A stretch of 63,564 nt of DNA, counting the filler, from Octopus bimaculoides (Eukaryota), in the NCBI RefSeq assembly GCF_001194135.2. It is 6 parts of 6 records of this genome, joined end to end, with 100 filler letters (N's around TTAATTAATTAA, not from the genome) between each part and the next. Parts side by side here need not be neighbours in the genome. Positions count along the whole stretch, not along the records: positions 50,636 to 52,590 come from NC_068992.1; 5 more parts are not named here. One strand, 5' to 3'. The translations under genes and the position numbers were made by a program. Positions 1-63,564 of the stretch are shown in pieces (positions within the stretch are counted from its first letter, which is position 1; every line of letters starts with the position of its first letter). The notes beneath the pieces are model-generated. The model was not told the origin of the DNA. It worked only from the letters and a program-made list of their open reading frames with translations, and searched no databases.

Positions 1-14
1 ATATATATATATAT

Positions 15-405
15 AGGTGTAGGCTTTGGTGTGACTTGACACACTTGCTTGTCAACCATATGGTTCCGAATTCAGTCTGGCTGCGTGGCACTTTGAGCAA
101 GTTTGATCTACTATAGATACGGGCTGGCCAAAGGCTTGTGTGTGGATTTGGTTGACGGAAACTGAAAGAAGCCCGTCGTATATATATATGTATCTAGTTA
201 TGTGTGAGTGTTTCTGTCTGTGTTTGTCGCCCCACCAACCGATGTGGGTGTGATTACGTCATCGTAACCTAGCGGTTCGACCTAAGAGACGGTTAGAATA
301 AACTGAAGGCTTACAAAAATAAGACCAGGGGTCGATTTCTACGACTGTAAGGTGGTGCTTCAGCATGGCCGCAGTCAAGTGACTGAAACATGTAAATGAA
401 TAAAG
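15..405 (+). mobile_element. tRNA-derived SINE, family A (internal TA/TG microsatellite)
   Basis: tRNA-like head, ggaaactgaaagaagcccgtcg body, internal dinucleotide tract and 3' ggggtcgat...cagcatggccgcagtc...tgactgaaac. Homologous copies occur elsewhere in the window. Confidence 0.8.
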
Positions 406-495
406 GAATAAATCTCCCCCTCCCTCTCTCTGTCTCGCTCTCTGTCTCTCTCTCTCTCGATATATATATATAAATGCATAGATATGTGATGTATG

Positions 496-531
<36 letters not shown>

Positions 532-989
532 TATATATATGTGTGTTTGTATGTATGTATGCATAGCTACACACAGAGGCGTGTATACGCAGACATCCTG
601 GTGCATACCTATACCGTAGATTTATGGTAATATTTGGAACATATGATTTTATATTCACGGCATTATTTTGTAAAAGTGTATCCCTCAGGTATCAGTGTGT
701 GGGAATATCCTTGGCTTTGGTAATGTGTTATAATATGGATTTCTTTGACTGTCTGTCTGGTTGTCTCTCTTTTAGCACACACACACACACACGCGCGCGC
801 GCACACATATATGAATATGTATATCCATATGCATGTGTGTATGTATGTGTGGAGGGTGTAAACGTACTTATATAGTTGCGTGCCTGTCTTTGCTCCGTGC
901 ATGTATATATGTATATATGTATATATGTATGCAAAGTGTTTAACCTGGCTTATCTCAGTTGAGAAACGTCATAAACTTCAGCTGCACAC

Positions 990-1037
<48 letters not shown>

Positions 1038-1719
1038 ACACACACACACATACATACACACACACACATACACACATACAGAGAGAAGAATGAGTGATGC
1101 AAAACAATTTCTTCGCAAACATTATGATATAATTAAAGTGTAATAATCGAAAATTGTCGGAAAATCACATATAGACGACTAAATGCTATCTGAATGAACC
1201 ACAAATTCAGAACTACAATTTAAGAAATATCTAAACAGGTCTTGAGTCAGACATAATTCTTTGATAGTAATAAATCAAAAGTGCATTGAATAAGTTCAGA
1301 GATAGCTACCAACTACCAACTCAAACGAAAGATGATCATGAGAATAATAATAATAATGACAATCATTCTCAATCTGTTAATTGGATAGTTCAAAGAAACG
1401 TTCACGCGCGTGTGTATGTATGTAAGTGTGTATGTATAGACTGTTTGAAGTTGTCTACAGATTTTATGTGTTAAGGAAAAGAAGATATTCAGGATTTGGG
1501 TGGAAAATATCTATTTAGTGCTTTCATCTCTTTCAAGGACTCATCGTAAATGATTTCTTATAGAATATTCATAACTTTTATATACATGTGAGTTAGTTGA
1601 AAAGAAAAGTCTGGAGTTAAATTTGTTCTCTTGTATTTTTGGAAAGAGGTAATTTTGGGAGGGGTTAAGATGTTTCTTATTTTGAATCTATAGGTGGGTG
1701 TGTGCATATATCATGTCAT

Positions 1720-1923
1720 CACGTGGCCGACCAGGCTATCTGATGTTGTTACAATGCACTTTTGCATTGCTTTAGCCTTCAAATGACGCCACCCCGCTGA
1801 CAAGGTGAGCAGGCCAAAATACCTTACTGATTAAATGTGAGACGGGCGCAATGTAAAATAAAATGTTTTGCTCGAGAACAACATGCCGTCAAGTCAGGGA
1901 ATCGAACCTACAATCTAGCGATC

Positions 1924-1925
<2 letters not shown>
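1720..1925 (-). mobile_element. tRNA-headed SINE fragment
   Basis: Reverse-strand ggttcgattccctgac...gttctcgagcaaaacattttatttt, similar to 38950-39175. Confidence 0.5.
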
Positions 1926-2007
<82 letters not shown>

Positions 2008-2798
2008 AACTGTATGCGTATGTGTTGATTTTGTGTTGGTTGTTTAAGTGTATCTTTCCAGTTATTTTAGTAACAGTAATGAGAAAATTATTAATAAGAG
2101 TATCCAATAGCAATCTGGTTTGTTTTCGTCTGGAAAATTAAGATTAAAAAAGAAAGAAGAATTTCGCATTGTTTTATAAATATGCTTTATAAACGATAAT
2201 TTTGTTATTATATTTTAAATATAGTTCCATTGCTTCTTTGATAATTTGGATCAACCCTTGGGCATTTGTAGAAACAGAAGATCTTGATAGTCCAGATGTT
2301 TGCTCAGTGGAAACATACGTAATTATTTTTGTCGCGTACGTTGTCTACGAATTTTTGTGTGTTGGCAAATGAAATTGTTGGTTTCGCCAACAAAGTTCCA
2401 AGAAGTGAAATCAGCATTGCAATGATTCCAGATGCATTAGAAAGAAGAGTTACTAGCACCGCAAGTTTGGAGAAGAGGCACGTGGCGCCTTGGTATCTGA
2501 CCGGCCTTTTGAAAGGGCTTGGAAGTCGACAGTAGCAAAGCCGGGGAGAATGTTTCTGAATGTATAGCAGAAGCTACGGTATAGCATACATGTATCACGT
2601 CTGCATGCATAAATTACAAAGACATGTATATGTATGGAAACCCTACCACACAACAGAAAAATAACACGTAAGAATACCTGTTCTTCCAGAACAGAAATGC
2701 AGCCACTCATATTCTTAGATACAAATACAAGAATGTACATAATTACGCACATAAACCAATATATGCATCCTAAACACATTCATGCACGTACACGCACG

Positions 2799-2859
<61 letters not shown>

Positions 2860-4444
2860 ATAGATATATATATAAGAAGCAAGTTTAACTGATTTAATAT
2901 AAACGTGAGATAGTTATTCGATGCAACTTTTATAGAAATATTTTCTCGGATTATGGTCTACATATCTTCCATCGAAACCATTTCAGTGCACTACATTATG
3001 TAGTTTTTCATTTTCTTGTACTTTATTTCTTTCGAGGTTGAAAGTATCGTTTCCTAAACTAAAGATCTCTCAGTAGTAAGTTCAACGTAGATGTATAATA
3101 TATAAAAGTTTTTTCAGTAAGTCACTGGTATATGTGAAAGACTTAGCTACACGAGTATTTCAATACGGCTGCATTTCAGGGAAAGTAGTAACCATCAATC
3201 TCTTCGGTATAAAAGATGGTCATATCCGCTCTTAATATGAACGGCAGCGTTAATGGTTTCTTGAACTTGTTCTGCTGAGTATGTATAAAATGTTTTAACC
3301 AAGATACATATTTTACTTTGTTCAAAGGTGAATGTCTGAACAAAGTAAACTTTAGTTCGGCGACGGAGTGTTTGAAACACTTAACTATGTGTATGCTAAC
3401 ACGTCAATACAAAATTGATACATAGTTCCATGAACGGTTGCAGTCATCCAATTATAATGCATACAAGATAATAATGATTAAGGTATTTTTTACTGTAATT
3501 ATTAAAATGCTAACAACACGTGTTATGCTTGTAGGATACTAGAATTTTAGAGTCTTGGTTCAAATCCTACTGAGGTGAACATATCCTTTCATTTCTTCAT
3601 TGTCGATAAAATAATGTATTTGTCAAACACTGAAATCAATCATTTCGATTAATCTTTTCCCATGAGAATTACTCGCTTTGTGCCCATATGAGAAACCTTT
3701 AATGAAATAGCAACAAGATGCTACTACCAAAGCAGTGTATTTTAAAAGAAATATGAACTCATTGGATAAGGTAACTTGTAGAATTTCTCGTGACGCTTTT
3801 TTTTTTTGCCCTATTTCAAATTTACAGATGTCAGTTCTTTCACCGCATTACTCGCTCCCAGATGCGAAGATGATATCAAATGCAAACAGAAGTACCAAAT
3901 TATTCTGTCGAAGTGGAAGACTCCACCCTCTCCAGATTAAACATGTTATCTCTCTAATCTTGAACTACTCCTCTTTGAATTATTCTACCTTTGCTATACT
4001 AATTATGATTCCAATGGACAGAAGAGACACAACATTCGGTTTCCTTTCATTTCTGTACCCGTTTATATTTGCCCTCCACCCCCGTTCCAATTCTTTTCAT
4101 TCAGGCTCATGCGTTCATCTTTCTGTCGCATTTTCTCGCATAATCTCAAAGACAAGCATGTTTTCTCAGTTTAAGGAAAAAAAAAATCATCAATGCGTAT
4201 TCCGGTCTGACGGATTCGTGAGAATCATAAGACATATTACATATGTCTGCAGAAGTATTGTGTTTCCTCTGTATGAAACTATTAGTAGATCAAATTGAAA
4301 TACGTTTATATTAAATGATAATTTTCTCTCAATGGATGGGTAGTTCATTTGTTTATTCCTCTAATAACAGATCACTGTATATATACCACACAAACATATG
4401 CTTAGAAAGAAAGAAGGATTGAGAGACAGATAGATGGAGACAAA

Positions 4445-4449
4445 GAAAA

Positions 4450-4493
<44 letters not shown>

Positions 4494-4502
4494 GTAGGTA
4501 GG

Positions 4503-4542
<40 letters not shown>

Positions 4543-4562
4543 CAGATATAGAAAGATAGATG

Positions 4563-4596
<34 letters not shown>

Positions 4597-4600
4597 CAGA
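4445..4600. repeat. (ATAG)n compound microsatellite
   Basis: Seen directly. Confidence 0.9.
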
Positions 4601-4838
4601 CAAAAACTAGATATACAGATACAGAGAGCGAGAAAGTGGGAAAGACGAATTCAAAATATTCGCTGAAATGCGAAGAACTTGTGGTGTTGTTGATACTACA
4701 AATCTTTATACGTTCAGAAATATATTTGCATATATGTATGGAAACGTGTACTGATGCAACTAGTCATGAAAATATGTATTCATATATATGCACATGCATA
4801 TGTACATGCATATATACGTACACATATGTACCACATAT

Positions 4839-4882
<44 letters not shown>

Positions 4883-4893
4883 ACACACACACA

Positions 4894-4938
<45 letters not shown>

Positions 4939-6689
4939 ATATATATATCCTTCTATCTCCCTATCTCTCTCTCTCTCTCTCTCTCTCNNNNNNNNNNNNN
5001 NNNNNNNNNNNNNNNNNNNNNNNNNNNNNNNNNNNNNNNNNNNNNNNNNNNNNNNNNNNNNNNNNNNNNNNNNNNNNNNNNNNNNNNNNNNNNNNNNNNN
5101 NNNNNNNNNNNNNTATATATATATATAATGGTTTGAAAGTGGGTGTGTGCCTGCATGGGTGCGTGTGCCCGCTTGTGACTGAATGAGTAGTGCTATGCGT
5201 TTGGAAAAACATTATAACAAAAGAATTCAAATCATATTTGTATTCCTTCTTTCTATACATGCATTGTTTATCATTTTATAATGCAATGTAGATGTGTATT
5301 TTCTTTAATGTTTAATACGTGTAGCCATTTGTTATAAGATAGCCTATAAACTATGGATGAAATATGAAACATCAATATAACAAATGTTTCGAGATTTCTG
5401 AAAAAAAACTAAGAATTCTATGTATTTTTAATTAGTTATGCGTTTTAGTTTTGACAGTATCTGTGTAGTTATTATGTCCAACAAATCATTTCAACAAAGG
5501 AAACATTGTTACAAACGTTTTGTTAGCATAATCAATATGAACTAAAGTATATATCTCAACTCCTGTAGCTATCTTTTCAAGGATTCAGCAACACAACGAA
5601 TATATGTATGTGGAATTATAGCTAAATGGATATTTGTTCTCGTATTTTAATGTATTATATCTTTAGGAAGTTGTTGTAAGTTATATTTTTCGTCTCTATA
5701 AAACTTTTTCTGTGGAATATTGGATAGGAGTCAAAAATTTATGTATTATAATTTTCTATTGTGAACAATGATATCGAATGAACAATAATCTCGTAAACAT
5801 TTCATAAATCATTTGTGAACAGTTGCTAGAGCAATTGTTAAAATACTTTCCCTTCTGCTGTGGCGAACTGGAGTCTTTCAAATTGTAAAATAATTTGGTA
5901 ATAGAATTTTCTTTTCCTTTTTATGTAGCTTAAGTACAGAAAGTTTCTCAGCCAAACAGAACATCACACACAAATAGTGTATATACACACATACACATGC
6001 ATATANNNNNNNNNNAAAGATATTCTGTTTTCTGTAATGCAACACCTGAGGTCATCTCATAATGTAAATAGTAAGATGTATTTGGTCAATAAAACGTCCG
6101 CAGTAAGATGAAATATGGTAATAGAGAAGCGAATATCTTACATTAAAATTAGACTTGCTTTATGCAAAAAGTAATCCACTGTAAAGTGCAATCTCTGTTA
6201 ACATGTACATGACAATCTTTCGTCTAAAGATAAGAGAGGCCATTTACTTCCAAACTACAAATCAATATACGACGTGAGATAACTGAGTGATCCACATATA
6301 TGTTGTATAGACAGCTTTCTAACAGATATGGAATAAAAGTGATAAGCAGCTGTATCAATTACAATGCATTAAGATATAGTAAGAAAATAATGATTTAAAC
6401 CTGACACTTTGTGCACAAGAGCAGACAGAGTATTTTGAAGTATTAACTTTGTGAATATATATGGTTGCCGCTGGTGGTTGAATAATACTTCACAGAGATT
6501 TTATCCGACACAAACATACTTAGCTAAGTTTATTTTATCTTATTTAAACCAACTTTTGTAAAGTTTAGAAGAAACAATAACTGAAATAAATGCATGTGAG
6601 GAAGTTATTATTAGTATCATTTACTTTCATGAAGAGTTACGTCAATCTTTATGAATTATTATAATTATTACAATAATAATTATTATTAT

Positions 6690-6853
6690 AAACAACGCCG
6701 GCTATTTACATTCTGAGCTCAAATTTCGACGAGGATCGAATTTTTCTTTCACGATTTGAAATCGATAAAATAAGTATCATTGATCACTGGAGTCGATGTA
6801 TTCGACTATTAACATCGCCGCCTAAATGAGGGCCTTGCCTATAGTAAAAAGAA
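6690..6853 (+). mobile_element. Degenerate SINE family B whose tail runs into (TTC)n
   Basis: ttctgagctcaaatttcgacgagg...gtcgatgtattcgact...ggccttgcctatagtaaaaagaatt. Confidence 0.65.
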
Positions 6854-6985
6854 TTCTTCTTCTTCTTCTTCTTCTTCTTATTCTTCTTCTTCTTCTTCTT
6901 CTTCTTCTTCTTCTTCTTCTTCTTCTTCTTCTTCTTCTTCTTCTTCTTCTTCTTCTTCTTCTTCTTCTTCTTCTTCTTCTTCTTC
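6854..6985. repeat. (TTC)n, about 44 units, with one TTA interruption
   Basis: Seen directly. Confidence 0.95.
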
Positions 6986-7104
6986 AGAGCTATCGATTTT
7001 CCTTACTCTTTTGAATTATGTAAGAGCAACATGTTCTCAAATGTCTCACAAGTATTTTTTCTCGCATACTTAATACCCAAGTAACAATCTAAAATTATTA
7101 TTGA

Positions 7105-7106
7105 CC

Positions 7107-7191
<85 letters not shown>

Positions 7192-9900
7192 CATCATTAT
7201 TTAAAATATAGCACAGTATACAATATCGTGAGGTTATTGATTGAAGATATTGTGTCAACCGAGTGTTTGTACTGTCTGCCATGTCACAACAAGAACTTCA
7301 CACAGACAGTAGTTTACGCAATAAGCGTGCAGTTCCAAGTAATGGAGATATTTGTAATACACCAAGGTTCTAGGGTATTTCTAAAGTTTCCAGTTGTTTT
7401 TTTCCGGTCGGGTGGTATTGAACCCAATGTTCGGATGACAATAAGGACAAACTTTATGTTTGACTCACGTAGCTGCCACATCTGGGTCTTCAATTCTCTC
7501 TCCTTTTGGCAATTCTTTGTTCCTACAGTCTGCTCTTTCCCCTGTTTCAAGATGACCACCGCCCACTTCCAGATACAGAATCTCATTTCTATATCTTTTC
7601 TGTACATCTGCGCAGTGTCAACAAAACTCTCCATTTCAGACTTTGTTTTTGCGAACAGTTTTAAATCATCTATGAAGAGAATATGGTTGAGACGAGGTCC
7701 ATTCTTTCTCAGCTCATAGTGTACGTTGACTTTGCGTAGGACTACAGAAAGTGTGATCAAAATTATACCAGATAACAAGGATGCTTCCTTTGATTGTTAC
7801 CTCGTTGAAGTGCTGATTGTTAATAGAAAAGACGTGTTTTCCAACTATACATGCTGTTCTTTATTCGTGCATACACGCTCTGAGCTATTCTATACATGTC
7901 GAGTCATTCCAAAATCCACGAATGCGGCAACATGTCGTAAGACTTTTTGAAGTCTATCCAGGTCATGCACAATTCATTTTTGGTACCGTTTAATGTTTTC
8001 TATAACAACGTGGTCCTTGATGCCTTTGGTGCCCTTGGTTCCTTTTCGGCATCCCTTTTTCTTCTACTGGAAATGGATTATTTTCCGCAAGGAAAGTATA
8101 AATTTTCCCTGCGAGGATGCCTGTTATCACTTTCCATTAGAAGTTAAGAGAAGCAATGGGTCGGTAATTGCCAACCTCATTGCCTTTTCATCAAGAATGT
8201 TGTCTTTCCCTCTACAATTCACTCCGGAACTGCACCACTCTGTAGACAATAGTTTGATTGCAACGCAATTCGTTTATGTATTGCCTTAAACCCCTTGAGC
8301 CAGTGGTCTTCAATTCCGTCTGGCCTGCCGCTTTCCAGTTTCGCACACTTGATATCTGAGCAAATACATCTACCTTTGTTATGCGTACATGGTCCTGTCG
8401 TGGAGCCATCGGGTGATGTAGTTCGGATCTCACGGAATGAATTCACTCAGCACTGTAGTTGTGGGAAACCACTTGTCCCTAGACATTATTCCAAAATTGG
8501 GGGGTTGTCTCGGGTGCAGGAGGTATATTATCTTCTGTATCTCCTCCAAAGCTCTTACAAAATTGCCTCTGGTTATTTGAAAATAAACTGTGTTGCTGTA
8601 CTGCGACATGGCATCAGTGTAGCATTGCACCTTTAAGGATTTTGCCCGCACACGTTGTTGTAGGGTTTCGACAACAGTTTTGAACTTTTCTTTTCTATAT
8701 GGTATTTTGCGTGAAGATAAGTCCTTGCACTTCGTTTAGCATTTTTCCATTGCTATTTGGACCATTCTTCTAAGTGACTCAGATCTTTACGCAAAATTTT
8801 AATACAGCCTTCAATTCTCTACTTCCACCATCGCTCATTCTGTCCGTCTGCTTTCCTCTCATTCTTTCCGACCAGTTCACCTACTAAAATCGAAGCCGAT
8901 CTAATAAAATCTTTTGCTTCTATTAGATCTCTTGTCAGAATGTATTTCAAAATCTCATCAGCCTTTTGGGTTGCGCGTATTACATTGTTACAGTCGAAGT
9001 TTCTCAAATTCACTGGCTTGGTCTCTGTTGTAACTATTTATATCCTCGTGTCTCACTGAGGTCTCACTTTTCCTCAGTGATATCCTTTCGTAATACAGGA
9101 TTTTCTAAATTATATTCATTGGCCGACCTCTCCTCTACTATAACCTTCTCGTACATTCGTTGATCTTCGCCTATATTATTCTCCTCGCAGTTGTTACCAC
9201 TACAGAGGCTTTTCCTGGTTGTCTGAATCTGAGCCTCATTAAGAAAGGGTCTATTCCGAATTATGCTTATCTGATTCATGAACCCATTTTCAGTAATCTG
9301 GAACATACTCAGCTGGTTCCAAAGTTCTAATATTATTTTCCCGACAGATTTACATTGTTCTTGTCTAGCAAGGCTAGTTCGTGGCACTTTGTAGCCGTTT
9401 TGTTCATATCAAAAGACAACTTGCGTTTGTGAGAACGTTGAATATTTTGACCAATACCAAGACTACGACTGGATGCAGTCTGGTCTTCCAATCCATTGCC
9501 CTCTGAGGGGTCCCTGTTGGCCTCGGAAGATCTGGTGTCTTAGACCTCCGGAGGAGTCTTCCCGTTCATGCCGTTATTTGGGTTTGAAATTGTTGTCATC
9601 ATTGCAAAAAAATGAGAATGACGTTTTACAGGTTTTGCTGCCCAGTTGTGTTTATTTGAGATTTTCATGTAAAGGGTTGTCCCAAATACAACGCCAGCTC
9701 TAACGTGGTTGCCGGTCAAGGCCTTGGGACGTCTAGCTTTCCCTATGTAACTTGCCGCAGGCCTTCCTCGGTGGCAGAGGTTACACCGGCCTATGCAGGG
9801 CAGGAGTGGTACCAATTCCCTGCACTGTTCACATAGACAGCCGCCTATAGAATTACACTATCTGATCTGTCTTTCCTCTGCGATGTCAGGTGCGATCTGA
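7105..9900 (-). mobile_element. Degenerate, internally deleted R4/Dong-type (REL endonuclease) non-LTR retrotransposon with (TAA)n tail
   Basis: Fragmented minus-strand translation gives the N-terminal ELWNQLSMFQITE and ERWWK blocks, NWKAxGPDG-like, NYRPIA-like, RT motif LNHILFIDDLKLFAK and C-terminal FVLIVIRTLGSIP...LLGTARLLRKLLSV*. The 3'UTR ends in (AAT)n at about 7107-7197. The 5' boundary is approximate. Confidence 0.85.
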
Positions 9901-10128
9901 AAGACATATAACTACTCTTTCTATCATGTCGATTGACTTCTCATATTCCATTGCTCACTTGTAATCTTCTTCGGTGGAGTGGCTCAGCGTATGAAAATAA
10001 AGATCCTTGCTTTTGTCCTTACTTCTGTAGCAACGGTGTTTTTATCGTGATCGATGTTTATTTTGGTGTGTGTGGCTTATACAAACAGTAGTGTGCAGAG
10101 AAGGGACTGCGTATGTGCTTGATGGTGG

Positions 10129-10530
10129 TTAGTGTTTGTACTTAAGCTCTCTGTCGCACCGCTGTACAACAAAAGCCGAGTTAATAATTACACCAGCAAC
10201 AACTGAAATAACAATAATTATAATTACTTTAAACTTGTCATTAAAGCACGGTTCATCGTTAGTTAAAACCAATAGTGATTGGTTTGTATCATTCTTTCCA
10301 ACTTTTGTAGCCATAGTGACAGTATAATTGAAATCATTGTCGCTGTTAGCTGTTGTAGAAGTTGCTGAAGTTTGCCGCACTACAATGTGGTATTATTAAA
10401 TGTTGTTTACTTTCGACTTTTGGCTTGTACTTGAGATTATCATAAATAAGTGTGGGTCGGCGGAGGATAATGGTCTGTAAATAGTCTCGGCAGATGGTGG
10501 GAAGGAGATCAATAGTGGGTCTTCGCATTC
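10129..10530 (-). pseudogene. Candidate disrupted or alternative exon encoding a glycosylated stalk plus single TM helix
   Basis: Acceptor tttccttgtcgcacag at 10531. The frame ECEDPLL...NNI**YHIVVRQTSATSTT...NYT...NDT.NQS...KVIIIIVISVVAGVIINSAFVVQR...KH* has TAA TAA at 10398-10393. An alternative weak acceptor at 10380 avoids the stops. Confidence 0.3.
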
Positions 10531-11251
10531 CTGTGCGACAAGGAAACAAAACCAGTGTCACACCCATGCGGTCAACAGTGAGCTGACCGCATGGGCGTGT
10601 CTTTACGACTTCAATGATCAATGGGAACGCTTATCTTATCCTTGCAAAGAGCCAACTCATCTTGATCTGCTTTAATATTTGATAAGGAAAATAATAATAT
10701 ATATCCCGTTCATTTTTTGTTTCTTTTTCTTTTCTTGTTATAGGTTTTGTTATAATTTACAGCTTTCGTAATTGTGCAGTTTGTATATATTGGCAGTCGC
10801 TTATCATTTCCCCTTTTATCATGTTTAATAGTGTTGTTGTAATAAAAGGTATTCGAGTTGTCAAGGAGAAAGGAAAGGTTAGACATACACAGAAAATTGT
10901 ACATTTTAAAGTTTCTAAAAGTGATTGTTTGTGTGTCCGACCAGAGAAAACCTTAGTGTTCTTGCAATAAAAGGTATGTTTACATTTTAAAATAGTCAGG
11001 GACAAAGAAAAGGCTATTCACATAAAATTGTAAATTGAAAAATTTAAAGATGACCGTTTGTGTATCCGGCCAGAGAAAATTGTAGATATACAAGCTATTA
11101 AACTTATTTTAAAGGTAATTTATAATGCTCACAGGAAATTGTCGATATTCCAGTCTTTGAAATATATTTCTCAATTTTTCGGCTGGGTTGTATTAATATT
11201 TCTGTCTTCGGATGCTGACTCATCAGAGCAGCGAAGAACACGTGCAGCCGC

Positions 11252-11330
<79 letters not shown>

Positions 11331-11333
<3 letters not shown>

Positions 11334-11436
11334 TAGTTTTATTTTTATAGCGTGCTTTCACTTTACTACCGAGCGCAGCTCTGTGTGCCTTGGGTATGTG
11401 CTGTGGTTTTCTGTGATGCACTTATGGTTACTGTAT
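11331..11436 (-). mobile_element. Extreme 3' end (about 105 bp) of an R4/Dong-like element embedded in a (TAA)n array
   Basis: Flanked on both sides by (TTA)n. On the minus strand it starts with TLSIQ*-coding sequence, like the ORF ends of the neighbouring elements, and contains gcgctcggtagtaaa, which resembles the 3'UTR of the 12695 element. Confidence 0.55.
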
Positions 11437-11438
11437 TG

Positions 11439-11475
<37 letters not shown>

Positions 11476-11609
11476 CATTATTATTATTATTATTATTATG
11501 CATTAGCAAATCCAGAGATATTATCATTATTGTTGTTGTTGTTGTTATTGTGGTTGTTGTTGTTGTGGTGGTGGTGGTTGTTGGTGTTGTTGTTGTTGTT
11601 GTTATTATT

Positions 11610-12060
11610 ATCAGTGTGCCATCAAAGTGATACTGGGGTACAAATATGCGAAACTCAATATATCCATCATGACTACTCGTCTGCTACGGGTATGCCAGGC
11701 ACGTGAATCACCACCATATGTGTGCGACATGGTGCTCTCATATGTACGTAAACGAAGCATGACCTTGCGGGTTGGAATTCCCAGTTGGAATTTTCTTCAG
11801 GTCGAGTTGTCCATCCTACTCAAAAGGTGATTGAATAAGGGTTCTTTAATTATGTCGAACGAAACACCCATGCTTTCAGAGATGAATTCTTCACACTTCA
11901 AAACATTCCTCTCAACACATAGCTATTATGCTCCTCCATTATTTCTGCTCGTGGTCAGGGATGCACATATCGTCAGCCACTAAAGGACATGCTCAATTGG
12001 TTAAGGTCAAACAACTGACGAGCACATTTATGGTACACAGGAGAATATTTGCTGTAGCGC
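11610..12060 (-). repeat. Unclassified interspersed repeat with (TAA/CAA)n tail
   Basis: Complex non-coding segment ending on the minus strand in a TAA/CAA microsatellite. Recognised from memory as an octopus-type repeat; class not determinable here. Confidence 0.35.
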
Positions 12061-12694
12061 AAAGCAAAATAGGTAGATGATAGCACTTCCAGTTAGTTAA
12101 TTGGTTAAGAAACCATGAGAGCTACTGACTAGTCCTGCATCAGGATATTTGTTGTTGTTATTATTATTATTATTATTATTACAATTAAACCTTGGGAGAG
12201 GCATTATGCCGGTAATAAACACACTCACTGGTTCAGTCCTTTATTAATTTATAAACAGTATATAGTTTTTTCGTTAAATTATTTCATTGCACTCTTGCAA
12301 TCTCTTCAGTAACTTGTCTCTCCACTTCCATTTATTTTGAATGTATGATTTGGCGTTGTTTTGAAACTGTTCGGTATGAGCATGTGAGTGTGTGCAGGCT
12401 CGTATGTGTGCACGCTCATATGTGTGCATGCGCTTATGTGTTCGTGCTTATATGTAAGCATGTGCGTCCATATGTGTGTTTGTAACAATTTCGTTTAAAT
12501 CAGATCAGATAGAGACTTTGAACTTGGTTTTGGTTTCCTTTCTGTTATTTTTTTTGTTTTCTTCGTAAATGCATCTTTTTTTTTTTATTTACGTTCACGT
12601 TCCGCATCCCATGTGTGAACAACACATGCAACCATGGGCAATTGTAAGACCCTCATCTACGTGTATTTGCTGTTCAAAATTGGTCGCGTTATTA

Positions 12695-12714
12695 TTATTC
12701 TGTTATTATTATTC

Positions 12715-12773
<59 letters not shown>

Positions 12774-26247: not shown

Positions 26248-27186
26248 GTCGTCGTCGTCATCGTCATCAGCTTTGCAGCATTTCATCTGACTTTACATTC
26301 TGAGTATAAATATCGCCTAGGTCGACTTTGCCATTAATCCTTTTAGGATCGATAATTTAAGTACCAATCAAGCACTGAGGTTGATGTACTCGACTAGTTC
26401 CTCCCACGAAATTTCAGGTCTTGCGCCTGCGAAATATATCTTCCTCCTCGGTCAAGTCCTTTTCGACCTTTTTAAGTTTCACTTGGATAGGAAAGTGAGG
26501 ATGCAGAAGGAAGTGCTACCTTCCAGTGAATTTGTGAAAAGACGGGTGACTGTGGCAGAAATGGTTAGAGTGAATAATGGCCCTACTGTAAGCACGCGCT
26601 TATAGATTGGAGAGCAACAGTTGGGAGAGGGTTCAAGCCTTTGGTGGTCTTGATAATCCTGGATCTGCGGAGTTCCTTGATGGAGTTTTTCCTGTATCAG
26701 GAGGACTGTATCACTCATGTTATTACATACTTTGTATACTGTGTATTCTTTTATCGCATTTCACTGGGGTTTTTTCATCTTTTATGTGCATTCCCACACA
26801 AATTGTTGGCTGTTCTTGTGATGTTTTCCTCATCCAAGCCCCTGTGGCTAATAAAAGAAATCACCTTCGTCGTTGCCGTCGTCATCATCATCATCATCAT
26901 CATTATTATTATTGGACCAGCCAGCCAGCCAATTCCCGTTGATAATTTAATTAATTTCAAAAAGGATAGAATTCAGAATATCTAAAAAAACATCATTTTG
27001 ATATTTTCAGGGATTTATTGAAAATGATTTTATAGGAAATATAAAATAAAAATAAATAAATCAGATCAATATTTTTGACTACGGTCGGAGGAAAAGCAGT
27101 TGATTGAATAATTGCTATTTGAAGTTGGAAATCGTATAACAGCGAAATGGAGACGATGATGATGATCATCATCATTATGTTGACGT

Positions 27187-27232
<46 letters not shown>

Positions 27233-27479
27233 AATGGCGGTGGTGGTGGTAGTGGTGGTGGTGGTAGTGGTGGTGGTGGTGATGATGATGATGATGTCTC
27301 TTTTTTGTTCCTTGCTCATCCTACATGCTGAATATGGCGGGTCTCTATAAATAGTGGATGTCATCTCCCACGTCGTTCTTTGACTTAATTTTAATGTCCT
27401 CTTTATGCTTCAACTGTTGCAGCAATATTGGTTTCAAATTTTGGCACAATGCCAGTAATGTCGCCGACACCTCACCCCC

Positions 27480-27610
27480 ACCCCACAGTGCTGAACTAGT
27501 ATTTATTTTATCGACCCAGAAAGGATGAAAGACCGTCAGAAGGTAAAGACGGACGAAATACCGCTAAGCATTTTGGTTGGCGTGTTCGTGATTCTGCCAG
27601 CTCGCCGCCT
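27480..27610 (-). mobile_element. Internally deleted SINE family B copy
   Basis: ctgccagctcgccgcc head and gaaaggatgaaag core in reverse orientation. Confidence 0.65.
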
Positions 27611-28063
27611 TTAATTGTTAATATTTTTAACAGTAATATTTTCGAATTTGAAACTTGTGTACTAACAGATCCTCTACCTTCTGCCAAATAATGTTTGGCC
27701 GTCTTTAATTAAAGACTACGTAATGTTGTAGCTCTAGAATACAACTTACATCGTTATTTAGACAATAAACTCGACATCTATAAACTACAAGCGCTATATT
27801 TATTGATACAAACCCTTCATTCACAAACTACAAGCCCTACATTCAAATGCAACAACTCCCATAGACTGCAAATCTTATATTTAGACTACAATGCCTTCAT
27901 ATATAGACTACAAGCTATACATCTGTAGACTAGAAACCCTATCTTAACAGACTATGACTTCTTCGTTATAGATTACGACTTCTACATTCTATAGATTCTG
28001 GAGCTGTCTTGAGGTCCCAGTGGAAGCTGAGGACAAGTTACTTTGAGCGTATTGTTATCTAGA

Positions 28064-28400
28064 GTGGAGGCGCAATGGCCCAGTGGTTAGGGCAGCGGAC
28101 TCGCGGTCATAGGATCGCAGTTTCGATTCCCAGACCGGGCGTTGTGAGTGTTTATTGAGCGAAAACACCTAAAGCTCCACGAGGCTCCGGCAAGGGATAG
28201 TGGCGAACCCTGCTGAACTTTTTCACCACAACTTTCTCTCACTCTTACTTCCTGTTTCTGTTGTGCCTGTAATTAAGGGTACACGTGTCTGTGGAGTGCT
28301 CAGCCACTTGCACGTTAATTTCACGAGCAGGCTGTTCCGTTGATCGGATCAACTGGAACCCGCGACGTCGTAAGCGACGGAGTGCAACAACAACAATTGT
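28064..28400 (+). mobile_element. tRNA-derived SINE, family D, (CAA)n tail
   Basis: A box tggcccagtggttag, B-box-like gtttcgattccc, long non-tRNA body, tail caacaacaacaa. Confidence 0.8.
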
Positions 28401-29358
28401 TATCTAGNNNNNNNNNNNNNNNNNNNNNNNNNNNNNNNNNNNNNNNNNNNNNNNNNNNNNNNNNNNNNNNNNNNNNNNNNNNNNNNNNNNNNNNNNNNNN
28501 NNNNNNNNNNNNNNNNNNNNNNNNNNNNNNNNNNNNNNNNNNNNNNNNNNNNNNNNNNNNNNNNNNNNNNNNNNNNNNNNNNNNNNNNNNNNNNNNNNNN
28601 NNNNNNNNNNNNNNNNNNNNNNNNNNNNNNNNNNNNNNNNNNNNNNNNNNNNNNNNNNNNNNNNNNNNNNNNNNNNNNNNNNNNNNNNNNNNNNNNNNNN
28701 NNNNNNNNNNNNNNNNNNNNNNNNNNNNNNNNNNNNNNNNNNNNNNNNNNNNNNNNNNNNNNNNNNNNNNNNNNNNNNNNNNNNNNNNNNNNNNNNNNNN
28801 NNNNNNNNNNNNNNNNNNNNNNNNNNNNNNNNNNNNNNNNNNNNNNNNNNNAGCGGGAGTAGAGAGAGAGGGAGGGAGAGAGAGATGGGGGTATATTGCT
28901 ATGGTGTATTAAGGATTATAGACACACACTCAAATACACACGCACACACATACATACGTATAAACTCACGTGCACAAATACATAGGCATACGCGCATAAA
29001 CTCACGTGCAAGCGCGCACACGCACACACAAACATGGACACGTATCGATAGATGTGTGTGTATGTTTGTATAACGAAGTGTCCTTGGGTGTTTGTGTAAT
29101 TGGTGAGTGTAGATATGTTGATGTTGGAGTGTGTTTTCTACGGTCGTTGGATATCTGTATGTATTCGTATGTGATCGGTATTAGTATATGTATATAGTTC
29201 GATGTGTGTGTGTGTGTAAGAACAATGAAATAAAGAGGTCACACAAGGTCAATCTCTAACGCCATGTTCAATATAATTAGTTTCTCCGAACCAAATTAAC
29301 CAATATTATTAGTTCCTTTGATGTTTTTATATGTCTTCATGTCATTTGTCGCTTTTTC

Positions 29359-29400
<42 letters not shown>

Positions 29401-30119
29401 ATTCAATCACTCTCGTATATAGTGCACAAATACACACATACATGCATACAGATATATACTTACGTACATACCTATGTACAGTACAGACCTGCATATATAC
29501 ACACGCGTGCACCCNNNNNNNNNNNNNNNNNNNNNNNNNNNNNNNNNNNNNNNNNNNNNNNNNNNNNNNNNNNNNNNNNNNNNNNNNNNNNNNNNNNNNN
29601 NNNNNNNNNNNNNNNNNNNNNNNNNNNNNNNNNNNNNNNNNNNNNNNNNNNNNNNNNNNNNNNNNNNNNNNNNNNNNNNNNNNNNNNNNNNNNNNNNNNN
29701 NNNNNNNNNNNNNNNNNNNNNNNNNNNNNNNNNNNNNNNNNNNNNNNNNNNNNNNNNNNNNNNNNNNNNNNNNNNNNNNNNNNNNNNNNNNNNNNNNNNN
29801 NNNNNNNNNNNNNNNNNNNNNNNNNNNNNNNNNNNNNNNNNNNNNNNNNNNNNNNNNNNNNNNNNNNNNNNNNNNNNNNNNNNNNNNNNNNNNNNNNNNN
29901 NNNNNNNNNNNNNNNNNNNNNNNNNNNNNNNNNNNNNNNNNNNNNNTATATATATATATATATGATGTATCTATGCTTGTAATTAATCTAATTTTATTTT
30001 TTATTATTTTAATCATTAGGTGTCAGTGATGTTGCGGCAAATAGGTTCATAGTGACCCGGTACTTATTTTATCGGTCTCTAGTTATCGAATGCTGTTCTT
30101 GAGTATGTGCTATGTCTTG

Positions 30120-31050
30120 CTTTGTTTTTGTTTTTTGTATTTTTGAGTTTTTTGGGGGCGGTGGGATGGCTTCTATCTAATTTATTTAACGTGTAGTCTT
30201 CTGTATGTTGTGTATGCCTGTAATTCATGGCTTTTGCGCCATGTTTGCCCGTATGTTTTTTTTTTTATCATTCGTAAGACACTGACATTATAGTGATTGC
30301 TTCTGTTTTCGCACCCCACTTTCAGGTTGCTTGTGGGTATACTTCGATGATAATTTCTTCGTTTCTTTGTGAGATAAATCACCGTCTTTGGGGACTGATA
30401 CTTCGATTAGGAGGTTCTTCTTTCCTGGTAGTCCTCGAGAACAATATCTGGCAGATTAGCTTTGATCTGCTTTGCACATTCCAAATTACTGCTGCTTTGA
30501 CTTTCTCTGAAACCTTTTTCTGGTGTATGTTAATATGACTACTTCTCAGTTAGTATTTCTACTTCCACAGTATGAAAGCCACAACTCTGTTACACCTGCA
30601 AATGTATTTTTCGTGGAAAAGACTACGAAAGTTAGAAACAATTGTTTCTTCTCAACTTACACATATTTTACTGTTAGTGCATTTTGTTTTACTAGATACA
30701 TTTGGTAGTTTCTGGTGGGACGGCTTTGATTCTGGGCCACAAAAAAACACTCCTTCTCAGTCACTGTTGCAAATTTTCTTCGTGTATTTTCACCGTGGTC
30801 CCTTTTTTTAAGTTATGGTGGTAGATCATTGGTCCATGTAGGAGCTTTTCTTGCCATCGATTTATAGGACATTCTGTAGTCCGATTTTAAGCTTGGCTGC
30901 TTGGTTTTTACTCAATTTCTGTGATAGTATCTTCTTTCTCTTCGTAACAATCGATATATGACAGCTTCTGTTTTGAATGTATCAGCTTCCTTGAAAACAG
31001 AAAACATTGTTTTGTTTGTTGGTATTTTGTAACTGTTTGTATTAATTTTC
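30120..31050 (-). mobile_element. 3' portion of an R4/Dong-type REL LINE, decayed
   Basis: Minus-strand remnants RWQEKLLHG, VAQNQSRPTRNYQ, KANLPDIVLED...LLIEVSVPKDGDLSHKETKKLSSKY and KWGAKTEAI. Cut at its 5' side by the SINE at 31055. Confidence 0.75.
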
Positions 31051-31054
31051 CCTT

Positions 31055-31215
31055 AGGCGCAGTCGTGGCTGTGTGAAAAGAAGTTTGCTTCCCAACCATA
31101 TGGTTCCTGGTTCAGTTCCAATTTGTGACACCTTGGGCAAGTGTCTTCTACTGTAACCTCGGACCGACCAAAGCGTTGTGAATGGATTTGGTGGACGAAA
31201 ACTGAAAGAAACCCG

Positions 31216-31249
<34 letters not shown>

Positions 31250-31350
31250 TTTTTTTTGTCCCCAACATCGCTTGACAACCAGTGTTTGTGTGTGTACGTC
31301 CCCGTAACCTAACGGTTCGGCAAAAACACCGATAGAATAAGTACGAAGCT
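31055..31350 (+). mobile_element. SINE family A copy
   Basis: ggcgcagtcgtggctgtgtg...ggttcagttcc...aactgaaagaaacccgtcg(tg)n...ccccgtaacctaacggttcggc. Confidence 0.85.
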
Positions 31351-31943
31351 TTAAAAGAAATATTCTTTACTAAAGATTTTTGTTAGACATTTATGTATGA
31401 TTTATGAAGTGTAGCAAATGCTACAAAAATTTTTTTATAAATACTTTATAATAGCTTTCTACTTGTATTGAGTACACGTTGTAGAATATTGTTTATATTA
31501 AAAGTGTAACAAAGATATTCGAGGTTAACAAAATCTATGCATATTCTAGAGAGCTATTGCTTTTGGACTTAACTTCGCTTTCAAAACAGATTTTCCAAAT
31601 CGTTTGGAAATATTTCTTTAATGAGCAACTACCTTATCCACTTCTATGCTGTTGTCATGTACTGTTTTACAGAATTTTTGTAGGTTGTTTTCAAATGCGT
31701 CGTTTTGAGAGAAACTGTTTTCTCTAATACTGTACCTTACTACTTTAAAACGAATAATTATAAACATTCGAATGTTTACAGGCGCGTTTGTTCATTGTTT
31801 GTTGCATCTAATTAGCATTTTTTCTTGTTGGTTCTTTTTTTTTTTTCCAGAATAGTTATTTACTGTCATTTGGATTATTTTATTTGTTTTGCTATAAATA
31901 GTATCTATTTATACATTAATTTACTCGTCCTATTGTCTATTCT

Positions 31944-33250
31944 ATGTTTGTGACTTCTGAGCTTTACAGTTGTATGCCAGACTTGTTTGGAGACGTATTG
32001 GCAGCAGTGTACTGCAACTGGCAGCAAAACAGGAGCATCACTCGTTTTGTGAGCCGAGGAGACGTAACGCTGCTGAAGAAAGATCCAAACAAGGGGGACG
32101 TAATAGATAACTTTAGGCCCATCACTCTACTCAATGCAGACTTGAAAACTTTGCCCAAGGTGTTAGCCAAGAGGTTGGCGCTTGTCATCAAGAAACTGGT
32201 CGACAAGTCGCAAACGTGCGCCGTGCCGGGCCGGAGCATCCATGACAACCTCCATCTGATGCACTACATCATAGACAGGGTAGTTAAGGAACCTGGCATG
32301 GGTGGGACCTTGATCAATTTGGATCTATCCAAAGCTTTCGATAGGGTAGACCATCGATACTTGGAGGCTGTCCTCATAGCGGCTGGTTTCGATCCCGTCT
32401 TCCGCGGCTGGATAGCTGCCTTGTACAGAGGCATCCGTTCTGTAATTTGCGTGAATGGATATCTATCGAGACCTTTTGACATTGNNNNNNNNNNNNNNNN
32501 NNNNNNNNNNNNNNNNNNNNNNNNNNNNNNNNNNNNNNNNNNNNNNNNNNNNNNNNNNNNNNNNNNNNNNNNNNNNNNNNNNNNNNNNNNNNNNNNNNNN
32601 NNNNNNNNNNNNNNNNNNNNNNNNNNNNNNNNNNNNNNNNNNNNNNNNNNNNNNNNNNNNNNNNNNNNNNNNNNNNNNNNNNNNNNNNNNNNNNNNNNNN
32701 NNNNNNNNNNNNNNNNNNNNNNNNNNNNNNNNNNNNNNNNNNNNNNNNNNNNNNNNNNNNNNNNNNNNNNNNNNNNNNNNNNNNNNNNNNNNNNNNNNNN
32801 NNNNNNNNNNNNNNNNNNNNNNNNNNNNNNNNNNNNNNNNNNNNNNNNNNNNNNNNNNNNNNNNNNNNNNNNNNNNNNNNNNNNNNNNNNNNNNNNNNNN
32901 NNNNNNNNNNNNNNGATGATGCGCAGACACGCGCTGAAACTGCGACACCTCCGGCTCTACGTAAATGACGGTGAACAGGTGTGGTCGCCGTTTGTGAGGC
33001 GCACTTTCCCGTAGCTCGTCTCCATGACCAAACTGCAATCATGGATCAAAAAGAGGCCGAGGGAGGGTGAATGACACCGCGTGTGTCGCGTTGCTCTCGA
33101 GCAACTATGCCGTCCCGGGTCGACCTTGAGCGACTGCAACACAACCAAAGCATTCTATAGGAGATTAGTGGAGGGAAGGTACGTTGACGATCTCGGGGCG
33201 AACCTGGGCGCCGACGAGGAATACCTGACCCGGCTGTGTCATAAATTGTT
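31944..33250 (+). mobile_element. L1/Tx1-like LINE ORF2 fragment (RT), interrupted by a gap
   Basis: VTLLKKDPNKG...NFRPITLLNAD.KTLPKVLAKRL...SQTCAVPGRSIHDNL...NLDLSKAFDRVDHRYL. The post-gap part HALKLRHL...GEQVWSPFVRR has stops. Confidence 0.85.
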
Positions 33251-33549
33251 TAAATCGGTTAATACACCTGGGTATGAACATTGGGATTTGTTATTGCCCT
33301 TTGCACATTGCTTATAGGGTCCTCTAATCTGTGTTAGTCTTTGAGAGAAAGGCTTTTAAAAGTATTCTGCTATTTGGTGGAGTTACTATTTTAGCCTGCC
33401 CTAAGTGGCTTAGAAAGCTGTTGACACAAGTCTAAACAACTTCCTTTTCAGAACAATACAATATGATTGAATTTCAGGAGCAGTACAGACGAGACTTGCT
33501 CTCACACTAGTGAAATTTCATGCAACAGAGTATCAGTATGTTCGGCAAT

Positions 33550-33582
<33 letters not shown>

Positions 33583-33689
33583 TAGACTTATCAACATTGC
33601 TACTGTGAAGGTCATCGGTCAAAGTAATAGTATTATTACTACTAATATAATGACTACCAGTAACATCACTACCATCATTTCTCTTACAA

Positions 33690-33875
33690 AAGGTGAGCTG
33701 GCAAAAACGTTACGTATTTCGTCTGTCTTTACGTTCTGAGTTCAAATTCTGCCGAGGACGACTTTACCTTTCATCTTTTCGGTGTGGATAAATTAAGTAC
33801 TGGGGTCGATCCAATCGACTGGCTCTCTCCTCCAAAAATTTCGGGCCTTGTGCCTAGAGTTGAAAAGAATTACTA
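33690..33875 (+). mobile_element. SINE family B copy
   Basis: ggtgagctggcaaaaacgtta...ttctgagttcaaattctgccgagg...ggccttgtgcctagagttgaaaag. Confidence 0.8.
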
Positions 33876-33999
33876 AGTAAAATGATAATGGTATCATTGT
33901 TACGTGTATTTGCCCATCTAGTTTCTAAAACAGTTTCTTCTGATTTACTTTAAACAATCTGTTTTGCCTGAAGTCTTTTTCTATTGTCATATCTTTCCA

Positions 34000-34835
34000 G
34001 TTATGCTTTGATTACTTCTCTTTGTTTCAATTCTTCCAATATCACATCATAACCTTTATCTCTTATTCTATATGTTCTTTCCAGCATTATTTTTATGCTT
34101 TCGTTCTGCAATTCCCCTCTTCTCAATCTATCAACTTGTCCTAAATGTCTTTTTAACTTTGTTTGTTTCTCACAAATTCGTCTACGCCAATATGGTTCTT
34201 TACCTTCTGTTTGTTCTTTTCTTTTGTATCCAACTCTATCTGCAGCAACCATAGCTGCAACCCAAATAATCTTTTTTTTTTATCTAGTTTCAACTAACGA
34301 GCTATGGCCATGCTGCTTCTTGAATAGCCTAAGAACCGAATCTATCTTTTTGGTTTCAACCTTGAGCTTGCGTTGGAGGTGGGTGGTGCTCGATCCTGGT
34401 CTTCTCTAATATATTGGCACAGCGTCCTCACTGTCTTGTTGGCATCATCGTATTCTTGTGATATAGCTCTTCCAATTACTTCTGCTTCATTTGCTGAGAA
34501 TGCATTTACATTCACACTTTGCTCTACTTCTTCACTGCCGCCATTTATTTCTCTGTTCTCACCGGGCACGTTATCTGTTGGTGAAGTATTATTTCTATCT
34601 TCTACTCTCCATTTTATCTCTCTCTTCTATTTCTATGTCTGTTAACCATCCTTTTGCTCTTGTTGCTCTTATCTTGTCGACTAACCGTTGCTCACTTGTT
34701 TTGAAGAGTCCTATCTCATTCCACTTTGCTTTCATTCGTTGTCGGAATCCCCTTCTACTGGGTTCACTCCTGATCCAGCATTCAATTACCGTTCGGTTTG
34801 CCTCCTTATCCCACCTTCTTCTCTGGCTTTGTTTA
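34000..34835 (-). mobile_element. N-terminal ORF fragment of an R4/Dong-type LINE
   Basis: RRRWDKEANRTVIECWIRSEPSRRGFRQRMKAKWNEIGLFKTSEQRLVDKIRATRAKGWLTDIEIEE and KEPYWRRRICEKQTKLKRHLGQVDRLRRGEL parallel the N-terminal region of the 7105-9900 element. Confidence 0.75.
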
Positions 34836-34844
34836 TTATTATTT

Positions 34845-35055
34845 AGGCGGTGAGCTGAAAGAATCGTTAGCATGTCGGGCAAAATGCTGAGCAGCAATTC
34901 TTCCGGCTCTTTACATTTTCAGCTCAAATTCCGCCGAGGTCGATTTTACCTTTCTTCTTTCTGAGGTCGATAAAATAAAGTATTAGTCAAAAACTGGGAT
35001 CGATGTTACCTACTAATTCCCTTGCTAGCCTTGTGCCAAAATTTGAAACCATTAT
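34845..35055 (+). mobile_element. SINE family B copy abutting the R4/Dong fragment at an (ATT)n tract
   Basis: ttattattattt|aggcggtgagctg...ccttgtgccaaaatttgaaacc|attattgttg. Confidence 0.8.
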
Positions 35056-35535
35056 TGTTGTTGTTGTCTATCCAGAGGTAGCACCGACATTTGAAAACCT
35101 TTCTAAACTGATAAGGCTAAAAGTGATTGATACTCAGTTTGAACGTCTGTAAGCTGATATTACCTACGGGGAATTTGAGAAAGTTGGCAGCTCTAGGAAT
35201 AAAAGGTTAACAAAAGTATTCACTGGAATTCTTGGAGATAAGACACATCAGTAGGTAATGATAGGCTGAGAGATGAGTAAATTGGGGGAATAATGAGGGC
35301 AGTGAGGATATGCAGATCGCTAGCTCAGAGGAGCAGAGACCGTTGTAAAAGTGATAGAAGTGACAAAGAGGAAAAGACAGTACATCTATGAAGGTAGTAG
35401 TTGTATGTTGATGAATGAATCTTTGCTAATCAAACGGAACGCTCTTATACCCAAGGATAGTTGCGTGTGTATGTTTGTGAGTAACTACTTTTCAGTATGT
35501 GCGTGTGTGTGTGTGTTTTGTGTAACAGTACTGTC

Positions 35536-35571
<36 letters not shown>

Positions 35572-36619
35572 CGTGCGTATGTGTGTGTGTGTGTGTGTGT
35601 GTGCGTGCGTGCGTNNNNNNNNNNNNNNNNNNNNNNNNNNNNNNNNNNNNNNNNNNNNNNNNNNNNNNNNNNNNNNNNNNNNNNNNNNNNNNNNNNNNNN
35701 NNNNNNNNNNNNNNNNNNNNNNNNNNNNNNNNNNNNNNNNNNNNNNNNNNNNNNNNNNNNNNNNNNNNNNNNNNNNNNNNNNNNNNNNNNNNNNNNNNNN
35801 NNNNNNNNNNNNNNNNNNNNNNNNNNNNNNNNNNNNNNNNNNNNNNNNNNNNNNNNNNNNNNNNNNNNNNNNNNNNNNNNNNNNNNNNNNNNNNNNNNNN
35901 NNNNNNNNNNNNNNNNNNNNNNNNNNNNNNNNNNNNNNNNNNNNNNNNNNNNNNNNNNNNNNNNNNNNNNNNNNNNNNNNNNNNNNNNNNNNNNNNNNNN
36001 NNNNNNNNNNNNNNNNNNNNNNNNNNNNNNNNNNNNNNNNNNNNNNNNNNNNNNNNNNNNNNNNNNNNNNNNNNNNNNNNNNNNNNNNNNNNNNNNNNNN
36101 NNNNNNNNNNNNNNNNNNNNNNNNNNNNNNNNNNNNNNNNNNNNNNNNNNNNNNNNNNNNNNNNNNNNNNNNNNNNNNNNNNNNNNNNNNNNNNNNNNNN
36201 NNNNNNNNNNNNNNNNNNNNNNNNNNNNNNNNNNNNNNNNNNNNNNNNNNNNNNNNNNNNNNNNNNNNNNNNNNNNNNNNNNNNNNNNNNNNNNNNNNNN
36301 NNNNNNNNNNNNNNNNNNNNNNNNNNNNNNNNNNNNNNNNNNNNNNNNNNNNNNNNNNNNNNNNNNNNNNNNNNNNNNNNNNNNNNNNNNNNNNNNNNNN
36401 NNNNNNNNNNNNNNNNNNNNNGTTTAGTTTACATCCAGCGAGTTGGACTATATTCGGTCATGCTGTCAAAATGCGGTGTAATCGAACCTAGGCTTCATTG
36501 GAAATGTAAATTAGAGGAAATAACTAAATCGATTAAAAATAAAACAATGAATTATAAATTTCACATCTACTCTGAATGCACCACATGCACACGTGAGCCA
36601 CTATTTTTTTTTTACTCTA

Positions 36620-36737
36620 GACACAAGGCCTGAAATTTTGGGAGAGGGGGCTAGTCGATTATATCGACCTCAGTACTCAACTGGTACTTAATTTATCGAC
36701 CCCGAAAAGATGAAAGGCAAAGTCGACCTCGGCGGAA
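36620..36737 (-). mobile_element. SINE family B 3' half
   Basis: Reverse complement of the core ccgccgaggtcgactttgcctttcatc and the tail ggccttgtg. Confidence 0.75.
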
Positions 36738-37458
36738 CGTGCGCCACTATTCGTAAGACTAATACTCTCATGTAATGTATGACGTTACGCACGAGAGGCA
36801 ACGAATGAACCGTAGAGGATAGTTCGAGCTGCTAGCAACAACAACCAAATCTCCCTCAACAACCCTATCGTCATAAAAAGATGAGATGCCACAGTCTGAT
36901 CACCTTTCTTCATAGATCTGTCCAAAGCTGACTTAGTGCAAATAACAACTACATCACTTAGAAACAAACATTTCACGCAAGCCTCTTTCTTTTGACTAAA
37001 TTTCTCTCTCCCCCTCTCGTCTTAAAAAGGAAGTTTATATTGGGTAACATAGTGCTGGGTACAATACATTTGGAAAGAAGACGGACTGATCACGTCTGGA
37101 ATGCATTTGACTTTAGGTCTAATTATCAACTTCATCAGCGGCAAGTTTCAGTTTTAAATGCGGACGCGGTTACTTTAATCCTTGGTCTACACCTGGCATA
37201 CTTAACCCCATTTACTGTGGAAATCAGATATATCCACTCAAAATTTCTATATTGTTAACTGCAGGAAAACCTGTTTTATTGTTGAGATATGGCAAGTTTA
37301 CAGAGGCAATGTGAAGTGCAGAAAATTTCCAATTTTCTTTTAATAGATATTTAACATTATTACAAGAATAACCATGAAATTTAATTTCCCAAATAAAGGT
37401 TTAAAGCTACTGTAATCACTCGACTACTGTCAAATATGAAATGTTATCTATCTACAGA

Positions 37459-37603
37459 CACTAGCGTAGCTAAAGTGTGTGCCCCTCCGGACCCCACAAA
37501 AAATACATTTCCTGCAGCAATAACCTACAACAGGATGAAAAATTCCGCCCTGTAAAAGTGCCACCCGGGGCGGACCCTCCCCCACCCCCAAGCTATGCTA
37601 GTG
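37459..37603. mobile_element. hAT-type MITE with perfect 8-bp TSD
   Basis: TIRs cactagcgtagct / agctatgctagtg (1 mismatch). TSD tctacaga at 37451-37458 and 37604-37611. Confidence 0.8.
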
Positions 37604-38949
37604 TCTACAGAGAGTACACAGTGCTGATCAATCAGCTGGTCAAACCCAGGCAGATTATCAAATGTATCATATCAGTATACAATCTTTCATTTAATTTACA
37701 TCTAAGTATAAATTACCAGCTAGAGCTGCCTTTCAAATTTTAAAGTAAAATATTTTCTCTTACTCTACTCGAAATCATTGTTCCTTCACTTCGTACTTTA
37801 AGGAGCACCTCTCCCACATTTGAGAACCATCAGCGTACATATGTAAACATAATGTAACAATTGTATTTCTTTATTCAGTCGAGTGTCCTATTTTAATTTT
37901 CGGACTCATCAGATGGAATAGAGGGGCCAAAATTCTTCTATACAACATTGTACTCCTTCTCGAAACAGTCTTCATATTTTTGTGATGTAGCTTTCTTTGT
38001 GATGTAGCTTTCTTTTCGCTTTCATCCATTTCATTATTTGAAAAGACAGTTAGTTAATTGTCTGGATTTCTGCAATTTCGTTTCCCGCAAGCATTTATAT
38101 TTTAATAACCAATGTTTCTCGTGGATATTTCTTTTTCTTTACTTTTCTTTTCTTCAAATACTCTCCTTCCAACACCGCTATGTCCACATTTCAAGTGTCT
38201 TAATACACACAATAAATTCCATTTTGCTTTATAACTTATCCTATTTTAGATTACTTCGCTGTATTCAACTTGCTTTCCTATTTCCTTTTCAAAAACAATG
38301 TTCTGAAAGACGAGCTTACGCCAACTCTTATTCAGCTTGTGTGTTATATTTTTGTATTGTATGACAGTTGACGGTTAATTTAAAATATCTAATTTACGAA
38401 AAAGGGAATTATAACAGCTGTATAGAAACAGCTCCAGGTTCTGATAAAATTATCTTTTATGCGTGTACATTTTAGAAATAAGTTTGAAAGTTATGTTAAT
38501 GAGAGAATGTGAATAGGATTTAGACTATCGCGATTCTTTCCGAATGCTATTACATCAATTTTTGTATGTGGTTTTACTTTTACTTTTGCCTTATGTCACA
38601 ATTGTATCATTGATTACATATCTTAATAGATCAGTCACTGGTTGACGACTGGAGTGGTAAGAGAGTGTCTGTGTCTCGGTGCTACACAAATATAGCAGAG
38701 TACTTCGTTCGAAAAGCAACGGTTTTTCGGTTTTCTCAATGATATTTACATTCTACGAAGATAGGCGAAGGAACAACAAGCAGGTGTATTAGTTTAACGC
38801 TCGGGAAGAATAGAAAAGTCTTTGACGTTTCGAGCTTACGTTCTTCGATAGAAAGGATTGAGAGGGGGAAAATGGAGAGAGTAACTTCAAAGGACCAATC
38901 CTCGTGATACAATAGTGCTATGTACGAATAATACGTTTTACTCTACAGC

Positions 38950-39175
38950 ATATGTAAATATTGTCCCGAGTCCTAGGATTCACAGAGTCAGTTAACCGTT
39001 TCCTATGGCGCATAAGTGATCGAAATGACAACGTTACCCTTGAACGGAACACCACTCCGACGTGAAATGAAGTGTTTTGCTCAAAACCACAACACACCGC
39101 CGGTCCGACAATCGAAACCACGATCTTGCGACCGCGATTGCAACACCCTAACCAGTAGGCCATGCACCTTCACGT
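38950..39175 (-). mobile_element. tRNA-headed SINE fragment
   Basis: Reverse-strand tggcctactggttagggtgttg...gtggtttcgattg...gttttgagcaaaacacttcatttcac. Confidence 0.6.
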
Positions 39176-39245
39176 TATATTTTATGATATGTAAGTTAAT
39201 TGTACTTAGACTTTTTATAGATAATGTTCTGAGTTGGGTTATCCA

Positions 39246-39288
<43 letters not shown>

Positions 39289-50636: not shown

Positions 50637-52590
50637 AGTCGATTATCAGAAAGAGAGAGTACTATCAGATCGATATCAGATCAGCGAAGTCAGATATCGG
50701 GAACAATGAGTATTCCCAGTTCAATAACGGACCGTCGAAGTGAAATATCTGAAAGAGCGAGTATTCCCAGTACAATGACGGATCAACGAAGTCGATTATC
50801 AGAAAGAGAGAGTACTATCAGATCGATATCAGATGGGCGAAGTCAGATATCGGGAACAATGAGTATTCCCAGTTCAATAACGGACCGTCGGAGTGAAGTA
50901 TCTGAAAGAGAGAGTATTCCCAGTACAATGACGGATCAACCAAGTCGATTATCAGAAAGAGAGAGTACTATCAGATCGATATCAGATCAGCGAAGTCAGA
51001 TATCGGGAACAACGAGTATTCCAAGTTCAACAAGTGTCCGTTGGAGTGACGTATCTGAAAGAGAGAGTATTCCCAGTACAATAGCAGATCAAAGAAGTCG
51101 ATTATCAGAAAGAGAGAGTACTATCAGATCAATATCAGATGAGCGAAGTCAGATATCGGGAAAAATGAGTATTCCCAGTTCAATGCACCATCAGAGTGAA
51201 ATATATAGAAGGGAGAGTACTCCGGGTACAATATCAGACGAACGAGGTCGATTATCAGAAAGAGAGAGTACTATCAGATCGGCATCAGTTCAAGAAAGTA
51301 AGATTTCTGAACAAATAAGTCTCCCCAGTTCAAGAACCGACCGGTGGAGTGAAATATCTGAAAGGGAGACGATACCCAGTACAATAATTGACCAAGGAAG
51401 TCGTTTATCAGAAAGAGAGAGTACTATCAGATCGATATCAGATGAACGAAGTCAGATATCGGGAACAATGAGTATTCCGAGTTCAATAAGAGACCGGTCG
51501 AGTGTGGTGTCTGAAAGGGCGGGTATAGTAAGTTTTATGCCTGACCAACGAAGTCGATTTTCAGAAAGAGAAATTACTGTCAGGTCGATAGCAGATCAAC
51601 GAAGTCAAATATCTGGAAGGTTGCATATTCCCAGTTCAGTATCAGGGTGGCAAAGTGAAGCAACTGAAAGAGAGAGTATTCCCAGTGCAATAGCAGACCA
51701 ACGAAGTCGATTATCAGAAAGAGGGGATACTATCAGATGGATATCAGATGAACGCATTCAAATACCTGAAAGACCGAGTATCTCTAGTTCAGTAACTGAA
51801 AGGAGGAGTGAAGTATATGAAAGAGCCCGTATTGCAAGTACGATGCCGGACCAACAAAGTCGATTATCAGAAAGAGAGAGTATTATTAGATCGATATACG
51901 ATCAGCGAAGTCGGATATCTAGAGCAATGAGTATTCCAAGTTCAATAAGTGATAAGCAGAGTGAAATATTTGAAAGGGCGAGTATTCCCAGTACAATAGA
52001 AGACCAAAAAAGTCGATTATCAGAAAGGGAAAGTTCAATCAGTTACATATCAGGTCCACGAAGTCAGATATCGGGAACAATGAGTATTCCCAGTTCAATA
52101 ACGGACCGTCGGAGTGAAATATCTGAAAGAGAGAGTATACCCAGTACAATCGCAGATCAACGAAGTCGATTATCAGAAAAAGAGAGTACTATCAGATCGA
52201 TATCAGATGGGCGAAGTCAGATATCGGGAACAATGAGTATTCCCAGCTCAATAACGGACCGTCGGACAGAAATGTCTGAAAGAGAAAGTATTCCCAGTAC
52301 AATGACGGGTCAACGAAGTCGATTATCAGAAAGAGAGAGTACTATCAGATCGATATCAGATGGGCGAAGTCAGATATCGGGAACAATGAGTATTCCCAGC
52401 TCAATAACGGACCGTCGGACCGAAATGTCTGAAAGAGAAAGTATTCCCAGTACAATGACGGATCAACGAAGTCGATTATCAGAAAGAGAGAGTACTATCA
52501 GATCGATATCAGATGGGCGAAGTCAGATATCGGGAACAATGAGTATTCCCAGTTCAATAACGGACCGTCGGAGTGAAGTATCTGAAAGAG
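50637..52590 (+). CDS. Partial coding exon of a Ser/Arg/Glu/Ile-rich tandem-repeat (probably disordered) protein; 51-aa unit made of three 17-aa subunits, 12 full units plus a partial 13th
   Basis: One open frame of 651 codons runs gap to gap. The other five frames hit stops in the repeat unit I translated. Unit: SRLSERESTIRSISDGR/SQISGTMSIPSSITDRR/SEVSERESIPSTMTDQR. Heavily diverged central units keep the frame, and the only indel seen is an in-frame 3-nt loss (SSMHHQ). Start, stop and splice sites are hidden in gaps. Confidence 0.8.
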
Positions 52591-52774
52591 NNNNNNNNNN
52601 NNNNNNNNNNNNNNNNNNNNNNNNNNNNNNNNNNTTAATTAATTAANNNNNNNNNNNNNNNNNNNNNNNNNNNNNNNNNNNNNNNNNNNNTACAGACAAC
52701 GGAACGAACACATAGGAAAACGGAAAGCCACCTGGAATATTCCTTCATCAGCTGTCTCTATTCGAACTAGACAT

Positions 52775-53035
52775 ATAATTTATTCTCGAACACAGAATAA
52801 TGCTGAACAACATAAACAGAATAGAACATCCATATATTGTAGAAAAATTTGTTTGCGGCCTGCCATGAAACTCGAGTTCAAATCTCTGGGATTGCCGGTC
52901 AAGTGCTTTACTTTTAAGCTAAACTGCCCACTGACAAATTCTTCTGCAATTTTTGAACTTATTAATTTAGTAATATATGGATGTTCTATTCTATTTAGGC
53001 TGTTCAGCATTATTCTACGTTTGAGAATAAATTAT
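52775..53035. mobile_element. MITE-like element with about 65-bp imperfect TIRs
   Basis: ataatttattctcgaacacagaataatgctgaac...catccatatatt matches the reverse complement of 52971-53035 with a handful of mismatches. Confidence 0.7.
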
Positions 53036-53107
53036 TTCCATATCTGTATATTTCAATACATCTTAACGCTTCTAAAAAAGCAAACTTTGTTTGATTACAT
53101 ATATCAT

Positions 53108-53428
53108 ACTTTGTGTTTCACATATAGCGTCTAGCATGACTTTGTGTTTCACATATAGCGTCTAGCATGACTTTGTGTTTCACATATAGCGTCTAGCATG
53201 ACTTTGTGTTTCACATATAGCGTCTAGCATGACTNNNNNNNNNNNNNNNNNNNNNNNNNNNNNNNNNNNNNNNNNNNNNNNNNNNNNNNNNNNNNNNNNN
53301 NNTACTTTGTGTTTCACATATAGCGTCTAGCATGACTTTGTGTTTCACATATAGCGTCTAGCATGACTTTGTGTTTCACATATAGCGTCTAGCATGACTT
53401 TGTGTTTCACATATAGCGTCTAGCATGA
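53108..53428. repeat. 31-bp perfect minisatellite (at least 8 copies, gap inside)
   Basis: Unit actttgtgtttcacatatagcgtctagcatg is repeated with no spacers and no visible variants. Confidence 0.9.
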
Positions 53429-53765
53429 CACCTTGAGCAACTGACTTCTCCTATAACTTCGGGTCGACAATACTTTGTGAAAAAATCTGGTACACTGAAA
53501 CTGCGTGGAATCCTGTAGTATTTTGTAAGTGTATGCGTCTTTGTGTTTGTATTTATCACAAAAGACAAAGCATTAGTGAATGAAGATAACATATAAGTTA
53601 GAAAGTGGGGCAGACAGAATAACAATGGAGGTACAAAAGACATTTTCTTTTAGCAATTAAAATATTTAAAGACACCACTAACACCGACAGTGTTATACTA
53701 TTGCGAGTAATAGCTAGCTTTGAAAGTATTACAAGTCTATATCTGTTCACAGTCACTTTTAATAG

Positions 53766-53792
53766 AAGGAAACTGAAACAACAGATGAAGAG
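53766..53792 (+). CDS. Candidate 27-nt symmetric microexon (KETETTDEE)
   Basis: cacttttaatag|AAG...GAG|gtaatg, phase 0-0, same strand as the repeat exon. An alternative acceptor at 53752 gives a 40-nt exon. Confidence 0.25.
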
Positions 53793-54519
53793 GTAATGAG
53801 TGGCAGTCCGAGACGTTAAATTTCGGTGAGGGAAAATGAAATTATAATAGTTAGGTTGGCTGGAGTAACAGACATTTTGATCAAAATGAAAATATTGAGA
53901 ATGAAGGTAAATGAGTACTTTTTACACAACAATATGTGATGTACAATCTTATACGTGCTTAAATTATCATACATTTGCTTTTACCTGTATTTTTTTTCTC
54001 CTATAACAATTATGCTGCATAGTGGTTTAGCGACTTTTTACTGCTACCGTTAAGCGTGTTAAGCTCTTCGTTTCTGTTCCTTTACGTAGAACATTGACTC
54101 TGGATTCGATGTGATATAGTTATTATTAGCATTGTTACATCGTTTGGACACTAAAGCATCTCTCCATGTCGTTTCTGTTTGCATTACAACCATCAACGCT
54201 AAACGTTTGTTACATATTCTAATCTTGACCAATAAATCCATCAGTATTAAGATTTTCACTCAGCCACAAATATGTACAAGACAATAAACACATGTTTTAT
54301 TAGTAGAGATACAATGACTTCATTCTTTTTTCTTTTTTCACCAATCCGAAGCTAACATATAGTTTCATAGCAAATTACTAGTTACAAGAAGCGTAAGAGA
54401 AAATGGAATTATTCTGTGTNNNNNNNNNNNNNNNNNNNNNNNNNNNNNNNNNNNNNNNNNNNNTTAATTAATTAANNNNNNNNNNNNNNNNNNNNNNNNN
54501 NNNNNNNNNNNNNNNNNNN

Positions 54520-54864
54520 CTTAGCTGATTATCCTCGACGCCTAGAGTTTCCCCGAGAACATCGTCACACTTTTCTCCCACTAACCCTCTATAGAACGCT
54601 AGAGTGGAGCTACTACCGATCGCACTGCCCGCCTGACTGAGGGCGGTGAGAGCTTGGCGGCACTCGAGGTGCCAAGCGCCCTTTCTCGGTCTACGTTTGA
54701 TCCAGGATTGCAGCTCTGTTAAAGAAACGAGCTGCGGAAAATCGCGTCTGACGAAAGGCGACCACACCTGTTCACCGTCCACGAAACGCTTGAGATGTCG
54801 TAGCCTGAGCGCATGTTTGCGCATCAGCAACCACGGCATGCCAAGGCCTCCGTTCAGCAGCTGT
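54520..54864 (-). mobile_element. Second copy of the same L1/Tx1-like family (post-RT region)
   Basis: GLGMPWLLMRKHALRLRHLKRFVDGEQVWSPFVRRDFPQLVSLTELQSWIK aligns by eye with 32915-33200. Confidence 0.8.
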
Positions 54865-55035
54865 TAATAATGACAGTTTTTATAAGCCGAGAATGAAACC
54901 CGATTCTAACATTTGTATAAGACAGTCGTTTGTTTTCCATTTGTATTGTTTTCTCTCAAAATATATTCTCTCCTGTGCATGACAGCTTGTGTGTGTGAGT
55001 GTGTGTCTGTATCTGTGCATGTATATATGTTTGTG

Positions 55036-55078
<43 letters not shown>

Positions 55079-56379
55079 GGTTTAAAAATTACATAGAAGG
55101 ACGACAAAGGAACGCAGAAAAATCATACACAAGACGTGGACATGCTCTCCCCTCATCAGTTATCGTCCTAAAATCATAACAGTTTCGTTACTTTAACGGT
55201 AAGGTTGTTTATTTTGTTGGCGTCAACAACAAAATACTGTTGGAAATATATGTATGTATGCGCGCTATATTTTCTGATGATAATTTTAGTAACAAAAATA
55301 TACTTCCAAAGTCGATTAATACTCTCGTAAATATGTAAACACCCCAAAAAACCTTGGTTCTTGATATCAACCAGTATATTCCTATTTCCGCCTTAAAACA
55401 TGAATTCAGTAAATTATTGTCAATAACGAGCGGAAATGATTTTTTTTTTATCTTGAAATATCTTCCTCGTCAGAGATGCCATAAAATCGTCAGTGGAACC
55501 GAAGTAAACAGACGTTATGAGGTTTAAATCTAGAAATGACATCCAAAGACTCAGTGTACGCAATTGAAACAGCATTAAATCAAAATGGACATTTGTATAG
55601 CATACTAAAAGTTATAGAGCAATAGAATTGCTTAAAGTAAAATCTCTTCATAGAAATATTGTGTTAGAAGCACAATAGACATCCGAACGAGACGAGCATT
55701 GGCATTGTAGTGATTCACGAGAATGACGGCCCGTTTCGCCGTTATCAAGGCTTGTCAATGACATGCACCCGTTTGTCACTTGCTTAAACGAAATTTGTGC
55801 CTCGAGATATAGGAAAGATTGAACAATGCATACATTGGTATAGAACAATGCATACAATGGTATAGTGGAAGCTTGCCGGGCTGCAAAATTCGTTTTTCCC
55901 ATGAGTTCCGGAAACCAGATATGAACTCGTTTGCATACAGCCAATCAGAGCTCAACTATCAAACTAGTGTCCACCTAACCACGAAAATACACCGGTTGAA
56001 TTCAGTGGAAAATGTGCGTTATAGCAAAATCTAACTGTTCTAAACAGGTTAATAGGGGTGACAAATGTGAAACTTAGTGTATAAAGTGAATGGAGAGCTG
56101 CTCACCGATGATGCCGTAAGTGTTGCCAATTTGTATTATTTACTAGAAAACGTAAATGAGTGTAGTTTTCTAATTTTTTGACTGATTTTGTACATTCCTA
56201 ATTTAAAATGTTGGTGTTGATCTGGGAACATCGTAATCAATATGGCGTTGTGTCGTATTGCTCCCTCCTTGCATATATCAATGAGTACATGCAGTATTAT
56301 TAATCTCAGTCTGAGCATAAGTACCTAATGTTAGCTCCATATAGAGACAGTGCTCAATTTATCTATGAGGATGGTGGGC

Positions 56380-56510
56380 TTTTTTCAGTTTCTTTCTACC
56401 AAGTCCACTCAGAAGGCTTTGGTCGGCCCGAGGTTATAGTAGAAGATAGTGGGACTGAACCCAGAACCATGTGATTGGGAATCAAACTTCTTACCACACA
56501 GCTACGCCTC
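56380..56510 (-). mobile_element. SINE family A 5' fragment
   Basis: gggactgaacccagaaccatgtg...ttcttaccacacagctacgcc. Confidence 0.7.
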
Positions 56511-58495
56511 AACCAATGAAGAGATATTTTTCATCTCAAACAATTTCATAGATTCATGTCTTTTTAAGGTGTATATACATTTAATATGATACATAAATGG
56601 CGATCTCAATTTAACGATGTTTCAATTACCCACACCGAGTTTTCCTACCACCCGGCAAGTTTCCACTATACTGGCGTTGACAAGTGGCAATGAAGGTGAA
56701 AAGTCATTGCAGCGGCGATGTTCGTCTCGCTCCGCTGTATATTGCGTTTTTAACACAAGTCCGTGAGGATAGATTTTATCTCAGCCAATCCCACAACCCC
56801 ATGTCTTCTAATGGTGTGTTACATTTAATATGATACACTGATGAAGGTTTTAACATCGATATGTTCTTGAAAAAATAAGCGTATTTTTCATCGTCCCAGT
56901 CAATTAAGGTTTCATTATTATCAAGATCCCAAATTCGCTAAGTCTTTGTTTTCCAATAGCACTTATCCCACAATATTGTAAATTGATCAGAGCCGTAGGC
57001 AGGTTAGGAGGAACGAGCACATAAACAAAGCCAACGTGACACATACCAAACAATCTTTAACTCATTTCTCTTATATTTCATTAGTTGTAATATAGGTAAT
57101 TGTAGGATCTTTTTTAAAACAGGGGCCACATTTTTCATTAACGAAACACTTTGAAACTTGGAACACTGGTAGAATGTGTCATATAAAACATCTTTTTCTC
57201 TTAGTCTTCTTAAAAAAAAAAAGAAATCCCTAAGTTATTCCATGTTAAAGTTGTCGTATTTCTGTAATTTCAACCAATCACTGACGTCCATTCAGTCGAT
57301 ATACATTAAGTGCCGACTACATAAACAAACGATTCTGAAACAATTCTATCGGTGATAAAATTATTATTTCCTTGTCAAAAAATGGCTGAAGCATATTGGC
57401 AGTAGCTAATAAACCTTTNNNNNNNNNNNNNNNNNNNNNNNNNNNNNNNNNNNNNNNNNNNNNNNNNNNNNNNNNNNNNNNNNNNNNNNNNNNNNNNNNN
57501 NNNNNNNNNNNNNNNNNNNNNNNNNNNNNNNNNNNNNNNNNNNNNNNNNNNNNNNNNNNNNNNNNNNNNNNNNNNNNNNNNNNNNNNNNNNNNNNNNNNN
57601 NNNNNNNNNNNNNNNNNNNNNNNNNNNNNNNNNNNNNNNNNNNNNNNNNNNNNNNNNNNNNNNNNNNNNNNNNNNNNNNNNNNNNNNNNNNNNNNNNNNN
57701 NNNNNNNNNNNNNNNNNNNNNNNNNNNNNNNNNNNNNNNNNNNNNNNNNNNNNNNNNNNNNNNNNNNNNNNNNNNNNNNNNNNNNNNNNNNNNNNNNNNN
57801 NNNNNNNNNNNNNNNNNNNNNNNNNNNNNNNNNNNNNNNNNNNNNNNNNNNNNNNNNNNNNNNNNNNNNNNNNNNNNNNNNNNNNNNNNNNNNNNNNNNN
57901 NNNNNNNNNNNNNNNNNNNNNNNNNNNNNNNNNNNNNNNNNNNNNNNNNNNNNNNNNNNNNNNNNNNNNNNNNNNNNNNNNNNNNNNNNNNNNNNNNNNN
58001 NNNNNNNNNNNNNNNNNNNNNNNNNNNNNNNNNNNNNNNNNNNNNNNNNNNNNNNNNNNNNNNNNNNNNNNNNNNNNNNNNNNNNNNNNNNNNNNNNNNN
58101 NNNNNNNNNNNNNNNNNNNNNNNNNNNNNNNNNNNNNNNNNNNNNNNNNNNNNNNNNNNNNNNNNNNNNNNNNNNNNNNNNNNNNNNNNNNNNNNNNNNN
58201 NNNNNNNNNNNNNNNNNNNNNNNNNNNNNNNNNNNNNNNNNNNNNNNNNNNNNNNNNNNNNNNNNNNNNNNNNNNNNNNNNNNNNNNNNNNNNNNNNNNN
58301 NNNNNNNNNNNNNNNNNNNNNNNNNNNNNNNNNNNNNNNNNNNNNNNCCGATCTGTGTGTACGCTCGAGTGTGCTTGTATGTGTGTGTACGTATATATAT
58401 GTATGAATGTATGTACGTTTGCATGTGTATATATATGTATGTATGTATGTATATGTATGTATATATGTATGTATGTATGTATGTATGTAGGTATC

Positions 58496-58529
<34 letters not shown>

Positions 58530-58537
58530 TGAATGTT

Positions 58538-58572
<35 letters not shown>

Positions 58573-58623
58573 TTATATACATATATATGTACATACATAC
58601 ACATATATATATACATACACACA

Positions 58624-58659
<36 letters not shown>

Positions 58660-58696
58660 TGTATGAATGTTTGTATATATATATATATATATATAT

Positions 58697-58727
<31 letters not shown>

Positions 58728-59480
58728 NNNNNNNNNNNNNNNNNNNNNNNNNNNNNNNNNNNNNNNNNNNNNNNNNNNNNNNNNNNNNNNNNNNNNNNNN
58801 NNNNNNNNNNNNNNNNNNNNNNNNNNNNNNNNNNNNNNNNNNNNNNNNNNNNNNNNNNNNNNNNNNNNNNNNNNNNNNNNNNNNNNNNNNNNNNNNNNNN
58901 NNNNNNNNNNNNNNNNNNNNNNNNNNNNNNNNNNNNNNNNNNNNNNNNNNNNNNNNNNNNNNNNNNNNNNNNNNNNNNNNNNNNNNNNNNNNNNNNNNNN
59001 NNNNNNNNNNNNNNNNNNNNNNNNNNNNNNNNNNNNNNNNNNNNNNNNNNNNNNNNNNNNNNNNNNNNNNNNNNNNNNNNNNNNNNNNNNNNNNNNNNNN
59101 NNNNNNNNNNNNNNNNNNNNNNNNNNNNNNNNNNNNNNNNNNNNNNNNNNNNNNNNNNNNNNNNNNNNNNNNNNNNNNNNNNNNNNNNNNNNNNNNNNNN
59201 NNNNNNNNNNNNNNNNNNNNNNNNNNNNNNNNNNNNNNNNNNNNNNNNNNNNNNNNNNNNNNNNNNNNNNNNNNNNNNNNNNNNNNNNNNNNNNNNNNNN
59301 NNNNNNNNNNNNNNNNNNNNNNNNNNNNNNNNNNNNNNNNNNNNNNNNNNNNNNNNNNNNNNNNNNNNNNNNNNNNNNNNNNNNNNNNNNNNNNNNNNNN
59401 NNNNNNNNNNNNNNNNNNNNNNNNNNNNNNNNNNNNNNNNNNNNNNNNNNNNNNNNNNNNNNNNNNNNNNNNNNNNNNNN

Positions 59481-59555
<75 letters not shown>

Positions 59556-60525
59556 GTATATGTGTGTGCGCGTGCGTGTGTATTTGGGCGTGACCTTAAA
59601 ATTCGTCAAGTCATCGAACGAGGAATAAAGAAAACCGCGTGTCACCAAAAACACTTGCAACCTGAGATCCTTCAATGATTACGAGAATCTACCGCTTCTA
59701 AAATTAACTTTGTCATTCTGTAACTTTGTAAGCGATGAATATAGCTGGATGGTTAAGAAGACGCTTCACAATCACAAGGTCACGCATTCGATCGCACTGC
59801 ATAGCCTCGTGGGTACCATGTTTGATAGCATTGAAGACGAACTTTATTACAACATGCTTTTTTTCCCCAACATTCTCAATTAGAACGTGAAAGCTCGGTT
59901 AATAACATAGATCTTAAGATATTGTCAACACATAGAACAGACACGACACTTAGACAGATTACTGAGGCCATATACATTAGTAGTAGACAGACCAAGCCCA
60001 ACATAAAACATGACTGGAATAACACCCTTCCACTCCACCACACTAGACAACCTGCGACTAAATGAGAGAAAAAATAGACAGATACAAACAGTATAAAACA
60101 TAAACCCAAATGCACACACACACACACACTTACACAACACACGGACACATATTAAAGACGGAATGAGAAAGAAAAGCAAAAGCAAACAAAGAAAACAAAT
60201 AAATAACTAAATAAACAGATAAATAAAATAACTAAATAAAAGACTCTGGATCAAACAGTGTAGTAAGTAAACTCATATACACGCACATAAAACATACCAA
60301 CAGAGACATGCACGCACGCACACACGCACGCAAGCGCGCGCACACACACATACAGGCGTATACGAGTGCGCAGATAAGGATACATACCACAGAAAAACAG
60401 AATGGACTAAGTAGAACAAGAGACACGTGGAATGAAGAGTCACTGAAGAGGTCACAGAGAGTGTGACAAAAGAGCTTTGAGAAGAAACAACAACAACAAC
60501 AACAACCATAATAATGATAATAATG

Positions 60526-60587
<62 letters not shown>

Positions 60588-60590
<3 letters not shown>

Positions 60591-60960
60591 AGCATTCAAA
60601 GAGCGCAAACCTCCGCCAAGGCAACACTAACGTCCTCTCAGCGATTAGCCGGAGATGATTTTAAAATGAGAATAACTGCTCTCACAAACGAGAATACTGA
60701 AAATGAACCCAACCGCTCTCAAAAATTAAGTAAAAGACAGGAAAAATAATCTAGAATCCTTGTCCGGTACCGGATCGATCCCAAAATCTAATCAGTTCGT
60801 GCCAGTCACAAGGCCAAACATCCCTGAAAGTTCCATCCAAATTTATCCAGTGCTTCTTGAGATATCTTGTCTGCGGACAAATAAACAAACAAATAAACGC
60901 GACTGAAAACAATACCTCCGCCTTCGCTAAGCTGGTGGTGGTGGCGGTGGTGGTGGTAAT
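60588..60960 (-). mobile_element. HINE/DINE-1-like non-autonomous Helentron-associated element
   Basis: Minus strand: degraded 5' subTIR hairpin (...gcttagcgaaggcggaggta), (TTTG/TTTA) microsatellite, internal palindrome tccggtaccgga, 3' subTIR ggcggaggt, then stem-loop gcgctc-ttt-gaatgc. Inserted in (TAT)n. Confidence 0.55.
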
Positions 60961-61504
60961 GATGATGGTGACCACTCCATCCACCACACTCGTGGTGGTT
61001 GAGGTGGTACTAAAGACGATAAGGATGATAATAAAACCACACATTTCTTTCTCTTTTTCTTTTTTTCTACCGAAATGTTAAGGAGTGATTAAGGAGAGAC
61101 TTGGCTGCTATTTGCAATGGAATTTTTGCAAATTCATCCCAAGTGGGATTTGAACGCAGAAATACGATCACCGAAGTTGATGTGGAACAACAAACTCAAC
61201 CCTTAACTAATCTCTTAACTAATCTGTCTGCAACAAATAAAAACCGATTCTTTAATATTTTGTGAATTTACAGTGAAATTAAAATTAACCACCCTAAGCA
61301 GGATTTGAAAGCAGAACTACGGTAACTAAAGTAGATGTCCTGAAACCCCAAACTGAACCTTCTCTTATCTCTGTGACATACAAACACCAAGAAGCTTAAT
61401 ACTTTGTGGGATAATTAGCTGCCGCCTTTCTAAAAGGGCCCTTATTTCCACCAAAGCTTGGTTTTGTGGAGAGAAGAAAAGCTGGAAACAGTATCGACAG
61501 GCCT

Positions 61505-61822
61505 AGTCTATCTTTACTGATTGTTTGTTCCTTCTCGAGCCATGCTTGGCTCATAAGGGCCGGTTTCCCGGTTTCCTTGGCGTATAGGTTCCCCACCTGG
61601 ACGGGACACCGGTCCGTCGCAGGTGAGCTGCAAGATGCAGGAGGAAAGAGCGAGAGAAAGTTGTGGCGAAAGAGTCAGCAGAAGTTCGCCGTTACCTTCT
61701 GCCGGAGCCGCGTGAAGCTTAGGTGTTTCGCTCATAAACACACTTATTGCCCGGTCTGAGATTCGAACCCGCGATCCCTCGATAGCGAGTCCGCTGCTCT
61801 AACCACTAGGCCATGTGCATCT
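61505..61822 (-). mobile_element. tRNA-derived SINE sharing the family D head but with a different 3' module
   Basis: The first ~190 nt match 28064-28255, then the sequence switches to cctgcgacggaccggtgtcccgtccagg...ggaaaccgggaaaccggccc. Confidence 0.75.
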
Positions 61823-61854
61823 ACAATTTTTACTGATTACGTATGTGTCAAATT

Positions 61855-62052
61855 TTGACACACGGCCGGCAATTTCAGAGGAGGGTGTAAGTCGATTAGA
61901 TCGACCCAGTGTCCAATTGGTACCAATTTTCTCGATCCCGAAAGAATGAATAGCAAAGTTGACCTCGGCGGAATTTGAACTCAGAACATTAAGACGGACG
62001 ACATGCCGCTAAATATATTGTCCAGCGTGCTAACGATTCTACCAGCACGCCA
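61855..62052 (-). mobile_element. SINE family B copy
   Basis: Reverse-complement match to the family B head and core. Confidence 0.75.
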
Positions 62053-62653
62053 TCTTGATAACTATTATAATATTAATTTGAAGAACTGTAGTATCCTCTT
62101 TTTTCGGCTAAAAAAAAAGGTCAAAACATAGCAACTTTATTTGTACATCAAATAGTGCAGTATATTTTAATGTGACCTTTAAATTCATTGACAAATTGGT
62201 ACACTCTGGAAATATAGAAATAAAATTACTAAGTAGAAAGATATAAACAAAAAGAAAAATTAGACAGAAATAGAAAAATGCAAGACTGCCACGAACAATA
62301 ATAATAATAATGGTTCCTGCAGGTGGTGTGAAATATTCGGTTTTAGCAGAGAAGCTGTAGCGTCGACGTAATACATAATTGACCAAATGTCAACATGTCA
62401 TACACAAAGCGACAATAACATCGTTAGGAAATGATGTTGATAGTAAAACTGGGTTAATTACTAATCTAGGACTTTTTACATAGGGGACAGCATGAAAGAT
62501 TATTTTAAGGAAGTGGGTTTTTTTAACTTTGTTTTTTTCTTTGTTATTTTGCTTTTGTTTACATGAAGTGCACGCAGGCGCAGAACAGCGAGAATTCAAA
62601 CAAAAACGTATAATTTTCTTTTTTTCTTTTTTCACTTTTAATTCGTTCTGCAG

Positions 62654-63197
62654 ATTCAAACATGAGTATCTGTTCAGCTGCCAGCCCAGGCTCCGCAGCT
62701 CGTCAAACTGAGAAGGGAAAAATGTCAAAGAATCGGCCGCTTTCTGACAGGTTTGTGGTTGAGCTTGTGACAGTGCAGACCTCCGGCGTTCTTGGACTCC
62801 GAACCATATCCCTGCACACTGTTTTGGGGGCTGAGATGGCATATCCGCCAGTGCAATCCTCATGAATCTGAGTGACTGTTCCAACGCATCTCCTTTGCCT
62901 TTTCCATTGTGTCTGTTGGGACCACGAGACAAACTAACAAACGTGTTTAGCTATTTCTTTGCTGTGAGGAAGAAGAAAGATATGATGATTAAGGAAAGGC
63001 CCTTCATCATAATTATAAAACTATCTGATTGCAACTGCTTTTCACCAACGCGATGCACCGGTGTAAGGAGACTTCTACACATCGCAGTGTTTCGACCTGG
63101 CTGAGTGTCTCCTCAATCGAAGCTACGCCACCTTACTAAGCCAGATCCAAAACAATGAGTGGCATATTTATTCTTAATACGTTCAGCATGTTTCTAG
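62654..63197 (+). other. GC-elevated exon-like segment behind a strong 3' splice site; coding frame unresolved
   Basis: Long polypyrimidine tract ending ttctgcag| at 62653, then TA-poor unique sequence. Phase 1 gives DSNMSICSAASPGSAARQTEKGK...QSS*, phase 2 gives FKHEYLFSCQPRLRSSSN*. Confidence 0.35.
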
Positions 63198-63530
63198 CAG
63201 AACAAGAGACTCCAAAAGCAGGCGTTGAATTAGGTCCACTCCTTGAAGTGGAGAGAATTGATTTTTTACTGGGAATTGAAATATAACCAAAATAATGAGC
63301 TTTTTTTTAACATATAACTATGATATATCTCTGAAAGAAAGTAAGAAAGCCCCTCTATAATTGGTTTTGGTGAAAATAATATTTAACTGGGCCCCACCCG
63401 ATAAACCAACGATATTGTGATTCTATACTTAATGCTTATATGTTTGTGTATATATTTATGAATCTGTTTATGCATATATACGTACACACACACACAAGCT
63501 AATCCCTGTATATTTATGATTATATATAGC

Positions 63531-63564
<34 letters not shown>

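What the first reader, a model, noticed from the sequence alone, without database searches (positions are those of the whole stretch)
50637..52590. Unrecognised 17-aa x3 higher-order repeat protein dense in Arg-directed Ser/Thr motifs
Seen: 651 open codons with a 51-aa unit of three 17-aa subunits; most subunits carry R-S-x-x-S, and RES(T/I) and IPS(S/T) recur. Diverged units avoid stops and frameshifts, and the only indel is 3 nt, which argues for selection on the protein rather than satellite DNA. I do not recognise the family; it is not a reflectin. Inference: an intrinsically disordered phospho-tunable spacer or structural protein, loosely comparable in composition to the S/R/E repeats of Drosophila Futsch. 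It is the best candidate here for a lineage-specific novelty.
Basis: partly seen in the sequence, partly recalled or inferred. Interest (0 to 1): 0.8.

Follow-up and report, generated by a model that had tools for sequence, protein, structure and literature searches.

The report
Orphan serine-rich tandem-repeat coding exon
This piece is a fragment of a much longer array of 51-amino-acid repeats that is kept open and conserved at the protein level, is transcribed in a few RNA samples, and has no recognisable relative outside one small group of species, so it is probably part of an unannotated giant low-complexity protein whose function is still unknown.

Summary
The piece has 12.8 tandem 153-nt units, each made of three 51-nt subunits. 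One + frame is open for 651 codons; the other five frames carry 24-53 stops.

The evidence favours coding sequence over satellite DNA:
- No stop among 135 unit-to-unit changes, where about 7 were expected.
- Variants among the canonical copies in four species are 24 synonymous, 18 replacement and 0 stop (P~1e-5).
- A 200-codon orthologue in two sister species is open, with dN/dS about 0.65.
- The canonical unit stands at roughly 25-150 copies, so the piece samples a much larger array.
- Transcriptome-sized runs of three species hold the array and its flanks at uneven depth. At least 14 other indexed RNA runs hold none of its words, and three deep runs gave no reads.

Pfam, PDB, Rfam and 1.84 billion protein representatives give no true relative. 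The only hits are a 13-residue motif shared with bacterial BspA-type LRR proteins.

The "Arg-directed kinase motif" reading is not supported: R-x-x-S/T is not enriched, while S/T-x-x-D/E is. Disorder is plausible but unproven. Stretch 51192-51330, next to the only indel at 51184/51185, is not seen in any DNA run of the same species label that was laid on it.

The parts
50636..52590 (+). Fragment of a tandem array: 12.8 units of 153 nt, each made of three 51-nt subunits. Both ends of the piece lie inside canonical units, so the array runs on beyond the piece.
   Evidence: The subunits of the consensus are 63-75% identical to one another at DNA level.
50637..52589 (+). Open reading frame of 651 codons, with no start and no stop inside the piece. 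Composition: S 26%, R 15%, I 13%, E 10%, no Cys.
50637..51095 (+). Units 1-3, canonical (1-9% from the consensus).
   Evidence: Word depth is about 25-90 times that of the single-copy stretch in DNA runs.
51096..52010 (+). Units 4-9, diverged (12-23% from the consensus) and still open in frame.
52011..52589 (+). Units 10-13, near-canonical. Unit 13 is cut by the end of the piece.
51182..51190 (+). Site of the only indel, a 3-nt deletion in unit 4 placed at 51184/51185. It coincides with the point where public reads leave the piece.
   Evidence: best gap position. Loose ends behind 51184.
51192..51330 (+). Stretch not found in any DNA run of the same species label that was laid on it. The part from about 51250 onward nevertheless has an orthologue in the sister species.
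   Evidence: Zero depth. Orthologous contigs of 466-487 nt cover 51243-51723.
51449..52088 (+). Single-copy stretch of diverged units. It is confirmed with 0 differences in three DNA runs and is present in one transcriptome-sized run at depth 27.

Best explanation
The piece is an internal fragment of one very large protein-coding tandem-repeat region. The canonical 51-aa unit stands at tens to about 150 copies, alongside several kilobases of diverged units. The region belongs to a gene restricted to a small group of related species, and its RNA is found in only a few samples. Shown: the frame is kept open; the amino-acid sequence of the canonical unit is conserved within and between species; the array and its unique flanks are present in transcriptome-sized runs; and no relative is known. 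Inferred: the repeat does not fold into a globular domain. It would form a long, strongly hydrated, charge-balanced chain (30% charged residues, net charge about 0, 33% Ser+Thr, a Pro every 17-25 residues, no Cys). Hydrophobic residues recur at 3/4/7 spacing, which could give transient amphipathic helices. Such a chain would act through bulk properties such as length, hydration and multivalent weak contacts, with its many Ser/Thr as sites for dense modification. The enriched context is acidophilic (CK2-like S/T-x-x-D/E) rather than Arg-directed; O-glycosylation is an alternative. Because expression is restricted to a few samples and the build resembles mucin, sericin and filaggrin genes, I lean towards a product of a specialised tissue or gland, a secreted matrix, coat or glue component (about 40% of the probability given to this explanation). 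An intracellular phospho-regulated scaffold is less likely (about 25%). The remainder is undecided.
For: Repeat anatomy and open frame. Stop avoidance: 0 stops seen against 7.1 expected among 135 distinct changes, P~7e-4. Variants among canonical copies in the source species: 18 synonymous, 17 replacement, 0 stop, codon positions 9/8/18, and no indel variants. Variants of the canonical unit in three related species: 11 synonymous, 4 conservative replacements, codon positions 2/2/11, no indels. The union is 24 synonymous against 18 replacement, where 25% synonymous is expected (P=1e-5), and 20 against 16 without CpG transitions (P=1e-4). This gives dN/dS of about 0.25. Orthologue of 51252-51851 in the sister species: 64 substitutions, no stop in frame but 10 and 17 stops in the other two frames. 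A -1 indel at 51796 and a +1 after 51802 cancel, and dN/dS is about 0.65. Transcription: run X12 (51 Mb of contigs, far too little for a genome at that depth) holds the single-copy stretch at depth 27. It also holds an 803-nt contig at depth 7.7 that runs from the array into a unique 3' flank, still in frame (MSIP|SVEKLHTVS). In another species the same contigs lie at a flat 49-57 in DNA (X17), but at 90-461 in X16 and 116-298 in X18, both about 62-65 Mb of contigs. Restricted expression: 14 other indexed RNA runs of the species hold 0.00 of the words, and three deep RNA runs gave 0 reads out of about 12 million each. Copy number: canonical word depth is 25-94 times the single-copy depth in X1, X2 and X4, and up to about 150 times in X17. 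No relatives. Physical character.
Against: No start, stop, signal peptide, intron or gene model is visible, because the flanks could not be read. The RNA or DNA nature of X12, X16, X18 and X25 is inferred from assembly size and uneven depth, not from the record, and no stranded reads exist. The diverged units within the piece are close to neutral (dN/dS about 0.78; 40 synonymous, 93 replacement). Part of the piece (51192-51330) is not confirmed in reads of the same species label. No peptide evidence exists. The AlphaFold2 result rests on a 4-row alignment of paralogous units and cannot prove disorder. The secreted-versus-intracellular choice and the kind of modification are inference from composition and analogy only.
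Confidence: 0.7

Rival explanations
1. It is a transcribed non-coding tandem repeat (a small satellite or macrosatellite). Its unit happens to be open in one frame, and the RNA seen is germline or embryonic repeat transcription.
For: High copy number and near-identical units, with the canonical-to-unique depth ratio in RNA similar to that in DNA. A 153-nt unit of this base composition has a non-trivial chance of being open in one of six frames. Within-piece divergence is close to neutral. Most RNA runs show nothing.
Against: Synonymous changes are in excess, at 24 against 18 where 25% is expected (P=1e-5). No stop occurs among 135 + 64 + 42 changes. All length differences seen preserve the frame: the 3-nt deletion, the compensating -1/+1 pair, and a net 252-nt difference between species. 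The frame stays open across both array edges into the flanks.
Confidence: 0.13
2. It is a folded solenoid related to bacterial and protist BspA-type leucine-rich repeats. The similarity comes through the shared motif (N/S)Q(L/I)SGT(L/M)(T/S)IPSS(V/I)T.
For: The only database hits, P0001, P0002, P0003 and P0005, are BspA/LRR_5-type surface proteins. They match at SQISGTMSIPSSIT with E-values from 1e-12 to 4e-4.
Against: The match covers only profile positions 19-31 (up to 9-32) of the 51-aa unit, and its score is inflated because both partners are repeats. Pfam LRR_5 does not match the protein even at E<=10. The rest of the unit is Ser/Arg/Glu-rich and lacks the LRR hydrophobic core. AlphaFold2 gives no solenoid (pLDDT 44.8).
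Confidence: 0.03
3. It is an intracellular, kinase-tunable disordered spacer of the Futsch/MAP1B or SR-protein kind.
For: The protein is rich in Ser, Arg and Glu. RS dipeptides number 35 against 24.5 +/- 4.0 in shuffles, and S/T-x-x-D/E 50 against 32.3. The composition is near the disordered side of the charge-hydropathy line, and the model has low confidence.
Against: R-x-x-S/T is not enriched and RRxS/T is depleted. There are no runs of consecutive RS dipeptides and no similarity to any MAP1B, Futsch or SR protein. Expression limited to a few runs fits a ubiquitous nuclear or cytoskeletal scaffold less well.
Confidence: 0.2
4. The piece is partly an assembly artefact. A collapsed or mis-joined consensus of a longer array would mean that the unit order and the single indel are not real.
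For: The share of sampled words is only 0.37-0.54 in every run of the species. Stretch 51192-51330 has no support in any of the runs laid on it, and reads leave the piece exactly at the indel site, 51184. Both ends of the piece lie in canonical units.
Against: Stretch 51449-52088 is confirmed base for base in three runs. The unsupported stretch has a clear orthologue (89% identity) in two sister species, so it is real sequence somewhere in this lineage. This rival concerns the arrangement of the piece, not the coding nature of the repeat.
Confidence: 0.35

Closest known systems
Mucin-type VNTR exons (for example the central PTS exons of gel-forming mucins)
   Same: One very large coding tandem array of near-identical units flanked by diverged units. 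It is rich in Ser/Thr, lacks Cys, has tissue-restricted expression, and is hard to assemble and annotate.
   Different: Ser+Thr+Pro is about 37%, with only 4% Pro and 30% charged residues, which is unusual for PTS domains. No signal peptide or Cys-rich flanking domains could be examined, and there is no sequence similarity.
Sericin (silk glue; 38-aa Ser-rich repeats in one large exon) and filaggrin-type S/R-rich repeat precursors
   Same: Hydrophilic Ser-rich (and, in filaggrin, Arg-rich) units repeated tens of times in a single large exon. The products come from specialised tissues and act through bulk physical properties.
   Different: No homology. This unit has 13% Ile at regular 3/4/7 spacing, a three-part internal substructure, and balanced charge.
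Futsch/MAP1B and SR-related scaffolds (SRRM2-like)
   Same: Long low-complexity S/R/E-rich repeat regions, presumed to be disordered and phosphorylated.
   Different: No sequence similarity was found, there are no RS runs and no KSP-type motifs. Expression appears restricted rather than broad.
BspA-type leucine-rich repeat surface proteins (Pfam LRR_5, PF13306)
   Same: They share a 13-14-residue motif, (S/N)Q(I/L)SGT(M/L)(S/T)IPSS(I/V)T, once per repeat.
   Different: The remainder of the unit, the period (51 aa), the composition and the Pfam model do not match. I read this as a chance or convergent motif.

Membership tests
BspA-type LRR (Pfam PF13306, LRR_5) | The protein matches the family profile at or above the gathering score. 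| tested here: not met
   The Pfam scan at E<=10 lists no LRR family.
BspA-type LRR (Pfam PF13306, LRR_5) | Similarity extends over whole repeats, including the hydrophobic core positions, and the protein folds as a solenoid. | tested here: not met
   Hits align only profile positions 19-31 (at most 9-32) of 51. The AlphaFold2 model has pLDDT 44.8 and no strands.
Satellite DNA (non-coding tandem repeat) | No reading-frame conservation: substitutions are spread evenly over codon positions, and stops and frameshifts accumulate. | tested here: not met
   There are 0 stops against 7.1 expected. Synonymous changes are in excess at 24 against 18, P=1e-5. The orthologue is open, and all length differences seen are frame-preserving.
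Satellite DNA (non-coding tandem repeat) | Very high copy number, from thousands of units to a percentage of the genome. | tested here: not met
   The ratio of canonical word depth to single-copy depth is about 25-150.
SR / RS-domain proteins | Runs of consecutive Arg-Ser dipeptides, usually together with an RRM. | tested here: not met
   RS dipeptides are only mildly enriched (35 against 24.5) and are isolated rather than in runs. Pfam finds no RRM within the piece. The flanks could not be read.
Mucins (PTS tandem-repeat domain) | A large tandem-repeat exon dominated by Pro, Thr and Ser. | tested here: inconclusive
   The large in-frame array is present. S+T+P is about 37%, but Pro is only 4% and 30% of residues are charged.
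Mucins (PTS tandem-repeat domain) | A signal peptide, Cys-rich flanking domains and heavy O-glycosylation. | not testable with these tools
   Only 30 nt of each flank could be read, as loose ends.
Futsch / MAP1B | Sequence homology to MAP1B N- and C-terminal domains, and KSP-type repeats. | tested here: not met
   No such hit appears in Pfam, in the 5.8-billion protein collection or in the 1.84-billion representatives search. The repeat contains no KSP motif.
Reflectin | Met/Tyr/Asn-rich reflectin motifs (Pfam reflectin family). | tested here: not met
   There is no Pfam hit. The composition is S/R/I/E with 0.6% Tyr.

The most novel reading that the evidence does not exclude
An unannotated, lineage-restricted giant protein of several thousand residues, made almost wholly of this 51-aa unit. 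It would be a major product of one specialised tissue or secretion in this group of animals, and a new sequence class of hydrated polyampholyte structural material. The array is older than the split of the species compared, because the same unit variants are shared across species.
Probability: 0.4. Interest if true: 0.55.

Novelty: new member of a known kind. Interest (0 to 1): 0.4.

Why it matters
If the reading is right, a very large, abundantly transcribed gene is missing from protein collections, or collapsed in them, because short-read assembly breaks on its repeats. Taxon-restricted repeat proteins of this build, such as mucins, silks, glues and cornified-envelope precursors, often underlie lineage-specific tissues and materials. 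This one would give a defined candidate, with ready tryptic peptides and probes, for a specialised tissue of these animals. It is also a clean case in which protein-level selection can be shown on a tandem array from public reads alone. In itself it is not a new principle.

Tried and rejected
1. The Pfam scan gave only sub-threshold repeat noise (KOW6_SPT5, Ploopntkinase3), which I rejected.
2. The PDB sequence search gave only weak repeat-on-repeat matches (protein A, YopM, E>=0.01), also rejected.
3. The Rfam scan found nothing.
4. The search for homologous proteins and the exhaustive HMMER search with the unit profile returned only BspA-type LRR proteins that share one 13-aa motif. A fifth hit, P0004, is an unrelated repetitive protein.
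5. An attempt to build a pseudo-alignment from overlapping six-unit windows failed, because the aligner restored the true offsets. I replaced it with four non-overlapping three-unit blocks.
6. AlphaFold2 on that alignment gave no confident fold, so no fold search was run.
8. An exact-word scan of metagenome contigs found nothing.
9. Four literature searches found no description of this repeat.
10. RNA editing as the cause of the differences between the RNA-run contig and DNA (T>C, T>G, A>C) was rejected. None is A>G, and one is the ancestral state in the sister species.
11. Walking out into the flanks was not possible, because only 30 nt of each loose end are given.

Full report
**What is there.** The piece 50636-52590 is a head-to-tail array of 12.8 units of 153 nt (81% matches, no indels by TRF). 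Each unit is itself three diverged 51-nt subunits (61% matches). The frame that starts at 50637 on the + strand is open for all 651 codons. The other five frames carry 24-53 stops. The translated consensus unit is SRLSERESTIRSISDxR-SQISGTMSIPSSITDRR-SExSERESIPSTxxDQR.
- Composition: Ser 26%, Arg 15%, Ile 13%, Glu 10%, Thr 7%, Pro 4%, no Cys.
- Units 1-3 and 10-13 are 1-9% from the consensus; units 4-9 are 12-23% from it.
- One 3-nt deletion sits at 51184/51185.

**Is the open frame more than chance?** A repeat whose unit is open stays open until mutations break it, so the test concerns the mutations.
- Within the piece there are 135 distinct changes from the consensus. With the observed substitution spectrum, 5.3% of random changes would create a stop, so 7.1 stops were expected. 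None is present (P~7e-4).
- These within-piece changes are otherwise close to neutral: 40 synonymous against 93 replacement, where 24% and 71% are expected. This gives dN/dS of about 0.78.
- The stronger signal comes from the many canonical copies elsewhere in the genome. Reads and contigs of the same species laid on the last canonical units show 35 variant positions: 18 synonymous, 17 replacement, no stop, no indel, with codon positions 9/8/18.
- The same unit in three related species shows 15 variants: 11 synonymous and 4 conservative replacements, with codon positions 2/2/11 and no indels.
- The union is 24 synonymous against 18 replacement, where 25% synonymous is expected (P=1e-5). It is 20 against 16 after removing CpG transitions (P=1e-4). 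This gives dN/dS of about 0.25.
- Several variants are shared between species, so the variant units are older than the species split.

**Orthologue.** Two sister species (coded B and C, which carry identical contigs) have contigs orthologous to the diverged middle of the piece at about 89% identity. I rebuilt 600 nt (51252-51851) from the difference tables.
- It has 64 substitutions and no stop in frame, against 10 and 17 stops in the other two frames.
- A 1-nt deletion at 51796 is cancelled by a 1-nt insertion after 51802.
- dN/dS is about 0.65.
- A length difference between the species at 51144-51400 is 255 nt skipped with 3 nt inserted, a net 252 nt, which is in frame.
- The assignment of five differences in 51687-51716 to the orthologous contig is my inference from contig depths and from the stated total of 16.

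**Size of the array.** In DNA runs of the source species the single-copy stretch 51449-52088 has depth 53.5, 12.9 and 45.9 (X1, X2, X4). Words of the canonical units reach 340-5000, a ratio of about 25-94. In species C the ratio reaches about 150. Several single-copy contigs of 0.5-3.7 kb made of diverged units, or of flank plus array edge, exist in the sister species. The piece is therefore a small sample of a region that probably spans well over 10 kb. If it is one frame, it would encode several thousand residues.

**Edges.**
- One contig enters the array from the 5' side as ...TTAACAGACCAAGTAAGTCAACCATCTGTT|GAAAGAGAG. In frame this reads LTDQVSQPSV|ERESTIR, a degenerate unit with no stop.
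- One contig leaves on the 3' side as ...ATGAGTATTCC|ATCTGTTGAAAAGCTTCACACTGTTTCATT. In frame this reads MSIP|SVEKLHTVS, again with no stop.
- Both edges contain CCATCTGTTGAAA (P-S-V-E). This is what one expects if the array grew by duplication inside an already open sequence.
- A third junction appears in four Hi-C reads: behind 52536, TGTTGGAAGCGTGTGTAAGTAG. It contains a GTAAGT donor-like site. I could not follow it further.

**Transcription.** Run names are coded and the RNA label of the older runs is a guess by the tool, so I argue from the data.
- X12 (source species) has only 51 Mb of contigs, yet it holds the single-copy stretch at depth 27, the 3' flank contig (803 nt) at 7.7, and canonical words at 2000-4000. 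A genomic library with single-copy depth 27 would assemble gigabases, as the DNA runs do.
- In species C the same set of contigs lies at a flat 49-57 in the DNA run X17. It lies at 90-461 in X16 and 116-298 in X18, each with about 62-65 Mb of contigs.
- A fourth species (D) has matching contigs in a 9-Mb assembly.
- Fourteen other indexed RNA runs of the source species hold none of the sampled words. Three deep 2026 RNA-seq runs gave 0 reads from about 12 million reads each.
- Expression is therefore real but confined to few samples. The strand could not be determined.
- Differences between the X12 contig and DNA are T>C, T>G and A>C, so there is no sign of A-to-I editing.

**Relatives.**
- Pfam gives nothing at threshold.
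- PDB sequences give only weak repeat noise.
- Rfam gives nothing.
- The word-indexed search of 5.8 billion proteins gives one hit.
- The exhaustive HMMER search of 1.84 billion representatives with the unit profile gives five hits. Four are bacterial-type BspA/LRR_5 surface proteins. They match only the motif SQISGTMSIPSSIT, against NQLSGTLTIPSSVT in those proteins, repeated many times. The fifth is unrelated.
- I read the motif match as coincidence or convergence, not homology.
Because the names are coded, this remains an inference.

**Physical character.**
- The fraction of charged residues is 0.30, the net charge per residue about 0, GRAVY -0.91, and the pI 9.05.
- Mean hydropathy is 0.399 against a charge-hydropathy boundary of 0.414, just on the disordered side.
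- Hydrophobic residues recur at spacings of 7, 3, 7, 4, 2, 4, 7, 6, 4, which is heptad-like. AlphaFold2, with a 4-row alignment of paralogous three-unit blocks, draws low-confidence helices and no fold (pLDDT 44.8, pTM 0.20).
- R-x-x-S/T is not enriched (26 against 31.4 +/- 4.3) and RRxS/T is depleted (1 against 4.6).
- S/T-x-x-D/E is enriched (50 against 32.3) and RS dipeptides mildly so (35 against 24.5).
- The 'Arg-directed' label is therefore not supported. If the protein is phosphorylated, the sequence context favours acidophilic kinases.

**Caveat on the piece itself.** No run of the species holds more than 54% of the sampled words. Stretch 51192-51330 has no support at 85-95% likeness in X1, X2, X3, X4, X6, X10, X11, X12 or the Hi-C reads X23 and X24. 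X9 also lacks most of it and covers only about 51318-51371, at a depth that looks multi-copy. Reads reaching 51184 continue with canonical sequence. That point is exactly where the only indel lies. Because the sister species have an orthologue from about 51250 onward, the sequence is real in this lineage. Its place in this piece may still reflect a different haplotype or an assembly join.

**Verdict.** This is a real, protein-constrained tandem-repeat coding region of an orphan gene, expressed in few samples. It belongs to the well-known kind of giant low-complexity repeat proteins but has no known sequence relatives. Its function is inferred only from composition and gene build. I lean towards an extended, heavily modified structural or matrix chain from a specialised tissue.

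Noticed in passing
window 50688-50729 and the same phase in every unit (SQISGTMSIPSSIT): A 13-14-residue motif is nearly identical to the NQLSGTLTIPSSVT motif of bacterial BspA-type LRR_5 surface proteins. It produces the only database hits (E down to 1e-12), and nothing else in the unit matches.
   Followed up: yes
window 51184-51330: Public reads of the same species label leave the piece at 51184, exactly at the 3-nt deletion, and nothing matches 51192-51330. Sister species nevertheless carry an orthologue from about 51250 onward. This could be a haplotype difference or an assembly join.
   Followed up: partly
array edges: loose ends before 50649/50802/52482 and behind 52396/52549: The 5' and 3' junctions of the array with unique sequence share CCATCTGTTGAAA (P-S-V-E), and both are open in the repeat's frame. 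This suggests the array arose by duplication inside an existing open sequence.
   Followed up: partly
behind window 52536 (run X23, 4 reads): A different junction, TGTTGGAAGCGTGTGTAAGTAGCAAAAATA, contains a consensus-like splice donor (GTAAGT) five codons after the repeat. It could be an exon end or another array edge.
   Followed up: no
runs X23 and X24 on window 52440-52510 and 51375-51413: Loose ends and inverted joints contain GATCGATC palindromes (GGTTCGTCCATCGATCGATGGACGAACC). This is the signature of Hi-C ligation junctions at the GATC sites of the repeat, not a genomic rearrangement.
   Followed up: partly
window 51144-51400 against species C (X16, X17): Species C skips 255 nt and has 3 other letters (AAC) in their place, a net 252-nt in-frame length difference between species inside the diverged units.
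   Followed up: partly
window 52317-52469: The majority form of the canonical unit in species C differs from the source species at only 3 of 153 positions, while the diverged single-copy units differ by about 11%. Several minority unit variants are shared across species.
   Followed up: partly
window 51783, 51788, 51954: The contig of the transcriptome-sized run X12 differs from DNA runs at three positions (T>C, T>G, A>C). None is A>G, and 51783 C is the state in the sister species, so these are polymorphisms rather than RNA editing.
   Followed up: yes
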